From positions 37,355 to 101,354 of the forward strand of contig JBFKVA010000002.1 of the NCBI GenBank assembly GCA_041635475.1: a stretch of DNA of 64,000 bases, read 5' to 3'. Below are positions 1-64,000 of this stretch, one piece after another; the first letter of the stretch is position 1; the number at the start of each line of letters is the position of its first letter. Source of the DNA: Acidimicrobiia bacterium (GTDB taxonomy: Bacteria > Actinomycetota > Acidimicrobiia > Spongiisociales > JAENVV01). A program made the translations under genes and the position numbers. The notes below the pieces were generated by a model. It saw only the letters and a list, made by a program, of their open reading frames with translations. It made no database searches and was not told where the DNA came from.

Positions 1-263
1 TGGAGGATCGTCACGGCGATCTCGGACTCGAACGGTGCGAGGCATCGCTGGCACTCGAGGCGGGCCGCCACCCGCACGGCTCCCCGCGCCACGAGACCCC
101 CGGAGGCCGCCTCCAGACGGAGACGCCCGGTGGCTGCGTCCTGGATCCAGGCACAGCCCGTGGCCATCTCCAGGGGGATGGCCACGTCCACGTCGGCCAC
201 TCCTCCACCCAGGAGGTCGGACACGAGGAATCGCGAGTAGGTCGACACGGCCTTCACACCCAC
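1..263 (-). CDS. yceD: DUF177/YceD-family protein, 3'-truncated at the window edge (start inside the window, continues past position 1)
   Basis: Reverse-complement reading from a GTG at 263..261 (stop tga just upstream at 269..267) gives VGVKAVSTYSRFLVSDLLGGGVADVDVAIPLEMATGCAWIQDAATGRLRLEAASGGLVARGAVRVAARLECQRCLAPFESEIAVTIL. This contains the CxRCL motif typical of YceD/DUF177 at about the expected distance from the N-terminus (compare E. coli YceD TLECQRCGKPF). It is not in the ORF track because no stop codon lies in the window. The expected neighbour rpmF would lie beyond the left edge. Confidence 0.55.
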   Translation of the reverse strand, partial: MGVKAVSTYSRFLVSDLLGGGVADVDVAIPLEMATGCAWIQDAATGRLRLEAASGGLVARGAVRVAARLECQRCLAPFESEIAVTIL

Positions 264-296
264 CGTTCAGGTCACCGCGGGGAGCATCACCACGGC

Positions 297-874
297 TCAC
301 ACACCCTGGGCCGGGGGCCCCGGCTCTCGCACCGCCCGATAGTGGGCGATCTCGTCCCTGACTTCGCGCAGCGCCGACGTCAGGAGGTGGTCGATCCGAT
401 CGAGTTGTTCGAGTGCGACGTCCTCGGACCGGAGCCTCGTCGCCTGGGCTTCGACCTCGGCATTGCGGAGCAGGACGTTCGCCTCCTCGACGGCCTCGGC
501 CAGGACCCGATGCTCGGACACCAGCTCTGCTGCAGTGTCGCGGGCCTGTTCGAGCACCTTGCGGGCCTGGTGTCGGATCTTGTCGGCGTCCTCGTTCGTG
601 CGGGCGATGAACGCCGCCCGTTCCCGGATCATCCATCGGGCGACCTTCAACTCCTCGGGAAGCCGATCCTTGATCTCCTCGAGCGCCTCCAGGAGCGGGT
701 CGCGTTCGAGCCGCACCTGGCCCGACAGGGGGACGGTCCTCGCCTCGTGGACAGCCAGGATGAGGTTCTCGGTGAGCGAGAGGATGCGGCCGACCTCGTC
801 CTCACCCAGTTCGTCGAAGTGCTCGGGTTCAGGGATGTCCTTGAACCCTGCAAGCGGGTCTGAGTCACTCATGC
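297..874 (-). CDS. coiled-coil protein, about 192 aa, possibly DivIVA-like; function unknown
   Basis: Within ORF 297..1463(-) the convincing part starts at MSDSDPLAGFKDIPEPEHFDELGEDEVGRILSLTENLI..., where an ATG lies at 874..872. The rest is a charged, Ala/Glu/Arg-rich heptad-like sequence (RKVLEQARDTAAELVSEHRVLAEAVEEANVLLRNAEVEAQATRLRSEDVALEQL). The part of the ORF upstream of 874 overlaps coaD in another frame and is Arg/Pro junk. Confidence 0.5.
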
Positions 875-1342
875 GCGGGCCTTCTCCTCGAGTGCGCGAA
901 ACACAACGGATGGGACGAGACGGGAGACGTCGGCTCCGAGCTGCCACACCTCCTTGACGAGGGAGGAGGAGATGAAGCGGTGTTCGGCGGAGGTGGGCAA
1001 CAGGACGGTCTCGATCCCCGACAGATGCCGGTTCATGTGGGCCATGGCCATCTCGAACTCGAAGTCGGCTCCTTCGCGCAGGCCCTTGACGAGGACGTCG
1101 GCACCGAGGTCCCGGGCAACCTGGACGAGCAGGCCGTCGAACCCGACCACGTCGACCGGTGCCGACGGAAAGATCTCCTGGAAGAGGGCGGTGCGCTCGT
1201 CCAGCGTGAAGAGTGGTGTCTTCGACGGGTTCGAGACGACCCCGATGATGAGCCGATCGAAGAGGTCGAGTGATCGCCGGAGAACGTCGACATGGCCGTT
1301 CGTGGGGGGATCGAAACTGCCTGGGCAGAACGCCGTGGTCAC
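869..1342 (-). CDS. coaD: phosphopantetheine adenylyltransferase
   Basis: VTTAFCPGSFDPPTNGHVDVLRRSLDLFDRLIIGVVSNPSKTPLF...ISSSLVKEV is the classic CoaD (nucleotidyltransferase T/HxGH) sequence. The start is a GTG at 1342..1340, preceded by GGAAGGAAG. It overlaps rsmD by 4 bp. Confidence 0.9.
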   Translation of the reverse strand: MTTAFCPGSFDPPTNGHVDVLRRSLDLFDRLIIGVVSNPSKTPLFTLDERTALFQEIFPSAPVDVVGFDGLLVQVARDLGADVLVKGLREGADFEFEMAMAHMNRHLSGIETVLLPTSAEHRFISSSLVKEVWQLGADVSRLVPSVVFRALEEKARA

Positions 1343-1878
1343 GGTGCTTCCTTCCTGTACCACCAGAGGTGGGTGCCACCATAGGTTCGGTCGTCGTCGA
1401 GCGGCCACGGTGCGGCGGGCGGTCGCTCCCCGGCCGGCCTGTGGAGGATGACGTAGCCACCACCCCGGAGGTGCGGATCGAGGTCCCGAAGCACCTGTTC
1501 GACAGACGCTAGCTCCATCGAATACGGGGGGTCGACGAACACCAGGTCGAACCGCCCTCCCTCGAGGGCGGGGGTTGCCAGGAAGCGCCCGACGTCCATC
1601 GACCTGACCACTCCCCCGAGGCCGACCGCAGCGACGTTGGACTCGATGACCCCGCACATCACCCGGTCGTCCTCGACGAAGACGCTGGAGCGGGCACGCC
1701 GGCTCAGGGCTTCCAACCCGAGTGAACCGCTCCCGGCGAAGAGATCGAGGACGTCGGCCCCGTCCACGTCGAGAATGTTGAAGATGGCCTCGCGGACGCG
1801 CTCGGTCATGGGCCTGGTCCCCGTCCCCGGCGGGGTGCGGAGGCGCCGCCCCTTGGCGAGGCCCCCGACTATGCGCAT
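1339..1878 (-). CDS. rsmD: 16S rRNA (guanine966-N2)-methyltransferase
   Basis: MRIVGGLAKGRRLRTPPGTGTRPMTERVREAIFNILDVDGADVLDLFAGSGSLGLEALSRRARSSVFVEDDRV...FVDPPY carries the RsmD family signature including the DPPY motif. Confidence 0.85.
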   Translation of the reverse strand: MRIVGGLAKGRRLRTPPGTGTRPMTERVREAIFNILDVDGADVLDLFAGSGSLGLEALSRRARSSVFVEDDRVMCGVIESNVAAVGLGGVVRSMDVGRFLATPALEGGRFDLVFVDPPYSMELASVEQVLRDLDPHLRGGGYVILHRPAGERPPAAPWPLDDDRTYGGTHLWWYRKEAP

Positions 1879-1900
1879 GGGCGCGATCCCGGTGGCGGCG

Positions 1901-4102
1901 TCAACTCATGAACAGCCACTCGACCTCCTCACCAAGCAGGACGCGCACTTCCTCGGCGATTGCCGGGCTGTGAGCGAGCACCGGGTCGGCCTCGACGAGA
2001 GCGAACGCCTCGTTCCTGGCCGAGACGAGCAGGTCGGTGTCGCGCAGGACGTCACCCAGCCGCAGATCCCCGACGCCGGATTGCCTCGCCCCGAACACGG
2101 TGCCCTGGCCCCTGAGCGCCAGGTCGACCTCCGCCAGTTCGAAGCCGTCGGTGGTCCTGGTCATGGCAGCGATGCGTTCGACGGCTTCGTCCGTGGTCGG
2201 ATCGGCCACGAGCACGCAGGTGCCCGGGTGGAGTCCACGCCCGACGCGGCCGCGGAGCTGATGGAGTTGGCTGAGCCCGAACCGATCGGCGTTCTCGATC
2301 ACCATCAACGTGGCGTTGGGTATGTCGATGCCGACCTCGATGACCGTGGTCGCCACCAGCACGTCGATCTCCCCGTCCCGCATGCTCTCCATGACACCCT
2401 GCTTCTCGTCAGGTCGGAGCGCGCCGTGGATGAGCCCGACCCGGAGGCCGGTCAACGTGGCCGCCAGGCGTTCGTGCTCGGCCACCGCCGAGGCTGCTTC
2501 CACCTTCTCCGAGTCCTCCACGAGAGGGCACACGACGAAGACCTGGCGTCCGTCCCCCACCTCCTGTCGGACCCTGTCCCACACTCGATCCTCGTCGGTG
2601 GGAGCGACGGACACGGTCTCGACGGGCGTCCGACCGGGCGGCATCTCATCGAGGAGCGAGACGTCGAGGTCGCCGTAGAGCGTCATCGACAGGGTCCGCG
2701 GGATCGGGGTGGCGGTCATGATGAGGAGGTCCGGCTCGACGTCGCCGGCCTTTTCCTTGAGACTGACCCTTTGGTGGACTCCGAACCGGTGCTGCTCGTC
2801 GACGACGGCCGCCGACAGGCCCGCGAAGTGGACGCCCTCGGAGATGAGGGCGTGGGTGCCGACGATGAGGTCGATGCTTCCCGACTGCACGAGGTCGAGC
2901 AGCTCGCTCCTGGAGAGATCGTGGCCGGTGTTCACCCGTGCCGTCGATCGGGTGAGGAGCGCCACGGTGATTGCGCCCGCGGCGTCGCCGAACAGCGAGT
3001 CCATTCCGTGGCGGGGCCCGGTGCCCGGGGCCGGGTTCAGTCCGGCCCCCTCGAGGAGGTCCACCACCGACAGGTAGTGCTGTGTGGCCAGGACCTCGGT
3101 GGGGGCCATGACCGCCGCCTGGCGTCCACACTCGACCGCCGCCAGGAGTGCGCCGACCGCCACGACCGTCTTGCCCGAGCCGACCTCACCCTGGAGGAGC
3201 CGATGCATCGGGTGGGGCCGGGCCATGTCGGCGGCGATCTCGCCCATGACCCTTTGCTGGGCCCCGGTGAGTGGATACGGGAGTCCGGCCACGAACCGGT
3301 CGACGAGGTGACCATCGCCCCCATGGGCGAAACCGACCGCGTCGATCGATTTGCGCCACTTGGCAAGTGCCAGTGCGACCTCGATCCTGAAGAACTCGTC
3401 GAAGACGAGGCGGCGCCGGGCGTGGGTGACATCCTCGAGCGTGTCGGGGAAGTGGATGGTCGCGACGGCTTCGTCCCTACCGACGAGGGCGTGATCGGCG
3501 AGAATCGCCGCCGGGAGCGGGTCGGCGATTGGTCGCGATCTTCCGATGGCGTTGTGGACCGCCCGCCGGATGTGGCCCGGGCCGACGTCACCAACCGCGC
3601 CGTGGATGGGAACGATGCGCCCGGTGGTGAGCCCCTCGTTGGGCGAGGCCAGGACATCGGCGGCCGGTGACTTCATCTGCCGCTTCCCCCGGAACATCTC
3701 CACCTTCCCCGACAGGGCCACCTCTTGGCCCTCGGTGAGCTGCTGGGCCCTGAACGCCTGGTTGAACCAGGTGGCGGTGAGGATGCCACTCTCGTCGACG
3801 ACCGTGACGTCCACGATCGTCAGGTTGCGGCGTGGACGGCGGGTCCGCACCGAGCCGACCGTCCCCACCACCGTCACCTCCACCCCCACCGGCGTGTCCC
3901 CGATCAGGATCTTGCGGGAACGATCGATGTAGCGCCGGGGGGCATGGAGGAGGAGGTCGGCCACCGAGCCGATGCCGCCGGCGCGCATGGCGCGGCCGCG
4001 GGCGCCGGCCAGCCCCTTCACGGACTCGATCCCGACGGTCGCGAGGTAGGCGAGGCTCCGAGCGGTCGTCATCGGGGACATGGTGCCAGACGGCGCCGAC
4101 AT
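1901..4102 (-). CDS. recG: ATP-dependent DNA helicase RecG (about 733 aa; start chosen at the ATG at 4102, with alternatives at 4081 and 4072)
   Basis: It has the wedge-domain region (TATWFNQAFRAQQL), the helicase motifs GDVGSGKTVVA and DEQHRFGV, and the C-terminus typical of RecG. The N-terminal 100 aa of ORF 1901..4411 is Ser/Arg low-complexity and overlaps the upstream gene, so an internal start was chosen. Confidence 0.9.
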   Translation of the reverse strand: MSAPSGTMSPMTTARSLAYLATVGIESVKGLAGARGRAMRAGGIGSVADLLLHAPRRYIDRSRKILIGDTPVGVEVTVVGTVGSVRTRRPRRNLTIVDVTVVDESGILTATWFNQAFRAQQLTEGQEVALSGKVEMFRGKRQMKSPAADVLASPNEGLTTGRIVPIHGAVGDVGPGHIRRAVHNAIGRSRPIADPLPAAILADHALVGRDEAVATIHFPDTLEDVTHARRRLVFDEFFRIEVALALAKWRKSIDAVGFAHGGDGHLVDRFVAGLPYPLTGAQQRVMGEIAADMARPHPMHRLLQGEVGSGKTVVAVGALLAAVECGRQAAVMAPTEVLATQHYLSVVDLLEGAGLNPAPGTGPRHGMDSLFGDAAGAITVALLTRSTARVNTGHDLSRSELLDLVQSGSIDLIVGTHALISEGVHFAGLSAAVVDEQHRFGVHQRVSLKEKAGDVEPDLLIMTATPIPRTLSMTLYGDLDVSLLDEMPPGRTPVETVSVAPTDEDRVWDRVRQEVGDGRQVFVVCPLVEDSEKVEAASAVAEHERLAATLTGLRVGLIHGALRPDEKQGVMESMRDGEIDVLVATTVIEVGIDIPNATLMVIENADRFGLSQLHQLRGRVGRGLHPGTCVLVADPTTDEAVERIAAMTRTTDGFELAEVDLALRGQGTVFGARQSGVGDLRLGDVLRDTDLLVSARNEAFALVEADPVLAHSPAIAEEVRVLLGEEVEWLFMS

Positions 4103-4112
4103 CGCCGGGCGG

Positions 4113-5285
4113 TCACGTGACGCCGGGCTCGACCCACGTCGTGTCATCCGGCCCGTCGTTGATCTCGAGACCGAGGTCGACGAGCGCGTCACGGAGGCGA
4201 TCCGCGGCGTCGTAGGACCCGCTCGCGCGCAGCGACGCCCGCGTCTCGAGGATGAGATCCACGAACGGCGCCACGACCTCACGGCGAGGCCTGAGGCCCC
4301 GCCGGAGCGGCGCGAGGAGCTCGACGATGGCCGATCGCAATGCCGAACCGGCGTGGCCCCGGGTGGCGGCGTCCAGCTCCAGGAGTGCCGCCACCACTCC
4401 TTCGGCGTCACCGGCGGCCAGCGACAAGCGGAGGTCCTTGGAGGTCTCGGCCTCGGCGGGCGCGGGGACCTCGGCCACCGCCCCTGCCCCGAGCCCGTGG
4501 GCCAGTTCGTCGAGCCCGATCACCGCCCCGGACTCCACCCGCACCTCGCCGTCGCCCAGACCGGCCCCGCGGGGACCGATGACCGAGACGCCTCCCAGGC
4601 CCGTCACCGTCGCTGTCCGTGTCCCGAAGTCGAGCGTCACCGCCGTGTGTTCGTCGATGCCCAGGATCCCGTGGTCGAGCACCCGGGCCATCACTGCCAG
4701 GCGGCGCAGCCCCACGTAGCAGCGACTCGTGTCGTGGGTCCCTCCTTCGGCGTTGTTCCAGTGGGGAACGATCGCCATCGGCAGGCCCAATCGGTCGGTG
4801 ATCCCGAGGCCGGGGTGCCAGTGCGGAGGATCGCCCACCTTGTAGATCTGGTAGACGGGCATGGCCCGGGTGCCCACCGCCAGCGACGCAGCAGACGCGA
4901 AGCAGGCCGAGCCGCCGTCGAGGATCACCTCGGCAACCGCATCCGCGAACCCGGTCCCCGCCCACACCCGGAGCGCATGGGTGGGCGAGCCGGGCCCGGC
5001 GAAGAGGTAGCGGGCACGACGGACGGCTGCCACGGCCCGCTCAACGGCGAGAGGATCCTCCTCGGTCGACCGCAGCGTCGCCACCTCGCCCCGAAGGCCC
5101 AGGCTCACGTCGAAGAACTCCTCGATCCTGGCGGTGAGGTCGTCGGCGTTCTCCTGGAAGCCGTAGGGGGAATCGACGATCGTCACCGACACCGCCCCGG
5201 CGGCCGCCGCCGCCTGGCGATGGGTTGCCACCAGCCCGGGAGCCAACTCTCCCGAGCCCATGAGGACAAGTCGGCCTTCGGTCAT
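4113..5285 (-). CDS. conserved protein with an N-terminal peptidase S51/cyanophycinase-like (type 1 glutamine amidotransferase-like) fold and an Ala-rich C-terminal extension
   Basis: It starts at MTEGRLVLMGSGELAPGL (ATG at 5285, GAGG 8 nt upstream). GRLVLMGSGE resembles the cyanophycinase/peptidase E N-terminus, and ILDGGSACFASAASLAVGT resembles the GxSAG nucleophile region. The roughly 150-aa C-terminal part is alanine-rich. It sits in the conserved slot between recG and rpmB. Confidence 0.55.
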   Translation of the reverse strand: MTEGRLVLMGSGELAPGLVATHRQAAAAAGAVSVTIVDSPYGFQENADDLTARIEEFFDVSLGLRGEVATLRSTEEDPLAVERAVAAVRRARYLFAGPGSPTHALRVWAGTGFADAVAEVILDGGSACFASAASLAVGTRAMPVYQIYKVGDPPHWHPGLGITDRLGLPMAIVPHWNNAEGGTHDTSRCYVGLRRLAVMARVLDHGILGIDEHTAVTLDFGTRTATVTGLGGVSVIGPRGAGLGDGEVRVESGAVIGLDELAHGLGAGAVAEVPAPAEAETSKDLRLSLAAGDAEGVVAALLELDAATRGHAGSALRSAIVELLAPLRRGLRPRREVVAPFVDLILETRASLRASGSYDAADRLRDALVDLGLEINDGPDDTTWVEPGVT

Positions 5286-5431
5286 CGGTACGCCTCGGGT
5301 GGGCAGCGGATGGACGACGCTAGCGTTCCGGGCCCACAAGCCGGTGGGCGGTGTCGGCCCGAGGTGGCGGCGCGTCCTGGTTCTGCTTGCGGCCATGTCC
5401 GGCTATCCTTCCCCGGTCCCCAGGAGTCCCA

Positions 5432-5620
5432 ATGTCCAATCGTTGCGAGATCTGCAACAAGGAACCCTCCTTCGGCAAGCAGGTGACGTTCTCTCACAAG
5501 CGCTCGAGCCGTCGGTGGAACCCGAACATCCAGAAGATCAGGGTCCGTCACGGGTCCAACACGCGCCGGATTCGCGCCTGCACGTCGTGCATCAGGGCCG
5601 GCAAGGTCGAGAAGGCCTGA
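5432..5620 (+). CDS. rpmB: 50S ribosomal protein L28
   Basis: MSNRCEICNKEPSFGKQVTFSHKRSSRRWNPNIQKIRVRHGSNTRRIRACTSCIRAGKVEKA. CAGGAG lies upstream. Confidence 0.92.
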   Translation: MSNRCEICNKEPSFGKQVTFSHKRSSRRWNPNIQKIRVRHGSNTRRIRACTSCIRAGKVEKA

Positions 5621-5622
5621 GC

Positions 5623-5826
5623 GTGCAGGGCGTCGTCAAGGTCTTCGATCCGGTCACCGGGACCGGGATCGTGGTCAGGGACGACGACCGCACCGAGGTG
5701 TACCTTCGAACCGATTCCCTCGAGGGATCGGTGTTCCGCTCGCTGCGCCAGGGCCAACGCATCCTCTTCGACATCACCGATGATGCCGGCACCTCCTACG
5801 CCGCGCGCGTGCGTCTCACCCCCTGA
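5623..5826 (+). CDS. cold-shock-domain-like small nucleic-acid-binding protein (67 aa)
   Basis: A GTG start lies 3 nt after the rpmB stop, with GAGAAGG upstream. VQGVVKVFDPVTGTGIVVRDDDRTEVYLRTDSLEGSVFRSLRQGQRILFDI follows the CspA-type pattern (KxF...GxGxI...DD..EVYxH..S...G..SL..GQ.V.F.I). Confidence 0.6.
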   Translation: MQGVVKVFDPVTGTGIVVRDDDRTEVYLRTDSLEGSVFRSLRQGQRILFDITDDAGTSYAARVRLTP

Positions 5827-5891
5827 ACGGTCTTCCGACGAGCACCCGGCGTTGCCCACCACCCGGCCGACCCGGCGGCTAGTGTGATCGC

Positions 5892-6125
5892 ATGGTCAAC
5901 GCCTACATCCTCATCCAGACCGAGGTCGGAAGAGCAGCCACCGTGGCCGAAGCGGTCCGGGAGATCACCGGCATCCAGCAGGTCGACGACGTGACCGGAC
6001 CGTACGACGTCATCGTGCGGGCCGGTGCGGAATCGGTCGACGAGCTGGGACGGATGGTCGTGGCCCAGGTGCAGGCGATTCCGGGCATCACCCGGACGCT
6101 CACCTGCCCGGTCGTGAACCTGTAG
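5892..6125 (+). CDS. stand-alone Lrp/AsnC ligand-binding (RAM) domain protein, 77 aa
   Basis: MVNAYILIQTEVGRAATVAEAVREITGIQQVDDVTGPYDVIVRAGAESVDELGRMVVAQVQAIPGITRTLTCPVV has the RAM-domain pattern. Confidence 0.7.
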   Translation: MVNAYILIQTEVGRAATVAEAVREITGIQQVDDVTGPYDVIVRAGAESVDELGRMVVAQVQAIPGITRTLTCPVVNL

Positions 6126-6131
6126 CCACGG

Positions 6132-7223
6132 CTAGCCCAGCTTGGCGGCGATGCTTCCCGCATCCCGCAAGGCCGCCCCGTCGGCCCCGGCCACGGTGTA
6201 CCCGGGTCCCCCGGACGACTCGGCTTCCTCCAGCATCCCGGTGAAGAGCTCGAGGGGCGTCACCCCGGCTTCCTTCCACAGGTACGTGGAGAAACTGCCC
6301 GGTGGGTTGTTGAGTTCGTTCACGAGGATCTCCCCGTCGACAGCCAGGAAGTCGAGCCGGGCCACGCCTCGCACCCCCGCCACCCGGGCGACGGCCGAGG
6401 CCAGCTCGCGGACGCGTGCGGCCTCGCCCTCGGTGATGCGCGCCGGTAGCTCCCGACGGGAACCCTCCAACCCACCGCCGGAGAGGTACTTCTCCTTGTA
6501 CCCGTAGAACCCGGCCTTGAGGGGACGCTCGATGGGTGACAGCTGGAGCGCGGGCCAGGTCCTCACCGAGATGTTGAGGTCCTCGGCTTCGTCCGCGAAC
6601 GGCTCGAGGACGCCGCCCAGCACCAGGTGGGGGCTCGAGCGCAGCAGGGCGAGCGCGGTGGCGTGGTCGTCGACGACCTCGATCCCGATGGAGGATCCCC
6701 CGAACCGGGGCTTGACGATGAACGGTCCTGCGAACGGGGGGGCGACCCCGGCGTCGAGCGGAACCCGCGGCAACGCCGGGAGGTCCGCCGCGGCCATGAC
6801 CGCGCCGAACGCCAGCTTGTCCATGGCCAGGGACTGGTTGGCGAGGGTGGGTCCCGTACCCCGGATCCCGGCGATGTCCAGCAGCCCCTGGAGCGTCCCG
6901 TCCTCCCCCGGGCGCCCGTGGCAGGCGTTGAGAACGACCTCGACGCCGAGGGGCCTGCCCCTGCCCAGCTTGGACGGTGCCACGAACCCCACGCCCGGCA
7001 CGGCCTCGAACGAAACCTCCCGGGCGCTCCTGGGCACCCCGTCGGCGAAGTCCCGTCCCTCCAGGCCTGGTTCCACCTGGAACCACTCGCCCGTCTTGGT
7101 CCAGTAGAAGGCGCCGACCTCCCTCCCCGCCTCCGCCAGGGTACGGGCAGCCATGAGGCCGGTGAGGATCGAGATGTCGTGTTCGGGGCTCGGCCCCCCG
7201 AAGACAACGGCATGGCGCGGCAT
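6132..7223 (-). CDS. ddl: D-alanine--D-alanine ligase
   Basis: MPRHAVVFGGPSPEHDISILTGLMAARTLAEAG...FIVKPRFGGSSIGIEVVDD...LVNELNNPPGSFSTYLW is a Ddl ATP-grasp sequence. Confidence 0.9.
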   Translation of the reverse strand: MPRHAVVFGGPSPEHDISILTGLMAARTLAEAGREVGAFYWTKTGEWFQVEPGLEGRDFADGVPRSAREVSFEAVPGVGFVAPSKLGRGRPLGVEVVLNACHGRPGEDGTLQGLLDIAGIRGTGPTLANQSLAMDKLAFGAVMAAADLPALPRVPLDAGVAPPFAGPFIVKPRFGGSSIGIEVVDDHATALALLRSSPHLVLGGVLEPFADEAEDLNISVRTWPALQLSPIERPLKAGFYGYKEKYLSGGGLEGSRRELPARITEGEAARVRELASAVARVAGVRGVARLDFLAVDGEILVNELNNPPGSFSTYLWKEAGVTPLELFTGMLEEAESSGGPGYTVAGADGAALRDAGSIAAKLG

Positions 7224-7273
7224 GACCGAGAGGGTAGTGAGGGCCCGGCGGGAGCCGGCGTCAGGCGCGGCGC

Positions 7274-8788
7274 CTACGGATAGTGGACGGGCAGGTCGTT
7301 CTCGTAGAGCACCGCGTCACCCGGCCCCAGGTTCGCCCGGACCCACGCCACCGCGGTCTCCCGGTCCGGCACCGTCTGCACCCGGGCCGAGCGTTCGGAG
7401 GCCCCGGCCAGGAGGGCCCTGCGGTTCGAGCGCTTCACGATGAGCAGATCGTCGGCCACCTGGGCGGCCTGGGATGCGAACGCCCGGTTGGACGCCTCCT
7501 GCTGTCGCCCCAGCTCGACCATGCCGGGGGTGACGACCGCCTTGCGGCCCGCGTCGAGGTGGGCCAGCGTCTCCAGGGCGGCGGCCGCACCCGCCGGGTT
7601 GGAGTTGAAGGTGTCATCGATGATCCAGAACCCGGCGTTGCCCTTGACGACGGTCTGGCGGTGCTGGGGGGCTTCAACCGCGGCTACGGCGGCCGCCATC
7701 GCCTCCCGGGGCACGCCTGCCGCCACCCCGATGCCGATCGCCACCGCGACGTTGGTGGCGAACGCGTCCCTGGGAGCGGCCCCGACGGTCTCCCCACCCA
7801 CGTCGATCCCCCAGGTGTCCCCCAGGTCGCGCACGACGACGTCGAACCCGTCACCGGTGCCACAGCGGATGACCGTCTTCCCCCCGAGCTCGAGGCTGTC
7901 TGCCAGTTCGGAGAGTCGGTCATCGTCGCAGTTGAGGACGACGACGCTCGCATGCTGGGCGATCTCGGCCTTGGCCGCCAGGGTGACGTCGAGGGACCCG
8001 AAGCGCTCGAGGTGGACGGGGCCGATGGCGGTGATCGCTGCGATCTCCGGGGGGATCCACGAGCACATGTCGGCGATCTCCCCCGGCCCGTACGTCCCCA
8101 TCTCGGCAACGAACCACCTCGTCCCGGGGGCGAGGTGCTCATTGATCGCACGGGACAGGCCCATGGCGTTGTTGAACGATGCAGGGCTGGCCAGGACCGG
8201 CCCATCCTGGGCCAGTACCTGCCTGGCGTACTCCTTGACGGTGGTCTTGCCGTACGACCCGGTGATCGCCACCACCCGTGGTCCCACGGTCCGGAGCCTG
8301 TCCGCGGCCCGGGAGATCCACGCCCGCTGGAGGCGGCGCTCCACCGGCTGGAGGAGCCACAGGGCGCCATCGACAACGAGCGGGGCGAGGACGAGGGCCG
8401 TCGTGGTCGCTGCGCCCGGCCGGTCGAGTGCTGCCGCGGTGCCGAGGACGATGCCGGCGGCGACCACCACCGCCCCGCCCGCCACCCGGCGTAGACGCGG
8501 GGTCCAGGCCAGCCCCGAACCGGGGAGGCCGATCGGCCACACGACGCAGACCAACGCGGCCGTGACGGCCGCCAACCACGCCGAGGGCGCCCCCAACCAG
8601 GATCCCGCCGCGGCCACCACGAGCACCCCGCTCAACGTCGAGTTGATCGGGCCGGCGTGGGCCCACCGCCAAGCAAACCGAACCGCGGAGCCGGCGATGT
8701 AGTGCTCCCGCTGGGCCACGACGAGCCACCGCATCCCGACGGGAACGAGGGCCACCAGCGGAGCCACCTGAAGGACCCACTCGGTCAC
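7274..8788 (-). CDS. Mur ligase family protein (MurF-like D-Ala-D-Ala-adding enzyme) in which the usual N-terminal domain is replaced by a roughly 170-aa multi-TM membrane domain
   Basis: The catalytic part has VVAITGSYGKTTVKEYARQVL (P-loop), ASFNNAMGLS (MurF SxNNxxG) and the C-terminal DDTFNSNPAGAAAALETL. The N-terminal part (VTEWVLQVAPLVALVPVG...VLAPLVVDGALWLL) is hydrophobic. The start is a GTG at 8788..8786 overlapping the TGA of the upstream hydrolase (GTGA), with GGAGG 7 nt upstream. The long N-terminal part of ORF 7274..9334 is Arg/Pro junk lying antisense to the hydrolase. Confidence 0.75.
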   Translation of the reverse strand: MTEWVLQVAPLVALVPVGMRWLVVAQREHYIAGSAVRFAWRWAHAGPINSTLSGVLVVAAAGSWLGAPSAWLAAVTAALVCVVWPIGLPGSGLAWTPRLRRVAGGAVVVAAGIVLGTAAALDRPGAATTTALVLAPLVVDGALWLLQPVERRLQRAWISRAADRLRTVGPRVVAITGSYGKTTVKEYARQVLAQDGPVLASPASFNNAMGLSRAINEHLAPGTRWFVAEMGTYGPGEIADMCSWIPPEIAAITAIGPVHLERFGSLDVTLAAKAEIAQHASVVVLNCDDDRLSELADSLELGGKTVIRCGTGDGFDVVVRDLGDTWGIDVGGETVGAAPRDAFATNVAVAIGIGVAAGVPREAMAAAVAAVEAPQHRQTVVKGNAGFWIIDDTFNSNPAGAAAALETLAHLDAGRKAVVTPGMVELGRQQEASNRAFASQAAQVADDLLIVKRSNRRALLAGASERSARVQTVPDRETAVAWVRANLGPGDAVLYENDLPVHYP

Positions 8789-9513
8789 GGGAGGGCCTCC
8801 AGGTCCTCCACGGCGGCGCGAATGAGGTCGGGACGGACGAGGTGAATGTCGTGCCCGACCCCCGGTTCGATGTGGGCGGTCGAGGCGACCGTGAGCAGCT
8901 TGCGTGCCTCCTCGACGATCCACGCCCCGGCCGCGGTGTCGTCGCGCCCCCAGACGAACCGAACCGGGGCGCGCAACGCGGCGAGTTCGCCCTCGTACGT
9001 CTCGCCCACGGCCCGGACGAGCACGCCGCGCATCACGCCCGACGCGGCCCGATAGTCGGCGGAACCGTGTCGCCGACGCGCCCGCTCCAGCCGCTCGTCG
9101 CCAACGAGTCCGAACCGATGGGTCCATCGCAGGACCCGGTAGGCCGGGGCCGGTCGGACGGCCGGCGCCCGCCGCAGGAGTGGGACACCGGCGAGCACGA
9201 GACCCTTGACCGGGTGGTCCGCTGCCAGGCAGACGGCCACCCGTCCACCGAACGAATGCCCGAGGACCACCGGCGGATCGGTGAACGAATCGAGCACGGG
9301 GGCCACCGCCGCGGCGTACTCCCTGGCACCCCACGCGTGGGGCGGCGGCGGCGAGGCGCCGAAGCCGGGGAGGTCGATCGCGATCGCGTCGATCCCGTCC
9401 AACACGGCCGCGAAGTCGGTGCGATCACGGCCCCAGCCGTGGAGGGCGAGCACTCGTGGGCTCGCTCCTCGGACGTCTCCGAAGAGCTGGTCGGTGAGGG
9501 CCTTCAGCGCCAC
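8785..9513 (-). CDS. alpha/beta hydrolase fold protein
   Basis: MALKALTDQLFG...RVLALHGWGRDRTDFAAV...VLGHSFGGRVAV has a GHSFGG nucleophile elbow and ends VGHDIHLVRPDL. Confidence 0.8.
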   Translation of the reverse strand: MALKALTDQLFGDVRGASPRVLALHGWGRDRTDFAAVLDGIDAIAIDLPGFGASPPPPHAWGAREYAAAVAPVLDSFTDPPVVLGHSFGGRVAVCLAADHPVKGLVLAGVPLLRRAPAVRPAPAYRVLRWTHRFGLVGDERLERARRRHGSADYRAASGVMRGVLVRAVGETYEGELAALRAPVRFVWGRDDTAAGAWIVEEARKLLTVASTAHIEPGVGHDIHLVRPDLIRAAVEDLEALP

Positions 9514-9516
9514 GTA

Positions 9517-10299
9517 TCAGCCGGGGATCCCGGCGGCGAGGGCGTGGAAACCACCGTCGACGTGGACGACCTCGCCGGTGGTCATGGGAGCCCAGTCACT
9601 CAGGAGGATGGCCACCATCCGGGCCACGGGCTCCGGGTTGGTCTGGTCCCAGGGGAGCGGCGCCCTGTCCGCCCACACGCCCTCGAACACCTCGAAGCCG
9701 GGAATCGACTTGGCGGCCATGGTCTTGAGCGGTCCCGCCGAGACGGCGTTGACCCGAATGCCCTTGGGTCCGAGGTACCCGGCGAGGTAGCGCGTCGTCG
9801 CCTGCAGGGCCGCCTTGGCGACGCCCATCCAGTCGTACCCCGGCCAGGCCTGGGAGTTGTCGAAGTCGAGGGTCACGAGCGCCCCTCCCCCGGCCTTTTC
9901 CATGAGGGGAAGGAGACCCATGGCGAGGGTCTTGTAGGAGAAGGCCGAGACGCCGAACGTGGTGGAGGCGCTCTCGGCGGTCGTGTGGAGGAAGTTCCCG
10001 CCGAGGGCATCGGCGGGCGCGAAGCCGATCGAGTGCAGGCCACCGTCGACCCCACCCCACCTGCGGTCGAGTTCCGAGGCGAGGTCGGCCATGTGGGCGT
10101 CGTTCATGATGTCGAGTTCGAACACATCGGGAGGACTGGGAAGCCGGTGGGCGGTGCGTTCAGTGATCCGCAGACCGCGACCGAACCCGGTGAGAACGAG
10201 GTCGGCTCCCTGCTCCTGGGCGATGCGGGCCGAGTGAAAGGCGATTGAGTCGGGGTTGAGGACCCCGGTGATGACGAGGCGCTTGCCTTTCAGGAACAC
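9517..10299 (-). CDS. inhA: NADH-dependent enoyl-ACP reductase, InhA/FabI type
   Basis: The start is a GTG at 10299 with AAAGGAGGG 6 nt upstream. MFLKGKRLVITGVLNPDSIAFHSARIAQEQGADLVLTGF is close to M. tuberculosis InhA ([35 protein letters not shown]). The N-terminal 135 aa of ORF 9517..10704 is junk. Confidence 0.85.
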   Translation of the reverse strand: MFLKGKRLVITGVLNPDSIAFHSARIAQEQGADLVLTGFGRGLRITERTAHRLPSPPDVFELDIMNDAHMADLASELDRRWGGVDGGLHSIGFAPADALGGNFLHTTAESASTTFGVSAFSYKTLAMGLLPLMEKAGGGALVTLDFDNSQAWPGYDWMGVAKAALQATTRYLAGYLGPKGIRVNAVSAGPLKTMAAKSIPGFEVFEGVWADRAPLPWDQTNPEPVARMVAILLSDWAPMTTGEVVHVDGGFHALAAGIPG

Positions 10300-10403
10300 G
10301 ACATCCCTCCTTTGCTGAGGGGACCACTGTAGGGCAGGGAGCCCCTGGTTGGATGCGAGGCTCCCCCGGGCGCCGCGCCGAGGGCCGGCCCCTACCGCCC
10401 GGC

Positions 10404-10766
10404 CTAGAACCACTCCCCGAAGCTGAGCCACCCCCGGATGCCGAGACCGGCCAGAAACAGCAGGAGGATGCCCCAACTGAGCTGGGGCCGCCGGGCGAAC
10501 TGGGCGCGGTACACGTACGCGAACGACACCGCGAAGAGGATGACGATGCCGTAGAACATGTGGATCGAGCCGGGGTCCTGGCCGCGCGAGAACATGAGGA
10601 GACCAAGGGTCACCTGGGTGACGAGCGCCCCGATGCCGGTCATGGCGGACCAGAAGAACGGCGTGGGCAGCGGCCGCTTGGCGATGGCGAGGCCGATCGC
10701 CCACAGGCCGACGGCGGCGTTGAAGTAGATGGCGGCTTGCCCGAGGAACGAGTGGATCTCACCCAT
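10404..10766 (-). CDS. small integral membrane protein (4 predicted TM helices), unknown function
   Basis: MGEIHSFLGQAAIYFNAAVGLWAIGLAIAKRPLPTPFFWSAMTGIGALVTQVTLGLLMFSRGQDPGSIHMFYGIVILFAVSFAYVYRAQF...LLLFLAGLGIRGWLSF is strongly hydrophobic and shows a GC3 bias consistent with coding. Confidence 0.6.
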   Translation of the reverse strand: MGEIHSFLGQAAIYFNAAVGLWAIGLAIAKRPLPTPFFWSAMTGIGALVTQVTLGLLMFSRGQDPGSIHMFYGIVILFAVSFAYVYRAQFARRPQLSWGILLLFLAGLGIRGWLSFGEWF

Positions 10767-10783
10767 GGGGCCGAGAGCGTAGT

Positions 10784-10903
10784 GGCGCGCGCTGGAACCC
10801 AGGGTTCAGGCGCGCGATATGCGCGCGATCTGGCCCACGGTTCGGCGCGCGCTGGAACCCAGGGTTCAGGCGCGCGATATGCGCGCGATCTGGCCCACGG
10901 TTC
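10784..10903. repeat. perfect tandem duplication of a 60-bp unit (10784-10843 and 10844-10903); each unit contains the direct repeats GCGCGCGAT-AT-GCGCGCGAT plus GCGCGCGCT
   Basis: Direct reading shows ggcgcgcgctggaacccagggttcaggcgcgcgatatgcgcgcgatctggcccacggttc repeated twice with no mismatch. It lies 18-137 bp upstream of the membrane-protein gene start (10766) and just downstream of the stop of the 10912 gene. Confidence 0.9.
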
Positions 10904-10911
10904 GGCCGGTG

Positions 10912-11850
10912 TCAGTAGGCCATCGTGACCGTGCGGTGGTGCTCGCCCATTTGCTCGGCCTGCGGTCCGAGGACCGCGGCATGCCACAACCAGTAGTCCA
11001 GGGCCGGCATCGCCATGGGCTTGCCGGCAGCGGCGAGAGCGTCCAGCGTGACCTCGGCGGCGCGCATCGTCCCCCATCGGATCGCGAGTTCGGGATGCGA
11101 CCCGGGCGCGATCTCGACCCGGGAATCGACGGCGATCGCCACCTCAGGGTCGTAGCGGAGAACGCCGTGGTGGCGGAGCGTCCTCGGGACCATGTAGTCG
11201 GGGTAGACGGGGAACTGCTCGAGCCCGACGAATGCCGGGCCGTTCCCCGACATCATCGCCGTCGCCAGGTGCGCCAGCTTCCAGAATCGAAGCACGCCAT
11301 GTTCGGTCACGGCCTCGTCCCGGTACCCCGGTACCGTCTCGACGAGGAGCCGGGCAACCGTTGGTCCGTCGAACACGGCTTCCTCCACGAGGTTGGCGAA
11401 GGTCCCGTCCCAACGGCTGATGGCCGCCCGGGCGACACCGGTGAGGCGGTCTCGGCGCTCGGGCAGGAGTTGGAGGACGCCGCGGCCCTCGAAGAGCCGT
11501 TCCACGTCGGCGAGCGACCACTCGGCCACGCGGTCGAATCCCAGGCCGCCACGCTCACGCTCCTTGGTGAAGGCCGCGAAGAACCCGGGGGCGTCATCGA
11601 GACGCTCACCCCGAAACTCGGTCGACCACTGGGTCTCGCCCGCCGGCGGCCACAGGCAGGCGACGCAGGACACGGCCAGGACGACGAAGTCCCACCATTC
11701 CCGGCTCCCGAGGCCTTCGGGGAGCCCGGAGTAGTCGAAGGCAGCCCTCTCCAATGGGCGAAAGGCGTCGGCGAACCTCGCGATCGCGCCCTCGTCGATG
11801 GTCACCCCCCACTCGGTGGGCGGCGCCTTCGTCCGGACGGGATCCCTCAC
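10912..11850 (-). CDS. conserved hypothetical protein (about 313 aa); possibly a queuosine-salvage (DUF2419) family member, low certainty
   Basis: The C-terminal two thirds is protein-like (VTIDEGAIARFADAFRPLERAAFDYSGLPEGLGSREWWDFVVLAVSCVACLWPPAGETQWSTEFRGERL...YWLWHAAVLGPQAEQ). The start is a GTG at 11850..11848 overlapping the TGA of the upstream fadD (GTGA). The ORF-track N-terminus (12138) overlaps fadD and is Arg-rich junk. Confidence 0.55.
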   Translation of the reverse strand: MRDPVRTKAPPTEWGVTIDEGAIARFADAFRPLERAAFDYSGLPEGLGSREWWDFVVLAVSCVACLWPPAGETQWSTEFRGERLDDAPGFFAAFTKERERGGLGFDRVAEWSLADVERLFEGRGVLQLLPERRDRLTGVARAAISRWDGTFANLVEEAVFDGPTVARLLVETVPGYRDEAVTEHGVLRFWKLAHLATAMMSGNGPAFVGLEQFPVYPDYMVPRTLRHHGVLRYDPEVAIAVDSRVEIAPGSHPELAIRWGTMRAAEVTLDALAAAGKPMAMPALDYWLWHAAVLGPQAEQMGEHHRTVTMAY

Positions 11851-13454
11851 AAGAGGATGTTCTCGTGTTCGGCCCGCAGCACCTTCTTGTCGAACTTGCC
11901 GGTGCCCGTCTTGGGGATCGCGTCGATGAACACGACCCGATCGGGGAGCCACCAGCTCGCCACATGCGGTTCGAGGAAGGCGACGAGCTCCTCCCCGCTG
12001 GCGTCGTGACCGGCGCGCAGGACGACGAAGGCCACGGGTCGCTCCTGCCATTTGGCGTGCTTGACCCCCACCACGGTGGCCTCGGCCACCGCCGGGTGGG
12101 CCATGAGGGTGTTCTCGAGGTCGAGGGAGGAGATCCACTCACCGCCCGATTTGATGACGTCCTTGGCCCGGTCCGTGATCTTGATGTAGCCGTCGGGGTC
12201 GATCGTGCACACGTCGCCCGTGGCCATCCATCCGTCCACGAACGAGTCCTGCCGCTCGTCGCGGTAGTACTCGGCGGCAATCCACGGCCCCTGGATGAAC
12301 AGCTCGCCGAACGCCACGCCGTCGTGCGGGAGTTCGGTGCCCGCGTCATCCACGATCTTCATGCGGAGACCCGGCATCGGGATCCCAACCGTCTCCATGA
12401 CGTCGAGCTTGCGTTCGAGTTCCCAGTCCTGCATGTCGTCACGGATGAGCGCAACCGAGGCGACGGGGTTGGTTTCGGTCATCCCCCACGCCTGGGCGAT
12501 GTAGATGCCGGTGTTCTCCGCGTACCACTTCATGAGGCCACGGGGAACGGCCGATCCGCCACACACGAGCGTCTCGATGGTCTCGAGCCGCTCGTCGGGA
12601 TGATCCATGAGGTACTGCTGTACGCCGAGGAACACCGTGGGCACACCGGCAGAGAACGTCACCTTCTCGTCGTTGAAGATCCTGACGATGCCAGCCGGGC
12701 TCAGGTCGTGTCCGGGGTAGGTGATCTTGGCGCCGACCGTGACGGCGATGAACGGGAGGCCCCAGGCGGCGGCGTGGAACATCGGGACGATCGGGAGGAG
12801 GTTGTCGGATTGCGACATGCCGAGGGTGCCGGTGTTCGTGATCGTGTGCATGTACGTCGAACGCTGGGTGTAGGCAACGCCCTTGGGGTGCCCTGTGGTG
12901 CCCGACGTGTAGCAGAACATCATCGGCGATCGCTCGTCGACCTCCGGCCAGCGCCCACTCAACGGCTGGTCGGCAAGGAGGTCTTCGTAGTTGACGGCGT
13001 TGGGAAGCGTTGTCTCGACCCCCGTGCCGCCCATCACGATCCAGTGCTCGACGCCGGGGAGAAGCGGTGCCACCGGTTCGATGAGCGGGAGCAGGTCGAC
13101 GTCCACGAAGATCGCCCGGTCCTGGGCGTGGTTCACGACGTACTCGAGCTGTTCAGGGAACAGCCGGATGTTGAGCGTGTGGCAGATCCGCCCGGTGTTG
13201 GCGGTCGCCCAGTAGAGCTCATGGTGACGGTGGGTGTTCCAACCGAACGTCCCGACCACCTCACCCTGGGCGATGCCGAGGGACTCGAGGGCCGAGACGA
13301 GTCGTCGCACCCGGGTGTCCGTCTCGGCGAAGGTGGTCCGGTGGATCGTCTTGTCGGCCTCCAGCGACACGATCTCGCGGTGCCCGAACACGCCGACAGC
13401 GCGGTCGTAGAGCGTCGAGAGCAGCAACGGGTGGTCCATCATGTGTGGGGGCAC
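11847..13454 (-). CDS. fadD: long-chain fatty-acid--CoA ligase (AMP-dependent synthetase)
   Basis: [18 protein letters not shown] (AMP-binding motif), GYGMTE-like WGMTET, and [36 protein letters not shown]. Confidence 0.9.
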
Positions 13455-13478
13455 GGCTTGATCCTCTCTCCGGCCGGG

Positions 13479-14072
13479 TCACCGACCTAGCAGTCGGGCC
13501 TTTTGTTGGGTGAACTCCTCATCGGTGAGCACGCCTTCGGCCCGCAGCCGGGACAGGGTCTCCAGCTCTGCGCCGATGCTGCCGCCCCCTCGCAGGAGCA
13601 GGGTTCGCTCCTCTCGCACGCGGTACACGAGCGATTGGACGCCTTCGGGATCGGGGATGTCGGTGAACCGACTCTGGCCGTGCTCCCCGGCCGACTCGAT
13701 GAGCAGGTCACCCGACCCGAAGATGCGTTCCCCGAACGTCTGGCTGAAGGCGACATCGTTGATGACCTCGAGGGGGATTTCCTTTCCCGTCCGGGTGAAC
13801 AGGCCGGTGCGGGTGATGAGCCGCTCCGTTGTGACAACGAACCACGTCGTCTTCCATTTCACCCACCGCGGCGCGGTGAGGGCGAACCCGAGGACGAATC
13901 CCCCGACGACGCCGGCCCACGTCGCGACACCGTCCACGAACGCGCTGAGCAGGACACCGCCGACGATGACGGCCAGCACCACGAGCGTCGGTCGGATGAG
14001 GCTTGCCCAGTGGGGATGAAACTCACTCACGACGTCCTCGCCGGGGCTCAGGAAGCGACGCGGGTAGGGCAT
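13479..14072 (-). CDS. membrane protein with a bacterial PH (bPH_2/YdbT-like) domain and a C-terminal SHOCT domain
   Basis: An N-terminal two-TM hairpin is followed by the PH-like region (TTERLITRTGLFTRTGKEIPLEVINDVAF). The C-terminus LETLSRLRAEGVLTDEEFTQQKARLL is SHOCT-like. Confidence 0.75.
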   Translation of the reverse strand: MPYPRRFLSPGEDVVSEFHPHWASLIRPTLVVLAVIVGGVLLSAFVDGVATWAGVVGGFVLGFALTAPRWVKWKTTWFVVTTERLITRTGLFTRTGKEIPLEVINDVAFSQTFGERIFGSGDLLIESAGEHGQSRFTDIPDPEGVQSLVYRVREERTLLLRGGGSIGAELETLSRLRAEGVLTDEEFTQQKARLLGR

Positions 14073-14151
14073 TCCCGCATCCTATCCGCCGGCACCCCGG
14101 CCGCGTCGCCGACGGCCGGAGTACGTCGTCCGACCCGATAGCCTTTGTCCT

Positions 14152-14727
14152 GTGCGCTCCGTTCTCGCCCTCGCGGTCGGCCTCTCACTCGTGCTCGTCG
14201 CATGCGGGCCATCCCAGCCAACGGGGATCATCCGAACCCCCGCACCGGACGTGGGTCATCTCGGCCTCCCGGATGTCGACGGATCGACAACCCGATTCGT
14301 GGCACCCGACGGCAGCTACCTCCTCGTCTACTTCGGGTACACGAGCTGCCCGGATGTGTGCCCGACCACGATGGCCGACGTTCGTTCGGCCCTGTCCCAG
14401 GTCGACGACGCCGCCGACCGATTCACGGTGGCGATGATCACGATCGACCCCGACCGCGACACCGTTGAGGAGGTCGATCGATACGTCAAGGTCTTCTTCC
14501 CGACGGGCATCGCTCTGCGCACCGGCGACGCCGAGGTGCTGCGGGAGGTGGCCGATGGGTTCGGGGCGGACTACGACGTGGAAACCACGGAAACCGGGGA
14601 GATCCTGGTCAGCCACACCGCGTTTCTCTACGCCGTCGACACCGAAGGCCGGATCCGTCTCCAATGGCCGTTCGGTGCGACGCCCGACGACATGGCCCAC
14701 GACTTCCAGATCCTGATCGAATCATGA
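14152..14727 (+). CDS. SCO1/SenC family copper chaperone (thioredoxin fold), lipoprotein
   Basis: A GTG start and a lipobox (LVLVACG) are present. YFGYTSCPDVCPTTMADV carries the SCO CxxxC motif, and DRDTVEEVDRYVKVF follows. Confidence 0.85.
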   Translation: MRSVLALAVGLSLVLVACGPSQPTGIIRTPAPDVGHLGLPDVDGSTTRFVAPDGSYLLVYFGYTSCPDVCPTTMADVRSALSQVDDAADRFTVAMITIDPDRDTVEEVDRYVKVFFPTGIALRTGDAEVLREVADGFGADYDVETTETGEILVSHTAFLYAVDTEGRIRLQWPFGATPDDMAHDFQILIES

Positions 14728-15089
14728 CCCACAGCGTCACTGCCGCCCTTGCCGTCGTCGTCCTCGCCCTTGCCGCGTGCGGAGGGGACGACCTCTCCCT
14801 CATCGACGACCCCGGCGCCCTCGAGGCGACGTACGAGTACACCGTGCCGGCCGGGACCGGCGAGAGGTTCGACCGCGGCGAACCGATCGAGATCCTTCCC
14901 CAGACGCTGGAGGCCAAGGTCGGCGAGGTCATTCGCATCGTCAACGAAGACGACCGCGGACACGTCGTCGGGCCCTTCTACGTCGGGGCCGGGGAGACCC
15001 TGGTGCAGCGGTTCGCCTCACCTGGTGTCTTCCAGGGTGCATGCACGGTCCACCCGTCGGGCCAGTTCGAGCTCAGGGTCTCGCGATGA
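14724..15089 (+). CDS. small secreted lipoprotein (121 aa), unknown function; candidate metal-binding partner of SCO
   Basis: The ATG at 14724 overlaps the SCO stop (ATGA). MTHSVTAALAVVVLALAACGGDD has a lipobox, and the mature part contains His and Cys residues (GHVVGPFYV...GACTVHPSG). Confidence 0.6.
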   Translation: MTHSVTAALAVVVLALAACGGDDLSLIDDPGALEATYEYTVPAGTGERFDRGEPIEILPQTLEAKVGEVIRIVNEDDRGHVVGPFYVGAGETLVQRFASPGVFQGACTVHPSGQFELRVSR

Positions 15090-16087
15090 CGCCCTCGTCG
15101 TCGACGAACCGTCGTCGGCGCCGAGGCACCTCGACAGCTCTCCTCGCCCTCCTGCTGAGCGGCACCGCCCTCCCGGCCGCGGCCGATCCCGCCGGACCGA
15201 CCGACTACCGCAACGAGGTGATCGGTCTCGACCCGGCCACCGACGGAGCGGAGTTCTCGATCGTCGGCGGAGATGCGTTCCTGCGGGTGGAAGTGGAGGC
15301 CGGGACGGAGCTGGTCGTCATCGGGTACTTCGGTGAGCCGTACCTCAGGATCCTGGCCAACGGCACCGTCGAGGAGAACCAGATCTCGCCCTCCGTCCCC
15401 CTCAACACCGACCGGTACGCCGACGACGTCGAGATCGACCGTGACCAGGCACAGCTCCCACCCCATTGGCAGGTCATAGGCAACGGTGGGGCCTGGGCGT
15501 GGCACGATCACCGCGTCCACTGGATGTCACGCACGCCGCCGCCCGGACGGTCCCCCGGCGACGTGATCTATGGGGAGGTCTCGATCCCGGTCGTCATCGA
15601 CGACGTCGAGACCCGGGTGAGCCTCTCCCTCACCTGGGTGGAACGGCCGGCGCCCGTGTGGCCCATCGTGGGGGCCCTCGTGGGTGCGCTCCTCGTCGGG
15701 TGGCGCCGTCGCCGGCACCTCCCCGCCCTCGGGCTCATCGCCGCCGCTGCCCTCGTGGTGGGGGTCCGGCAGTATGCCTGGCTGCCACCCGAGACCGACC
15801 CGAGCGTCCTCCAGTGGGCCGTTCCCGTCGCTGCCCTCGCCTTCGTGGGAGCCGGGCTTCTCCGCCCCCGGGTGGCGGCGGTGGCCGGCGCAGTCGCCGC
15901 GGCCGAGATCGCCGGGTGGGGCCTGTGGCGCCGGGAGAGCATGTGGAAGGCGATCCTGCCCACCAGCGCACCCTACGCCCTCGATCGGGCGGTGACCGCG
16001 GCCTGCCTGGTCGGCGGCCTCACGAGCCTCGTCCTCCTCTTCATCGTTCGTATCCGCACCAGCCCGGCCATCGAGAGGACCACCTGA
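15086..16087 (+). CDS. secreted/membrane protein (about 170-aa signal-peptide-bearing extracytoplasmic domain plus C-terminal multi-TM region), unknown function
   Basis: The ATG at 15086 overlaps the previous stop (ATGA). MTPSSSTNRRRRRGTSTALLALLLSGTALPAAADP is a signal peptide. His-rich stretches (AWHDHRVHW) and a hydrophobic C-terminus follow. The N-terminal 103 aa of ORF 14777..16087 overlaps the previous gene. Confidence 0.6.
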   Translation: MTPSSSTNRRRRRGTSTALLALLLSGTALPAAADPAGPTDYRNEVIGLDPATDGAEFSIVGGDAFLRVEVEAGTELVVIGYFGEPYLRILANGTVEENQISPSVPLNTDRYADDVEIDRDQAQLPPHWQVIGNGGAWAWHDHRVHWMSRTPPPGRSPGDVIYGEVSIPVVIDDVETRVSLSLTWVERPAPVWPIVGALVGALLVGWRRRRHLPALGLIAAAALVVGVRQYAWLPPETDPSVLQWAVPVAALAFVGAGLLRPRVAAVAGAVAAAEIAGWGLWRRESMWKAILPTSAPYALDRAVTAACLVGGLTSLVLLFIVRIRTSPAIERTT

Positions 16088-16106
16088 CCTCGTCGAAAGG
16101 AACACC

Positions 16107-17384
16107 ATGTCCCACAGCCTCACGAACGCACCCGAGTGGGCCTCACCGATGCTCGAGGAGGCCGTCGCCCAATTCCAGGCCGTGGCCGACCTGATGGACC
16201 TCGACGACAACCTCCGGGAACGGCTCATCCACCCCCAGCGCTCCATGGTGGTGAGCTTTCCGTTCCGCCGGGACGACTATGACGACGTGGACACCGTGTA
16301 CGGCTACCGGGTCCAGCACACGAGCACGATGGGGCCCACCAAGGGAGGCATCCGCTACGCCCCCGACGTCAACCTGGGTGAGGTCGCTGCCCTCGCCATG
16401 CTCATGACCTGGAAGTGCGCAATCATGGGTCTTCCCTTCGGGGGAGCCAAGGGAGGCGTCCGGATCGACCCCTCCGTGCTCACCCGCAAGGAGAAGCAAC
16501 GGGTCACCCGCCGCTACACGTCCGAGATCATCGACTTCATCGGGCCCCAGCGCGACATCCCCGCCCCCGACATGGGCACCGACAGCCAGACCATGGCCTG
16601 GATCATGGACACCTACTCCCAGCAGAAAGGGTACGCCGTCCCGGCGATCGTCACGGGCAAGCCCCCGGAACTCGGCGGATCGGTGGCGCGCAAGGAAGCA
16701 ACCGGTCGCGGGGTCATCAGCATCCTGCCGGCGGCCGCCAACCATGTCGGGCTCAAGGTCTCGGGCCTCAGGGTGGTTGTCCACGGCTTCGGCAACGTCG
16801 GCCGGTATGCGGCGCTCGCCGCCTCCGAACTCGGGTGCCGGGTGATTGCCGTGTCCGGGACGGCCGGTGGGGTCCATGACCCGGCGGGACTCGATGTCGG
16901 CACGCTCATCCGCTGGGCGGAGGCCCACGGCAACCTCGTCGGCTACGACGGCGCCGAGTGGATCACCAACGAGGAAGTCCTCGCCCTCGACTGCGACGTC
17001 CTCATCCCGGCCGCGGTACAGGGGGTCATCACCGCCGACAACGCCGCGGAGATCAAGGCACGCCTCATCCTCGAAGGCGCCAACGGCCCCACGTCGGCCG
17101 CCGCCGATGCCGTCCTCACCGACCGTGGCGTCACGGTCGTACCCGACATCCTCGCCAACGCGGGTGGGGTGACGGTGTCGTACTTCGAGTGGGTCCAGGA
17201 CATCCAGAACTACTTCTGGAGTGAGAACGAGATCGTTGCCCGACTCCGCGAACTCATGGCCAAGGCGTTCGACGAGGTCCTGTCGATCTCCGTGCGCGAA
17301 GGCGTCGACCTGCGCACGGCGGCGCTCATCAAGGGTGTGCGGCGGGTAGCGGCCGCCAAGAAGGTCCGGGGGATCTTCCCGTAG
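16107..17384 (+). CDS. gdh: Glu/Leu/Phe/Val dehydrogenase (glutamate dehydrogenase)
   Basis: The Lys motif region KCAIMGLPFGGAKGGVRIDP, the NAD-binding motif GFGNVGRYAA and the TGKPPELGGS family signature are present. Confidence 0.9.
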   Translation: MSHSLTNAPEWASPMLEEAVAQFQAVADLMDLDDNLRERLIHPQRSMVVSFPFRRDDYDDVDTVYGYRVQHTSTMGPTKGGIRYAPDVNLGEVAALAMLMTWKCAIMGLPFGGAKGGVRIDPSVLTRKEKQRVTRRYTSEIIDFIGPQRDIPAPDMGTDSQTMAWIMDTYSQQKGYAVPAIVTGKPPELGGSVARKEATGRGVISILPAAANHVGLKVSGLRVVVHGFGNVGRYAALAASELGCRVIAVSGTAGGVHDPAGLDVGTLIRWAEAHGNLVGYDGAEWITNEEVLALDCDVLIPAAVQGVITADNAAEIKARLILEGANGPTSAAADAVLTDRGVTVVPDILANAGGVTVSYFEWVQDIQNYFWSENEIVARLRELMAKAFDEVLSISVREGVDLRTAALIKGVRRVAAAKKVRGIFP

Positions 17385-17394
17385 CGGACCCCGA

Positions 17395-18198
17395 TCAGGA
17401 CCCGTCGGTGGTCGCCACGTCGGCGAAGGCCGGGCAGATCTCCTGGAACGAGCACCAATCGCACAGCTTCGAGGGGCTCGGCGGGAAGTTGTCCGCCTCG
17501 ATGGCGGTCTCGATCCGCTGCCACAGGTTGGCCATCTTCTGCTCGGTGGCGTCGAGGGCATCGTCGGTGATGGCCAGCCGGTAGAGCGTGGGGCCGTTGA
17601 GGTAGAGCAGCCGGACCTCCACTGGGGTGCGGCCGGTTCTCTTGCGGATGAGCGCGGCGTAGATCTTGAGACCGAAGAAGGCCGTACCGGCGTAGCGCTC
17701 CGGGGGGGCCTTGCCCGTCTTGTAGTCGACGATGATGAGGTCCCCGTCCGGGGTTTCGTCGAGCCGATCGAGGATCCCCCGAATCGTCACCCCGTCGGTG
17801 ATCTCCTCGAGCATGTCCAGTTCCCGTTCGACGGGTGCGATGAGTGCCGGGTCCTCGACCGTGAAGTAGTTGCGGAGGAGCTCCATGCTCGCCAAGCCCC
17901 AGGCCCGCTCCTCTTCGACCGACTCGAAGAGGCCGAGGTACTCCTCCTCGCTTCGCATCTCGGTCCAGGCGGCGCGGAAGAGGTCGTAGAGCCGCTCGGC
18001 GTTGCGCTCCTCGGGGTCGAGGTCGAAGAGGTGCTCAAGGGCGGTGTGGGCTGCGGTGCCCCTGGCCTGGTGGACGGTCGTCGGCTCCGGGAGTCGGAGA
18101 ATCGTCTTGTACTCGAAGAGCTTCGGGCACTGGATGAAGTCGCTGGCGCGCGATGGTGAGAGCCGTTCGAGGACGTACCGTTGGGCGGTGTCGTTCAT
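17395..18198 (-). CDS. PD-(D/E)XK (RecB/Cas4-like) nuclease with a four-cysteine cluster (267 aa)
   Basis: The start is the ATG at 18198..18196. The N-terminal Cys (FIQCPKLFEY) plus the C-terminal CDWCSFQEICP resemble Cas4/AddB Fe-S ligands. DLIIVDYKTGK is RecB nuclease motif III. The region upstream of 18198 in ORF 17395..19083 is Pro/Ser/Arg junk. Confidence 0.8.
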   Translation of the reverse strand: MNDTAQRYVLERLSPSRASDFIQCPKLFEYKTILRLPEPTTVHQARGTAAHTALEHLFDLDPEERNAERLYDLFRAAWTEMRSEEEYLGLFESVEEERAWGLASMELLRNYFTVEDPALIAPVERELDMLEEITDGVTIRGILDRLDETPDGDLIIVDYKTGKAPPERYAGTAFFGLKIYAALIRKRTGRTPVEVRLLYLNGPTLYRLAITDDALDATEQKMANLWQRIETAIEADNFPPSPSKLCDWCSFQEICPAFADVATTDGS

Positions 18199-19057
18199 GT
18201 CGGTGACGTTACCGCCGGGGTACGACGGAAACCGTCTTCTGTCGAACCCGGGGCCCCCACGGCGGTGGGCATGGGCCGTCCCGACGCCGAGCGCGAGCAA
18301 CACCATCGACGGTCCGGTTTGCGCCCGCCCCCACCGGCGACGGTCGACTCGCGAAAACTGCGCACGGAACGCGAAAACTCTTGGGCCTTTCCCGACCACA
18401 GTGGGGGATTCGTCGCGTATGGTTCCCCCGTCGAACTCGGGAGACCGAGGGAGACCGCACCTCCCGGTGCTCCCTTCGGGGACGTCGGGAGTGGGACCGG
18501 CCCTCTGGGCGCATCGGCTTGCCGGGGCGACCGGAACGGACGGGACCGAACGGGTGGACGGCAAGGGCGCGAGCCCGTCGAAAGCCCGGCCTGAGGGCCT
18601 CGGCCCGACGGCATGAGCGCCGGACCGGCTCCTCGGAGCCACGGGCCGGATGCTCGGGGCGATGCCGAGACGCACCGCCCGACCGCCGAGCGGCGACCGA
18701 AAGGAGACCGCACGGAGGATCCGCCCGGGGCGGATGGCTCGGACCGAGAGGAATGGGTCACCTGCACCAGCGGAGAAGCCCGGAAGGCGCTGGCAACGGT
18801 GTCGGAAGGGTTGGCCAGGCCACACGAGTGGTGAAGCCTGGGCCCTGACGGGGGCCCCTCCCGCAAGGGAGTGTCGACGGCGGTCGGCGAGGGCAGCACT
18901 TGGTGGCGGCCAAGAGTTGGGAGAAGGGCTGACGGGCCCCGAGACCCAGCGGCCGGAGGCCCAGCAATGGGCGGACGGCCCGGGAACCCCGAGAGGGTGG
19001 ACGCTGCAAGGCGGAAGCTTCCTCGGGGTTTCCCGCGTGTGGATAGCCTCCGGGAGG

Positions 19058-19546
19058 ATGGCACCCGGCCGCACCCCCAACACCGCAGCCGTGCGCGTCC
19101 TGCGTTCGGCCGGGATCGCGTTCGAGCCGTTCGTCTACGCCTACGCCGCCCACGGGGGAACGCGACAGGTGTCGGAGCGGTTCGGGATCGACGAGCATGC
19201 CGTCATCAAGACGCTCATCGCCGAGGATGAATCCCGGACCCCGATGTGCGTGCTCATGCATGGCGACCACGAGGTCTCGTTGCGCGCCCTGGCCAGGGCA
19301 CGGGCCGCCAAGAAGATCCGTCTGTGCACCACCGGGGCCGCGTCCCGCCATTCCGGGTACCTCATCGGGGGGATCTCGCCGCTCGGTCTGCGCACCCCGA
19401 TGGACGTCCTGGTCGAGCACACGATCCTGGACCTCGAGCGGTCCTACGTCAACGGCGGTGCCAGGGGGTTCGTCGTCGGCCTGGCCACGTCGGATCTACT
19501 GTCGGTACTCCCCCACGTCGCGGTGGAGGTCGGCCTCCGCCGCTGA
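19058..19546 (+). CDS. ybaK: Cys-tRNA(Pro)/Cys-tRNA(Cys) deacylase YbaK
   Basis: MAPGRTPNTAAVRVLRSAGIAFEPFVYAYAAHGGTRQVSERFGIDEHAVIKTLIAED...HGDHEVSLRALARA...GGISPLG is a YbaK/ProX deacylase-domain sequence. The start is the ATG at 19058 with GGGAGG directly upstream (tight spacing, so the start is somewhat uncertain). Confidence 0.8.
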   Translation: MAPGRTPNTAAVRVLRSAGIAFEPFVYAYAAHGGTRQVSERFGIDEHAVIKTLIAEDESRTPMCVLMHGDHEVSLRALARARAAKKIRLCTTGAASRHSGYLIGGISPLGLRTPMDVLVEHTILDLERSYVNGGARGFVVGLATSDLLSVLPHVAVEVGLRR

Positions 19547-20122
19547 TGCCTCTGCCATCGCGCGCAGGACCCCATGGAGGCGCGAGTCGCGGTACCTCGT
19601 CTCGGCCAGGGGCAGAGGAACGTGCAGGCGGGTCTCCTCGCCGTCGCGCGCCAGGGTGCCGCCCAGGTGCTCGAAGAGGTCGAGCATGGACTCGTTCTCC
19701 GACAGCACGTACGCGGTGAAGTACCGCACCCCGTTCTGCAGGGCGGTCTCGGCCAGGGCCTCGAGCAGGAAGGAGCCGACACCCTGGCCCTGCCACTCGT
19801 CCACCACCGTCACCGCGGCCTCCGCCACCTCTGGCCGGGTCGTGTCCCGCACGTACCGCGCCACTCCGACCGGCTGCTCCTCGCCGTCCTCGAGCACCGT
19901 GGCCCCCCACGCGAAGTGATCGCGGTAGTCCAGTTCCGTCAGATAGCGAAGCTGGTCGTCGGGAAGGTCGGACACGATGGTGTGGAACCGGAAGAACCGC
20001 GACCGTTCGGAGAGGCGGGCAAGGCCGGCCCGCAGCAGGTCCTTGTCGCCCCTGCCGACCGGACGGACCCGCAGTCGTGTCCCGGAAGGAAGGTCCACCT
20101 CGAGGGGTTCCGTCATACGCAT
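19496..20122 (-). CDS. GNAT family N-acetyltransferase
   Basis: VVDEWQGQGVGSFLLEALAETA is the Q/RxxGxG/A acetyl-CoA motif in a GNAT fold. Its 3' end overlaps the ybaK 3' end by about 51 bp (convergent). Confidence 0.8.
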   Translation of the reverse strand: MRMTEPLEVDLPSGTRLRVRPVGRGDKDLLRAGLARLSERSRFFRFHTIVSDLPDDQLRYLTELDYRDHFAWGATVLEDGEEQPVGVARYVRDTTRPEVAEAAVTVVDEWQGQGVGSFLLEALAETALQNGVRYFTAYVLSENESMLDLFEHLGGTLARDGEETRLHVPLPLAETRYRDSRLHGVLRAMAEASAAEADLHRDVGEYRQ

Positions 20123-20183
20123 ACGCTAGGCCGGTCCCGCCCCTCCCCCGGTTCTTGTCACACCCCCATGGCACAGTGGGTCC

Positions 20184-20291
20184 ATGACAACGATCGAACG
20201 CATCCTCGCCGATGGCGGCCTCCAGGTCACCGTGCTCCACGACGGGCCCAACGGTTGTCCGTGCTGCCCGCCGGAAGTCCTCGCCGCTTGA
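20184..20291 (+). CDS. candidate small protein (35 aa) with a CPCC motif, unknown function
   Basis: ATG...TGA in a frame different from adnA: MTTIERILADGGLQVTVLHDGPNGCPCCPPEVLAA. 28 of 35 third codon positions are G or C, consistent with coding in this genome. It lies in the 190-bp gap between the GNAT gene and adnA. It is below the ORF-track length cutoff. Confidence 0.3.
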   Translation: MTTIERILADGGLQVTVLHDGPNGCPCCPPEVLAA

Positions 20292-20311
20292 GCGGTACCC
20301 TCCGTCCCGCC

Positions 20312-23281
20312 ATGCCAGGACCCCCGATGCACGTCGAGCCGGAGGACTGGAACGCGGCGCTCGCCGACGTGGAGGGCCCCCAGCTCGTCGTGGGTGGACC
20401 GGGGACGGGCAAGACCGAGTTCCTCGCCCGCCGGGCGCGCCACCTCATCGAGGCCCGGGAGGTATCGGGCGGACGGGTCCTCATGCTCACGTTCTCCCGG
20501 CGGGCGGCCGCCGACCTCAGGACCAGGGTGGCCGGCTCCCTGGCCCCCGACACGACACCACCTCGCGCCTCGACGTTCCACTCCCTGGCGTTTCGCATTC
20601 TCGAGACCCATGCCATGCGGGTCCTCGGGTGGTCGAGGATCCCGGCGCTCCTCACCGGGCCCGAGCACGTCGGGGTCGTACGACGTCTCCTGGCAGATGA
20701 GCACCCCGATGACTGGCCCGTCGGGTTCCGCGACATGCTCACCACCCGGACCTTCGCCAAGGAGGTGACCGACTTCCTGCTCCGGGCCGCGGAGCGTCGC
20801 CTCGGACCAGACGACATCGGACGGCGGGCCACCACCCGCGCCGACTGGCGAGCGCTTCCCGCGTTCATGGACCGGGTCGCCACGGCGCTCGACGCCAAGG
20901 GACGGATGGACTACGCCACGGTGCTCTCCTCTGCGATCTCGGTACTCGACGACCCCACCACCCAGGCTGCCCTCGCCGAGGAGTTCCGGTACGTCCTCGT
21001 CGACGAGTACCAGGACACCACCGATGCCCAGGCCGCCCTGCTCCATCGCCTCGTCGCCGGCCACGGCAACCTCACCGTCACCGCCGACGTCGCTCAATCC
21101 ATCTACTCGTTCCGCGGCGCCGACCTCCACAACGTGGAACGGTTCGCGACGACGTTTGCGGATCTCGGCCCGGTCACGACCCGCACCCTCACGACGTCGT
21201 TCCGCGTGCCGTCCGCCATCCTCGGCGCGGCTCGCACCCTCGCCGTCTCCGACCTCCCCGGCGCGGCGGACGACGTCCGCCCGTCAGGGCCGGGCGGACG
21301 GGTGGACACGTACGTCTTCGACCAGCATTCGCATGAGGCCGAGTGGATCGCGGGCGAACTCGAACGACTCCACCTCGAGGAACGGATCCCGTACCGCCGC
21401 ATGGCGGTGCTAGTGCGGACGAAGCGGCGCCTCCTCCCCGAGCTCTCCCGGGCGCTCGAGCGGCGTGGGATCCCTCATGAGCGGCCCGACGCCAGGCTCA
21501 TCGACCACCCTGCGATCCGGGTGGTCGTCGACCTGGTCGAGCTGGCCGTGGGAACCGGCACCGCCGAGGACGACGAGCGCAGCCTTCGCCGGTTCCTCCT
21601 GGGTCCGCTGGCCGGCGTGCCGCTCGGCGTCGAACGCGGCATCGTCCGGGCACTTCACCGGGGTGAGGTGGGCCGCGACGACCTCATTCGGCGCCATGTG
21701 CCCGACGGTGGCCCCATCGCCGACCTCCTCGCCGATCCCCGCTGGGCGACCACCGGGTCTGCCGAGGATGGCTTCTGGCACGCCTGGACCAGTCTTCCCC
21801 AATGGATCCGACTGGCGCTCGATCCCGCCCGGGACGACTTCCGGGTCGCCTGGTCTTCGTTCTCCCAGGTCCTCGGCCGCCTGGCCGAACGCGATCCCGA
21901 CATCTCGCTGCGCGAGTTCCTCCACCTGGCCGGCCGTGACGAGTTCGAGGCCAGCCCTCTCCTTCGCTACTCGTCGGACGCCGACCGCCTGACACTCACG
22001 ACCCTCCACGCGGCGAAGGGGCTGGAGTTCGAGGTGGTCATCATCGCGGACGCCGTTGACGGGGTCCTCCCGGACCTGCGTCGGAGCTACTCGCTGCTCA
22101 ACACGAACCAACTCCACCCCGACCAGCAGGGAACGGCCCAAGCGCTCCGGTTCCGGGTCGAGGAGGAACGACGACTCGCCTACACGGCCATGACGAGGGC
22201 GACGACCCGCGTCGTGTGGACGGCCACCGGGGCCGGGATCGAGGAGACCGACGAGCGGCCCAGTCGCTTCATGTACGACATCGAGGGTGCCCCTCACCTC
22301 GGCCCACCGGTTCCGCGCGCCGGGCCCCCGGTCACAGGACTCGAAGCCGAGGCCCTCCTCCGACGGACGGTGTCCGACCCACTGGCCGCCCCGGCCGCCC
22401 GGCTGGCGGCCCTCCACGTGCTCGTCGACCGTCCACACCCGGCGCTGCGTCCGATCGAGTCGTTCGCCGGGGTCCGCCCCCGGGGGCCCGACCACGGACT
22501 CGTGCCCGACCAGGCCACGTTCTCGCCGTCGCAGGCAGCCGCCTTCGACTCATGTCCCCGCCAGTACGCATTCGGTCGCCACCTGGGAATCGGTGACGAA
22601 CCATCCGTCTACATGCACCAGGGCTCACTCATCCATCGGGTGGCCGAGATCCTCGATCGTCGAGTCCTGGACGACCCCGACCACGAACCGACCGTGGCCG
22701 AAGCCCTGGCGGTCCTGGACGAGGTGTTCGATCCGGCCGAGTTCGGAGGCGGGCCGTGGGCCGAGGCCTGGCGACGGCGCGCTGCCGACACGATCACCAA
22801 GCTCTTGGAACTCGCCCCCCAGGAAGGACGCGTCCTCCTGGTCGAACACAGTCTGGCCATGCGGCTGTCCGGCGAGACCTGGCGGGGACGAGCAGACAGG
22901 ATCGAACGACTGCCCGGCGGGGGGTTGCGCATCGTTGACTACAAGACGACCGGACAGGTGGCGAAGGTCGACGAGGCCGCCGGGTCCCTCCAGCTCGGCT
23001 TCTACGTCCTGGCGGCGTCCCAGGATCCCACCGTCACCGACCTCGGAACCATCGACGGCGCGGAACTCTGGTACCCGGCGGCACCCCCGCTCAAGAGGGG
23101 CTTTCCCACTCGCCGGCTCGACATGGACCTCGTCCCCCTCATCAGGGAGCGCCTCGTCGAGATCGCCCGGGCCGTTCGGGCCGAGGAGTTCCCACCCATC
23201 GTCAGCTCCCGGTGCCGGTCGTGCCGGGTTCGCCTTCTCTGCGACGAATGGCCCGAGGGGGAGGACGCCTTCACCCCATGA
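20312..23281 (+). CDS. adnA: UvrD-like helicase with a C-terminal RecB-type nuclease domain; AdnA-like subunit of the heterodimeric helicase-nuclease
   Basis: GGPGTGKTEFLARRA (Walker A), DEYQDTTDAQAALL, nuclease-domain motifs near the C-terminus (RIVDYKTTGQV) and the terminal Cys cluster SSRCRSCRVRLLC. The start is taken at the ATG at 20312 (alternative 20327). The upstream 246 aa of ORF 19574..23281 is Arg/Pro junk antisense to the GNAT gene. Confidence 0.8.
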   Translation: MPGPPMHVEPEDWNAALADVEGPQLVVGGPGTGKTEFLARRARHLIEAREVSGGRVLMLTFSRRAAADLRTRVAGSLAPDTTPPRASTFHSLAFRILETHAMRVLGWSRIPALLTGPEHVGVVRRLLADEHPDDWPVGFRDMLTTRTFAKEVTDFLLRAAERRLGPDDIGRRATTRADWRALPAFMDRVATALDAKGRMDYATVLSSAISVLDDPTTQAALAEEFRYVLVDEYQDTTDAQAALLHRLVAGHGNLTVTADVAQSIYSFRGADLHNVERFATTFADLGPVTTRTLTTSFRVPSAILGAARTLAVSDLPGAADDVRPSGPGGRVDTYVFDQHSHEAEWIAGELERLHLEERIPYRRMAVLVRTKRRLLPELSRALERRGIPHERPDARLIDHPAIRVVVDLVELAVGTGTAEDDERSLRRFLLGPLAGVPLGVERGIVRALHRGEVGRDDLIRRHVPDGGPIADLLADPRWATTGSAEDGFWHAWTSLPQWIRLALDPARDDFRVAWSSFSQVLGRLAERDPDISLREFLHLAGRDEFEASPLLRYSSDADRLTLTTLHAAKGLEFEVVIIADAVDGVLPDLRRSYSLLNTNQLHPDQQGTAQALRFRVEEERRLAYTAMTRATTRVVWTATGAGIEETDERPSRFMYDIEGAPHLGPPVPRAGPPVTGLEAEALLRRTVSDPLAAPAARLAALHVLVDRPHPALRPIESFAGVRPRGPDHGLVPDQATFSPSQAAAFDSCPRQYAFGRHLGIGDEPSVYMHQGSLIHRVAEILDRRVLDDPDHEPTVAEALAVLDEVFDPAEFGGGPWAEAWRRRAADTITKLLELAPQEGRVLLVEHSLAMRLSGETWRGRADRIERLPGGGLRIVDYKTTGQVAKVDEAAGSLQLGFYVLAASQDPTVTDLGTIDGAELWYPAAPPLKRGFPTRRLDMDLVPLIRERLVEIARAVRAEEFPPIVSSRCRSCRVRLLCDEWPEGEDAFTP

Positions 23282-26200
23282 CGTTCGTTCCCACCGCCGA
23301 GCAATCGAAGGTCCTGGCGGCCCAGCCGCCACTCCGGATCGCGGCCGGGGCGGGTACCGGCAAGACAGCCACGATCACGAGGGCAATCGTCGAACGAGTG
23401 CGCGACGGGAAGGTCCAGGCGGACCAGGTGCTGGGCATCACGTTCACCAACAAGGCGGCCGCGGAACTGGCCGGTCGCGTTCGGGCCGAGTTGGACGGCT
23501 CGACACCGATCGGCGTCGAGGCCGACATCCACACCTACCACGGGTTCGCCCATCGCCTCCTGGCCGAGTTCGGGCCACTCATCGGGGTCGAGCGCGACCT
23601 CACCGTCATCAGCCCGACCTACTCCCGCCAGATCCTCATCGACGCCATCACGTCCGGTGGTCCGTACGACCATCTACCCCTCCACAATCGGCGCCACCTC
23701 GTGCCGGACCTCGCCCGCCTGGCCGGGGCGCTCGGCGACAACCTCCACACCGCCGACACGCTCCTGGCCAATCCGATCGAGGACGACGTCGACCGGCTTC
23801 GCCACGAGATGGCCGAGGTCCTGGCCCGGTTCGAGCGTGAAAAGGAGCGGCTCGAGGTCCTCGACTATCCCGACCTGCTGCGCCTGGCCCATCGGCTGCT
23901 CACGCACCATCCGGCGGTCGTGTCCGAACTCCGGGATCGGTACCGCCTCGTCCTGCTCGATGAGTACCAGGACACCTCACCGGCCCAACGGATGCTGCTC
24001 CAGGCCGCGTTCGGGGGCGGGTTCCCGGTGATCGCCGTGGGCGACGCCGACCAGACCATCTACGAATGGAGAGGGGCGACGCTCGAGAACTTCGCCGACT
24101 TCCCCACCCACTTCCCGACGGCGGCCGGGACCCCGGCACCCTCCTTGCCGCTTTCTCTCAACCGGCGGTCGGGACAGTTGATCCTCGAGGTGGCAAACCG
24201 GCTCCGGTCCCACATCGACAAGTCGACGCGGCAGGACCTGACCCCGATCCCGGGTGCGCCCGTGGCCACCGTCACGGCGTCGTGGTACCGGACTGCCCGC
24301 ACCGAGGCGGATGGGATCGCCGACCTCCTCACCGGTGCCCACGACGAGGGCATCCCATGGCGGTCGATGGCCGTGCTCTTCCGCAAGAACGCCGACATCT
24401 CCCTCGTTCGCCAGGCCCTGGGGAGAGCCGAGATCCCGGCCGAGGTGGCCAGCATCGGAGGGCTGCTCGAGATCCCCGAGATCGTCGAGGTCCATGCCTG
24501 GCTCCGAGTCCTCGACGACCCCGGCGATTCCGCTGCGTTCGCACGGCTCATGTTGGGCAGCCGCTACCGACTCGGTATGGCCGACCTTCGACCACTCCGG
24601 GAGTGGGCCCGCCGTCCGGACGAGGATGAGTGGGGACCGCCGGTGAGCCCCCTCGAGGCAATCGACCACGTCGATCTCATCACCGACCTGTCGCCCGGGG
24701 CGGCCGCCGCCCTCCTCGACTTCCGCGCCCTCTACCGGCACCTCCTCGAAGCCGCCCAAGGGGTCAGCCTCGTCGAGCTCGTGCGCCGCGTGCTTGACGC
24801 CCTGGGGGCGTGGAGGGAGATCGAAGCCCTCCCGGCGGTCCAGGCCTTGTCGACCCGACTCAACGTGTACCGGTTCCTCGACCTCGCCGAGTCGTGGAGT
24901 CCACTCGAGGGGCGGCCGTCGCTCCCCGCGTTCCTCGACCACCTCGACCTCATGGCCGAGGACCAGACGGAGGAACTCGACACCGCCCGCATCTCGACGG
25001 AGGACGCGGTGACCCTCCTGACCATCCACCGAGCCAAGGGCCTGGAATGGGACGTCGTGTGTGTCCCCAACGTCACCGACCGCACCTTCCCGGCCGGCAT
25101 TCAGCGCACCGAGGACCCGTTCCTGTTCGCCCAGGAACTCCCCTTCGACCATCGGCTCGACCGATCATCACTCCCACCGATCACCGCCGCGATGGATCCC
25201 TCCGAACGCCGACGCCTCATGCGGGCGAGGCATGAGGCCCAGGAGTGGCGACTCGCCTACGTCGCGGCTACGCGGGCCAAGCTCGCCCTCCACGTCTCGG
25301 GGAGCTTCTGGTACGGCGTTCCCGAGCCCCTCAAGACACCCAAGAAGCCATCGGCGATCTTCGAAGCCGTTGCCACGGTGCCCGGGGTCGACGCCCGGGT
25401 CCTGGCCACCGAACCCGGTGACCGCCCCGTTTCCCTCCGACCCACTCCCGAACCGGGGGGCCCGGATCCGCTCTTCGGCCCCGAAGGATGGACGTCGGGA
25501 GCCCGGGCTGCCATCGCTCGTCCGGGCAGCCTCCGCGACATGGCGGGCACCCTCGGCGTCGCCAAGGAATACGATCGGGCCGTGAGCGACTTCCACGACA
25601 TGCTGTTCGCGCTCCCCGAGGCTCCCGACGACGAGGCCCCGGTCAAGCTCACGTCGGTGTCGGTGACCGGGCTCGTCACGTATCGACGGTGCCCGAAGCA
25701 GTTCTACTGGAGCGAGGTGGACCGACTGCCGCGACGGCCGTCCCGGGCGGCTCGCCGGGGCATCGAGGTCCATCGCCGCATCGAGCTCCACCATTCCGGG
25801 GCGGTCCCCATGGAGGATCTCGAGGCCACGGAGTACGACGACCCGGGCACCGGGGTCCCGGGATCCGCTCCGTTCGAGGCCTTCCTCGCCTCCCCCTACG
25901 CCGGTCGGCGCCCGTTCCTCGTCGAGACTCCATTCGAGCTGCGAATGGGAGCCGGCAGCATTCGCGGCCGGGTCGACGCGGTGTACGAATCCGATGGCTG
26001 GGAGATCGTCGACTTCAAGTCCGGCCGGCCGTCCGCTGACCCGACGATCGAGGTCCAGTTGGAGGCATACGCCCTGGCGGCCGACGCCGGCGCCCTCGCC
26101 GTGGGCCGACCACACAAGATCTCCGTGACGTTCGTCTTCCTCGGCGACGGTTTCGAACAGCGAACCCAGGTGGTCGATGCGGCCTGGCTCGAACGGGCTC

Positions 26201-26325
26201 GGGCGTCGGTGGAGGGAATCCTGCACTGCATCGACGGCGAGGAATTCGAGCCTCGCCCGTCCTCGTATTGCACCACGTGCGATTTCCTGCGATTCTGTGA
26301 GGAGGGTTCGGCATGGGAGCAGTAG
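23278..26325 (+). CDS. adnB: UvrD-like helicase with a C-terminal RecB-type nuclease domain; AdnB-like subunit
   Basis: The ATG at 23278 overlaps the adnA stop (ATGA). AAGAGTGKTATITRAI (Walker A), VLLDEYQDTSP, TIHRAKGLEWDVV, the nuclease motif EIVDFKSG and the C-terminus YCTTCDFLRFCEEG are present. Confidence 0.85.
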   Translation: MTFVPTAEQSKVLAAQPPLRIAAGAGTGKTATITRAIVERVRDGKVQADQVLGITFTNKAAAELAGRVRAELDGSTPIGVEADIHTYHGFAHRLLAEFGPLIGVERDLTVISPTYSRQILIDAITSGGPYDHLPLHNRRHLVPDLARLAGALGDNLHTADTLLANPIEDDVDRLRHEMAEVLARFEREKERLEVLDYPDLLRLAHRLLTHHPAVVSELRDRYRLVLLDEYQDTSPAQRMLLQAAFGGGFPVIAVGDADQTIYEWRGATLENFADFPTHFPTAAGTPAPSLPLSLNRRSGQLILEVANRLRSHIDKSTRQDLTPIPGAPVATVTASWYRTARTEADGIADLLTGAHDEGIPWRSMAVLFRKNADISLVRQALGRAEIPAEVASIGGLLEIPEIVEVHAWLRVLDDPGDSAAFARLMLGSRYRLGMADLRPLREWARRPDEDEWGPPVSPLEAIDHVDLITDLSPGAAAALLDFRALYRHLLEAAQGVSLVELVRRVLDALGAWREIEALPAVQALSTRLNVYRFLDLAESWSPLEGRPSLPAFLDHLDLMAEDQTEELDTARISTEDAVTLLTIHRAKGLEWDVVCVPNVTDRTFPAGIQRTEDPFLFAQELPFDHRLDRSSLPPITAAMDPSERRRLMRARHEAQEWRLAYVAATRAKLALHVSGSFWYGVPEPLKTPKKPSAIFEAVATVPGVDARVLATEPGDRPVSLRPTPEPGGPDPLFGPEGWTSGARAAIARPGSLRDMAGTLGVAKEYDRAVSDFHDMLFALPEAPDDEAPVKLTSVSVTGLVTYRRCPKQFYWSEVDRLPRRPSRAARRGIEVHRRIELHHSGAVPMEDLEATEYDDPGTGVPGSAPFEAFLASPYAGRRPFLVETPFELRMGAGSIRGRVDAVYESDGWEIVDFKSGRPSADPTIEVQLEAYALAADAGALAVGRPHKISVTFVFLGDGFEQRTQVVDAAWLERARASVEGILHCIDGEEFEPRPSSYCTTCDFLRFCEEGSAWEQ

Positions 26326-26332
26326 GAGTGGC

Positions 26333-26683
26333 ATGGACATCCTCATCCCAGAAGCACTACTCGTCGGCCTGGCGGCAGGCCTGCTCCTGCGGAAAGCCGT
26401 CGGCTACCTCACGATTCCCGTCGTCGGCCTCGGCATGGGTGTGTTCTGGGCGGCACGCCACGCAGGGGACATCAGCAGCGGGACCGCGGACATCTTCGAC
26501 AACGCCGCTCCCGAACTGATCGCCGACACCGCGCTGAAGTTCGGCCTCGCCGCGGTGCAGGCGGCCCTCGCCTCCTGGGCCGCGATCGCGTCGCTCAACT
26601 ACCTCGTCGCCCGGGCCGCCAATCGACGAGCGCTCCGGGCGATCAAACCACCCGACCGTGAGACGCCTCGACGACGAGTGTGA
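26333..26683 (+). CDS. small membrane protein (116 aa), unknown function
   Basis: The ATG at 26333 has AGGAG upstream. MDILIPEALLVGLAAGLLLRKAVGYLTIPVVGLGMGVFWAARHAG is hydrophobic. The 3' end overlaps the dtd 3' end by about 41 bp (convergent). Confidence 0.55.
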   Translation: MDILIPEALLVGLAAGLLLRKAVGYLTIPVVGLGMGVFWAARHAGDISSGTADIFDNAAPELIADTALKFGLAAVQAALASWAAIASLNYLVARAANRRALRAIKPPDRETPRRRV

Positions 26684-27098
26684 CCGGGCCGTCGTTCACG
26701 AGCGACACCGCCATCATGGCCCCGAACACGCCCGAGACGACGGGCACTCGCGCCGCCTCCAGTCCCGCCCGGAAGGCCTCGACGAGCGGTTCGGCGTGGC
26801 TGGCATCAGCGGCGTCGGTGAACGAAGGGCGTCTCCCCCGGCGGACGTCACCGTAGAGGGTGAACTGGCTCACGACGAGCACCGATCCGTCGACATCCAT
26901 CACCGACCGGTTCATCCTCCCCTGCCCATCCCCGAACAACCGAAGCCCGGCCACCTTGGCCGACAGGGCACGTGCCTCGGCGGTCGTGTCGTCGTGGGTC
27001 ACCCCGACCAGACAGACGAGGCCGCGGTCGATGGACCCGACGATTTGCCCGTCGACCTCCACGGTCGCCCGCGACACCCGCTGCACCACAACCCGCAT
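26643..27098 (-). CDS. dtd: D-aminoacyl-tRNA deacylase
   Basis: MRVVVQRVSRATVEVDGQIVGSIDRGLVCLVGVTHDDT...VVSQFTLYGD...SGVFGAMMAVSLVNDGPVT is a Dtd signature including SQFTL and the GP motif. The start is the ATG at 27098. Confidence 0.85.
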   Translation of the reverse strand: MRVVVQRVSRATVEVDGQIVGSIDRGLVCLVGVTHDDTTAEARALSAKVAGLRLFGDGQGRMNRSVMDVDGSVLVVSQFTLYGDVRRGRRPSFTDAADASHAEPLVEAFRAGLEAARVPVVSGVFGAMMAVSLVNDGPVTLVVEASHGRVV

Positions 27099-27176
27099 GC
27101 CACCAGCGTAGGGGCGGCGGGTCGGTCCGCCGGATAATCCACCGCCGACCCCACCACCCCCCTCTACCCTCGCCGC

Positions 27177-28946
27177 ATGACCCTCCCCGGGGAGCGCTCG
27201 CGCCTCCGTCTCGGCCTCCTCGCACCCCACTTGCGCCCACACCTGGGGATTGCCGTCGCGTCCATGGTCATGATCGTGGTCACGGTCGGCCTCGACCTGG
27301 CCGGTCCGATCGTGCTCGCCAGGGCGATCGACGCGGCAGTCGAGCGCCGCTCCGGCTCGGACCTCATCGGAATCGCGGGTCTCTTCATCGCGGTGTCGGT
27401 CGCCGCCCAAGTGCTCTCGGCCGCCACCACCTACCTGGGGACGCGAATCGGGTGGTCGGTGGCGAACGATCTCCGCCTCGTCGCCGCCCGCCATGTCACG
27501 GCCCTCGACCTCGACTACCACACGACGACCAACCCCGGGACCCTCATCGAACGGGTGGACGGGGACATCACCTCCATCGCCCAGTTCTTCTCGAACTTCG
27601 CGGTCCGGGTGGTCTCCACGGTGCTTCTCCTCGTGGGCATCGTCACCCTCACGTTCCGGGAGCACCCGACGGCCGGGTTCACGACGCTGGGGTTCACCGT
27701 CGTCGTCGGCGCCGTCCTGCTCTCGACCCGGTCCGTGGCCATCGCCGCATCGGCCGAGCAGCGGGGGGTGGCGGCCCGTCTCTACGGCTTCATCGAGGAA
27801 CGCCTGTCGGCCATCGACGACATCCGGGCCAACGGGGCGGGACACCTCGTCATGGCCCGCTTCAAGGCAGTCATGCACGACTACTTCTCCAAGAGCCGCC
27901 GGGCCGACATGCGTCGATCGGTCATCTGGGTCACGACGATCGGCTTCTTCTCGGCGGGCTCGCTGCTGGCGCTCGTCGTGGGCACCGCACTCGTCAGGTC
28001 GGGGGCGATCACCGTCGGTACCGCGTACCTCATCTTCCAGTACATGACGAAGCTCGAAGCGCCCATCGAGGAGATCACCAACCAGATGCAGGAACTCCAG
28101 AAGGCCGCGGCCGGCCTCGGTCGCCTCACCGAGATCCTCGACATCACCCCCACCGTGGACCGCAGTGGAATCGTTCCCCTCCCCGACGGCGGACTCACCG
28201 TCGACTTCGACACCGTGACGTTCGCCTATGACGACACGATCGCGCTCCACGGGATCGACCTTCACCTGGCGGCCGGGGAGCGACTCGGACTGCTCGGCCG
28301 CACCGGTGGAGGCAAGTCGACCCTCACGAAGCTGGCGGCCCGCTTCTACGACCCGGGTGCCGGGTCGGTCCGGCTGGGGGGCATCGACCTACGCCGGGCG
28401 GAGCCCTCATCGGTACGAGCGGCCATCTCGTTCATCACCCAGGACGTCCAGCTGTTCGAGGGAACGGTCAAGGAGAACATCACGTTCTTCGACGACCAGA
28501 TCGCCGACGAACGGGTCGAGCACGCCCTGGCCGAGATCGGTCTCGGGGAATGGGCAGGCTCCCTCGAACAGGGGATCCACACCATCCTCGGCTCGGCCGG
28601 GGCCGGCATGTCGTCGGGCGAGGCCCAACTGGTGGCCCTGGCCCGTGCCTACCTCCGCCAACCCGGCCTCGTCATCCTCGACGAACCGTCATCGCGCGTC
28701 GACCCGGCCACCGAGGCGCTCATCACCGGGGCCATCGATCGCCTCACCGCGGGCCGGACGGCCATCATCATCGCCCACCGACTCGACACCGTGCGCAGCG
28801 TCGACAAGATCGCCGTCATCTCGGAGGGACGTCTCGTCGAGTTCGGACGCCGGCACGACCTTGCCGCCGATCCCTCGTCTCGCTTCGCGGCCCTGCTGGC
28901 GGCCTCGGCCGACGGGCTCCTCCCCGACGTCGAGGTACCGGCATGA
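27177..28946 (+). CDS. ABC exporter, fused permease/ATP-binding subunit
   Basis: Six TM helices are followed by an NBD with GRTGGGKSTL (Walker A), LSSGEAQLVALARA (signature) and ILDEPSS (Walker B). Confidence 0.85.
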   Translation: MTLPGERSRLRLGLLAPHLRPHLGIAVASMVMIVVTVGLDLAGPIVLARAIDAAVERRSGSDLIGIAGLFIAVSVAAQVLSAATTYLGTRIGWSVANDLRLVAARHVTALDLDYHTTTNPGTLIERVDGDITSIAQFFSNFAVRVVSTVLLLVGIVTLTFREHPTAGFTTLGFTVVVGAVLLSTRSVAIAASAEQRGVAARLYGFIEERLSAIDDIRANGAGHLVMARFKAVMHDYFSKSRRADMRRSVIWVTTIGFFSAGSLLALVVGTALVRSGAITVGTAYLIFQYMTKLEAPIEEITNQMQELQKAAAGLGRLTEILDITPTVDRSGIVPLPDGGLTVDFDTVTFAYDDTIALHGIDLHLAAGERLGLLGRTGGGKSTLTKLAARFYDPGAGSVRLGGIDLRRAEPSSVRAAISFITQDVQLFEGTVKENITFFDDQIADERVEHALAEIGLGEWAGSLEQGIHTILGSAGAGMSSGEAQLVALARAYLRQPGLVILDEPSSRVDPATEALITGAIDRLTAGRTAIIIAHRLDTVRSVDKIAVISEGRLVEFGRRHDLAADPSSRFAALLAASADGLLPDVEVPA

Positions 28947-30694
28947 ACCCCGTACGCATCGCGCTCCGGCTCCGCCGAGCATGGCCGTGGCTGCTCACCC
29001 TCAACTTCGTGATGTGGGGCGTGTTCCACGGCCTTCCGTCGCTGTTCGGCTACGCCGTCGGACTCCTCTTCGACCGCATCGCCGGCGTCGACCCGGGAGC
29101 ACCGGCCGCCGCCCTCGTGCTGTTCGGAGCGGTGATCATCGGCCGGCTCCTGTTCTTCGAAGCCGGCATCTGGGCCTTCTCGACCTACTGGTTCAGTATC
29201 ACCCTGCTCCTGAGGCGCAACTTGCTCCGCTACCTCATGGAGGCAGCCGGTGCTCGCCAACTCCCGGTCTCCACCGGCTCGGCCGTCTCCACCTTCCGTG
29301 AGGACGTCGACGACGTCGCCACCTACATGGAGAACCTGATCGACGCGACCGGGATCCTGGCGTTCGTCATGTCCGCCATGTGGGTCCTGTTCCGCATCGA
29401 CGCCCAGTTGGCGGCGATCGTGCTCATCCCGATCGGCCTCGCCCTCCTCCTCACGCAGGCGCTCTCGGGTCACATCCGACGATTTCGCAGGAAGATGCGG
29501 ACGGCCACCGAGGAGGTCACGGGGTTCCTGGGCGATCTCTTCGCCGCCGTCGAGTCCATCAAGGCGGCAGGCAAGGAGGGTCCAATGCTGGCCCACCTCG
29601 AGGAGGTGAACCGCCGACGACAGCGAGCCGCGCTCAACGACTCGGCGCTCACCGAGCTGCTCAGGACCATCAACCGCAACATGGCCAACCTGGGGATCGG
29701 GGCCATCCTGCTGGTCGGCGCAGCTGCCATCGCCGACGGCAGCCTCTCCGTTGGTGGGCTCGCCACCTTCCTCGTCTACATCCCCCGGCTCACGTCGTAC
29801 ATGGCGTGGGCAGGCGACATGGTCGCCCAGCACAACCGAACACGGGTGGCCTACGACCGAATCACGAGGCTCTCCATCGACGCCGGGCCCGACCAGCTCC
29901 TGGCCGTCGACACGCTCGACCTCCTCGGCCGGGAGGGGTCCACGAGTGGAGCCGCCTCGGTGGCGCCGTTCTCCAGCCTCGAGGTGAGGGGCTTGACCCA
30001 CCTGCATGACGCCGCCGGTTCGGGTATCGCCGACGTGGGTTTCACCGTGCCGCGTGGTTCGTTCACGGTGATCACCGGTCGGATCGGGTCGGGCAAGACC
30101 ACGTTGTTGCGGACCCTCCTGGGGCTCCTCCCGCCCCACGACGGCGAAGTCCTGTGGAATGGCGAGGCGGTGGAAGACCCGGGATCGTTCCTGATTCCGC
30201 CACGGTCGGCCTACACCCCACAGGTTCCCCGTCTCGTGTCGGAAAGCCTCTTGGAGAACATCACGATGGGACGCGACCTGTCCTCCTCCCAAGTGGAGGA
30301 CGCACTCCATCTTGCGGTGCTGGGACCCGACGTGGTCCACCTCGAACACGGGCTCGACACCGTGGTCGGTTCCCGCGGTGTACGACTCTCGGGCGGGCAG
30401 GTCCAGCGATCGGCGGCGGCCCGCATGTTCGCCACCGAGGCCGAACTCCTCGTGTTCGACGACCTCTCCTCGGCGCTCGATGTCCACACGGAGGCCTTGC
30501 TGTGGGAGCGCCTCCGCGAGCGACGCGCCGTGACCGGCCTCGTCGTATCCCCCCGGCGGCCCCCCCTCCGGCGGGCCGACCAGGTGATCCTGCTCGAGGG
30601 TGGTCGCGTGAGCGACATCGGGACCCTCGACGAGCTCCTCGACCGCTCTCCCGGCATGCGCGCGTTGTGGGAGGATGAGGAGGATGACGACTGA
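28943..30694 (+). CDS. ABC exporter, fused permease/ATP-binding subunit (partner of the previous gene)
   Basis: The ATG at 28943 overlaps the previous stop (ATGA). The TM domain is followed by GRIGSGKTTLL, LSGGQVQRSAAARM and LVFDDLSSALD. The upstream 131 aa of ORF 28550..30694 is junk. Confidence 0.85.
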   Translation: MNPVRIALRLRRAWPWLLTLNFVMWGVFHGLPSLFGYAVGLLFDRIAGVDPGAPAAALVLFGAVIIGRLLFFEAGIWAFSTYWFSITLLLRRNLLRYLMEAAGARQLPVSTGSAVSTFREDVDDVATYMENLIDATGILAFVMSAMWVLFRIDAQLAAIVLIPIGLALLLTQALSGHIRRFRRKMRTATEEVTGFLGDLFAAVESIKAAGKEGPMLAHLEEVNRRRQRAALNDSALTELLRTINRNMANLGIGAILLVGAAAIADGSLSVGGLATFLVYIPRLTSYMAWAGDMVAQHNRTRVAYDRITRLSIDAGPDQLLAVDTLDLLGREGSTSGAASVAPFSSLEVRGLTHLHDAAGSGIADVGFTVPRGSFTVITGRIGSGKTTLLRTLLGLLPPHDGEVLWNGEAVEDPGSFLIPPRSAYTPQVPRLVSESLLENITMGRDLSSSQVEDALHLAVLGPDVVHLEHGLDTVVGSRGVRLSGGQVQRSAAARMFATEAELLVFDDLSSALDVHTEALLWERLRERRAVTGLVVSPRRPPLRRADQVILLEGGRVSDIGTLDELLDRSPGMRALWEDEEDDD

Positions 30695-31265
30695 CCCAGT
30701 CCCTCGCTGCCCGTGGGTGCCCGTCGGGGACGCCCTCTACGAGGCGTACCACGACACCGAGTGGGGCGTCCCGGTCCATGACGACCACCGCCACTTCGAG
30801 AAGATCACGCTCGAAGGGGCACAGTCGGGTCTGAGCTGGAGGACGATCCTCGTGCGCCGGGAGGGGTACAGGGAGGCGTTCGCAGGCTTCGACCCGGCCG
30901 CGGTGGCGAGCTTCGGACCCGGAGACGTCGACCGACTCGTGACCGACGCTTCCATCATCCGCCACCGGGGCAAGATCGAGGCGACGGTCCACAACGCCGG
31001 TCGGTTCCTCGGGGTGCAGCACGAGTTCGGCTCGTTCGACCACTACATCTGGGGGTGGGTCGACCATCGACCCCGCATCAACCGGTTCCGGACCATCGAT
31101 GACTACCCGGCCCGGACGGACCTCTCCTCGCGGATCTCCGCCGACCTCAAGCGGCGGGGGTTCCGGTACGTGGGGCCCACGACGGTGTACTCCTACCTCC
31201 AATCGTACGGCTTGGTCATGGACCACACGACCGACTGCCACCGCCATGCCCAGCTCTCCGGCTGA
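30684..31265 (+). CDS. tag: DNA-3-methyladenine glycosylase I
   Basis: RCPWVPVGDALYEAYHDTEWGVPVHDDHRHFEKITLEGAQSGLSWRTIL and the C-terminal Zn-site residues (CHRH) are present. The start is ATG 30684 (or 30675); both follow GGAGG-rich sequence. It overlaps the ABC gene's 3' end. Confidence 0.85.
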   Translation: MTTDPVPRCPWVPVGDALYEAYHDTEWGVPVHDDHRHFEKITLEGAQSGLSWRTILVRREGYREAFAGFDPAAVASFGPGDVDRLVTDASIIRHRGKIEATVHNAGRFLGVQHEFGSFDHYIWGWVDHRPRINRFRTIDDYPARTDLSSRISADLKRRGFRYVGPTTVYSYLQSYGLVMDHTTDCHRHAQLSG

Positions 31266-32907
31266 CGGCGGCCAGCCCCTCGACGCGGGCGGGTGGTCCG
31301 GTGGACTGGCGTTCGCTCCGCGTTCCACCCCCGGGGTGGTCGTGGCAACGGCGTTCCTCTGCGCCTCCTTCGCGCCGTCCCTGCTCCCGCGTTCCTGGCT
31401 GAAGCAGGGCATCATCACCGGGGTTCTCGCCGTCATCGGCTACATACTGGGGGCTGTTGTCGGTGGCCGCCTCCGGCGCCGCCCGGGGCGTCGACTGGGG
31501 GCGGCACTGACGGTGGTCGCGCTCGTCTTCGTCGTCCTCGGGGTTGGGTGGGAGGCGGACGTCCGAGCAGCGGTCGATGCCGGCCCGCTGGCGCCGTGGG
31601 AGCCGGCAGCAGCCGTGGCCCTGGCCGTGGCCCTGGGCTGGACCTTCCTGTTCGTCGGCCGGCTGCTCATCGCCCTCACCCGTCGCCTCATCGAGTTCAT
31701 CGAGCGTTTCCTGGGGCAGCGGGCGGCCGCCGTGATCGGTACCTCCTTCGCGCTCGTGGTCGTCATCGGTCTCGTACAAGGGGTGCTCATCAACGGCACG
31801 ATCAACGCCGTCGGCTCCACCTACACGTCACTGGCCCTCGAGACCAACCCCTGGATCAGCCGGCCCACCACTCCCCTCCGCTCCGGCTCACCGGCCTCGG
31901 TGGTCCAGTGGGAGTCCCTCGGACGATTCGGCCGGGAGTTCATCGGGTCGGGACCGACCATCGACGAGATCGCAGGTTTCGGGGAGGCCGACCCGACCGA
32001 GCCGGCACGCGTCTACGTCGGGCTCCACTCCGCCCCCACGCTCGACGAACGGGTTGACCTGCTGCTCGAGGAGTTGGAGCGGGTGGGCGCGTTCGAGCGG
32101 GATCACCTCGCCGTCGTCGCCGCCACCGGGACCGGGTGGGTCGACGAAGACGTCGCCGACGCCTTCGAGTTCCTCCACGGTGGGAACACCACCATCGCGG
32201 TCATGCAGTACTCGTTCGCGCCGAGTTGGGTCGCCCACTTCACCGAGCGGGAGGCGGCGGCGGAGACCGCAACCGCCACGATCGACGCCATCACCGACCA
32301 CCTCGCGTCCCTCCCGGCGGCAGATCGCCCACATCTCACCGTGGTCGGCCAGAGCCTGGGATCCCTCGGTCTCGTCCGGGCCTTCGACGACCCCCAGGAC
32401 CTCCTCGACCGAACCGACTCGGCGCTGCTCGTCGGACCGCCCCGCACCGACCCGATCAGGGCCGAACTCGCCCGCGCCCGGAACCCGGACTCGCCGGCGT
32501 GGCGGCCCGAGGTTCCCGCGTGGCCCACCATCCGGTTCGCCATCGGGCCCGAAGACCTGGAGACGGACGGTGACGTCGAGGTCGTCTACCTCCAGTACGC
32601 ATCCGACCCGGTCGGGTCCACCGGGGTCGTGCTCCTCTTCCAGCGCCCGGAGTCATACGACCGCCCCCACGGACCCGATGTCATCGCGGCCGTCAGGTGG
32701 CTGCCGATCGTGACGTTCTTCCACTCGCTCGGGGACCTCGGGTTTGCCATGTACGCCCCGGACGGGCACGGCCACAGCTACCGGGCGGACATCGTCGACG
32801 CCCTCGTCGCCCTCGACGCCCCGGCCGACTGGACGAGCGCAGACACCCGCCGCCTCCGCGACCTCGTCGAAGCCCGCGCCGCCGAGCGGGCCGCCAGATC
32901 CGGATAG
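31246..32907 (+). CDS. membrane-anchored alpha/beta-hydrolase family protein (N-terminal multi-TM domain plus extracytoplasmic hydrolase-like domain)
   Basis: Hydrophobic N-terminal segments (GIITGVLAVIGYILGAVVG, LTVVALVFVVLGV, AAVIGTSFALVVVIGLV) are followed by a soluble domain with VVGQSLGSLG (GxSxG). The start is taken at the ATG at 31246, overlapping tag's 3' end by 20 bp (uncertain). Confidence 0.7.
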   Translation: MPSSPADGGQPLDAGGWSGGLAFAPRSTPGVVVATAFLCASFAPSLLPRSWLKQGIITGVLAVIGYILGAVVGGRLRRRPGRRLGAALTVVALVFVVLGVGWEADVRAAVDAGPLAPWEPAAAVALAVALGWTFLFVGRLLIALTRRLIEFIERFLGQRAAAVIGTSFALVVVIGLVQGVLINGTINAVGSTYTSLALETNPWISRPTTPLRSGSPASVVQWESLGRFGREFIGSGPTIDEIAGFGEADPTEPARVYVGLHSAPTLDERVDLLLEELERVGAFERDHLAVVAATGTGWVDEDVADAFEFLHGGNTTIAVMQYSFAPSWVAHFTEREAAAETATATIDAITDHLASLPAADRPHLTVVGQSLGSLGLVRAFDDPQDLLDRTDSALLVGPPRTDPIRAELARARNPDSPAWRPEVPAWPTIRFAIGPEDLETDGDVEVVYLQYASDPVGSTGVVLLFQRPESYDRPHGPDVIAAVRWLPIVTFFHSLGDLGFAMYAPDGHGHSYRADIVDALVALDAPADWTSADTRRLRDLVEARAAERAARSG

Positions 32908-32930
32908 GGTCTCGGGAACGAGGAGGCACC

Positions 32931-33392
32931 ATGTCGGCTGAAGCAAGAATCGCAGAGCTGGGACTCGAACTCCCCACCCCAACCAAGCCCATGGCCGCCT
33001 ACGTCACATTCTCCCGATCCGGGGCCTTGGCCTTCACGTCCGGCCACGGGCCGCAGCGAGCCGACGGCTCCTACGTGGTCGGGAAGCTCGGGTCCGACCT
33101 CGATGTCGACGAGGGCAGGGAGGCCGCCCGGCTCACGGCGATCGCGCTCATGGCCACCCTGCGCTCGGAGCTCGGCTCCCTCGACCGGGTGAGTCGCATC
33201 GTCAAGCTGCTCGGCATGGTCAACAGCGCGCCGGGGTTCACCCGACAACCGGCCGTCATCGACGGGGCCTCGGAACTGCTCGTCGAGGTGTTCGGTGACA
33301 AGGGAAGGCATGCCCGTTCGGCGGTTGGCGTCGCCTCCCTCCCGGTGGGCATGGCGGTCGAGATCGAACTCATCGCCGAGGTCCTCGGGTAG
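32931..33392 (+). CDS. ridA: RidA/YjgF family reactive-intermediate deaminase
   Basis: The ATG at 32931 has AGGAGG upstream. AAYVTFSRSGALAFTSGHGP...ARSAVGVASLPVGMAVEIELIAEV is a YjgF fold signature. Confidence 0.85.
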   Translation: MSAEARIAELGLELPTPTKPMAAYVTFSRSGALAFTSGHGPQRADGSYVVGKLGSDLDVDEGREAARLTAIALMATLRSELGSLDRVSRIVKLLGMVNSAPGFTRQPAVIDGASELLVEVFGDKGRHARSAVGVASLPVGMAVEIELIAEVLG

Positions 33393-33421
33393 CCGGGACG
33401 ACGAGGAAGTAGGCTCCGCCC

Positions 33422-35578
33422 ATGCCGGCCACCTGGCCCGATCTCCCCGACCCGGGGGGGCATCCGATCTTCATACTCGCCGAGACCGCCTCGGCGTTCG
33501 AGGCCGAGATCATCAGGTCGTGGGCGAAGGCCCAGAGCGTCCCCCCTGCGTCGATCCTCGAGGTCCCATCATCCCGGCGGCGATTCGGAGCGCGAGGCAT
33601 CTCGCCTCGGCTCGAGGCACGCCTCACCAGGGGGGACGATCCGTTCGTCGTCCCCGTTCGCCTGGCATGGACCGTTCCCGAGCGTGACGGACGCCGAGCC
33701 GTGCGGCCAATGGACATGATCACCTCGCTGGGTGACCCCCGTGACCCGGATCCGATCCGGCAGCGTTGGATCCATCACCGGCATCCGGAGCGGTGCGAGA
33801 TCGTGGTGGGAACGGCCGGCCTCGCCTCGGACGTCATCGCCCTGTGGCAGGCGGCGAAGGAGGCTTCACGCCTCGGGGAGTTCGTAGTCCACCGAGCATG
33901 GCTTCTGCTGGAACGGGCGGAACGTCGGCTCCGGGGCAATCGGTACAAGGTCGCTCGGTTCGTGCCCGAGGCCATCACCCGCCAGGGTGACTACCTCGAC
34001 GGGATCTCCCACCTCGCCGAGCAGGCGGATTGGCCGTTCGAACTCATCGCCGCCCGGAGCAAGCGGTACCTCAAGGAGATCGCCGCCCGCCACTCGACCC
34101 TGGCGATCGACCTCATCGCCCACCTCATCCACTGGCTCTACACCCAGGGGTACCAGGAGATCGACTACGACCGCACGGCGCTCCTGTCCGTGTACGAGTC
34201 GGCCGACCGGACGGCGCTCGTGTTCCTCCCGTCCCACAAGTCCCAGATGGACCGGCTCGTCATGCAGTACGTCCTGTGGGAGAACGATCTGCCGCCGAGC
34301 CACACGGCCGGCGGGATCAACATCAACTTCTGGCCGGTGGGCCCCCTGGTCCGGCGGTCGGGGGTGTTCTTCATCCGCCGGTCGTTCAAGGACAACGAGC
34401 CGTACAAGTTCGCCCTCAAGTCCTACCTCAAGTACCTCCTCTCCCGGCGGTTCCCCATCGAGTGGTTCCTGGAGGGAGGACGTTCTCGCACCGGCAAGCT
34501 CCGCTCCCCCTCCTACGGGATGCTCAGCTACATCCTGACCGCGTTCCGCGACGGGGCCACGGAGTCGATGAAGCTCGTTCCCATCTCGATCAGCTACGAC
34601 CAGCTCTTCGACGTCGGGGACTACGCCACCGAGTCCCGAGGCGGCACCAAACAGGGTGAGAGCGTGGGGTACGTCATGGCCGCGGTCCGGCGGCTTCGTC
34701 GCCGCCACGGCAACGTGTACATCCGGCTCGGTGACCCCATCGAACTGGAAAGGGACGCTGCCACCGACATGACCGAGGAGAGCCTCGACGTGGCCAAGCT
34801 GGCGTTCGAGGTGATGCACCGGATCAACCTCGTCACCCCCATCACTCCAACTGCCCTCGCCAGCCTCCTCCTCCTCGACGATCCCTCGCCCACCGACCCC
34901 GAGACACTCGCCGAACGAGCCAAGCCCCTCATCCGCCACATCGGCCGGCGAGGGTTCCCGGTGTCGGCCCCGCTCGGGCGCCCGTCGGACATGGCGACCG
35001 TGCTCCAGCGATTCCGAGAACACGACATCGTCACGGCAACCGGGCCCGGGGTGGCTCCTGTCCCCGGCCAGGAACTGGCCCTCGCGTTCTACAAGAACAC
35101 GATGATCCACCACTTCTTGCCGTGTGCCATCGCCCAGATGGCCGACGCGCTCCCCGAGGACACATCGAGTGTGGCCGCCGAGCTGAGGGACCTCCTCAAG
35201 TTCGACTTCTTCTTCGCGGAGCGGGACAGCTTCCTCGACGAGATAGCCGAGGTCGACCTGGCCGCCCTCGACGACTGGTACCCGCGGCTCGTACTCCTCC
35301 CGTTCCTCGAGGCGTACTACGCGGCGGCAGTTGCGGCGTCCGGCAACGCCCGGGTCAACGAGCGCGACGCCCTCGAACGGGCAAGTGCGATGCTCGAGAC
35401 GGGGACCCTCGTGCGACCCGAGGCGGTGTCCCTCCCGATGATGTCAACGGGCCTCCAGCTCATCGATCACCTCGACCTTCGTGAGGACCGAGAGCGCCTG
35501 GCAACCCATGCCGACCGGCTACGTGCGCTCATCCACGTGGCTCACCGACACCATCTCCTCGTCCCCAGCGAGCTGTGA
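33422..35578 (+). CDS. plsB: glycerol-3-phosphate 1-O-acyltransferase
   Basis: PSHKSQMDRLVMQYVL (HxxxxD acyltransferase motif) and FFIRRSFKDNEPYKFALKSYLKYLLSRRFPIEWFLEGGRSRTGKL (PlsB motifs II-III) are present, and the length is about 718 aa. Confidence 0.85.
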   Translation: MPATWPDLPDPGGHPIFILAETASAFEAEIIRSWAKAQSVPPASILEVPSSRRRFGARGISPRLEARLTRGDDPFVVPVRLAWTVPERDGRRAVRPMDMITSLGDPRDPDPIRQRWIHHRHPERCEIVVGTAGLASDVIALWQAAKEASRLGEFVVHRAWLLLERAERRLRGNRYKVARFVPEAITRQGDYLDGISHLAEQADWPFELIAARSKRYLKEIAARHSTLAIDLIAHLIHWLYTQGYQEIDYDRTALLSVYESADRTALVFLPSHKSQMDRLVMQYVLWENDLPPSHTAGGININFWPVGPLVRRSGVFFIRRSFKDNEPYKFALKSYLKYLLSRRFPIEWFLEGGRSRTGKLRSPSYGMLSYILTAFRDGATESMKLVPISISYDQLFDVGDYATESRGGTKQGESVGYVMAAVRRLRRRHGNVYIRLGDPIELERDAATDMTEESLDVAKLAFEVMHRINLVTPITPTALASLLLLDDPSPTDPETLAERAKPLIRHIGRRGFPVSAPLGRPSDMATVLQRFREHDIVTATGPGVAPVPGQELALAFYKNTMIHHFLPCAIAQMADALPEDTSSVAAELRDLLKFDFFFAERDSFLDEIAEVDLAALDDWYPRLVLLPFLEAYYAAAVAASGNARVNERDALERASAMLETGTLVRPEAVSLPMMSTGLQLIDHLDLREDRERLATHADRLRALIHVAHRHHLLVPSEL

Positions 35579-35588
35579 CCCACGCCCG

Positions 35589-36737
35589 TCAGTGCGTGAT
35601 CGCCCTCCGGTAGGCCCATGTGGCCACGGCCAGGAGCCCCACGGCGATGGCGGCCAGCACTCCGATCTCGTCGGTCACGTCGGCGATGGTCCCGTCGGTG
35701 AACAGCAGGTCGCGGAACCCGCGCAAGGCCCAGTAGTGGGGGGTGAACCGGGCGATTCGCTGCACGGTGTCGGGGAAGAGCTCGTAGGGGAGCATTGATC
35801 CCCCGAGCGCACCGAGCCCGATGCCCAGCATCACCCCGACGCCCCCTGCCTGCTGATCGTTCTGGAGGAGGGACCCGAGCAGGATCCCGGCTGCAGTCGA
35901 GACGAGCGCGAAGACGCCGATGACGGCCGCCGAGCCGAGTGGATCACCCCAATCGACGCCGAACATGAAGGCCGTGGCGAGGATGATGAACAGTGCCTGC
36001 ACGAGTGCGACCGCATATCGCCCCAGCGTCTCGCCAGACACGATGACCCCCACCGGTGTCGGGGAGACGAGCATCCTCGAGGAGACCCCCAGCTTCCGGG
36101 TGAGGATGAGGTGCCCTGACGTCGAGAGCGACGTGAGGAACGTGAAGAGCACGACCTGGCTCGATGCCCCGAAGTCGAACTGCTCGATCTCGCCCTCGAA
36201 GAGCGGCTCACCGCCCCGGCTGACTGCCACGTCGACGACCTCCACGTGGTCCGTGACGAGTCCGATCAGCGCCGACGCCTCGGCCGCCCCCATCCCGCCG
36301 ACGTCGGCGACGTAACGGGCGGCTCGCAACTCGGCAGACATGTCGACCGCAGCGGCCTGGACGGCGGAGCGAAGCTCCAGCCCGAAACCCTCGCGGGAGA
36401 TGAAGGTCACCTGCGTCGGACGATCGGATGCCACCGGGTCGGTGTCCTCGATGACGATCCCTGCCTCCACCTGTCGGAGCTCGACGGCGTCGAGGAGTTC
36501 GTCCGCCGATCCGTACTCGCGTATCCCGAAGCCATCGGAGGACACCGCATCGACCACGACCTGTCCGACCGGGGTTCCGGATCCCACGACGCCGAGTGTC
36601 GGGGCCGAGCCGGCGCCGAACTGCAGGCCGATGAACATGATGATGAGGATCGGGAAGATGAAGACGAAGAAGACATTCTCTTTCTCTCGCAGGAAGCGGC
36701 GGAGTCCGGTCGCGGCGATCGTGAGCACCTTCATCAC
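35589..36737 (-). CDS. ABC-2 type transporter permease
   Basis: Six TM segments with an N-terminal cytoplasmic hairpin and a large extracytoplasmic loop, typical of ABC-2. It overlaps the next permease by 4 bp. Confidence 0.8.
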   Translation of the reverse strand: MMKVLTIAATGLRRFLREKENVFFVFIFPILIIMFIGLQFGAGSAPTLGVVGSGTPVGQVVVDAVSSDGFGIREYGSADELLDAVELRQVEAGIVIEDTDPVASDRPTQVTFISREGFGLELRSAVQAAAVDMSAELRAARYVADVGGMGAAEASALIGLVTDHVEVVDVAVSRGGEPLFEGEIEQFDFGASSQVVLFTFLTSLSTSGHLILTRKLGVSSRMLVSPTPVGVIVSGETLGRYAVALVQALFIILATAFMFGVDWGDPLGSAAVIGVFALVSTAAGILLGSLLQNDQQAGGVGVMLGIGLGALGGSMLPYELFPDTVQRIARFTPHYWALRGFRDLLFTDGTIADVTDEIGVLAAIAVGLLAVATWAYRRAITH

Positions 36738-37879
36738 ACCACTCCAGTCAATCGGGCCCGCCGGAGGAGGGCCACGCCTCCCAACACACCACCGATCCCC
36801 AGGACGACGAGGGCCGGGACGATGACGTCAGCCGGGGACCCGGACCCGGCATTCGCCCCGAACCCCTCCATGAGCCACCGATGGGGGCTGATCCGGGACA
36901 GGACGTCAAGCCACCCTCCATCGCCCACGATGGGGAAGAACACGCCTCCCAGCAGACCCAACACCGTGGCGACGATTCCCCCGAACTGGCCTGCCTGCTC
37001 GGCCGTCCGCGTGATCGTCGCCAGGACCGCGCCCAGTCCCATGGCGGCCATCACCGCCGCCACCGAGAGCAGGACGACGCCCCACACCTCTCCCCAACTG
37101 GCCCCGAGCATGAGCGTTGTGGCCACGACGAGGACCCCCATGGCAACGAGGCCGGTCAGGGCGGCCGCCAGGGTCTTGCCGACGAGGATGGACGCCCGCC
37201 CCACGGGGGCGACCAGGAGTCGCTGGAGCGTGCCTTCCTGTCGCTCCTCGATGACGTTGAGAACGGCGGCCTGCACGCTGAAGAACAGGAAGAAGAGCGC
37301 CATGCCCACCGCCAGGTAGGTCTTGCCGTCCAGGATCCGGGACCCGGCCTCGCCCGCCACGATTTCGATGACCGGGGGCATGGCGGTCAGGCCCTCGAAG
37401 GCCGCGGGGTTGGAAACACCGCCCGCCACGAGCCCGGCCGCCGCCAAGCGGCCGGCGTTCGTCTCCGACGCCAGTGCTTCGGCGATCGACACCGCCACCG
37501 CCGTCGCCAGGCCATCCCCGGCGTTGCCGATCACCTCGAGACTCACCGCCTCCGCCGACGCAACACCGTCCGGGATGAGGATGGCGGCCGAGGCCTCGTT
37601 GTCCTCGACGGCGGCCACCGCCTCCTGGCGGGTCGCCACGAGCTCGACATCCTCGAATCCCGCTTCGTCGACCAGGCCAGCGACGAGGGATGGGCCGATG
37701 AGACCGGTGGCGTCGTGGACGCGGAACGAGGGCTGAAACCTGCCTTCGAAGGCGTCCCCGGCGACCGATGTGAGGATGATGGTGATGGCGAGGGGCGCGA
37801 CGATCGCCATGAGGATCATCGACTTGTCGCGGAGCCGCTGGCGCAGGTCCTTCCACGTGAGGAGGAAGACGGTTCGCAT
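36734..37879 (-). CDS. ABC-2 type transporter permease
   Basis: Same architecture as the previous gene (MRTVFLLTWKDLRQRLRDKSMILMAIVAPLAITIIL...). Confidence 0.8.
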   Translation of the reverse strand: MRTVFLLTWKDLRQRLRDKSMILMAIVAPLAITIILTSVAGDAFEGRFQPSFRVHDATGLIGPSLVAGLVDEAGFEDVELVATRQEAVAAVEDNEASAAILIPDGVASAEAVSLEVIGNAGDGLATAVAVSIAEALASETNAGRLAAAGLVAGGVSNPAAFEGLTAMPPVIEIVAGEAGSRILDGKTYLAVGMALFFLFFSVQAAVLNVIEERQEGTLQRLLVAPVGRASILVGKTLAAALTGLVAMGVLVVATTLMLGASWGEVWGVVLLSVAAVMAAMGLGAVLATITRTAEQAGQFGGIVATVLGLLGGVFFPIVGDGGWLDVLSRISPHRWLMEGFGANAGSGSPADVIVPALVVLGIGGVLGGVALLRRARLTGVV

Positions 37880-37881
37880 GG

Positions 37882-38820
37882 TCAGTCCCTCAGTGCCTTG
37901 CCGGTGAGGTGGAGGAAGACCGCCTCGAGGTCCGGCTCGTGCACGGCCACGCCCTTCACCACGGTGCCGTTCGACACCGCCGCGATGAGCTCCGGCAGCC
38001 TGGCGGCTGCACCTTTGAGTACGACTTCCAGCCGACCCTCGGCTTGGGTGGCCCCGTCGACGCCGGGCAACTCCAACAGGCGCTCCGCCAGCCCTTCCAC
38101 GTGCCCTGCCACCTCGAACGTCACCCGGTCGCGCTGTCCGATGCCTGCAATGAGGTCACGGCGAGTGCCCTCGGCGACGAGCTTGCCGTCGTCGATGATG
38201 CCCACCCGGTCGCAGAGGCGCTCGGCCTCTTCCATGTAATGCGTTGTGTAGAGCACGGCCAGGCCCTCGGTGCCCAGGGCGTCGACCGAGTCGAGGATCG
38301 CGTTGCGGCTCTGGGGATCCACTCCCACCGTGGGCTCATCGAGCATGAGCAGCTTCGGTCCGTGAAGGAGCCCGATCCCGATGTTGAGACGGCGTTTCAT
38401 CCCACCCGAGAACTCGTCGGCCCGGTCCTTGCCCCTGTCGGCGAGACCGGTCAACTCGAGGACTCGATCCACCGCGGCGGTGACCGCGACCCCCCGCATC
38501 CCGTAGAGCTTGGCGAAGAAGGCGAGGTTCTCGAAGGCCGTGAGGTCCGGGTAGATGGCGAGGTCTTGCGGCACGTACCCGAGGGCTCGACGGGCTCCTA
38601 CCGAGCTGACTTCGATCGGCTCCCCGTCGACGATCACCGTGCCGGCGTCCTTGTGGAGCAGCCCGCAGATCATCGAGATGGTGGTGGTCTTCCCGGCCCC
38701 GTTCGGACCGAGGAGGCCGTACGTCTCGCCGGCCGCGATCTCGAACCCGACCCCGTCGACGGCCTTTCGCTCCCCGAAGGACTTGTGGAGCCCTTCGCAC
38801 ACCAGTACGGGTGACATCAT
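37882..38820 (-). CDS. ABC transporter ATP-binding protein
   Basis: GLLGPNGAGKTTTI (Walker A), FSGGMKRRLNIGIGLL (signature) and LLMLDEPTVGVDP (Walker B). Confidence 0.9.
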   Translation of the reverse strand: MMSPVLVCEGLHKSFGERKAVDGVGFEIAAGETYGLLGPNGAGKTTTISMICGLLHKDAGTVIVDGEPIEVSSVGARRALGYVPQDLAIYPDLTAFENLAFFAKLYGMRGVAVTAAVDRVLELTGLADRGKDRADEFSGGMKRRLNIGIGLLHGPKLLMLDEPTVGVDPQSRNAILDSVDALGTEGLAVLYTTHYMEEAERLCDRVGIIDDGKLVAEGTRRDLIAGIGQRDRVTFEVAGHVEGLAERLLELPGVDGATQAEGRLEVVLKGAAARLPELIAAVSNGTVVKGVAVHEPDLEAVFLHLTGKALRD

Positions 38821-39128
38821 GCCTCTCCTTGCACTCTGTTGATCATCTCCTGGAGGGCGCTGAGGTGGGCGCCGAGCGCCCGCGCCCCCTCCGTGGTGGC
38901 CCTCACCGTCGTCAGCGGCTTCTTCCCCTTGTAGCCCTTCGTGATCTCCACCAGGCCGGCCTCCTCGAGGACCGCCAGGTGGCGGCTGAGGTTGCCGTCG
39001 GTGAGCCCCAGTTCGTCCCTGAGGAACGAAAAGGCCGCCGAGCGGACCTCCGCCAGCACGGTCAGGATCCCCAGGCGGGTGCGCTGGTGGACGAGGTCAT
39101 CAAGCCGATCGAAGGCGGCATCGCTCAC
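38817..39128 (-). CDS. winged-helix transcriptional regulator (ArsR/PadR-like), 103 aa
   Basis: RLGILTVLAEVRSAAFSFLRDELGLTDGNLSRHLAVLEEAGLVEITKGYKGKKPLTTVRATTEG has an HTH plus wing pattern. It overlaps its neighbours by 4 bp on both sides. Confidence 0.7.
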   Translation of the reverse strand: MSDAAFDRLDDLVHQRTRLGILTVLAEVRSAAFSFLRDELGLTDGNLSRHLAVLEEAGLVEITKGYKGKKPLTTVRATTEGARALGAHLSALQEMINRVQGEA

Positions 39129-39691
39129 CGCCGTACCATCCGCAGGCCGGCCCCGGCTCCCAGCAACACGCCACCGAACGTGCCGGCCAGGGCGCTGTAC
39201 AGCGGTCCGGGCTCATCGATGAGCGCATACACGGCGACGCCCCACCCGGCCAGGAGTGCAAGCGTCGCCAGCAACTGACGCTGGCCGTCGAGCGTCGCGA
39301 TGACGCCGAACCCGGCCACGAGGACGAGCCACCAGACCAGAACCGCCAGCCGTTCCTCGAACACGAAGAAGCTCCCGAACGTTCCCGTGAACATGAAGAC
39401 GACGACCACGACGTAGGGCCACATCGGGTGCCCGGACGACGCGCCTTGGTCCGCCTTGGCGCCCAACGCGAACGAGGCGATTGCGCCCAGCGGGGCGGCA
39501 ACGATCCAGTAGAAAGAGAGGGTCTCGTTGGCGGACACGAAGGCGACGACCGACCCGAGGAAGATCGCTCCCCACATGAGGAGCATCGCCCAGTTGGCGG
39601 TGAGCATCGAGTGGCGGGTCGAGACCCGGATGCGGTCGAGTTCCGCGAGCAGGGCCTCGGCCTCGGACGCTTTCTCTTCGCGATCAGTCAC
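39125..39691 (-). CDS. membrane protein (4-5 TM), first gene of the regulator/ABC-2 operon
   Basis: GTG start at 39691..39689 (VTDREEKASEAEALLAELDRIR...). Hydrophobic segments include LLMWGAIFLGSVVAFV and YVVVVVFMFTGTFGSFFVF. The transcript appears leaderless (see the promoter feature). Confidence 0.65.
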   Translation of the reverse strand: MTDREEKASEAEALLAELDRIRVSTRHSMLTANWAMLLMWGAIFLGSVVAFVSANETLSFYWIVAAPLGAIASFALGAKADQGASSGHPMWPYVVVVVFMFTGTFGSFFVFEERLAVLVWWLVLVAGFGVIATLDGQRQLLATLALLAGWGVAVYALIDEPGPLYSALAGTFGGVLLGAGAGLRMVRR

Positions 39692-39745
39692 GCAAGTACT
39701 CTATGACACCAAGTACTTGACTGTCAAGAAGCACTTGCCTCGTGT
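39692..39745 (-). promoter_or_regulatory. near-consensus sigma-A promoter on the minus strand (-35 TTGACA at 39727..39722, 18-nt spacer, -10 TAGAGT at 39703..39698), with the TSS predicted at the GTG start codon (leaderless); overlapped by AAGTACTT-type palindromes that are probable operator sites
   Basis: The minus-strand reading is cTTGACAgtcaagtacttggtgtcaTAGAGTacttgcGTG. The 10-bp perfect palindrome caagtacttg (39710-39719) lies in the spacer, aagtact lies between the -10 and +1, and an imperfect caag-n5-cttg repeat lies at 39724-39736. The region is locally AT-rich in a 70% GC genome. Confidence 0.6.
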
Positions 39746-39788
39746 CGGTGGATGGGTGGGCGACGCTCGAACGCTGCCGCTGATCGTG

Positions 39789-41150
39789 TCAGGAACCGAC
39801 GTTCAGCTGGCGAGCCGTCGGCTCCGCACAACAGAACCAGGACTCGGTGAGCCGAGGGGCCACGTCGATGTCGGGAACCGCCGGCATGTCGATGCCCGTG
39901 CGTTGCCCGATGGCGTCGACGAGGGAGCGCATGACGGTGAGGTCCGAGGTGCCGGCCGCGTCGCCTTCCTCCACGATCGCGGCGAGTTCCTGTTGAAGCG
40001 CGTCCATGTGGGGGTCAGCCGGCTCCCACTGGAACCCCAGCATCTCCGGGTCGTAGCCACGCAGATGGGGGCCGAGTTCCGGAAGGTCGAGCATCAGGGA
40101 CCCATCCGGGATGAGGAGTCTGATCGCCAGCTGGATCGGGTCCACGCTCCCCCACAGGTTCGACTCGTCCACGAAGCGAACGATCTGGGCGAGATGGGCT
40201 GGCTTCGTCCAGGGGGTGAACGGGAGCCATGTGGGCCGCACATCAATCCCGGCGTCTCGGAGGATCGTCACCGCCTTCGACATGTCAGTCACGGTGTGGC
40301 CCTTGTCGAGGAGCTCCAGCAGGCGATCATCGGCCTGCTCGAAGGCGCTCACCACGAACCGGACCCCAAGGCTGCGGAGGGTGGGCCAGAGGTCGGCATG
40401 GTCCAGGATGTGCGAGACCTTCACGGTCACATCCACCGAGACGTCGCCGACCTCCGACCGGACTCCCTCCAGGGTCCGGATCGCGTGCGCCGGTGCGTTG
40501 AGGAAGTCCGGGTCACCGAACGTCAGGTGCTGCGCGCCCGCTTCGACTTGTCGCATTGCGTCGGCCACGACGATGTCGGCGGCAACGATCCGGAGACGGC
40601 CGTCGTAGATGGTCGGGAGTGGGCAGTGCCGGCAGCGGTGCCGGCAGCCATGGGTTGCCTCCACGTAGCCAGCCGCAACCTCGGTGCCTCGGTCCCTGAA
40701 CTTCGCGTAGGACCCGAGCGGCGGAAGGGAATCCCGGGCTGGCAGGGCATGGCGGGTCCGGCCCAACTCGACCCGGACGGCGTCGCTCCCCTTGCCCGAC
40801 ACCCACTCGACAAGGGCTTCCTCATACTCGCCCGCGATGCGGATGTCGGCGATCGATCCGACCGCGTCGTCGGATCCGACGGTTGCGTAGAGCCCGTAGA
40901 ACGCAAGGGGGAGGTCGGGACGGCGCTCCTTGACTCGACGGGCCAGTGCAACACCCAAGCGCATCGCCGTGTGCATGGGAACCGAGATCGCGACTCGGTC
41001 GGCCCACTCCACCGACTCGAGGGCAAGATCCTCGACAGACACGTCCAGCGTGCGGACCTCGTGTCCCGCCTCGGCGAGGGCCCCAGCCGGGGCGGCGAGA
41101 TGGAGCGGCTGGTGACCGAGTTCGTAGGTGGAGATGAGCAGGACCTTCAT
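39789..41150 (-). CDS. radical SAM protein with C-terminal CCAEP tail (CUAEP/CCAEP-tail radical SAM family), with an N-terminal B12-binding-like/flavodoxin-like domain
   Basis: CRHRCRHC (CxxxCxxC) lies in ATHGCRHRCRHCPLPTIYDG. The C-terminus is ...LTESWFCCAEPTARQLNVGS, and the DNA reads TGT TGT (Cys-Cys, not TGA). The ATG at 41150 overlaps the stop of the upstream gene (ATGA). Confidence 0.85.
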   Translation of the reverse strand: MKVLLISTYELGHQPLHLAAPAGALAEAGHEVRTLDVSVEDLALESVEWADRVAISVPMHTAMRLGVALARRVKERRPDLPLAFYGLYATVGSDDAVGSIADIRIAGEYEEALVEWVSGKGSDAVRVELGRTRHALPARDSLPPLGSYAKFRDRGTEVAAGYVEATHGCRHRCRHCPLPTIYDGRLRIVAADIVVADAMRQVEAGAQHLTFGDPDFLNAPAHAIRTLEGVRSEVGDVSVDVTVKVSHILDHADLWPTLRSLGVRFVVSAFEQADDRLLELLDKGHTVTDMSKAVTILRDAGIDVRPTWLPFTPWTKPAHLAQIVRFVDESNLWGSVDPIQLAIRLLIPDGSLMLDLPELGPHLRGYDPEMLGFQWEPADPHMDALQQELAAIVEEGDAAGTSDLTVMRSLVDAIGQRTGIDMPAVPDIDVAPRLTESWFCCAEPTARQLNVGS

Positions 41151-42367
41151 CGGGCCAACTCCGAGAGCGCCGTCAACAGCCGATCGACTTCATCGACGGT
41201 GTTGTAGTGGAGGAACCCGACCCTGACAAGGCCCCCTGTCGACAACCGATCCAACCGGCGCATGACCTCGAGGGCGTAGTAGTGACCGTCCCAGACGAAG
41301 AGGCCCTGGGCACCGAGTCGGCGCGCCGTCTCCCCTGGCGTCGTCCCGTCGACCTCGATGGCAAACGTGGGCGTCCGCAGCCGTTCGGTCCCCGGCCCGA
41401 ACAATGTCACGCCGTCGATGGCTTCGATTCCTGCCAGGAACCGGCCCGCCAACCGGTCGGTGTGGGCGGAGGCAGCGCCAATACCCGAGACGAGACGCGA
41501 CCGGCGATCGGGCCCCTCCCCCAGCGATGCCAGGTACTCGACCGCCGCCGTGACACCCGCCAGCAGTTCGAAGGGCGGCGTGCCTGCCTCCCACGACCCA
41601 GGGGCGGTGGAAGAGGCCGGTCGAATGTGCACCGGCTCAACGGCATCGACGACCCTTTCACCCAGGTGGAGGACCCCAACGTGGGGGCCGTGGAACTTGT
41701 ACGCGCTCGCCACCAGGAAGTCGCAGTCCAGGCGTTGCACGTCGATGACGCCGTGGGGAGCGAAGTGAACGGCGTCCACGAACGTCAGCGCCCCCACCCG
41801 CCTGGCGGCGGCGCATGCCTCGATCACCTCCGGGATGGTCCCCACGGCGTTGGAGGCGTGGGTGAGTGCCAGCAGCTTGGTCCGGTCGGTGAGCACGGCC
41901 TCGACCCTGCCGAGGGCACACCCGTCGTCCGGGTCGAAGTCGACCCAGCGCACCGTGGCCCCCGACTCCTCGGCGGCGAGCAGCCACGGACTCACGTTGG
42001 CGTCGTGGTCGAGTCGGGTGAGGACGAGTTCGTCACCCGGGCTCCATTGCCGGGCCAGGACCCGGGCTGCGGCCAGGGTGAGGGCCGTCATCGACGGGCC
42101 GAACGCGATCTGCTCGCCGCTCGGCGCGTTGAAGAGATCCGCCATGGCCGAGCGGGCACCCTCGATGATCTCTGCCGCGGATTCGGAGGCGACGAAGTGA
42201 CCGCCAAGGTTGGAGACCCCCGTCGACAGGACCGAGCCGATGGCGTCGATCACCGGTTGCGGGCACTGCGAGCCTCCCGGCCCGTCGAACCACGCGGCCG
42301 CCCGCCCGTCCACGGTTCGGCGCAGCGCCGGGAACAGCGAGCGCACACCCGCAACGTCGAGGCTCAT
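41147..42367 (-). CDS. SufS-like class V PLP-dependent enzyme (cysteine desulfurase family) lacking the catalytic cysteine
   Basis: It starts MSLDVAGVRSLFPALRRTVDGRAAAWFDGPGGSQCPQPVIDAIG (like SufS VRADFPVL...YLDSAASAQKP). ASAYKFHGPHVGVLH carries the PLP lysine (SufS SGHKLYGPTGIGVLY). The segment GLFVWDGHYYALEVM aligns to SufS GIAVRTGHHCAMPLM, so the active-site Cys is replaced by Tyr. ATGA overlaps occur at both ends. Confidence 0.85.
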   Translation of the reverse strand: MSLDVAGVRSLFPALRRTVDGRAAAWFDGPGGSQCPQPVIDAIGSVLSTGVSNLGGHFVASESAAEIIEGARSAMADLFNAPSGEQIAFGPSMTALTLAAARVLARQWSPGDELVLTRLDHDANVSPWLLAAEESGATVRWVDFDPDDGCALGRVEAVLTDRTKLLALTHASNAVGTIPEVIEACAAARRVGALTFVDAVHFAPHGVIDVQRLDCDFLVASAYKFHGPHVGVLHLGERVVDAVEPVHIRPASSTAPGSWEAGTPPFELLAGVTAAVEYLASLGEGPDRRSRLVSGIGAASAHTDRLAGRFLAGIEAIDGVTLFGPGTERLRTPTFAIEVDGTTPGETARRLGAQGLFVWDGHYYALEVMRRLDRLSTGGLVRVGFLHYNTVDEVDRLLTALSELAR

Positions 42368-43074
42368 GGAGCGAGCAGCTCGGGGAGGATCTCGCCGGCA
42401 GGTCCCAGCACCTCCGCGTCGGCCAAGGGAGACGCCGCGGAACGTTCCGTGTTGACGACGACGATGCGGGCACCGCCTTCGCGGGCGACGCCGATGAGGC
42501 CCGCCGCCGGGTACACCTCGGCGGAGGTGCCGACCACAACGACGGCGTCGGCCGCCGCGATCGACAGATGGGCTCGCATCCACTCCCGCTCCGGGAGCGT
42601 CTCTCCGTACCAGACGACCGACGGACGCATCGGCGCTCCACACATCGGGCAGGGCCGGAACCCCTTCGGGTGCAGCGGGTCGACGTCCTCCTCGTGGCCA
42701 CACTCGGCGAAGCAGTGGTCACGGTCGATGTGCCCGTGGAGATGAATCACGTCCACGGCTCCGGCCTTCTCCAGCAACCGATCGATGTTCTGGGTGACAT
42801 GGATCATGCCGGGTCGGGAGGCAAGGGCGAGATGCGCCGGGTTCGGGTCGGCCGCACCGATGAACGTCCGCCGCTCGTCGTACCAGGAGATCACACCCTC
42901 GGGGTCTTCGCGGAATCCGTCGATCGAGGCCATCTTCATGGGGTCGACCTTCGTCCAGATACCATCGGTGTCCCGGAACGTGTGGATCCCAGACTCGCGG
43001 GACAGCCCGGCGCCCGAGAACGAGACGAGGTGTTCGGCGTCGGCGAGGAGCTGCCGGGCGCGGGTGAGCGGCAT
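42364..43074 (-). CDS. cobB: NAD-dependent protein deacylase (Sir2/CobB family)
   Basis: GAGLSRESGIHTFRD, the catalytic HLHGHIDRDHC, the Zn ribbon CFAECGHEED...CPMCGAPMRPSVVWYGE and the trailing VVGTSAEVYPAAGL are present. The start is the ATG at 43074. Confidence 0.85.
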   Translation of the reverse strand: MPLTRARQLLADAEHLVSFSGAGLSRESGIHTFRDTDGIWTKVDPMKMASIDGFREDPEGVISWYDERRTFIGAADPNPAHLALASRPGMIHVTQNIDRLLEKAGAVDVIHLHGHIDRDHCFAECGHEEDVDPLHPKGFRPCPMCGAPMRPSVVWYGETLPEREWMRAHLSIAAADAVVVVGTSAEVYPAAGLIGVAREGGARIVVVNTERSAASPLADAEVLGPAGEILPELLAP

Positions 43075-43130
43075 GAGCCAAGGGTACCCCGACGCCGGGC
43101 GTGCATTCCGACCCCCCACCGCCCCTCGCC

Positions 43131-45128
43131 CTACGGAAGCTCGATCGTGTGCGCCACCGTCGCCGTGGTCCGAGTGCCACCCACCACGACAGGAAGTTCG
43201 ATCCGGGCCTGCTCGAACAGGCAGATCGACTCGGCGGCCGCGTCGCAGTACACAAGGCTGAGTTCGAGCGTGAACCCGCCGTCCTGCCGCACAACCGCGT
43301 CGAAGACGAGCGGGAGGTCGGGATCGGTCACCGTCACGTCGCCTCCGGTCACCGTTCCGGCCGTGGCATCCCACGAGAACGACGCGGGCGCTTCGGGGTT
43401 GAGCTTGTACCCGGTGGGGAAGACGATGTCGACCTCGAAGGTGACGGCTCCCTCCGCCAAGGTCGTCGGTTCGAGCCGGGTCCCCACCGCGGGCGTGAAC
43501 GGCCGGAAGCCCTCGATGCCCTTGAGCACGAGCGTGTCGGCTTCACCGGTGGCAAGATCGAACACCCGGATGGCGTGGTTGTTCGTGTCGGCGATGTAGA
43601 GGACACCGTCGGCAACGGACAGCCCCCCGGGTTCGTCGAACCGGGCGTCCGCGCCGTCCGCCCATCCCGCCACCCCCCCGGCCAGCGTCTCGACCGTCCC
43701 CGTGTGCGGGTCGACGAGCCTCAGGGCGTCGTTGTAGGTATCGGCCACGTAGAGGAGACCATCCCACCACACGACGCCAAGCGGGTGCTGGAACCTTGCG
43801 GCCGAGCCGACGCCGTCCCTGAGCCCGAACGTGAAGAGGTCGTCGGCGGCCCCCGCCACCAGCCGCACCTCCTCCCCGGCGACGAGTCGAATCGAGCTCG
43901 ACTCGGAGTCGGCGAAGTAGACGGTCCCGTCGGGAGCCACGGTCACCCCGGATGGCTGGGCCAACTCGGCCTCAAGGCGGGGTCCGTTGGCCGTCGACTC
44001 CCGACCGTTGCCGACCCACGGCTCGACGATCGAAGCGTCGGGATCGAACTCCCACAACTGGTGGCTCCCGGCCATGGCCACGACGAGGGAACCGGCCTCC
44101 GTGAAGGCGAGGTCCCACGGTGAGTGGAGGGCAGCAAACGCCGCCGGGCCCCCGGCCGGCGGCCACCTTCCCTGGTTCCCGGTCCCGGCCACGGTGGTCA
44201 CGAGGCCAGTGGCGAGATCGATGCTCCGAATGGCATGGTTCCCGGTGTCGGCGACGAACAGCACACCGTCGCCGAACGCCAGTCCCTGGGGCGCGGCCAG
44301 GCCGGCCTCCAAGCCGACACCATCCACGAACGACTCCCGCCCGCTGCCGAACACCGCCTCGACCGCGCCGGTGAGGCGGTCGGCGACGACGACCTGGTGG
44401 TGACCCGTGTCGCTGATGGCCACCCGCCGTCCTCCCGGTTCGACCTCCACCTTGCCCGGATAGAACAGCACCGACTCGGGGGCTCGCTCCACCGCGGTCG
44501 TGAAGCGGCCGGGGGCGAGGATGCCTGCGGCGCCGGAAACGATCTCGGCGATGACGGGGGCCACGACCTCATACACGCCCTCCCCTTCCAGTCGGCCCAC
44601 CAGTGTGCCGTCCGGGTGGATGAGCCACACGGTGGGCCACGCCCGCACGTCGTACGATCTCCAGATCTCGAACTCGGTGTCGTTGACCACGGGATGCTCG
44701 ATCCCGTATCGGAGGACGACGTCCCTGATGCCTTCCGTGCCCCGCTCACCGTCGAACTTGGCGGAGTGGACACCGATCACCACGAGTTCCTCGGGGTACT
44801 CGGCCTCGAGTCGCTTGAGATCGGGAATGATGTGGATGCAGTTGACGCATCCGTACGTCCAGAAGTCGAGCAGCACCACCCTGCCTCGGAGTTCGTCGAG
44901 CGAGATCGGGTGATCGGTGTTCACCCAGTCGAGGCCGGTGGGGAACGCGGGCGCGGTCATCGCCCCGTCGTCCTCGGGAGCCGCCCCCGGCGTCGACGCC
45001 ACGGTCACGCCCGGACCGCCGTCGCGGACCGGGGTCGCTTCGTCGGCGACGGGGGTACAGGCGGCCATCGAGAAACCGACGACCACAACGACTGCCAGGG
45101 TCCGCATGACCACAGGATGGCACCGCAC
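43131..45128 (-). CDS. secreted lipoprotein with a thioredoxin-like (redoxin) domain followed by an NHL-repeat beta-propeller
   Basis: A lipobox (VVVVVGFSMAAC) is present. LLDFWTYGCVNCIHIIPDL is a CxxC redoxin. Repeated YFADSESSSIRLV, YVADTYNDALRLVD and YIADTNNHAIRVFD are NHL repeats. Confidence 0.8.
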   Translation of the reverse strand: MRCHPVVMRTLAVVVVVGFSMAACTPVADEATPVRDGGPGVTVASTPGAAPEDDGAMTAPAFPTGLDWVNTDHPISLDELRGRVVLLDFWTYGCVNCIHIIPDLKRLEAEYPEELVVIGVHSAKFDGERGTEGIRDVVLRYGIEHPVVNDTEFEIWRSYDVRAWPTVWLIHPDGTLVGRLEGEGVYEVVAPVIAEIVSGAAGILAPGRFTTAVERAPESVLFYPGKVEVEPGGRRVAISDTGHHQVVVADRLTGAVEAVFGSGRESFVDGVGLEAGLAAPQGLAFGDGVLFVADTGNHAIRSIDLATGLVTTVAGTGNQGRWPPAGGPAAFAALHSPWDLAFTEAGSLVVAMAGSHQLWEFDPDASIVEPWVGNGRESTANGPRLEAELAQPSGVTVAPDGTVYFADSESSSIRLVAGEEVRLVAGAADDLFTFGLRDGVGSAARFQHPLGVVWWDGLLYVADTYNDALRLVDPHTGTVETLAGGVAGWADGADARFDEPGGLSVADGVLYIADTNNHAIRVFDLATGEADTLVLKGIEGFRPFTPAVGTRLEPTTLAEGAVTFEVDIVFPTGYKLNPEAPASFSWDATAGTVTGGDVTVTDPDLPLVFDAVVRQDGGFTLELSLVYCDAAAESICLFEQARIELPVVVGGTRTTATVAHTIELP

Positions 45129-45192
45129 CGGCCATGTCGGTCAGGGCCCCTCCGAACGACTCGACGGCACCCGAGCGGGTTAGGATGCCGAG

Positions 45193-45639
45193 ATGCCCGA
45201 AGACAGCAACGCGTTCCTCACGAGCCGAGATGACCTTCGGGTTCCCACCAAGAATGTCGACGTCACGATCTACCTCATCGACGGCTCCCAACTGACCGGA
45301 CACGTCTTCGCCGATCCGCAGGAGGACGACGCCAGCGACGCGGTCGTGACGCTCTTGTCGACGCCCGAGCCGCTGCTTCGCTTCGAGAGTTCGTTCGGTG
45401 AGTTCCTCCTCGTGGGAAAGGGATCAATCGAGTCCGTCCTCGTGGAGGACGCCGCCTCCAGCGACTCGGCCCGCTGCTTCGTGGCGACGCTCTCCGGGCA
45501 CCGGTTCGTGGGTGGCATCCCCGGCGAACTCCACGCCGAGCGGCTCTCGGATGCGGTTCAGCTCCCCTGGATCGAAGTACTCACCGAGCGCGGAACGCTC
45601 CACGTGCGGTCGGAGCGGATCCTCTGGATCAAGACCTGA
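45193..45639 (+). CDS. hypothetical protein (148 aa)
   Basis: An ORF with normal composition and GC3 bias, with AGGAT upstream of the ATG. No recognizable motif. Confidence 0.5.
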   Translation: MPEDSNAFLTSRDDLRVPTKNVDVTIYLIDGSQLTGHVFADPQEDDASDAVVTLLSTPEPLLRFESSFGEFLLVGKGSIESVLVEDAASSDSARCFVATLSGHRFVGGIPGELHAERLSDAVQLPWIEVLTERGTLHVRSERILWIKT

Positions 45640-45648
45640 GGGGGGTCC

Positions 45649-46260
45649 CTACTTCTTGGACTTCTGGTAGTAGGGGTTCTCCCCGTGGGCGTGGTCGGTG
45701 GCGTCCTCCACCCCAGTGATCTCAGGGATCGCCTCCATGAGGGTGCGCTCGATGCCCTGCTTGAGGGTCACCGACGCCAAGCCACACCCCTGGCATCCGC
45801 CGAGGAGTTCGAGGTAGACGAGGTTGTTCTCGTCGATCGACACGAGCCTGGCTCCGCCTCCGTGGGAGGCGATGGCCGGATTGATCTGGGTCTCCAGGAC
45901 ATGGTGGACCTGGTCGACGAGGGGCCCTTCGAGGTCACCCGGGACACTGCCGGTGATCGCCGGCGACGGGGAGTTGGGGTTGTCGATCGAGAGCCCCGCC
46001 TCGCCGATCCTGAGCACGGCCCCCTCGAGGTTTGGCAGGTCCCGCTCCGGGTGGATGACCGCCAGGTCACCGTGGCGCTCGACCACGTCACCCTCCGCGG
46101 CGTCGGTGACCGGCACGAAGCTCAGCTCGTACGAGAACTGGATCCCCTGGATCCCGCTGATCTCCATCCTCAGTGCGAACTCCCCGTCACCCGGTTCGTT
46201 GTCGCGGATGTCGACGATCATCGCTAGCGCGTCTGGTTCGATGGAGAGTGTTGTAGACAT
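45649..46260 (-). CDS. Fe-S cluster biogenesis protein with an N-terminal IscA/HesB-like domain and a C-terminal NifU-like domain (NfuA-like)
   Basis: An A-type carrier-like N-terminus is followed by the C-terminal LLGGCQGCGLASVTLKQGIERTLMEAIPEI (NifU CxxC motif). Confidence 0.8.
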   Translation of the reverse strand: MSTTLSIEPDALAMIVDIRDNEPGDGEFALRMEISGIQGIQFSYELSFVPVTDAAEGDVVERHGDLAVIHPERDLPNLEGAVLRIGEAGLSIDNPNSPSPAITGSVPGDLEGPLVDQVHHVLETQINPAIASHGGGARLVSIDENNLVYLELLGGCQGCGLASVTLKQGIERTLMEAIPEITGVEDATDHAHGENPYYQKSKK

Positions 46261-46333
46261 GATCAGAGGTTAGGGCCTCCGCCCCACTTTCCAAGCGACA
46301 AGGTTCCGAGCCGCCTGCCCTACGCTCCGGCGC

Positions 46334-47569
46334 ATGCCTCGGCTCCTGCTCATCATCCCGGCGTCGACCTACCGGGCCGCGGAGTTCCTTGATGCCACCG
46401 AAGCCGTCGGAGCCGAACCAATCGTCGCCACCAATTCCAACCCGCTCCTGGCCATGCGCCTCGGCGACCGGTTCATCGACCTCGACGACTGCAGCACGGA
46501 CGAGATCGTCCGGAGGGCGAAGTCACTGGCCCCGATCCACGGCGTCCTGAGCCCCGACGATTCGATGGTGGTCCTGGCCAACGCGGTCGCCTCCGAGTTG
46601 GGTCTCGAGTCCAACCCGCCGTGGGCGGTGGCCGCCACCAAGAACAAGGCGATGCTGCGGCGTGCCCTGGACGGAATCGCCCCCCAACCGGCCTACCTCG
46701 TCGTCACCGCCCGGGATGATGTGACGGCCGCGGTGGCCGGCATCGGACCACCGGTGGTCATGAAGCCCCTGTCCCTGTCGGGGAGCCAGGGTGTCATTCG
46801 GGTCGACGATGCCTCCCAGGCCCCGGAGGTCGAGGAGCGGATTCGCCGCATCCTGGCGGCCCGCGGCTCCAACCCCGACGAACCACTCCTCGTCGAACGC
46901 TTCGTCCCCGGTCCCGAGGTGGCGGTCGAGGGTTTGCTCACCCGTGGTCGTCTCGAGATCCTGGCGGTGTTCGACAAGCCGGACCCGCTCGACGGGCCCT
47001 ACTTCGAGGAGACGATGTACGTGACCCCCTCCCGGCACGGCCTCGACGTGCTCGAGGCCGTCCGGCGGACGGTCCAAGCCGCGTGTGACGGATTGGAACT
47101 CGCAACCGGTCCGATCCATGCCGAGCTCCGCATCCACGACTCGGCTGCGATCCTCATCGAGATGGCGGCCCGTCCCATCGGGGGTCGGTGCGGGACGGCG
47201 CTTCGTTTCGGGGCAGGTGTCAGCCACGAGATGGTCCTGGCCCGGGCAGCTCTGGGCATGAGGGACGACGTCCACCACGCGGCCGGGTCCGCCGGATCCC
47301 TCATGATCCCCATTCCCCGCAGCGGTGTGCTCCGAGCCGTCCACGGCCTGGAGGAAGCCCGGGGTGTCGCCGGCATCACCGGGATCGACATCTCGGTGCC
47401 TTTCGGGGAGCTGATCCTCGCCCTCCCCGAAGGTCATCGCTACCTCGGCTTCGCCTATGCCTCGACGCCGTCGCCGGCCGAGACGGAGCGGGCCCTGCGC
47501 CGGGCCATGGCGCTCATCCGCCCCCAGATCGAACCCGGCGGCGGACAGGACGTAGGCTCCCGCCCATGA
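46334..47569 (+). CDS. ATP-grasp domain protein (ligase of unknown substrate)
   Basis: VVMKPLSLSGSQGVIRVDD...LLVERFVPGPEVAVEGL...HAELRIHDSAAILIEMAARPIGG has the ATP-grasp fold order (K-loop, E, catalytic E/N region). Confidence 0.75.
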   Translation: MPRLLLIIPASTYRAAEFLDATEAVGAEPIVATNSNPLLAMRLGDRFIDLDDCSTDEIVRRAKSLAPIHGVLSPDDSMVVLANAVASELGLESNPPWAVAATKNKAMLRRALDGIAPQPAYLVVTARDDVTAAVAGIGPPVVMKPLSLSGSQGVIRVDDASQAPEVEERIRRILAARGSNPDEPLLVERFVPGPEVAVEGLLTRGRLEILAVFDKPDPLDGPYFEETMYVTPSRHGLDVLEAVRRTVQAACDGLELATGPIHAELRIHDSAAILIEMAARPIGGRCGTALRFGAGVSHEMVLARAALGMRDDVHHAAGSAGSLMIPIPRSGVLRAVHGLEEARGVAGITGIDISVPFGELILALPEGHRYLGFAYASTPSPAETERALRRAMALIRPQIEPGGGQDVGSRP

Positions 47570-49509
47570 ACACCCTCACCGCCCAAGCGCTGTGGTCGCT
47601 CACCCGAGTCGGAAGGCCGGCCGCCGTGGGGGGCACCGTGGTGGTCCCGCTCACCACGTACGACCTCGATGCCAACGAGGGGACCTCGTCGCTCGTCCTG
47701 GTCGGCAACGACCGGTCCCGCACCCTCACCGCCGACGGCTTCGCGCCCGCAGTCTCCCCCGACGGTCGGCGAGTGGCGTTCCTCCGCAAGATCGACGACG
47801 TGCCGCAGCTCCATGTGATGCCCGTCGACGGGGGGGAGGCCCGCCGGCTGGGCAAGTTCCCGCTGGGTGCCGGATCCCCGGCGTGGACGCCCGACGGGTC
47901 ACTCCTGGCCTGCATGGCCCACGTCTACGCCGACGCGCCCGATCTCGACGCCTCCGCCACCCGTCGCCAGGAGATCTCCGAGTCGAAGGTGTCGGCCAAG
48001 GTCACGGAGGAACGCACCTACCGCTTCTGGGACACCTGGCTCACCGACGACCGGGTCCTCCACCTGTTCCTCGTCGATGTCGACGACGGGGCGATCACCG
48101 ATCTCACCCCCCATGCCCGCTTTCGCCCTCACCTCCCCACGAGCCCCGACCCGGTCGACCAGCTGACCATCGGACCCGACGGAGCCTCCATCGTCGTGGC
48201 TGCCGCCGACCTCGCCCGGGAGTGGCCTGTGAGGCCCCAAGCCGAGCTGTGGGAGGTGATGACGGCCGGCGGCAAGGCGCGCTGTCTGACGCCGGGCTCC
48301 CCGGGCGACGCCAGCCACCCCCGATTCACGCCCGATGGCCGCATCGTCTTCGGGGCGACCCGGGAACTCGACTACTACGCGACACCGGTCTTCCTCACGG
48401 TGCTCGATCCCTCCGACGGCACCCAGGCACCCCTCTACGACGAGTGGCACCTCAACCCCGAGGCCTGGGTGATCGACTCCACCGGCGACTCGGTCATCCT
48501 CACCGCCGAGGATCGGTCGCGCGTGAGCCTCTTTCGCCTCCCCACGGCAGGCGGGATCCCCTCACTCCTCGCCGAGGGCCACACCCTCGGCCAACCCGTC
48601 GCCGACGGATCCGGGCTGATCTACCTCCTCCAGCAGTCGATCTCCTCACCACCGGAGGTTGTGAGTGTGCCCGAGACCGGTGGCCCCATCACGGCCGTCA
48701 CCGATGTCAACGGTGACGCCCTGTCGAGCCTCGACCTCGGCCCGGTGGAGGAACGATGGTTCTCGGGTGCCCGGGGAGACGACGTCCAGATGCACCTCGT
48801 CCACCCACCGGCGTTCGACCCCGAGCAGCGGTACCCACTCGTTCACCTGGTGCACGGCGGACCCCACAACTCGTTCGGCGACATGTGGCACTGGCGCTGG
48901 AACTACCACGCCTTCGCCGCCCCCGGCTACGTCGTCGCCCTCGTCAACTTCCACGGCTCGTCATCGTTCGGGCACGAGTTCTGCCAGTGCATCCAGGGTT
49001 CTTGGGGCGATCTGCCCCTCACGGACATCATGATCGCCACGGACCTCCTGTGGGAGGAGCCGTGGATCGACCCGACCCGTACCGCGATGGCAGGTGGATC
49101 GTACGGAGGGTATCTCGTGAGCTGGCTCGCCACCCAGACGGATCGCTTCACCTGTGCGGTGGCGCACGCCGCGGTGACCAACCAGGGAGCCATGTACGCA
49201 ACCGACTCCACCCACGGGTTGGCCCGCGCCCGAGGCGCGGACCTCTGGGTGGATCGGGCCGCCGTCGATCGCTGGAGCCCTTCCCACCACTACGCCAACT
49301 ACACGACGCCCACCCTCGTCATCCACGGGGAACGCGACTACCGAGTCCCCATCAACCAGGGACTGGAGCTCTACGGAGTGCTCAAGGCGAAGGGGGTCGA
49401 TGCCCGCCTCCTCTACTACCCGGACGAGAACCACTGGATCCTGACTCCCCAGAACTCCATCCACTGGTACGGCGAGGTCCACGACTGGCTGGCTCGGTAC
49501 CTGGGATGA
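47566..49509 (+). CDS. S9 family serine peptidase (prolyl oligopeptidase/dipeptidyl-peptidase type) with an N-terminal beta-propeller
   Basis: The ATG at 47566 overlaps the previous stop (ATGA). Propeller repeats (SPDGRRVAF, TPDGSLLA, TPDGRIVF) are followed by the catalytic domain with AMAGGSYGGYL (GGSYGG nucleophile), and a downstream D and H region (HGERDYRV...DENHW). Confidence 0.85.
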   Translation: MNTLTAQALWSLTRVGRPAAVGGTVVVPLTTYDLDANEGTSSLVLVGNDRSRTLTADGFAPAVSPDGRRVAFLRKIDDVPQLHVMPVDGGEARRLGKFPLGAGSPAWTPDGSLLACMAHVYADAPDLDASATRRQEISESKVSAKVTEERTYRFWDTWLTDDRVLHLFLVDVDDGAITDLTPHARFRPHLPTSPDPVDQLTIGPDGASIVVAAADLAREWPVRPQAELWEVMTAGGKARCLTPGSPGDASHPRFTPDGRIVFGATRELDYYATPVFLTVLDPSDGTQAPLYDEWHLNPEAWVIDSTGDSVILTAEDRSRVSLFRLPTAGGIPSLLAEGHTLGQPVADGSGLIYLLQQSISSPPEVVSVPETGGPITAVTDVNGDALSSLDLGPVEERWFSGARGDDVQMHLVHPPAFDPEQRYPLVHLVHGGPHNSFGDMWHWRWNYHAFAAPGYVVALVNFHGSSSFGHEFCQCIQGSWGDLPLTDIMIATDLLWEEPWIDPTRTAMAGGSYGGYLVSWLATQTDRFTCAVAHAAVTNQGAMYATDSTHGLARARGADLWVDRAAVDRWSPSHHYANYTTPTLVIHGERDYRVPINQGLELYGVLKAKGVDARLLYYPDENHWILTPQNSIHWYGEVHDWLARYLG

Positions 49510-50138
49510 CGACGGTCATCTTCGCCGGCGGCGACCCCCCTCCCCCATCGGCACTCGACCACATCCCGCCGGAGCGTCATGTCATCGCGGCCGACTCCGG
49601 GCTCGACCACGCCCACCGCCTCGGCGTCGAGGTCCACCACGTCGTCGGTGACATGGACTCGGTCGACGCCGGGCTCCTCGACCGCGTGGCGGACTCGGTC
49701 GTGGTCGATCGCTTCCCCGAGGCCAAGGACGCCACCGATCTCGAACTGGCCGTCACGCTGGCGCTCCGGTCGAGCCCGGCCGAGATCGTCATCGTGGGCG
49801 GCCACGGCGGCCGCAACGACCACCTCATCGCCACCGCCCTCCTGCTGGCGTCGCCCCGCTTCGACCACACCCCCATCAGATGGCTGGCGGGCCGGGACCT
49901 CATCCACATCGTCCATGACGTCGTCACGATCCACGGCACCGTCGGCTCGACGGTCAGCCTCATCCCGGCCGTCGACGCGGCCGGGATCACGACGAGTGGC
50001 CTCCGCTGGGGACTGGTGGACGAGGCGCTCCACGCCGGCACCACCCGCGGCGTGTCCAACGAGATGACGGCTCCCCGGGCGACGATCACCGTCGAGTCGG
50101 GGACCCTCTTCGTGGTCCAACCGGGCGTCGTCGGGTAG
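49506..50138 (+). CDS. thiamine pyrophosphokinase
   Basis: The ATG at 49506 overlaps the previous stop (ATGA). VIAADSGLDHAHRLGVEVHHVVGDMDSV (like TPK GDFDS), IVGGHGGRNDH and the C-terminal thiamine-binding domain are present. Confidence 0.8.
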   Translation: MTTVIFAGGDPPPPSALDHIPPERHVIAADSGLDHAHRLGVEVHHVVGDMDSVDAGLLDRVADSVVVDRFPEAKDATDLELAVTLALRSSPAEIVIVGGHGGRNDHLIATALLLASPRFDHTPIRWLAGRDLIHIVHDVVTIHGTVGSTVSLIPAVDAAGITTSGLRWGLVDEALHAGTTRGVSNEMTAPRATITVESGTLFVVQPGVVG

Positions 50139-50141
50139 CGG

Positions 50142-51926
50142 TCAGGCGTAGATCGACGAGATCACGTCCGCGTACTTGTCGGCAACGACGTTGCGCTTGA
50201 CCTTCAGGGTTGGGGTCATCTCCCCGCCTTCGATCGAGAAGTCCTCCGGCAGGATCCGGAAGGTCCGGATCGACTCCGCCTTCGACACCGCCTTGTTGGC
50301 GATGTCGACGGCCTCCTGGACCTCGGCCAACAGGACGGGGTGTTCACGGTTGTCGGCCACCGATCCGGCGATCTCGTGGCTGGCGGCGAACCGCACCCAC
50401 TCGTCGGGGTCGATCGTCACGATCGCCGCGATGAACGGTTGGGCATCACCGACCACCATGCACTGGCTGACGATGGGGGTGGAGCGCAGCCGGTCCTCGA
50501 GGACGGCGGGGGCGACGTTCTTGCCGGCGGCCGTGACGATGATCTCCTTCTTGCGGCCGGTGATGAACAGGAACCCGTCATCGTCGAGGGTCCCGATGTC
50601 TCCCGTATGGAACCAGCCGTCGGGTTCGATGGCCTCGGCCGTGGCCTGCTCGTTGCGCCAGTATCCCTTGAAGACGTGCGGGCCCTTGATGAGGACCTCG
50701 CCGTCGTCGGCGATCTTGACGGAGGCGCCGGGGAGGGGCCGTCCCACCGACCCGATGCGCCGGGCACCGGGGTGATTCACCGTGGTCCCGGCCGACGTCT
50801 CGGTGAGGCCGTAGCCCTCCATGATCTCGAGGCCGATCCCGTCGAAGTAGAAGCCGAGCCGCGAACCGAGGGCGGCCCCACCGGAGACCGCGTACTCGGC
50901 CTGTCCACCGAGCGCCGTCCGCAGCTTCGAGTACACGAGCTTGTCGAACAGCCCGTGGCGGAGCTTGAGGCCCATCGGGATCCGTCCGTCCTGGCGAGCC
51001 TGCGAGAACGCGATGGCGGTGGCGGTGGCGGCGTCGAAGATCTTGCCCTTCCCACCGTCGTGTGCCTTGGCCTGCGCCCCGTTGAAGACCTTCTCGAACA
51101 CCCGGGGCACCGAGAACAGCCACGTCGGCTGAACCATCGGCAGCTCCTCCATGAGGTTCGGTATCCCGGTGCTGTAGGCCATCTTCGACCCCTGGTTCAC
51201 CGAGGCGACCTGGATGAGGCGGGCGAAGATGTGGGCGAGCGGGAGGAACATGAGGGTGGAGGCCCTTTCATGAAGCAACTGACCGAGGATGGTCTCGGCC
51301 TGCTTCACCGTCCACACGAAGTTGTGGTGGGTGAGGTGGCATCCCTTGGGCATCCCGGTGGTGCCCGAGGTGTACACGAGCGTGGCCAGGTCGTCCCCGT
51401 TGAGCGAGTTGGCCCGGGCCAGGACCTGGTCGTCGGACACGTCCTTGCCGGCCTCGGTGAGCTTGTCCAGGCCGCCATCGTCGATGACGAAGACGTGCTC
51501 ACACGTTCCGAGTGACCCCGAGACGGAGTCGAAGACGCCCTTGAGGGTGTCGTCGGCCAGGATGATCGCCCTGGCCTCAGAGTTCCCGACGATCCACTCG
51601 ACCTGCTCGGCCGACGAGGTCTCGTAGATGGTGACCGTGGCGCACCCGGCAGCCCAGATGGCGTAGTCCAGCAACGTGAACTCGATTCGGGTGGGGGTGA
51701 AGAGGCACACCCGATCGCCCTTTTCGAGGCCGAGGGCCATGAGCCCGGCCGCCAGGCGGCGCACCTTGGTGGCCATCTCGCCCAGGGTGACGTCGACGAA
51801 CGCGTCCCCGTCCCGGTAGGCGAGGACGGCCTTGGAGGGCACCGTGGCCTCCACGGCCCACAGGGTGTCCGGGACCGTGAGGTTGGCATCGACGGCAACG
51901 GCGCCGGGACTCGTGAATTCCTGCAT
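50142..51926 (-). CDS. fadD: long-chain fatty-acid--CoA ligase (FadD15-like AMP-dependent synthetase)
   Basis: YTSGTTGMPKGCHLTHHNF, EGYGLTETS, TGDIGTLDDDGFLFITGRKKEIIVTAAGKNVAP and the C-terminus MTPTLKVKRNVV. Confidence 0.9.
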   Translation of the reverse strand: MQEFTSPGAVAVDANLTVPDTLWAVEATVPSKAVLAYRDGDAFVDVTLGEMATKVRRLAAGLMALGLEKGDRVCLFTPTRIEFTLLDYAIWAAGCATVTIYETSSAEQVEWIVGNSEARAIILADDTLKGVFDSVSGSLGTCEHVFVIDDGGLDKLTEAGKDVSDDQVLARANSLNGDDLATLVYTSGTTGMPKGCHLTHHNFVWTVKQAETILGQLLHERASTLMFLPLAHIFARLIQVASVNQGSKMAYSTGIPNLMEELPMVQPTWLFSVPRVFEKVFNGAQAKAHDGGKGKIFDAATATAIAFSQARQDGRIPMGLKLRHGLFDKLVYSKLRTALGGQAEYAVSGGAALGSRLGFYFDGIGLEIMEGYGLTETSAGTTVNHPGARRIGSVGRPLPGASVKIADDGEVLIKGPHVFKGYWRNEQATAEAIEPDGWFHTGDIGTLDDDGFLFITGRKKEIIVTAAGKNVAPAVLEDRLRSTPIVSQCMVVGDAQPFIAAIVTIDPDEWVRFAASHEIAGSVADNREHPVLLAEVQEAVDIANKAVSKAESIRTFRILPEDFSIEGGEMTPTLKVKRNVVADKYADVISSIYA

Positions 51927-52015
51927 GGGGTGCTCCTGGGACCGGGGTGGACGCGCAGAATCCTACTCAGCCAGCGAGGGGGGCGGGGTGGGCCACTCCT
52001 CCTACTCGGAGGCGC

Positions 52016-53161
52016 TCAGCGAACGAGGCCGTCGGTCCGCAACTGCTCGATCTCGAGGTTGGTGAACCCCGCCGCGCCCAGGATCTCATCGGTCGACGAC
52101 CCGGGTTCGACCGGGGCGGTCCGCACCGCCCCCGGGGTACGGCTGAACCGGGGTGCGGGGCCGGGTTGGGTGACTCCGTCCACGTCGATGAAGGTGCCTC
52201 GGGCGACCAGGTGGGGATGGTGAGGGGCTTCCCACATCGACAGGACCGGGGCCACACAGGCGTCCGTCCCGGCGAACACCTCCGCCCACGCGTTCCGGGT
52301 CCTCGTCCGGAAGATCGCCGCCATCCGCTCCCTCGTCGACTGCCACAGGGCCACGTTCCACTGCTCGGCCGCATCGTCGGGCGGAAGGCCCAGGGCCTCG
52401 AGGAGGGCGGCGTAGAACTGGGGCTCGATGGCGCCCACCGCCATGTGCTCCCCGTCGGCGGTCTCGTAGACGTCGTAGAACGGCGCTCCCCCGTCCAGGA
52501 GATTCGTCCCTCGCTCGGGGCGCCACGCACCCGAGGCGGCCAGTCCGAAGATCATGGCCCCCAGCGTGCTCGCACCGTCCACCATGGCGGCGTCGATCAC
52601 CTGCCCACGACCGCTCGTTTTCGCCTCCAGGACACCACACACGATCCCGAATGCCAACAGGAGCCCGCCCCCACCGAAGTCCCCGACGAGGTTGAGGGGG
52701 ATCGATGGGGGCCGGTTGGCGGGGCCGATGGCGTGGAGCATCCCGGTGAGCGCGATGTAGTCGATGTCGTGGCCGGGCATCGACGCCCACGGCCCTTCCT
52801 GGCCCCAGCCCGTCATGCGCCCGTAGACGAGCCCGGGGTTGCGGGCGAGGCAGGCGTCCGGGCCGATGCCGAGGCGCTCGGCCACCCCCGGGCGCATCCC
52901 CTCGAACATGGCGTCGGCGCCCTCCACCAGCCGAAGCACGACCTCGGCGGCGTGCGGCTGCTTGAGGTCGAGCGCGATCGACCTCCGGCCGCGGGCCATG
53001 ACATCGAACCGCACCTCGGTGGCGGTGAACATGCGGCCGGCGTCCAGCCGGTCGATGCGGATGACATCCGCTCCCAGGTCGGCCAGCAGCATCCCACACA
53101 ATGGGCCGGGACCGAGGCCTGTGACCTCCAGGACCGTCACTCCGGATAGGGGCCCGCTCAT
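52016..53161 (-). CDS. CoA transferase family III (CaiB/BaiF; alpha-methylacyl-CoA racemase-like)
   Basis: The start is the ATG at 53161 (GGAG 8 nt upstream). LSGVTVLEVTGLGPGPLCGMLLADLGADVIRIDR and the catalytic Asp region GHDIDYIA are present. Confidence 0.85.
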   Translation of the reverse strand: MSGPLSGVTVLEVTGLGPGPLCGMLLADLGADVIRIDRLDAGRMFTATEVRFDVMARGRRSIALDLKQPHAAEVVLRLVEGADAMFEGMRPGVAERLGIGPDACLARNPGLVYGRMTGWGQEGPWASMPGHDIDYIALTGMLHAIGPANRPPSIPLNLVGDFGGGGLLLAFGIVCGVLEAKTSGRGQVIDAAMVDGASTLGAMIFGLAASGAWRPERGTNLLDGGAPFYDVYETADGEHMAVGAIEPQFYAALLEALGLPPDDAAEQWNVALWQSTRERMAAIFRTRTRNAWAEVFAGTDACVAPVLSMWEAPHHPHLVARGTFIDVDGVTQPGPAPRFSRTPGAVRTAPVEPGSSTDEILGAAGFTNLEIEQLRTDGLVR

Positions 53162-53261
53162 CGGCACACTCCACGTCGCTGCGGCAACACTATCGCCGAG
53201 GTCCACCCGCGTCGACGTCCGGGGGCACGGTGGGGGGTCGGGAGCGAGCCGCCAATCGGCA

Positions 53262-54197
53262 TCAGGGCAGGTGGGACCGGAGGAAGGCGTACATCCGATC
53301 CCGGGCCGCGGGCCCCGGACCCTCGTCGTAGTAGTCGAACGCGTGGTGTCCTCCCGGGTGGACGGCCAGGACCGTTTCGTTGCCGGCGGCGGCCCAGCGG
53401 GACGCCATGAAGAGCGAGTCGTCGACGAGTGGATCCCGGGTCCCGATCGTGAAGAGGGCCGGGCACAGCGCCCCGAGGTCGGCGCGCAGGGGTGAGACCC
53501 GGGGGTCGGCCGGGTCCGCTTCGCCCAGGAAGTGCCCGATCATCCATTCCAGTGTCGTCTGGGCGAACGTCACCGGTGGGTCACCGAACGACCGGGCCGA
53601 CGGGGTGAGGGAGAGGTCGAACACGCCGTACACGAGGTTGGCGGCTCGGAAGGGCACACTCCCCCGCTCATCGCGGAGCCGGAGGAGGGCGAGGGCGGCC
53701 AGGTGGGCGCCGGCCGATTCGCCGCCCACGAAGCGGGCGGCCGTTCCCCACTCGCCCTGCGCGTGGTCGGCGACCCAGGCAGCCACCGCCGCCACGTCGT
53801 CGGGCCCGGCCGGGAACGGGTCTTCCGGGGCCAGGCGGTAGTACGGGCTGACCACGACCAGGCCGGTGGAGTCCGCCAGCCGCTCATTGAGGTAGTCCAC
53901 ATGGTGGGGGCGTCCCAGGACCCAGCCCCCACCGTGGACATGGAGGTACACGCCCCGGGCCGCACTACGCGGGGGAATGACCCTCAGGCGGATGTCACCG
54001 GCGGGGCCGGGAACCCAGCGCTCGACCGCCCGATCCGACGGTGGCTTCACCGGGAAGACGGAGATCCCTTCCTCCCGGGCCTGGCGGGCGGCTTGAGGGG
54101 TCGTGATGGGTGGGAGGGTCGCCAGCTTCTCGGCCACCCGGGCGTCGAAGGAGCCCTGTCCCGGGTCCGGCCCCGCCGGCCAGGTCACTTCGAGCAT
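53262..54197 (-). CDS. alpha/beta hydrolase (esterase/lipase, HSL-like family)
   Basis: The oxyanion-hole motif VHGGGW, the nucleophile GESAGAHLA, and downstream D and H residues (DPLVDD, HPGGHHAF). Confidence 0.8.
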   Translation of the reverse strand: MLEVTWPAGPDPGQGSFDARVAEKLATLPPITTPQAARQAREEGISVFPVKPPSDRAVERWVPGPAGDIRLRVIPPRSAARGVYLHVHGGGWVLGRPHHVDYLNERLADSTGLVVVSPYYRLAPEDPFPAGPDDVAAVAAWVADHAQGEWGTAARFVGGESAGAHLAALALLRLRDERGSVPFRAANLVYGVFDLSLTPSARSFGDPPVTFAQTTLEWMIGHFLGEADPADPRVSPLRADLGALCPALFTIGTRDPLVDDSLFMASRWAAAGNETVLAVHPGGHHAFDYYDEGPGPAARDRMYAFLRSHLP

Positions 54198-55296
54198 CAG
54201 CCCTCGGCTTCGACGACGTCGGAGCGCCCATCGCCGTCCTCGTCACCGGCGATGGTGGATTCGACGGGATGCTGCGCCAGGTACGTCGAGACGAGCGCCT
54301 GACCGATGGCGGCGACCGGCAGGGCCAGGAAGGCACCGAGGGCGCCCATGAGCAGGATGCCGGCGACGGCAGCACCGAAGCCGATGGCCGGGTGGAGGGA
54401 CATGCGTTGGGCGGTGATCTTGGGCGCCAGCCAGTAGTTCTCGACTTGCTGGTAACCGAGGAGGACGACGAGTACCCACAGGGCCAGGGACGGTTCGACG
54501 GCCAAGGCGGCCAGGAGCGGGATGACCGCGGCGATGTACCCGCCCACAGCCGGGATGAACTGGGAGATCACACCGACCCAGACCCCGTAGGCAACCGGGC
54601 TGGGCAGGCCGACGATGGCGAAGAGGATGGAGTGGACGGCAGCGGAGATCAAAGCCAGTTGGAGTCGCGACGCCACGTACCCACCGGTCTTCTGGATCGA
54701 GATCTCCCACATGCGGGCCACCTCGCGCTGCCGCTCGGGGGGGAACGCCGCGAAGAGGCGCCGTCGCAGCCGAGGCCCGTCGGCCAGGAGGAAGAACGTG
54801 AACAGGAGGACCGTGAACGTCCGGATGATGAGCGAACCGATGGCGCCCACGACACCGGCCAGCTGGTTGGCGACGGTCGAGGCATACCTGCCGATGAGGT
54901 CGCTGATGCTCCCCGCCGAGTCCGTGAGGGTGTCGAGCGAGTACCGGTACCCGAACACCTCGACCTCCGTGCCGAGGTCGTCGAGGAAGTCGGTCGCCCG
55001 GTCGAGCAACGTCGCCACCTGGCGCACGAACGGGGGAAGGACGACGAACCCCACACCGACGATGACGAGCACGGCCAGGAGGAGCACGACCCCGGTCGCT
55101 CGCGTCCTCGGCCATCCCCGATGGGCAAGGGCCGCCACCGCTGGTTCGAAGGCGAACGACAGGAAGAGCGCCACGAGGAGCGCCAGCAGGAGGCTCCGCA
55201 CCTGCCAGGCCGCCCACAGGGCGGCGGCGGTGAGAAGGGCTGCTAGGACGATCCGCCACAGCAACGCGTTGAGGAATGGTGGGAGGTCACGCTCCA
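54197..55296 (-). CDS. AI-2E family transporter (PerM/UPF0118)
   Basis: MERDLPPFLNALLWRIVLAALLTAAALWAAW... shows the 8-TM AI-2E pattern. The start is chosen at the internal ATG (about 55296) rather than the ORF-track start at 55396, which would leave only 32 bp to the divergent gene. I could not reconcile the frame exactly by eye, so the start is uncertain by a few bp. Confidence 0.75.
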
Positions 55297-55428
55297 TCGT
55301 CGACAGCGTAGGCGGCCGGCCCACCGGGTGGTCGCTCTGTCTGTGTGCGTGGTGATCCCGGGTCGCAGCCGGCACCCTTTCGACCCCCGGTAGCATCCGG
55401 TCGACCCACGCATCGAAAGGACCCTGGC

Positions 55429-56190
55429 ATGGAGATCAGTGGCAGTTCCGCCATCGTCACCGGCGGCGCCTCGGGGCTTGGCGGAGCCACGGCCCGCCGG
55501 CTCGCCGCGGCGGGCATGCACGTCGTCATCGTCGACCTCAACGACACGCTGGGCGAAGAGATGGCGTCCGAGGTCAATGGGGCGTTCGTGAAAGCAGACG
55601 TCCGCGACGAAGACCAGGTGCAGGCGGCCGTCACCGCGGCGGTGGAGATGGCCCCCCTGCGGGTGCTCATCAACTGCGCCGGGCTCGGCATCGCGCTGCG
55701 GACCATCGATCGCGACGCCAACCCCCACCCGCTCGGCAACTTCGAGTTCGTCATCGGCGTCAACCTCATCGGGACGTTCAACTCCATTCGGCTGGCCGCC
55801 GCCGCCATGGCGCGCAACGAACCCGACGCCGGGGGCGAACGGGGAGCGATGGTCAACACCGCCTCCGTGGCGGCAGTCGATGGCCAGATCGGCCAGGCCG
55901 CGTACTCGGCCTCCAAGGGAGGCGTGGTGGGCATGACGCTTCCCATCGCCCGCGACCTGGCCTCGGTGGGGATTCGGGTCAACACGATCCTCCCCGGGAT
56001 CATGGACACACCCCTGCTGGGCTCCCTCCCGGAGAACGTACGGGATGCCCTCGGCCAATCGGTCCTTCACCCCAAGCGTCTCGGTCGGCCCGAGGAGTTC
56101 GCCGAGATGGCCCACACGCTGGTCACCAACAGCTACATGAACGGTGAGTCCCTGCGCCTCGATGGTGGCATCCGCATGCCTCCCAAGTAG
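55429..56190 (+). CDS. SDR family oxidoreductase (3-hydroxyacyl-CoA dehydrogenase type 2-like)
   Basis: The ATG at 55429 has AAAGGA upstream. AIVTGGASGLGGA (TGxxxGxG), NCAG and YSASKGGV (YxxxK) are present. Confidence 0.85.
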   Translation: MEISGSSAIVTGGASGLGGATARRLAAAGMHVVIVDLNDTLGEEMASEVNGAFVKADVRDEDQVQAAVTAAVEMAPLRVLINCAGLGIALRTIDRDANPHPLGNFEFVIGVNLIGTFNSIRLAAAAMARNEPDAGGERGAMVNTASVAAVDGQIGQAAYSASKGGVVGMTLPIARDLASVGIRVNTILPGIMDTPLLGSLPENVRDALGQSVLHPKRLGRPEEFAEMAHTLVTNSYMNGESLRLDGGIRMPPK

Positions 56191-56192
56191 GC

Positions 56193-56954
56193 GTGGTCGG
56201 CATCTTCGACTCCGGACTCGGAGGGCTGTCGGTCCTCACCGCCGTCCGGGGGGTGCTCCCTCTGGCCGACGTCGTCTACGTCGCCGACCAGTCGCGGGCG
56301 CCGTACGGGGATCGTCCGGCCGCCGAGGTCTTGCAGTTCGCCCGTGAGATGCACGATGTCATGGCACGGCGCGGGACGACCACGACGGTGCTGGCCAGCA
56401 ACACGATCTCCAACGCCGCCCTCCACGAACTGCGACGGGACCACCCCGATCGGGTGTTCGTGGGACTGGAGCCCGCGGTCAAGCCGGCGGTTGCGGCCAC
56501 CCGCAGCAAAGTGATCGCCGTGCTGGGCACGACCGGGACCATCGGCGGCCCCCTCCTCGCCGACCTGGTTCGGCGGTTCGCAGGGGACGTCGCCGTCATC
56601 GGGGTGGCCCTCCCCGGTTTGGTGGAGATCATCGAGGACGGCCTGGGCGAGACCCCCCACGCCGAGGCCTTCCTCACCGGTCACTTGGAGGAACCCAAGC
56701 GGCGGGGCGCAGACGTCTACGTGCTCGCCTGCACCCACTACCCGTTCGCCATCACGTCCCTGCGGCGCGTGGTCGGCGAGGCACACATCATCGACCCCGC
56801 CCGCGCGGTGGCCGTCCAGGTCGGACGGGTCCATGCGGCGACCGGGACCGGCCGGACCGTGGCGCTCACCACGGGGGACCCGGTCCGCTTCCGGAACCAG
56901 GTTGCCGAGGTCGTGCCCGGCCTGGCCTTCGACGCCATCGAGACGATCGCCTGA
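56193..56954 (+). CDS. murI: glutamate racemase
   Basis: A GTG start. VGIFDSGLGGLSVL, YVADQSRAPYG and the C-terminal LACTHYP (catalytic Cys) are present. Confidence 0.9.
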   Translation: MVGIFDSGLGGLSVLTAVRGVLPLADVVYVADQSRAPYGDRPAAEVLQFAREMHDVMARRGTTTTVLASNTISNAALHELRRDHPDRVFVGLEPAVKPAVAATRSKVIAVLGTTGTIGGPLLADLVRRFAGDVAVIGVALPGLVEIIEDGLGETPHAEAFLTGHLEEPKRRGADVYVLACTHYPFAITSLRRVVGEAHIIDPARAVAVQVGRVHAATGTGRTVALTTGDPVRFRNQVAEVVPGLAFDAIETIA

Positions 56955-57009
56955 CGCGGCCTCCCCGGTCGCTCGCCTTTCCGTGGTCCTTCGCATACGC
57001 TGGGACGCC

Positions 57010-57330
57010 ATGCCCCGGACCCGTCCGTTCCTTCTCGCGTGTGTGCTCGCGCTCACAGCCTGCTCGGGGCCGCTGGCGGCCGACGCCCCCGGCGACGTCA
57101 TCTACGCCGACTCCTGCGCCCCCTGTCACGGCAAGCGCCTCCAAGGGCGAAGCGGGCCACCTCTCGGCGGGGCAAACGCCCCCTCCGCCCAGGAGGACGA
57201 GGCCTACTTCATCAACACCGTGACGAAGGGCCGGTCGCGCATGCCCTCGTTCGAGGGGCGGCTCTCCGACGAACAGATCGCCCGAGTGGTGGCGTACGTC
57301 ATGAGCCGACAGGATCGCCCGGGCGAGTAG
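57010..57330 (+). CDS. monoheme c-type cytochrome, lipoprotein
   Basis: A lipobox (VLALTACSG) and a CAPCHG heme-binding motif (CxxCH) are present. The sixth ligand Met is in SRMPSF. It is 106 aa. Confidence 0.75.
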   Translation: MPRTRPFLLACVLALTACSGPLAADAPGDVIYADSCAPCHGKRLQGRSGPPLGGANAPSAQEDEAYFINTVTKGRSRMPSFEGRLSDEQIARVVAYVMSRQDRPGE

Positions 57331-58180
57331 CCCACCGCTCGAACACCACCATCCCGGCGGCGCCGGCCACCCCGAGGCCGATGGCGAGACCGACACCACC
57401 GGTCGGGGCCACGGCCCGTGGGTCGAGGCAGTCGAGGCAGTCCGTCCACGGCCACAGGCGCGGCAGCGAACCGACGATGAACCCGACGAGGGCCGCGATC
57501 GTCGGGTCGTGGTACCGGACGAGGGTCCAGCGCAGGACCCGGACGAAGAGGAGCAGTCCGATCACCGCCCCCAGGGCGAAGAGGCCGACCGTGCCCACGT
57601 CGCGGACATGGACGGCTTCCACCGCGCGCTCGTACTGGCCGACGAGGAGCAGGATGAACGACCCGGAGATCCCGGGGAGGATCATGGCACAGATCGCCAA
57701 GGCTCCCCCCAGGAGCGCCCACGGTGCCGTGGGCGGCGTGCGGGTCGGCGTCGAGAAGGCCACGACGGCCCCGATGAGGCCCCCGGTGGCGGCCGCCCCC
57801 ACCAGCGCCGGGCTCCACCTGAGCCTGCGCCCGACGACGATGGCCGACGCAACCACGAGTCCCGCGAAGAACGAGAACAGCCGGGGTCGAGCGACCTGAT
57901 CGCCGAGCCATCCATCCAGGGTCCCGGCCAGGGCCACCACTGCCGTCCCGATGCCCAGGAGGAGGGGAAGGAGGAACCCGAGGTCGAGCCGGCGACCGAG
58001 GGCGGTCCACGTGCGTCGCCGGATCATCCCCACCGCCGGCACGTCGAATGAGTGGATGGCGGCCACGAGTCGCTCGTACCGACCGGACACGAAGGCGATG
58101 GTGCCGCCAGAGACTCCTGGCACGAGGTCGGCCATGCCCATCACCACCCCGACGACGAAGTGGGAGAAGGTGACCCGCAT
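57299..58180 (-). CDS. DUF368 family integral membrane protein
   Basis: The start is the ATG at 58180. MRVTFSHFVVGVVMGMADLVPGVSGGTIAFVSGRYERLV and the repeated ILPGISGSFILLLVGQYE are DUF368 internal-repeat motifs. The 3' end overlaps the cytochrome c 3' end by about 32 bp (convergent). Confidence 0.75.
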   Translation of the reverse strand: MRVTFSHFVVGVVMGMADLVPGVSGGTIAFVSGRYERLVAAIHSFDVPAVGMIRRRTWTALGRRLDLGFLLPLLLGIGTAVVALAGTLDGWLGDQVARPRLFSFFAGLVVASAIVVGRRLRWSPALVGAAATGGLIGAVVAFSTPTRTPPTAPWALLGGALAICAMILPGISGSFILLLVGQYERAVEAVHVRDVGTVGLFALGAVIGLLLFVRVLRWTLVRYHDPTIAALVGFIVGSLPRLWPWTDCLDCLDPRAVAPTGGVGLAIGLGVAGAAGMVVFERWATRPGDPVGS

Positions 58181-58262
58181 CCCCGCAAGGGTACGCGGCC
58201 CCCGGTCCCTGGTCGGGGAGTTGGGCGAGTGACCCGGGAGAGAAGGGCTACGATGCCGGGCC

Positions 58263-59261
58263 ATGCGCGTGGCAATCATCGGGGCCGGTTCGTGGGGAAC
58301 GACGATGGCCGCGCTCATCGCACCGCAGGCCGACGTCGTCGTGTGGGCGCGCCGTCCCGAGCAGGCAGCTGCCATCAGCGCGGGCGAGAACCCCGACTAC
58401 CTCCCCGGCTACCGGCTGCCGCCCATGGAAGCGACGGCCGACCTGGCCGCCGCGTTCGAGGGAGCCGAGGCGATTCTCATGGCCGTTCCCTCCCATGGAT
58501 ACCGGGGTGTGCTGGCGGCAGCCCCCGACCCGGGGGCCTCGATACCCATCCTCTCCCTCACGAAGGGGATCGAGGAGGGCACCGGGAGGCGCATGACCGA
58601 GGTCACCCGAGAGGTCCTTCCCGACCACGACATCTCACGTATCGGGGTGCTGTCGGGTCCCAACCTCGCCAAGGAGATCATGAACGGTGAGCCGGCGGCG
58701 ACGGTCATTGCCATGCGTGACCTGGCGATGGCCGAGGAGCTGCAGCGGGTGATCATGACACCTCGGTTCCGGGTGTACACCAATAACGACGTGATCGGGT
58801 CCGAGTTGTGTGGATCGCTCAAGAACGTCATGGCCATCGCCTCGGGGATGATCAGCGGCATGGAGTTGGGTCTCAACACCACCGGGATGTTCCTCACGAG
58901 GGCACTCGCCGAGATGACACGCCTGGGGATCCGCCTCGGCAGCTCTCCTCTCACCTTCGGGGGCCTGGCCGGGGTGGGTGACCTCGTTGCCACCTGTCTC
59001 AGTCCCCTCTCTCGGAACCACACGGTGGGCAAGAAACTCGGTCGTGGCATGACGCTGTCGGAGATCCTCGCCGAGTCGTCCCAGGTGGCCGAGGGCGTCA
59101 AGACGACGCCTGCGGTCCTCGCCCTGGCGGACCACGAAGGCGTCGAGATGCCGATCGCCATCGAGGTCGGCCGGGTTCTCCGTGAGGAGTCGACTCCCGC
59201 CGAGTCCGTGTCCCGTCTCATGACCCGCGAGGCCCGGCCCGAGGCACACGGGATCCTCTAG
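58263..59261 (+). CDS. gpsA: NAD(P)H-dependent glycerol-3-phosphate dehydrogenase
   Basis: MRVAIIGAGSWGTTMAALIA (Rossmann fold), NVMAIASGM and the C-terminal GpsA signature are present. Confidence 0.9.
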   Translation: MRVAIIGAGSWGTTMAALIAPQADVVVWARRPEQAAAISAGENPDYLPGYRLPPMEATADLAAAFEGAEAILMAVPSHGYRGVLAAAPDPGASIPILSLTKGIEEGTGRRMTEVTREVLPDHDISRIGVLSGPNLAKEIMNGEPAATVIAMRDLAMAEELQRVIMTPRFRVYTNNDVIGSELCGSLKNVMAIASGMISGMELGLNTTGMFLTRALAEMTRLGIRLGSSPLTFGGLAGVGDLVATCLSPLSRNHTVGKKLGRGMTLSEILAESSQVAEGVKTTPAVLALADHEGVEMPIAIEVGRVLREESTPAESVSRLMTREARPEAHGIL

Positions 59262-59299
59262 ACCGGCGCCCGGCGTCGCCGGCCGGGAGCGGCGGCCCG

Positions 59300-61504
59300 G
59301 TGCGCACGGTACGCTGCCGGATTCCCTCACGAGGAGTGCCGTTGGCCGGCTCCGGGTTGAAGCGATCCCTCGGACTCGGGTCGATCATGGCGGTGAGCCT
59401 CGCCACGATCGGACCGGGCATCTTCCTGCTGCCGTCCGCGGCCGTGGACAAGGCCGGCCCGGCCGCCGCCCTCGCGTTTCTCATCGCCGGCATCGTCGTG
59501 CTCCCGGCCGCCCTCTCGAAGGCCGAGATGGCCACGGCCCTCCCGCAGGCAGGCGGCACCTACCTGTACATCGACAAGGCCATGGGCCCCCTCCTCGGAA
59601 CGATCGCCGGCATCGGGGTCTGGTTCTCACTCGTCTTCAAGGCTGCGTTCGCCCTTTCCGGGCTCGGTGAGTACCTCGCACTCATTGGGGATCTCCCCGC
59701 CCTTCCCGTGGCCTTGGTACTGGCCGTAGGGCTGACCCTCCTCAACATGAGGGGAGCCCAGCTGTCGGGATCGCTCCAGACGTGGATCGTCGTGGCGGTC
59801 CTCATCGGGGTCGCGGTCTTCATCCCGGGCGCACTTGTGCGGCTCGACGGCGCCGCCCTCGGCCCGTTCGCGCCCAAGGGAACCGCCTCGGTCTTCGCCG
59901 CCTCGGCCCTCGTCTTCGTCGCCTACGCCGGCGTGACGAAGGTCGCCAGCATCGCCGAGGAGGCCAAGCACCCGGAGAAGAACATCCCCCGGGGAATCCT
60001 GTTCCCCCTGTTCGCCATGATGGTCGTGTTCCCGCTGGCCACGCTGGCCATGCTGGGACTCGTGAGCGCCACCGACCTGGCGGCGACGACGACCCCGGCC
60101 GCCGATGCGGCCGCGGTGCTGTTTGGCCCGATCGGCCTGTGGCTCATGGCCGGCCTCGGTGTCCTGGCCCTCGTCTCGATGGCCAACGCCGGGGTGCTTG
60201 CGTCATCGCGGTACCCGTTCGCGATGGCACGCAACGGATTGGCACCGCGGTCCCTGGGAGGGGTCTCGGCCCGAACCGGGGTCCCGACCGCCTCGGTCGT
60301 CCTCAGCGGTGGCCTCATGGTCGTCCTCATCGCCACGCTCCCACTCACCGAGTTGGCCAAACTGGCCTCCGGGTTCCAGCTGCTCGTCTTTGCGTTCGTC
60401 AACCTGGCGCCGATCGCCTTCCGCGCCAGTGGTGTCGCCTACTACCAGCCAACGTTCCGGTCACCGCTGTATCCGTTCGTCCAGCTGTTCGGGATCGCCG
60501 CCAGCCTCGCCTTGCTCACCCAACTGGGGACGCTGCCGCTGGTCGGGGCCGTCGGCATCGTCGCCGGCGGCGTCGTCTGGTACCGGTTCTTCGGGAAGTC
60601 GCGGGCGTCACGGGAGTCCGCACTGCTCGATGCACTACGGATCAGGGAGAACGAACGAGTGCTCATGCTCACGCGAGAGGCCATCGAGGGCGGCGGCAAC
60701 CAGCACACCCTCGTCGTCACGAGGAGCAACGTCTCCCCCGCCAAGGCGGCCGAACTCGTCCACATCGGGGACCAACTGCTCCACCGGGACGGCCATCTCC
60801 ACTTCCTCAGGCTCGAGCACGGGGAGGACCCCGAGACCGACCTCATCTGGGATCGGATCCTTCCTGGCGAGGCTCCCCCCAAGACGCAGCTCCTCATCGA
60901 CGACACCGGCCGGCGCCGCCAGCGCTCGGCCGTCGCCGACCACGTGCAGTCGATCCACATCGACCTCATGCTCGCCGAGATGCCCCCGGACACCCGTCGT
61001 TCCCACGGCTTCGTCAGGGACGTGCGGTGGCTGGGGGACCATGTGGACTGCGACACCGTCCTCCTTCGCTACCGGGGCCTGAGCCGCATCAACCGGATCG
61101 TCGTCCTCGGCTCGGGCGGGCCCGCCGACGTCGCCAAGGTCGCGCTCGCCAACAAACTGGCGGTGGCCGAGGGAGCCTCCATCCGGTTCGTCCATGTCGT
61201 CGACGACATCGCCACGGAGCCGCAGATCGAGTTCATCCACGAGTACCAGGCCAAGCTCGGGGCCCTGTGCACGGTGCCCACCCAGAGCCTCGTACCCCGT
61301 TCGGCGGGGCTTCTCGAAGCCATCGAGGAGACCTCCCGGGACGCCGACCTCGTGGTCATCGGCGCCCCGCTCGACGCAACCTCGCGGTTCACACTCGCCG
61401 ACCGCATCATGGAGACGCTCGACGTCCCGGTGGCGGTCGTCCACGTCCATGCCTACGCCCAGGCCGGGCTGCGCCGGCGCATCCTCCAACTCGTCATGCA
61501 CTGA
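59300..61504 (+). CDS. APC-family amino-acid permease fused to a C-terminal tandem universal stress protein (UspA) domain
   Basis: 12 TM helices, with an N-terminus like KRSLGLGSIMAVSLATIGPGIF (APC signature). The C-terminus contains two USP-like modules (HTLVVTRSNVSPAKAAELV... and RIVVLGSGGPADVAKVALANKLAV...VVIGAPL). The true start may be the TTG at about 59342, 5 nt after GAGGAG. Confidence 0.8.
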   Translation: MRTVRCRIPSRGVPLAGSGLKRSLGLGSIMAVSLATIGPGIFLLPSAAVDKAGPAAALAFLIAGIVVLPAALSKAEMATALPQAGGTYLYIDKAMGPLLGTIAGIGVWFSLVFKAAFALSGLGEYLALIGDLPALPVALVLAVGLTLLNMRGAQLSGSLQTWIVVAVLIGVAVFIPGALVRLDGAALGPFAPKGTASVFAASALVFVAYAGVTKVASIAEEAKHPEKNIPRGILFPLFAMMVVFPLATLAMLGLVSATDLAATTTPAADAAAVLFGPIGLWLMAGLGVLALVSMANAGVLASSRYPFAMARNGLAPRSLGGVSARTGVPTASVVLSGGLMVVLIATLPLTELAKLASGFQLLVFAFVNLAPIAFRASGVAYYQPTFRSPLYPFVQLFGIAASLALLTQLGTLPLVGAVGIVAGGVVWYRFFGKSRASRESALLDALRIRENERVLMLTREAIEGGGNQHTLVVTRSNVSPAKAAELVHIGDQLLHRDGHLHFLRLEHGEDPETDLIWDRILPGEAPPKTQLLIDDTGRRRQRSAVADHVQSIHIDLMLAEMPPDTRRSHGFVRDVRWLGDHVDCDTVLLRYRGLSRINRIVVLGSGGPADVAKVALANKLAVAEGASIRFVHVVDDIATEPQIEFIHEYQAKLGALCTVPTQSLVPRSAGLLEAIEETSRDADLVVIGAPLDATSRFTLADRIMETLDVPVAVVHVHAYAQAGLRRRILQLVMH

Positions 61505-61539
61505 CCGGCCGCGGCGCACACCCAACTACGGTTTCCGCC

Positions 61540-62454
61540 ATGGACTACCCGCTCACCTACACCCGGAAGGTTCGGTTCTCGGACACCGATGCCCAGGGCA
61601 TCGTCTTCAACGCCAACTACCCCGTCTACTGGGACGACGCCACCACCGACTACTTCGATGCCCTCGGCCTCCGCTGGAGTGACATGGTGGAGGCCGGGTA
61701 CGAGATGGTGCTCGGGCACCTCGACATCGCCTTTCGGTCGTCGGCCCGCCTCGGCGACGAGCTCGTCACCGGGGTCCGGATCCGTGAGGCGGGCCGATCG
61801 AGCGTGATCTTCGAGGCCCGCTCGTGGGTGGCTGCCACCGGGGCGACCGTGGTGGAGGGCACTCTCGTCCAGGTCTTCGTCGACGCCGAGCACTTCCGGC
61901 CGACCGACGTCCCCGAGTTCTTCCTCGAAGCCGCGGGCCGCCTGGAGGGCGGTCCGATCGCTCGCTCGGTGAAGGGTCCCCGCCCCGCCCTCGTTCCCCC
62001 TCGTCCCCGGATCCGACACCTCGAGGACTTCGTCGTCGGCGAGGTGATGGAGTCCGATCCGTACCTCGTCACCGCGGACGAGATGGTGTCGTTCGCCCGC
62101 CAGTACGACCCGCAGGGCATCCACATCGACCCCGCGGTCGCCACCGAAGGGCCGTTCGGAGGGCTCATCGCCTCCGGATGGTTGACGACCGCCATCGCCA
62201 TGCGGGCCATGGTCGAGAACTTCATCAGCCCCGAACACGCGCTCGGCTCCCCGGGCATGGACGAGGTTCGGTGGCTGCTCCCGGTCCGGGCCGGGGATGA
62301 GCTCACGACCCGGGCAACGATCGAGAAGGTGGAGGCGTCGACGTCGAACCCGGCTCGGGGGTCCGTCCACTCCTTCATCGAGGTCCTCAACCAGCGCGGC
62401 GAGCTCGTCATGAGCATGCGGGGACGGGGCTTCTACCTGCGCCGGGAGGCCTGA
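61540..62454 (+). CDS. double hotdog-fold protein: N-terminal YbgC/4HBT-type acyl-CoA thioesterase domain plus C-terminal MaoC-like (R)-hydratase domain
   Basis: MDYPLTYTRKVRFSDTDAQGIVFNANYPVYWDDATTDYF has the 4HBT Asp. The second half DFVVGEVMESDPYLVTADEMVSFARQYDPQGIHIDPAVATEGPFGGLIASGW has the MaoC signature. The upstream 586 aa of ORF 59782..62454 is a frame artifact across the permease gene. Confidence 0.75.
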   Translation: MDYPLTYTRKVRFSDTDAQGIVFNANYPVYWDDATTDYFDALGLRWSDMVEAGYEMVLGHLDIAFRSSARLGDELVTGVRIREAGRSSVIFEARSWVAATGATVVEGTLVQVFVDAEHFRPTDVPEFFLEAAGRLEGGPIARSVKGPRPALVPPRPRIRHLEDFVVGEVMESDPYLVTADEMVSFARQYDPQGIHIDPAVATEGPFGGLIASGWLTTAIAMRAMVENFISPEHALGSPGMDEVRWLLPVRAGDELTTRATIEKVEASTSNPARGSVHSFIEVLNQRGELVMSMRGRGFYLRREA

Positions 62455-62544
62455 CCGGAACGGGTGGCGGCCGGGTTCGGCCCCGCGGCGGGCCCGGACC
62501 GCGGGAGTAGCCTCAACCCTTCACTGACGAAGAGAGGTATCGAC

Positions 62545-63456
62545 ATGATGTCATTCGATGGCCGCGTCGCGATCATCACCGGCGCCGGGGGTGGGTTGGG
62601 ACGAACCCACGCACTCGCCCTCGCGGCCCGCGGCGCCCGGGTCGTGGTGAACGACCTCGGAGGGGACATCCACGGCACGGGCGGTTCGCCCACGCCGGCC
62701 ATGGAGGTCGTTGCCGAGATCGAGGCCGCCGGCGGTGAGGCCGTGGCCAACGGGGCAAACGTGGCGGACGCCGACCAGGTGGAGGCGATGGTGGCCGCGG
62801 CCATCGAGCGGTGGGGTCGGGTCGACATCCTCGTCAACAACGCCGGGATCCTGCGCGACAAATCGTTCGTCAACATGACCGCCGAGGAGTTCGACGCCGT
62901 CCTCGACGTCCATCTCAAGGGCGCGTACAACACATCCAAGGCCGCGTGGCCGCACATGCGCGAGCAGTCGTACGGGCGCATCGTGAACACCACGTCGTCA
63001 AGTGGCCTCTACGGCAACTTCGGGCAGGCCAACTACAGCGCGGCGAAGATGGCACTCGTGGGTTTGATGAACACGCTTGCCCTCGAAGGGGCCAAGTACA
63101 ACATCCGGGTCAACTGCCTGGCACCGGCGGCGGGCACCCGCATGACCGAGGGCCTCATCCCCGACGAGGCGTTCGGGCTCCTGTCCCCGGAGTCCGTGAC
63201 CGTCGGCCTGGTGTGGCTCGTGAGCGAGGAGGCACCCACGAGGTTCATCCTCGGGGCCGGGGGCGGTGCCTTCGCCCGCACGTACGTCATGGAGACCGCC
63301 GGGATCGCCCTGGAGGGTTCCGACCTCACGCCCGAGGGCCTCGCCGCCCGCCTGTCCGATCTCCAATCGACCGACGGGGCGACCGAGCCCACGCAAGGTG
63401 CCGAGCAGACCATGAAGCTCGCCCAACTCGCCATGAACCTCAAGGAGCAACCATGA
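62545..63456 (+). CDS. SDR family oxidoreductase (hydroxyacyl-CoA dehydrogenase/3-oxoacyl reductase-like)
   Basis: The ATG at 62545 has AAGAGAGG upstream. AIITGAGGGLGRTHA, NNAG and YSAAKMALVG (YxxxK) are present. Confidence 0.85.
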   Translation: MMSFDGRVAIITGAGGGLGRTHALALAARGARVVVNDLGGDIHGTGGSPTPAMEVVAEIEAAGGEAVANGANVADADQVEAMVAAAIERWGRVDILVNNAGILRDKSFVNMTAEEFDAVLDVHLKGAYNTSKAAWPHMREQSYGRIVNTTSSSGLYGNFGQANYSAAKMALVGLMNTLALEGAKYNIRVNCLAPAAGTRMTEGLIPDEAFGLLSPESVTVGLVWLVSEEAPTRFILGAGGGAFARTYVMETAGIALEGSDLTPEGLAARLSDLQSTDGATEPTQGAEQTMKLAQLAMNLKEQP

Positions 63457-64000
63457 AGGAAGCCGTCATCGTCGCCAGCGCCCGGACCCCCATCGGACGG
63501 GCGTACCGAGGTGCGTTCAACGACACCGCAGGACCCACCTTGGCGGCCTTCGCCCTCCGGGCCGCGGTGGAGCGAGCAGGGGTGGACCCGGGGGAGATCG
63601 ATGACGTGGTCCTCGGATGCGCCATGCAGCAGGGCGTCCAGGCGCTCAACGTCGCCCGCTACGCGGCCCTCGCAGCCGGGTTCCCGACCTCGGTGTCGGG
63701 CATGTCGATCGATCGGCAGTGCTCCTCGGGCATGATGGCCGTGGCGGCCGCCGCCCACCAGGTCGTCGTCGACGGGGCGCCCGTCGTCGTGGCCGGGGGC
63801 ATCGACTCGATCTCCATGGTTCAGAACGAGAAGTTCCGGCTCGAACTCGACCCCGGCCTGCTCGAGGTCCAGCCGCTTGCCTACATGCCGATGATCGACA
63901 CCGCCGAGGTCGTGGCCGAGCGATACGGCATCTCGCGCGAGGTGTGTGACGAGTACGCCCTCCAGAGCCAGCAGCGGACCGCGCTGGCCCAGGCGAACGG
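63453..64000 (+). CDS. acetyl-CoA C-acyltransferase (thiolase), 3'-truncated at the window edge
   Basis: The ATG at 63453 overlaps the previous stop (ATGA), with AAGGAG upstream. MKEAVIVASARTPIGRAYRGAFND and the active-site Cys in MSIDRQCSSGMMAV are present. It runs off the right edge, so it is absent from the ORF track. Confidence 0.85.
   Translation, partial: MKEAVIVASARTPIGRAYRGAFNDTAGPTLAAFALRAAVERAGVDPGEIDDVVLGCAMQQGVQALNVARYAALAAGFPTSVSGMSIDRQCSSGMMAVAAAAHQVVVDGAPVVVAGGIDSISMVQNEKFRLELDPGLLEVQPLAYMPMIDTAEVVAERYGISREVCDEYALQSQQRTALAQAN

What the first reader, a model, noticed from the sequence alone, without database searches (positions are those of the whole stretch)
18199..19057. 860-bp ORF-free, purine-skewed, hairpin-rich region between the Cas4-like nuclease gene and ybaK
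Intergenic regions elsewhere in the window are mostly under 150 bp, but this one is about 860 bp. Every ORF the track finds here is Pro/Arg/Ser-rich with no protein-like composition and no GC3 signal. The plus strand is strongly G+A-rich and contains many local stems closed by tetraloop-type sequences. Examples are ctccc-GCAA-gggag (about 18858-18872), ccc-TTCG-ggg (about 18472-18481), cgc-tGCAA-g-gcg (about 19003-19014), the self-complementary ggaagcttcc (19013-19022) and ccgcc-cggg-gcgg (18721-18733). There are also tandem cgcgaaaact motifs at 18350-18385. This pattern fits a large structured ncRNA, a long structured 5' leader, or a decayed gene. I looked for conserved RNase P motifs (GGAAAGTCCGG, GGGTGAAA) and for a tmRNA 3' end and did not find them.
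Basis: seen in the sequence. Interest (0 to 1): 0.55.

Follow-up and report, generated by a model that had tools for sequence, protein, structure and literature searches.

The report
New hairpin-array RNA gene in Acidimicrobiia
The long "empty" stretch between the nuclease gene and ybaK holds a gene for a ~600-base, tightly folded non-coding RNA with its own conserved promoter and terminator; it belongs to an RNA family found in all 16 distinct Acidimicrobiia loci examined, it matches no Rfam 15 family, and its function is unknown.

Summary
Window 18196-19125 is the only stretch of 330 nt or more in the 64-kb window without codon-position GC bias. It is purine-rich on the + strand and full of tetraloop hairpins.

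It is a structured ncRNA gene on the + strand, about 18430-19036.
- **Conservation:** it keeps 70-81% identity in relatives whose flanking genes are saturated at four-fold sites (40-55%).
- **Structure:** the consensus fold has 178 pairs. 94% of cells are paired, against 36-49% when partners are slid. Thirty pairs show compensatory changes. The + strand folds far better than its shuffles (z = -5.9); the complement does not (z = -1.6).
- **Promoter:** two CGCGAAAAC boxes exactly 20 nt apart, then a -35 and a -10 in fixed register.
- **3' end:** an invariant terminator-like hairpin, CCCCGAGAGGG...CUCGGGG followed by a U run.

These two signatures define a family of 152-780 nt found in every Acidimicrobiia locus sampled, often as a short plus a long copy. 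Long forms grew by tandem duplication of hairpin modules. The family gave no credible hit in about 75 other actinobacterial loci or in 20 viral contigs selected for the hairpin pattern, and it matches no Rfam 15 family.

Function is unknown. My best guess is a stable trans-acting RNA that binds protein. The main rival is a leader for the downstream bPH_2/ybaK genes.

The parts
18350..18358 (+). Upstream box 1, CGCGAAAAC (about -80 to -72 from the predicted start)
   Evidence: The motif occurs only twice in the 64-kb window (0.21 expected). It sits in the same register in every family member. The double box CGCGAA-N14-CGCGAAA is found only at these RNA promoters in the 98 loci held at that point. 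The looser CGCGAA-N14-CGCGAA adds one stray hit (L048) in 132 loci.
18370..18378 (+). Upstream box 2, CGCGAAAAC, exactly 20 nt after box 1
   Evidence: The start-to-start spacing is 20 nt in all 16 distinct promoters listed.
18395..18400 (+). Degenerate -35 position (ACCACA). Other clades have TTGACC or TTGACG here.
   Evidence: Register. The consensus scanner calls TTGACC-17-TACATT and TTGACC-17-TAAATT in L002 and TTGACC-18-TATATT in L094 at the homologous positions, and nowhere else in those regions. It calls no promoter in the window itself.
18418..18423 (+). -10 hexamer TATGGT (TAnnnT), inside the clade-invariant GCGTAnnGTT
   Evidence: Invariant columns in alignment A2. Same register in all members.
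18430..19036 (+). Predicted ncRNA transcript, about 605 nt, with 16 hairpins in the single-sequence fold and 29 helices in the consensus. Both ends are inferred, not mapped.
   Evidence: Conservation begins at about 18409-18413 and ends at 19038 in five relatives.
18430..18455 (+). 5' hairpin GUC-GA-ACUCGG-GAGA-CCGAGG-GA-GAC, with a GNRA loop and a tandem G.A internal loop
   Evidence: All six sequences of A3 match here except one base of the stem and the GUAA loop of L081. A GG-GNRA-CC hairpin starts 1-11 nt after the predicted start in most family members, with different stem sequences and with loops GAGA, GAAA, GCAA, GUGA, GUAA and GCGA.
18840..18889 (+). Three adjacent tetraloop hairpins (helices 20-22: loops GACG, GCAA, GGCG)
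   Evidence: Compensatory changes CG->UA, UA->CG and AU->GC; 97.6-100% of cells paired.
18916..18950 (+). Nested helices 24/25, GUUGGG...GGGCU-GACG-GGCCC...CCCAGC
   Evidence: Three pairs show compensatory changes and 93-100% of cells are paired. The GGGCU(G/C)ACGGGC core is also kept in L002 and L003.
18982..19033 (+). Family-defining 3' terminal hairpin: GGGAACCCCGAG-A-GGGU-GGA-CGCU(GCAA)GGCG-GAA-GCUU-C-CUCGGGGUUUCC. It ends in a U run at 19029-19031 and probably serves as the intrinsic terminator.
   Evidence: Alignment A4 of 12 loci has CCCGAGAGGG and CUCGGG invariant. 96.9% of cells are paired, against 35-66% when slid, and 3 pairs show compensatory changes. Model R1 scores 80 bits here and 38-86 bits in all family members.
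17395..18198 (-). Context: divergently transcribed PD-(D/E)XK (Cas4-like, RecB-family) nuclease gene
   Evidence: PF12705, 3e-40; NCBIfam hits. It served as the anchor for finding relatives.
19058..19546 (+). Context: ybaK-type aminoacyl-tRNA editing gene. It starts about 20 nt after the RNA's 3' hairpin on the same strand.
   Evidence: PF04073, 1e-19. The L081 ortholog matches TIGR00011 YbaK_EbsC at 7e-42.

Best explanation
Window ~18430-19036 (+) is a gene for a highly structured, independently transcribed non-coding RNA of about 605 nt. It is one member of a family that matches no Rfam 15 family and that I found in every Acidimicrobiia locus sampled.

Shown by comparison:
- Transcription appears to start about 7 nt after a sigma-A-type -10 box (TATGGT). 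That box is preceded, in fixed register, by two CGCGAAAAC boxes 20 nt apart, centred near -56 and -76.
- The RNA folds into a chain of short hairpins capped by GNRA or UUCG-type tetraloops. The hairpins are joined by A/G-rich linkers and bulges.
- It begins with a GNRA hairpin and ends in an invariant 3' hairpin followed by a short U run.
- Family members range from 152 to 780 nt (4 to 21 hairpins).
- Many genomes carry a short and a long copy, each with the same promoter boxes.
- Some long forms carry tandem duplications of hairpin modules, so at least part of their growth came that way.

Inferred, not shown:
- The boxes bind a dedicated activator, or act as a phased UP-like element, and make the promoter strong and regulated.
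- The two terminal hairpins stabilise the RNA.
- The RNA acts in trans as an abundant protein-binding RNA (a sequestering or scaffolding RNA). The invariant 3' hairpin would be the specific recognition site, and the number of hairpin modules would set capacity or architecture.
- In the window's clade, read-through of the weak terminator may also feed ybaK.
For: Non-coding: no codon-position GC bias, 1-nt indels between close relatives, no Pfam family for any ORF, and no real protein homologs for the antisense ORF.

Selection: 70-81% identity over about 545-615 aligned nt, while four-fold degenerate sites of the flanking nuclease, GDH and ybaK genes are at 37-55% (blastn).

Structure:
- 178 consensus pairs, 94.3% of cells paired against 36-49% when slid.
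- 30 pairs with compensatory changes against 2-8 when slid. No shuffle out of 500 reached the observed value for four of the five measures (11 of 500 for further pair types).
- Strand specificity: z = -5.9 against -1.6, with many conserved G.U pairs.

Promoter:
- The register is identical in 16 distinct promoters.
- Consensus promoters are called only at the expected sites in L002 (both copies) and L094.
- The double box is specific to these genes in up to 132 loci.

3' hairpin.

Stand-alone character:
- convergent downstream genes in L082 and L098
- tandem copies in L099 and a divergent pair in L106
- varied downstream genes
- conservation stops right after the hairpin, and the distance to the next start codon varies from roughly 20 to more than 300 nt

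Modular growth: a 56-nt unit x2.9 in L002 and an 18-nt unit x2.8 in L098.

Hallmarks of a structured RNA:
- Loops are UUCG 53, GCAA 37, GAAA 32 and GAGA 30.
- GCUUCGGC occurs 24 times against 0.4 expected, and CCGAGAGG 24 against 1.1.
- Unpaired non-loop residues are 83% purine.
Against: - There is no expression data. The transcription start, the 3' end and the transcript itself are all inferred.
- The window's own promoter lacks a recognisable -35, and the scanner calls neither a promoter nor a terminator there.
- The protein-binding mechanism has no direct support. No partner protein or box-binding factor was identified, and no loop motif resembling a known protein site recurs.
- In most loci a bPH_2/SHOCT or ybaK gene follows in the same orientation within 20-100 nt. 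In the window there is no room for a separate ybaK promoter. A cis role therefore cannot be excluded.
- Only six sequences underlie the full-length consensus. Relatedness inflates the shuffle controls.
- The long-range 3-bp closing helix (18456-58 with 19035-37) never varies, so it is untested.
Confidence: 0.8

Rival explanations
1. It is a long cis-acting 5' leader (an attenuator or riboswitch-like element). Its 3' hairpin would be a regulated terminator controlling the downstream bPH_2/SHOCT-ybaK genes.
For: - The element is co-oriented with, and 20-100 nt upstream of, ybaK in the window clade or bPH_2/SHOCT in L094, L099, L103 and L109. In L106 the co-oriented bPH_2 gene lies about 320 nt downstream.
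- In L109 the order is RNA, bPH_2, ybaK.
- The window has only about 20 nt between the hairpin and the ybaK start, with no separate promoter called.
- The 5' arm CCCCGAGAGGG could alternatively form a CCC-GAGA-GGG mini-hairpin (read from the sequence).
Against: - The downstream gene is convergent in L082 and L098.
- L099 has a tandem short and long copy, each with its own promoter and hairpin.
- The short copy in L106 points at the nuclease gene instead.
- Other downstream genes are DUF2332 and a cytidylate-kinase-like gene.
- A five-fold length range is unusual for a leader.
- Conservation ends at the hairpin and does not reach the ribosome-binding site.
- No Rfam cis-regulatory family, T-box included, matches.
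Confidence: 0.13
2. It is the Acidimicrobiia counterpart of the RNA-polymerase-binding RNAs 6S or Ms1. This is a specific version of the protein-binding idea.
For: - 6S is reported missing from Actinobacteria, and Ms1 fills a related role there (PMC9130861).
- The promoter looks strong and dedicated.
- Two paralogous copies per genome recall 6S-1 and 6S-2.
- The short forms (152-350 nt) fall in the right size range.
Against: - The predicted folds are chains of local hairpins. They lack the long irregular duplex with a central bubble that defines 6S and Ms1.
- No Rfam family of any kind matches at permissive thresholds, so 6S does not either.
- The Ms1 synteny markers (HAD-IB hydrolase, oxidoreductase) are absent from the gene tables around the element.
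- Lengths up to 780 nt do not fit.
Confidence: 0.08
3. It is a decayed protein gene, or an unrecognised Pro/Arg/Ser-rich protein extension of the nuclease.
For: Long open frames cross the region on the - strand: 562 aa continuous with the nuclease, and 289 aa. Gene callers sometimes call ORFs over the homologous region in relatives (L082 1756-2496, L092 2072-2695, L109 8809-9522).
Against: - No codon-position GC bias.
- Frame-breaking 1-nt indels between relatives that are 81% identical.
- No Pfam hit.
- Only 2 weak matches for the 289-aa frame in 5.8 billion proteins.
- The open frames are explained by the pyrimidine-rich antisense strand, which is poor in stop codons.
- Compensatory base-pair changes are not expected of coding decay.
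Confidence: 0.01
4. It is a non-functional hairpin-rich spacer or a repetitive (REP/MITE-like) element.
For: The region has many short GC-rich palindromes. Module duplications occur in some members.
Against: - There is one copy in the 64-kb window, and it stays in the same gene neighbourhood across a bacterial class, though its immediate neighbours vary.
- Identity is far above neutral.
- A promoter and a 3' hairpin are conserved in fixed register.
- The structure is strand-specific with G.U pairs.
Confidence: 0.02

Closest known systems
CsrB/CsrC and RsmX/Y/Z protein-sequestering sRNAs (Gammaproteobacteria)
   Same: - Stand-alone RNA genes built from a variable number of repeated stem-loop modules.
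- Several paralogs of different length per genome.
- Each paralog is preceded by the same conserved upstream sequence at a fixed distance from the promoter, as the GacA/UvrY box is.
- Each ends in an intrinsic terminator.
   Different: - The loops here are GNRA and UUCG-type tetraloops, not A(N)GGA motifs.
- No CsrA/RsmA partner is known or was looked for in Acidimicrobiia.
- There is an invariant, sequence-specific 3' hairpin.
- There is no sequence or Rfam relationship.
- The resemblance is architectural only.
6S RNA and Ms1 RNA (RNA-polymerase-binding RNAs; Ms1 in Actinobacteria)
   Same: An RNA gene that looks abundant and promoter-driven, in an actinobacterial lineage. The short forms have comparable size. 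The family is poorly conserved in sequence outside close relatives.
   Different: - There is no long duplex with a central bubble (definition from PMC9130861).
- The synteny is different.
- The length range is much wider.
- No Rfam family matches.
Large 'ornate' bacterial ncRNAs of unknown function (ROOL, GOLLD, OLE, raiA motif)
   Same: - Several hundred nucleotides long, with extensive covariation-supported structure.
- GNRA tetraloops and A-rich unpaired residues suggest a tertiary fold.
- Function is unknown.
- The family is restricted to particular lineages.
   Different: - There is no match to any of their Rfam models.
- The architecture here is a chain of simple hairpins that changes in number, rather than a fixed multi-junction core.
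- The family has a signature promoter motif.
- It was found in Acidimicrobiia chromosomes, not among the 20 IMG/VR contigs that carry the hairpin sequence pattern.
T-box leader RNAs
   Same: The element lies upstream of a tRNA-related gene (ybaK) and ends in a terminator hairpin. The window clade's hairpin contains GGGUGGAC, which recalls the T-box core GGGUGGNACC (recalled from memory).
   Different: - There is no hit to the Rfam T-box model even at E <= 10.
- No Stem I or specifier features were recognised.
- The UGGA is not kept across the family.
- Many copies are not upstream of any tRNA-related gene.

Membership tests
Any Rfam 15 family (4227 models, including RNase P, tmRNA, SRP, 6S, T-box, raiA, ROOL, GOLLD, OLE, HEARO) | Covariance-model score at or above the family's gathering threshold | tested here: not met
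   There were 0 hits in the whole window at gathering thresholds. In 17900-19400 at E <= 10 there were only three noise hits, none of which is an Rfam family plausible for a bacterium. Across eight loci carrying family members there were 0 hits at E <= 0.1.
tmRNA / tRNA | tRNA-like domain and tag reading frame detectable by ARAGORN | tested here: not met
   ARAGORN found 0 genes in the window and in six family loci.
6S RNA | About 180-200 nt folded as one long irregular duplex with a large central bubble | tested here: not met
   The consensus and single-sequence folds are chains of 4-21 local hairpins. The only long-range helix is 3 bp and invariant.
6S RNA | Binds the sigma-A/sigma-70 RNA polymerase holoenzyme and templates pRNA | not testable with these tools
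   This needs RIP-seq or in vitro binding.
Ms1 RNA | Conserved synteny with a HAD-IB hydrolase gene and an oxidoreductase gene | tested here: not met
   The definition comes from PMC9130861. The neighbours here are a PD-(D/E)XK nuclease, ybaK, bPH_2/SHOCT, GDH and AdnAB-like genes. No HAD hydrolase appears in the gene tables within +/-4-8 kb.
Ms1 RNA | About 300 nt, with a central bubble plus two short terminal hairpins | tested here: not met
   The folds here differ and lengths run from 152 to 780 nt.
Ms1 RNA | Binds RNA polymerase core | not testable with these tools
   This needs an experiment.
CsrB/Rsm-type sponge RNAs | Multiple A(N)GGA motifs presented in hairpin loops | tested here: not met
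   Of about 270 predicted loops, the common ones are UUCG 53, GCAA 37, GAAA 32, GAGA 30, GACG 18 and CUCG 14. GGA-containing loops are rare.
CsrB/Rsm-type sponge RNAs | A variable number of repeated stem-loop modules, paralogs sharing a conserved upstream activating sequence, and a terminator | tested here: met
   Modules and lengths. Paralogs with a shared double box. 3' hairpin. This is an analogy of design, not homology.
CsrB/Rsm-type sponge RNAs | A CsrA/RsmA-family partner protein in the same genomes | not tested
T-box leader | Stem I with a specifier loop, the conserved T-box sequence in an antiterminator bulge, and a match to the Rfam T-box model | tested here: not met
   There was no hit at E <= 10 or at E <= 0.1 in relatives. 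The UGGA in the hairpin's internal loop is not conserved family-wide.
Intrinsic (factor-independent) terminator | A GC-rich hairpin directly followed by a U run | tested here: inconclusive
   The hairpin is conserved and is followed by UUU(U) in all members. The consensus scanner called only an inner sub-stem of the L098 hairpin and nothing for the others, because the apical part exceeds its 8-nt loop limit and the U run is short. Termination itself is untested.

The most novel reading that the evidence does not exclude
Acidimicrobiia possess a class-wide regulatory RNA system that has not been recognised before. It would consist of one or two 'tetraloop-hairpin array' RNAs driven by a dedicated dual-box (CGCGAAAAC-N11-CGCGAAAAC) promoter. 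Their size would evolve by duplication of hairpin modules. They would act as global protein-titrating or self-assembling RNAs, filling the niche that Csr/Rsm, 6S or Ms1 RNAs occupy in other bacteria.
Probability: 0.3. Interest if true: 0.8.

Novelty: new variant of a known kind. Interest (0 to 1): 0.65.

Why it matters
- **Understudied lineage.** To my knowledge Acidimicrobiia are abundant in soils, fresh water, oceans and wastewater, are almost untouched genetically, and have no characterised regulatory RNAs.
- **A family-wide conserved RNA.** The family has a recognisable promoter signature, strong purifying selection and an unusual expandable architecture. It would be a new entry point into gene regulation in this lineage.
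- **Annotation.** It would make a useful new covariance model. Gene callers currently place spurious ORFs over it.
- **A searchable regulon tag.** The dual-box promoter could be used to look for other genes under the same control.
- **If it proves to be a protein sponge or an RNA-only assembly,** it would add an independent example of how bacteria build modular RNAs by duplicating hairpins.

Tried and rejected
- **blastn and nhmmer against the 80 genome loci.** The region gave nothing significant apart from one weak nhmmer hit in L002. Closer relatives had to be fetched through nuclease homologs.
- **Estimate of upstream non-coding length in Streptomyces and other loci.** It was too noisy to use.
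- **ybaK frame error.** My first ybaK coordinates (19059) were one base out of frame. That produced false 'no family' results, corrected.
- **Metagenome pattern scan.** It returned only 5 loci, one of them (L095) a chance match in a coding sequence.
- **Viral-contig scan.** It gave 20 generic hairpins scoring <=24 bits with model R1 and lacking the double box, so none is a family member.
- **Literature searches.** Searches for Acidimicrobiia ncRNAs, for Acidimicrobiia with 6S RNA, and for the box sequence found nothing relevant.
- **Ms1.** I considered it and rejected it on synteny and structure.
- **T-box-like tRNA sensing via UGGA.** Rejected, because the motif is not conserved and the Rfam T-box model does not match.
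- **Resemblance to 23S rRNA.** The 7-8-mers CGAGAGG, GUGGACGC and GCGGAAG in the 3' hairpin resemble the sarcin-ricin/domain VI region as I recall it. I judge this to be chance, since several such matches are expected against a 2.9-kb rRNA.
- **The 1.5-kb 'gap' in L103.** I checked it as a possible extra RNA, but it is coding.
- **Short-form alignment.** The alignment across clades (A5) is poor outside the ends, so no family-wide core model beyond the 3' hairpin was built.
Full report
**1. The observation**

Every listed hairpin and both cgcgaaaact copies are at the stated positions, give or take 1-2 nt.

The region does not look coding. The GC difference between codon positions is <=0.16 across 18200-19000, against mostly 0.4-0.6 within the flanking genes. 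18196-19125 is the only stretch of >=330 nt in the whole 64-kb window that lacks this coding signal. The + strand is 55-62% purine.

The long open frames on the - strand (562 and 289 aa) are what a pyrimidine-rich strand poor in stop codons produces. They have no Pfam family. The 289-aa frame has only two weak matches among 5.8 billion proteins.

**2. It is conserved, and its limits are sharp**

The window's closest relatives are Acidimicrobiia MAGs (record titles; source names). I fetched DNA around the nuclease's closest homologs.

- Window 18409-19038 aligns at 72-82% identity with five different relatives. The alignments always end at 19038 and usually begin near 18409-18413 (alignment A2).
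- Four-fold degenerate sites of the neighbouring nuclease, GDH and ybaK genes are saturated in the same genome pairs (37-55% identity). The non-coding element keeps 70-81%. It is therefore under purifying selection about as strong as that on the adjacent protein genes.
- In L081, L082, L087 and L089 a real 430-450-aa gene has been inserted between the element and the nuclease gene. The element is therefore not part of the nuclease gene's own upstream region.

**3. It is an RNA structure on the + strand**

- *Folding energy.* Window 18425-19041 folds at -351.6 kcal/mol, with z = -5.9 against dinucleotide shuffles. The complement gives -310.1 kcal/mol and z = -1.6.
- *Consensus structure.* RNAalifold on six sequences gives 178 pairs in 29 helices.
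- *Pair counts with controls*. 94.3% of cells form standard pairs, against 36-49% when the 3' partners are slid by 1-3 columns. Thirty pairs, covering 44 cells, keep pairing through changes on both sides, against 2-8 pairs when slid. No shuffle out of 500 reaches the observed value for percentage paired, pairs or cells with a change on both sides, or the covariation score (11 of 500 do for further pair types).
- *Strand.* Many pairs are conserved G.U, which would be A.C on the other strand.
- *Indels.* Those between close relatives are mostly 1 nt long.

Helix coordinates in the window are listed.

**4. It has its own promoter and a signature 3' end**

*Promoter.* Upstream of the conserved block all relatives share two CGCGAAAAC boxes exactly 20 nt apart. 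A -35 follows at +45 and a -10 (TAnnnT) at +68 from the first box. In the window these are:
- boxes at 18350-58 and 18370-78
- a degenerate -35 (ACCACA) at 18395-400
- TATGGT at 18418-23, which predicts a start near G18430

More distant members have textbook promoters at the same register (TTGACC-17-TACATT, TTGACC-17-TAAATT, TTGACC-18-TATATT). The scanner calls these, and only these, in the regions tested. It calls nothing in the window itself.

CGCGAAAAC occurs only twice in the window, against 0.21 expected. The double box occurs only in front of these elements in up to 132 loci, with one stray hit for the looser pattern.

*3' end.* The element ends in the hairpin GGGAACCCCGAG-A-GGGU-GGA-CGCU(GCAA)GGCG-GAA-GCUU-C-CUCGGGGUUUCC at 18982-19033. 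CCCGAGAGGG and CUCGGG are invariant in 12 loci from different clades. 96.9% of cells are paired, against 35-66% when slid, and three pairs show compensatory changes. A short U run follows, and conservation stops a few bases later.

**5. A family, not a one-off**

A covariance model of the 3' hairpin (R1) scores 38-86 bits on the sense strand of every Acidimicrobiia locus. It scores <=27 bits in about 75 Streptomyces and other actinobacterial nuclease loci, and <=24 bits on 20 viral contigs that merely share the hairpin pattern. Combined with the double box, it defines genes of 152-780 nt.

Copy arrangements vary:
- L002 and L003 carry a long copy (535-650 nt) and a short copy (about 275 nt), separated by a DUF2332 gene.
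- L099-L102 carry a 152-nt copy followed in tandem by a 592-nt copy.
- L106 carries a divergent pair of 154 and 320 nt whose boxes lie about 50 nt apart.
- L094 and L097 (272 nt), L001 (278 nt), L103 (233 nt), L109 (351 nt), L096 (424 nt) and L098 (780 nt) are further forms.

Shared features across the family:
- All members are purine-rich (0.53-0.60).
- Predicted loops are almost all stable tetraloops: UUCG 53, GCAA 37, GAAA 32, GAGA 30, GACG 18 and CUCG 14.
- The octamers GCUUCGGC, CCGCAAGG and CCGAGAGG are 14- to 26-fold over-represented against dinucleotide shuffles.
- Unpaired residues outside the loops are 50% A and 33% G. This explains the purine skew. To my knowledge, A-rich unpaired residues are typical of RNAs with tertiary structure.
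- Most members begin with a GG-GNRA-CC hairpin 1-11 nt after the predicted start. The stem sequences differ between clades.
- At least some long forms grew by tandem duplication of hairpin modules: a 56-nt unit x2.9 in L002 and an 18-nt unit x2.8 in L098.

**6. What it is not**

- No Rfam 15 family matches the window or eight other family loci.
- ARAGORN finds no tRNA or tmRNA.
- It is not Ms1. Ms1 is defined by synteny with a HAD-IB hydrolase and an oxidoreductase, and by a fold of about 300 nt with a central bubble (PMC9130861). Neither feature is seen here.
- It is not 6S-like in fold.
- The T-box idea was prompted by ybaK and by a GGGUGGAC string. It fails because the motif is not conserved and the model does not match.
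- It is not a pseudogene (section 1).
- It is not a dispersed repeat. There is one copy in the 64-kb window.

**7. How it probably works**

*Shown by comparison:* a discrete unit under selection, with a promoter-like 5' flank, a strand-specific multi-hairpin fold and a terminator-like 3' hairpin.

*Evidence that it can stand alone:*
- The downstream gene is convergent in L082 and L098.
- Copies occur in tandem or divergently.
- The downstream genes differ: ybaK, bPH_2/SHOCT, DUF2332, a cytidylate-kinase-like gene and the nuclease.

*Inferred:*
- The phased boxes, centred near -56 and -76, recruit an activator or the alpha-subunit C-terminal domains of RNA polymerase.
- The terminal hairpins protect the ends.
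- The invariant, sequence-specific 3' hairpin is a recognition site.
- The body is a tunable array.

The design (paralogs of different size, a shared upstream element, repeated stem-loops) is closest to CsrB/Rsm-type sequestering RNAs. The loops, however, are not GGA motifs, and no partner protein is known. I put about 0.8 on 'independently transcribed structured ncRNA gene' and only about 0.3 on 'trans-acting protein-binding RNA'.

The main rival (about 0.13) is a cis-acting leader. A bPH_2/SHOCT or ybaK gene follows in the same orientation within 20-100 nt in most loci, and the window leaves no room for a separate ybaK promoter. Both could be true, if the RNA is stable and its terminator leaks.

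**8. Novelty and limits**

I found no description of this family in Rfam 15 or in the literature searches available. I class it as a new family within a known kind of thing, namely bacterial structured ncRNA genes. Its unusual features are the expandable tetraloop-hairpin array and the signature dual-box promoter.

Limits:
- There is no expression data.
- The full-length consensus rests on six sequences.
- The distribution was sampled only around one anchor gene.
- Absence outside Acidimicrobiia is shown only for nuclease-linked loci.

Noticed in passing
L081 2602-3957 (+); also L082 2656-3957, L087 2606-3937, L089 1102-2406: A 430-450-aa gene sits between the RNA gene and the nuclease gene in several relatives and is absent from the window. 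L081, the only one tested, shows clear codon-position GC bias but has no Pfam or NCBIfam family.
   Followed up: partly
L094 2518-3213, L099 6103-6687, L103 4887-5522, L106 6296-6901, L109 9648-10241: A bPH_2 + SHOCT domain gene lies directly downstream of the RNA gene, in the same orientation, in five different lineages. In L109 it is followed by ybaK. The reason for this recurrent pairing is unexplained.
   Followed up: partly
L099 7577-7649: A perfect 18-nt tandem repeat (ACAAACCGAGCCGGGAAA, 4.1 copies) lies immediately after the short RNA copy and runs into a stretch of N (masked sequence or an assembly gap).
   Followed up: no
window 19574-23281 and 23212-26325 (+): The first ORF is a UvrD-helicase + PD-(D/E)XK fusion (AdnA/AddA-like). 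The second overlaps it by 70 nt and was not scanned. Relatives carry two such genes side by side, so this is probably an AdnAB-type end-resection pair next to the stand-alone nuclease.
   Followed up: partly
window 14777-16087 (+): A 436-aa ORF upstream of the glutamate dehydrogenase gene has no Pfam family.
   Followed up: no
L082 1756-2496 (-), L092 2072-2695 (-), L109 8809-9522 (+): Public gene calls place 'hypothetical proteins' over the RNA gene. These are likely annotation artefacts caused by the scarcity of stop codons in these GC-rich, strand-skewed sequences.
   Followed up: partly
L095 620-648: One of the five metagenome matches to the 3' hairpin pattern is a chance hit inside a GAG-repeat-rich sequence that reads as coding. 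It is unrelated to the RNA family: model R1 gives no hit and there is no double box.
   Followed up: yes

Follow-up and report, generated by a model that had tools for sequence, protein, structure and literature searches.

We read the gene cluster described here as a lineage-specific operon around a radical SAM (rSAM) protein with ArsL-like, tail-assisted chemistry, with an ATP-grasp ligase as the partner of the rSAM protein across its family. This reading is our best explanation and is held tentatively, since taken as a whole it falls somewhat short of an even chance. Three minus-strand genes in the window (the whole stretch of 64,000 nucleotides that was analysed) are chained by two ATGA start/stop overlaps, at the positions given in a preliminary description of this DNA. 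These features and the flanking genes are as follows.

36734..39691, minus strand: downstream block coding for a 188-aa membrane protein, an ArsR/HTH_34-type regulator, a DrrA-like ABC ATPase and an ABC-2 permease (Pfam and NCBIfam)
39698..39727, minus strand: promoter-like site, TTGACA-18-TAGAGT (10/12), in the 97-bp gap 3' of the rSAM stop; consensus match only
39789..41150, minus strand: rSAM gene, 453 aa, C-terminus SWFCCAEPTARQLNVGS; CCAEP-tail rSAM protein
39819..39833, minus strand: tail motif C440-C441-A-E-P, inside the conserved RLTEsWFCCAEPT; C441 is the selenocysteine position in other members
40623..40646, minus strand: CxxxCxxC motif (C169/C173/C176), read from the sequence; ligands of the SAM-cleaving [4Fe-4S] cluster
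41147..41150, minus strand: ATGA overlap of the PLP enzyme and rSAM genes, read from the sequence
41147..42367, minus strand: PLP enzyme gene, 406 aa, N-terminus MSLDVAG; class-V, TIGR01976 'cysteine desulfurase-like' family
42364..42367, minus strand: ATGA overlap of the Sir2 and PLP enzyme genes, read from the sequence
42364..43074, minus strand: Sir2 gene, 236 aa, N-terminus MPLTRARQ; CobB-type NAD-dependent protein deacylase
43131..45128, minus strand: NHL-repeat/thioredoxin-like (ResA/TlpA-type, CVNC) probable lipoprotein (Pfam NHL, Thioredoxin_8, AhpC-TSA)
45649..46260, minus strand: NfuA/NifU-like Fe-S carrier (PF01106 match, TIGR03341 partial match), paired with the ATP-grasp gene
46334..47569, plus strand: LAL-type ATP-grasp ligase (ATP-grasp_4 and LAL_C2 domains), 5.2 kb from the rSAM gene on the opposite strand

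Operon layout and family assignments

GTG starts further upstream provide longer options in the list of open reading frames for the Sir2 gene (43374) and the PLP gene (42703). We favour the ATG starts because of the lengths of homologues (236, 233 and 237 aa for Sir2; 403-413 aa for the PLP enzyme) and the full-length HMM coverage. Overlaps of 4 nt are also found at the next two same-strand junctions (39128/39125 and 38820/38817), and likewise in relatives. They are thus commonplace here, and those within the trio reflect tight operon packing and no special relationship. The NHL/thioredoxin-like reading frame (N-terminus ...VVGFSMAAC) stops 56 bp ahead of the Sir2 ATG, and no terminator-like site was found between the two genes; the transcription unit may begin with this gene. 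The preliminary description had suggested its co-transcription, and the gene proved to be co-conserved, lying directly 5' of Sir2 at every trio locus. The genes for the lipoprotein, Sir2, the PLP enzyme and the rSAM protein probably form one tightly packed transcription unit, and the promoter-like site in the 97-bp gap suggests that the genes downstream of rSAM may be a separate one.

An HMM search assigned the rSAM protein to NCBIfam NF040546 (CUAEP/CCAEP-tail) with 513.5 bits, above the curated cut-off of 500. The runner-up was the ArsL family NF040542 (266.6 bits; its cut-off is 450), followed by a family at 39 bits. Both the membership in this family and its lack of an assigned function, as put forward in the preliminary description, were borne out, the latter by the Haft preprint (10.1101/2022.07.06.499078). 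Pfam PF04055 and PF02310 match the protein (40.1 bits for PF02310, cut-off 32.1), and its architecture comprises an N-terminal B12-binding-like Rossmann domain, a radical SAM core and the Cys-Cys tail. C169, C173 and C176 are invariant in 30 homologues and align with ArsL. The AlphaFold model (pLDDT 91) has AprD4 and B12-rSAM enzymes as its nearest solved folds. The window protein shares the CxxxCxxC motif, the B12-binding-like N-domain and the WFCCAEP tail with NF040546 members and does not differ from them structurally; its difference is one of context, with Sir2 and TIGR01976 PLP genes upstream instead of an ATP-grasp ligase.

The PLP enzyme matched TIGR01976 at 439.3 bits (cut-off 352) and SufS at 216 bits, under the SufS cut-off of 475. 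Like SufS/CsdA and the selenocysteine lyases it is a fold-type I, class-V enzyme, aligned over its full length with B. subtilis SufS (E 2e-54), and it retains the PLP lysine (K224, SAYKF). It scores below the CsdA cut-off as well, however, has no SufE/SufU-type acceptor gene adjoining it among the genes examined, and carries Tyr364 (GHYYA, 41276..41278) in place of the SufS catalytic Cys (GHHCA in B. subtilis). The alignment agrees with the earlier claim that this Cys is missing. The motif G-x-[YFH]-Y-[AS] is present in 92/120 homologues, and the 'Cys-less' state is therefore a frequent TIGR01976 trait, not peculiar to the window gene. Cystine lyase C-DES is a Cys-less class-V PLP enzyme with other chemistry. 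UstD and Fgm3 are also SufS-like without the persulfide-forming Cys (PDB 9x4u, Fgm3, E 3e-47; 7mkv, UstD, E 4e-33), although the kinship is no closer than superfamily; Fgm3 is described as a retro-aldolase (PMC10055224). The Sir2 protein matched PF02146 (126.7 bits), NF001753 (233 bits, slightly below the cut-off of 243) and, over its full length, Sir2Af2 (PDB 1ma3, E 1.4e-49). On these matches it is an ordinary CobB/Sir2Af2-type deacylase.

Gene neighbourhoods within and outside the clade

The trio, together with the upstream NHL-thioredoxin lipoprotein gene, was present in the window and at five further loci (53-74% rSAM identity), and the trio-bearing rSAM sequences are monophyletic within an Acidimicrobiia clade. 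The Sir2/PLP ATGA overlap was retained in 5/5 related trio loci examined, and the PLP/rSAM overlap in L081 and L082, with gaps of 10, 20 and 41 nt in L083, L086 and L096. About 12 flanking genes are kept too, in a long syntenic block, and synteny by itself might therefore account for the conserved trio. In 80 rSAM loci from other species no homologue of the PLP gene was found within 8 kb of rSAM, and Sir2 was near rSAM at three, 2.5-4.6 kb off and on the opposite strand. From the PLP side, neither rSAM nor Sir2 was present in any of 80 PLP-family loci, or in three closer PLP contexts. The conservation of the trio raised in the preliminary description thus holds within one monophyletic Acidimicrobiia clade and fails elsewhere, and the cysteine-desulfurase-like neighbour it had tentatively given for the rSAM family was absent (0/80). 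The transcription unit was evidently put together once, in that clade, and is not a conserved three-component system. A functional tie between the PLP enzyme and the rSAM protein is conceivable, if somewhat doubtful, and one between Sir2 and the rSAM protein is improbable.

The recurrent partner of the rSAM family is, by its gene neighbourhoods, an L-amino-acid-ligase-type ATP-grasp enzyme, which is absent from the earlier account. Its gene lies directly upstream of rSAM on the same strand in 37/80 loci (median gap 26 nt, four 4-nt overlaps), and these pairs span Actinomycetota (Acidimicrobiia, Thermoleophilia) and Chloroflexota. One protein of 850 aa, P0362, is an in-frame ATP-grasp and rSAM fusion, and the window ligase is 35% identical (E 2e-54) to its ATP-grasp half. 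The best PDB matches of the ligase are the L-amino acid ligases BL00235 (E 2e-24) and BacD (E 7e-9), with which it shares ATP-grasp_4 and LAL_C2, although the relationship is distant and the window gene stands outside the rSAM operon. An NfuA/NifU-like homologue is divergent from the ATP-grasp gene at 34/80 rSAM loci. On the 3' side of rSAM, an ABC ATPase gene follows on the same strand at 17/80 loci (12 within 500 nt) and a permease gene at 16/80. Two Sec-type members examined (four loci) have the rSAM gene among unrelated genes, and the ATP-grasp link is therefore not universal.

The tail, the ArsL analogy and its rivals

The preliminary description had mentioned selenocysteine at the tail in some organisms, and such variants were found. 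Six of the 120 closest matches stop at ...WFC. In T. roseum and two metagenome lineages the tail reads CUAEP once the UGA is read through, and in each a hairpin lies 14-17 nt past the UGA. Sec candidates number 38 among ~90 classifiable representatives. Mean pLDDT falls from 85 (residues 431-440) through 69 (441-450) to 58 (451-453), so that the tail is modelled with moderate confidence and is not predicted disordered. The closest trio-clade relatives have extra terminal Cys (CC, CxC), lost in the window protein. ArsL, of arsinothricin biosynthesis, is the sole characterised relative of the rSAM protein; the two align over their full length with 33% identity and share a Cys-rich C-terminal tail, in which the C440-C441 pair of WFCC stands opposite the CC of the ArsL RCCLKC. 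In ArsL, however, three tail Cys bind As(III), whereas the window protein has two (or Cys-Sec in other members) in a longer, distinct conserved motif and has no arsM, arsQ or arsN neighbours. ArsL generates an aminocarboxypropyl radical and alkylates its substrate, arsenite, which is bound by the tail (10.1101/2024.02.01.577332; 10.64898/2026.04.29.721666).

By analogy, we infer that the rSAM protein carries out an ArsL-like tail-assisted reaction on some soft atom. The [4Fe-4S] cluster on C169/C173/C176 would reductively cleave SAM, most likely at the C-gamma-S bond, to a 3-amino-3-carboxypropyl radical and methylthioadenosine (MTA), and the docked C-terminal arm would present a chalcogen or metalloid chelated by Cys440-Cys441. 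Capture of the radical would give a 4-substituted 2-aminobutanoate for amino-acid enzymes. In most lineages this would be the ATP-grasp ligase, whose product might be a dipeptide exported through the neighbouring ABC-2 system, and in the trio clade the product may be handled by the Cys-less SufS-like PLP enzyme. We give cleavage of SAM to the aminocarboxypropyl radical about an even chance, and carriage of the acceptor atom by the tail is a similarly balanced proposition. At 33% identity to ArsL the cleavage site need not be conserved. The analogy is supported by the rank of ArsL as by far the second-best model, by the tail Cys alignment, by the moderately confident tail prediction, and by the extra terminal Cys of the closest relatives and a protein in which rSAM is fused to a MerB organomercurial-lyase domain (this and the ATP-grasp fusion are each singletons). 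Arsenic genes were absent from the window and from all of 176 loci, and we therefore leave the acceptor atom unspecified. An amino acid product is hinted at by the LAL-type partner nearest BL00235 and BacD, by the divergent PLP aminotransferase and MFS transporter genes adjoining the T. roseum rSAM gene, and by TIGR01976 genes elsewhere that adjoin homoserine dehydrogenase and SAM hydroxide adenosyltransferase genes.

Mobile C-terminal arms with adjacent Cys-Cys or Cys-Sec shuttle metal ions or electrons to the active sites of MerA and thioredoxin reductase, enzymes of unrelated class whose resemblance to the rSAM tail would be functional only. The GCUG tail of thioredoxin reductase and the C-terminal Cys pair of ribonucleotide reductase are models for a redox or H-atom-donor arm, and such an arm, without acceptor atom, could serve a canonical rSAM enzyme whose 5'-deoxyadenosyl radical abstracts hydrogen from some substrate. 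Nearly all PF04055 enzymes form this radical, ArsL being described as the exception; the top structural matches are 5'-dA-forming or B12-type (AprD4, MgmA, OxsB, TokK, MiaB/RimO), and frequent Cys/Sec exchange at one tail position (38/~90) is typical of redox-active sites. We nevertheless consider this rather unlikely, with ArsL far nearer than any other family, its substrate-binding tail aligned with the Cys pair, and no recurring reductase or thioredoxin partner adjoining rSAM at 80 loci. Alternatively the CC or CU tail would bind Hg(II) or a similar metal, like the Cys pair at the C-terminus of MerA and the CU motifs found in HgcA and MerT, and the family would make or process carbon-metal bonds. 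The Haft preprint (10.1101/2022.07.06.499078) groups the NF040546 CU motif with HgcA, MerT and MerB-like selenoproteins, a second MerB gene lies 3.7 kb from the rSAM-MerB fusion, and an ArsR/SmtB-like regulator and exporter lie downstream in the window. This proposal is nonetheless improbable: the fusion stands alone, MerB-like genes, like ars genes, number 0 in the window and 176 loci, and the regulator best matches the generic HTH_34 domain.

If the three-gene system envisaged in the preliminary description were real, it would be a dedicated sulfur or selenium relay, in which the Cys-less SufS-like enzyme charges the CC tail with S or Se, using the tail cysteine or freeing persulfide/selenide like C-DES, the rSAM protein inserts it into a product, and Sir2 controls one of the enzymes by deacylation. 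Gene order and close spacing (from overlap to 41 nt) are stable over 53-95% rSAM identity, the PLP lysine and SufS-like scaffold are retained, the tail could plausibly accept a persulfide, and a weak DsrE-like gene adjoins rSAM in 10/80 other loci. Set against this are the 0/80 co-occurrence from either side, the spread of Tyr-for-Cys through TIGR01976, mostly without such an rSAM neighbour, the single origin of the trio inside a general synteny block and the generic CobB type of the Sir2, and we regard the relay as unlikely, if marginally less so than the carbon-metal proposal. Sir2 domains are frequent in defence systems, the only point for an anti-phage module. That idea is effectively refuted by the lack of any PADLOC match for Sir2 or rSAM, the merely generic DndA/SspA similarity of the PLP enzyme in PADLOC, without partner genes, the small Zn-ribbon CobB/Sir2Af2 type of the Sir2, and a stable, housekeeping-like syntenic neighbourhood.

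As judged from its sequence, the rSAM protein is a member of a known, uncharacterised family, which is large and in which selenocysteine is frequent, and for which the operon is a lineage-specific context. By the same comparisons, the job of the rSAM family is independent of the PLP enzyme and Sir2.

The Sir2, PLP enzyme and radical SAM genes

The trio consists of minus-strand genes for a Sir2 deacylase, a class-V PLP enzyme and a CCAEP-tail radical SAM protein (rSAM), and is preceded on the same strand by a gene for an NHL-redoxin protein.

45128..43131, minus strand: NHL/thioredoxin-like ORF, with its stop 56 bp ahead of the Sir2 ATG
43074..42364, minus strand: Sir2 gene, 236 aa
42367..41147, minus strand: class-V PLP enzyme gene, 406 aa
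41150..39789, minus strand: rSAM gene, 453 aa, C-terminus ...SWFCCAEPTARQLNVGS

The preliminary description had reported these three genes as chained by start/stop overlaps, and this was accurate, as both junctions (Sir2/PLP and PLP/rSAM) are ATGA overlaps. The ORF finder also gave longer GTG starts for the Sir2 and PLP genes, and the ATG starts were backed by homologue lengths and HMM coverage. The overlaps are unremarkable, since the next two same-strand junctions (39128/39125 and 38820/38817) and the equivalent downstream junctions in relatives also overlap by 4 nt. No terminator-like site was found between the NHL gene and Sir2. A promoter-like TTGACA-18-TAGAGT lies within the 97-bp gap 3' of the rSAM stop, so that rSAM is probably the last gene of its unit. 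An Rfam scan of the whole window at gathering thresholds gave 0 matches, hence no riboswitch hinting at a ligand, and no tRNAs were found in the window. On the plus strand a 559-aa ORF (window 39528-41207) spans the entire rSAM gene in antisense, and the PLP and Sir2 genes have comparable long ORFs opposite them; in this DNA of 69% GC they look like shadow ORFs and not like genes.

The rSAM protein scored 513.5 bits (E 4.9e-154) against NF040546, the 'CUAEP/CCAEP-tail radical SAM (seleno)protein' family, with a match spanning residues 3-450 and model positions 1-467 of 468. This passes the curated cut-off of 500 and upholds the family call made in the preliminary description. The tail (residues 437-448, ...SWFCCAEPTARQ) carries the CUAEP/CCAEP motif, a motif of this type being present in 114 of the 120 closest homologues, while the remaining six end at WFC. 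The protein also has a C169-x3-C173-x2-C176 (CxxxCxxC) cluster motif, a PF04055 match of 46.1 bits (cut-off 29.5) and a B12-binding-like N-domain. Its AlphaFold model is confident (pLDDT 91) and resembles AprD4 and B12-type radical SAM enzymes in fold; the RLTESWFCC segment is modelled with moderate confidence and not as a disordered terminus. A PDB sequence search returned nothing but weak ELP3 matches, and in the literature 'CUAEP/CCAEP' was found in Haft's preprint only. The protein is an ordinary member of its family, which is catalogued but uncharacterised.

The PLP enzyme belongs to TIGR01976, 'cysteine desulfurase-like protein' (VC1184 subfamily), with 439.3 bits over residues 4-401 against a cut-off of 352.35. 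It fell below every SufS/CsdA/IscS cut-off (216.3 vs 475.1 for TIGR01979, 168.5 vs 661 for PRK09295 and 123.4 vs 607 for CsdA) and matched PF00266 (fold-type I class-V) at 214.1 bits. K224 in SAYKF aligned with the PLP lysine of B. subtilis SufS, which is thus kept, and Tyr364 (GHYYA) aligned with SufS Cys361 (GHHCA), leaving the enzyme without the persulfide-forming Cys. The Tyr-for-Cys change is a common one in TIGR01976, with a G-x-[YFH]-Y-[AS] motif in 92 of 120 homologues. Literature on Rv3778c and TIGR01976 gave no function. Among 80 TIGR01976 loci from metagenomes (L097-L176), a homoserine dehydrogenase gene lies directly upstream on the same strand in 13, and other neighbours are PNPOx-like (14), SAM hydroxide adenosyltransferase (10), ribose-5-phosphate isomerase (9) and PNP-family phosphorylase (7) genes. 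These neighbours, which may come from a single lineage, may point to metabolism involving C4 amino acids or SAM.

The Sir2 protein matched PF02146 at 126.7 bits and shows FSGAGLS, VTQNID, LHGH, CFAEC and CPMC, thereby containing GAGxS, TQNID, HG and the four Zn-ribbon Cys. It matches Sir2Af2 over its full length, with an NCBIfam subfamily score of 233, just short of the cut-off of 243. The protein is a standard small Zn-ribbon CobB/Sir2Af2-type deacylase. A defence-system reading was rejected, as PADLOC gave nothing for Sir2 or rSAM. The NHL-redoxin product combines a CVNC thioredoxin fold with NHL repeats and is a probable lipoprotein; it would therefore be extracytoplasmic and is unlikely to act on cytoplasmic enzymes.

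Distribution of the trio and neighbours of rSAM

We examined 80 rSAM loci (one genome per species, 46-55% rSAM identity) by tblastn. The PLP gene was found in 0/80 and the NHL-redoxin gene in 0/80; Sir2 was present in 3/80, each time 2.5-4.6 kb away on the opposite strand. From the other side, three closer PLP homologues (58-63% identity) lie in unrelated contexts, and the scan of 80 further PLP-family loci from metagenomes detected rSAM in 0/80 and Sir2 in 0/80. The family-wide link between rSAM and a desulfurase-like gene, suggested tentatively in the preliminary description, was thus not borne out in the rSAM loci.

All closer rSAM relatives (74, 66, 59, 56 and 53% identity) share the same gene block: ATP-grasp (-), NifU-like (+), NHL-redoxin (+), Sir2 (+), PLP (+) and rSAM (+), followed by a membrane protein, an HTH regulator, an ABC ATPase, two ABC-2 permeases and a GPAT-like acyltransferase (-). 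The Sir2/PLP overlap is retained in all five related loci; at the PLP/rSAM junction the genes overlap by 4 nt in some loci and lie up to 41 nt apart in others. In an ArsL-rooted neighbour-joining tree the six trio-bearing rSAM sequences form one clade nested among other Acidimicrobiia. The trio therefore has a single origin, in a lineage where some dozen flanking genes are conserved as well. Conservation within this clade is therefore weak evidence for a functional link among the three genes. The preliminary description named a lack of conservation elsewhere as grounds for refuting its Sir2/PLP/rSAM system, and this partly applies: the genes are real, and their co-occurrence does not extend beyond one lineage. 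The three-component system is a single-clade arrangement, with the Sir2/PLP pair as a one-clade acquisition.

Between the NHL-redoxin and NifU-like genes of the window lies a 148-aa ORF (45193-45639, plus strand) unmatched in Pfam and NCBIfam; two related trio loci have it in the same place (L081 and L082, 148-149 aa), and the other three lack it (L083, L086 and L096). Downstream, window 38817-39691 (minus strand) holds a 188-aa multi-pass membrane protein without a family match, overlapping by 4 nt the gene of an HTH_34/ArsR-like regulator; a further 4-nt overlap joins the regulator gene to that of the ABC ATPase. This membrane protein/regulator/ABC module also lies 3' of rSAM in L035, L054 and L056, all loci without the trio.

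An ATP-grasp gene lies immediately upstream of rSAM on the same strand in 37 of the 80 rSAM loci, 66 of which had enough upstream sequence to judge. The gap between the two genes has a median of 26 nt, and in four loci they overlap by 4 nt; beyond the ATP-grasp gene there is usually a divergent NifU-like gene. These loci are labelled Acidimicrobiia, Thermoleophilia and Chloroflexota. In a second arrangement, found among Acidimicrobiia, AceE (20/80) and an alpha/beta hydrolase (17/80) are divergent upstream of rSAM, with an ABC ATPase 3' of rSAM on the same strand in 17/80 loci and a permease in 16/80. Homologues in the window are as follows.

46334..47569, plus strand: ATP-grasp homologue
45649..46260, minus strand: NifU-like homologue
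36734..38820, minus strand: ABC gene homologues

The window ATP-grasp protein has ATP-grasp_4 and LAL_C2 domains, and among solved structures it is closest to the L-amino acid ligases BL00235 and BacD. Furthermore, one 850-aa protein (P0362, NCBI contig of 16324 bp) fuses the ATP-grasp family in frame to an rSAM with the tail WFCCAAP, its ATP-grasp half being 35% identical to the window protein (E 2e-54). The recurrent partner of rSAM is an L-amino-acid-ligase-type ATP-grasp enzyme. In another fusion (P0260, JGI contig of 8306 bp) a Pro-rich linker connects rSAM (tail WYCCAEP) with a MerB alkylmercury-lyase domain, and a second MerB gene lies 3.7 kb downstream; both fusions are singletons. No MerB-like genes were found in the window or the other loci, and a wider MerB association was rejected as confined to this one contig.

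The gene convergent with rSAM in ATP-grasp-type loci often codes for a small DsrE/DsrF-like protein (10/80 loci: L002, L004, L009-L013, L051, L069 and L075; Pfam 21.2 bits, just below the cut-off), and in others codes for a DUF169 protein (6-10/80 loci: L023, L043, L057, L060, L065 and L074). For two high-GC ATP-grasp/rSAM contigs, L067 and L071, the records give 'Bordetella parapertussis' and 'Bifidobacterium breve' MAGs as the source, and L026 is labelled Burkholderiales; these labels are probably binning or labelling errors.

Tail cysteines, selenocysteine and the relationship to ArsL

An exhaustive search covering 1.84 billion representatives, the source of both fusions, gave 3183 rSAM representatives at E<=1e-3, of which 336 reached E<=1e-30; these 336 cluster representatives include some ArsL-type sequences. 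Of the top 150, CC-type tails occur in 52, another 38 stop at ...W[FY]C and are selenocysteine candidates, and two are ArsL-like. UGA read-through yields CUAEP in Thermomicrobium roseum and two metagenome lineages, with a hairpin 14-17 nt downstream of the UGA in all three. The T. roseum rSAM gene (L090, NC_011961) runs from 8935 to 10371 with the UGA at 10369-10371; after the in-frame TGA come AEPLEDPSGPVASQVRMVDQPLR and a stop, and a GC-rich hairpin begins ~14 nt past this TGA. Similar post-UGA hairpins are present in L092 and L095. The annotated T. roseum protein is therefore probably a selenoprotein truncated by 24 residues. Two Sec-type members (four loci) were examined, and both lie amid unrelated genes.

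In most close relatives of the window rSAM the extreme C-terminus carries one to three additional Cys (CC, CxC). Endings after CCAEP in P0003-P0011, P0039 and P0049 are mostly …DTCC, …GDCC, …SDCSC and …SGCGC, so that these tails, like that of ArsL, the radical SAM enzyme of arsinothricin biosynthesis, have three or four Cys. The extra Cys are absent from the window rSAM (39789-39818) and from its two nearest relatives (…NVGS, …NVTS), which have lost them.

ArsL cleaves SAM reductively at the C-gamma-S bond to a 3-amino-3-carboxypropyl radical, which alkylates arsenite bound by three Cys of the C-terminal tail; removal of the tail abolishes product formation and not SAM cleavage (10.1101/2024.02.01.577332; 10.64898/2026.04.29.721666). 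ArsL is the only canonical-fold radical SAM enzyme described as cleaving SAM to this radical. Its family, NF040542, and NF040546 are each other's nearest relatives, and NF040542 is second best for the window rSAM at 266.6 bits (family cut-off 450), the next family scoring 39. The two proteins align over their whole length with 33% identity, the vicinal Cys pair of rSAM standing opposite the CC of ArsL. The ArsL tail is RCCLKC (CCxxC), with three Cys binding As(III), whereas the WFCCAEP tail of the window rSAM has two, with no further Cys downstream. Searches by tblastn for ArsM, ArsQ, ArsN1, an arsenic transporter and ArsR gave 0 hits in the 64-kb window and 176 loci, leaving aside the ArsL reference locus (L091) that supplied the queries, and an arsenic pathway was rejected.

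The ArsL alignment, the kinship of the two families, the placement of the tail in the AlphaFold model and the AprD4/B12-rSAM-like fold lead us to favour tail-assisted radical capture. By analogy with ArsL, a SAM-derived radical would be captured by a soft atom chelated on the Cys-Cys or Cys-Sec tail, and the product would be a 4-substituted 2-aminobutanoate, usable by an amino-acid ligase. Weak hints at an amino-acid product come from the LAL-type ligase partner, from the PLP aminotransferase and MFS transporter genes beside the T. roseum rSAM gene, and from TIGR01976 genes near homoserine dehydrogenase (13/80) and SAM hydroxide adenosyltransferase (10/80). The T. roseum aminotransferase was rejected as a counterpart of the window PLP enzyme, the two proteins being unrelated. 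The chief alternative is that rSAM performs ordinary 5'-deoxyadenosyl chemistry and that the CC/CU tail is a redox arm, a reading favoured by the frequent substitution of Sec in the tail; the kinship and alignment with ArsL speak for capture at the tail. A relay in which the PLP enzyme charges the rSAM tail with S or Se is a further possibility within the trio clade, disfavoured by the lack of PLP/rSAM co-occurrence from either side in the locus scans. Tail-assisted capture, extended to the whole CC/CU-tail family, would make it a second, much larger group of canonical-fold enzymes producing the aminocarboxypropyl radical, forming a C-chalcogen or C-metalloid bond on a tail-held atom; the new 4-substituted 2-aminobutanoate would be built into a peptide by the L-amino-acid ligase, and the role of the Cys-less SufS-like enzyme in the Acidimicrobiia clade would be either to provide that atom or to modify the product. 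We consider this full scheme rather unlikely and offer it as a speculative proposal.

The nearest relatives of ArsL are a catalogued but unstudied family with many selenoproteins among its members. What makes rSAM interesting is its place in this large sister family of ArsL, in which selenocysteine is frequent. Of the new findings, the most useful is the identity of the recurrent partner: the ATP-grasp ligase, adjacent in 37/80 loci and fused once, is the protein worth co-expressing with rSAM. If the family shares ArsL chemistry, carbon-heteroatom bond formation would be widespread among the Actinomycetota and Chloroflexota that are abundant in soils and waters, and might yield a new amino-acid metabolite.
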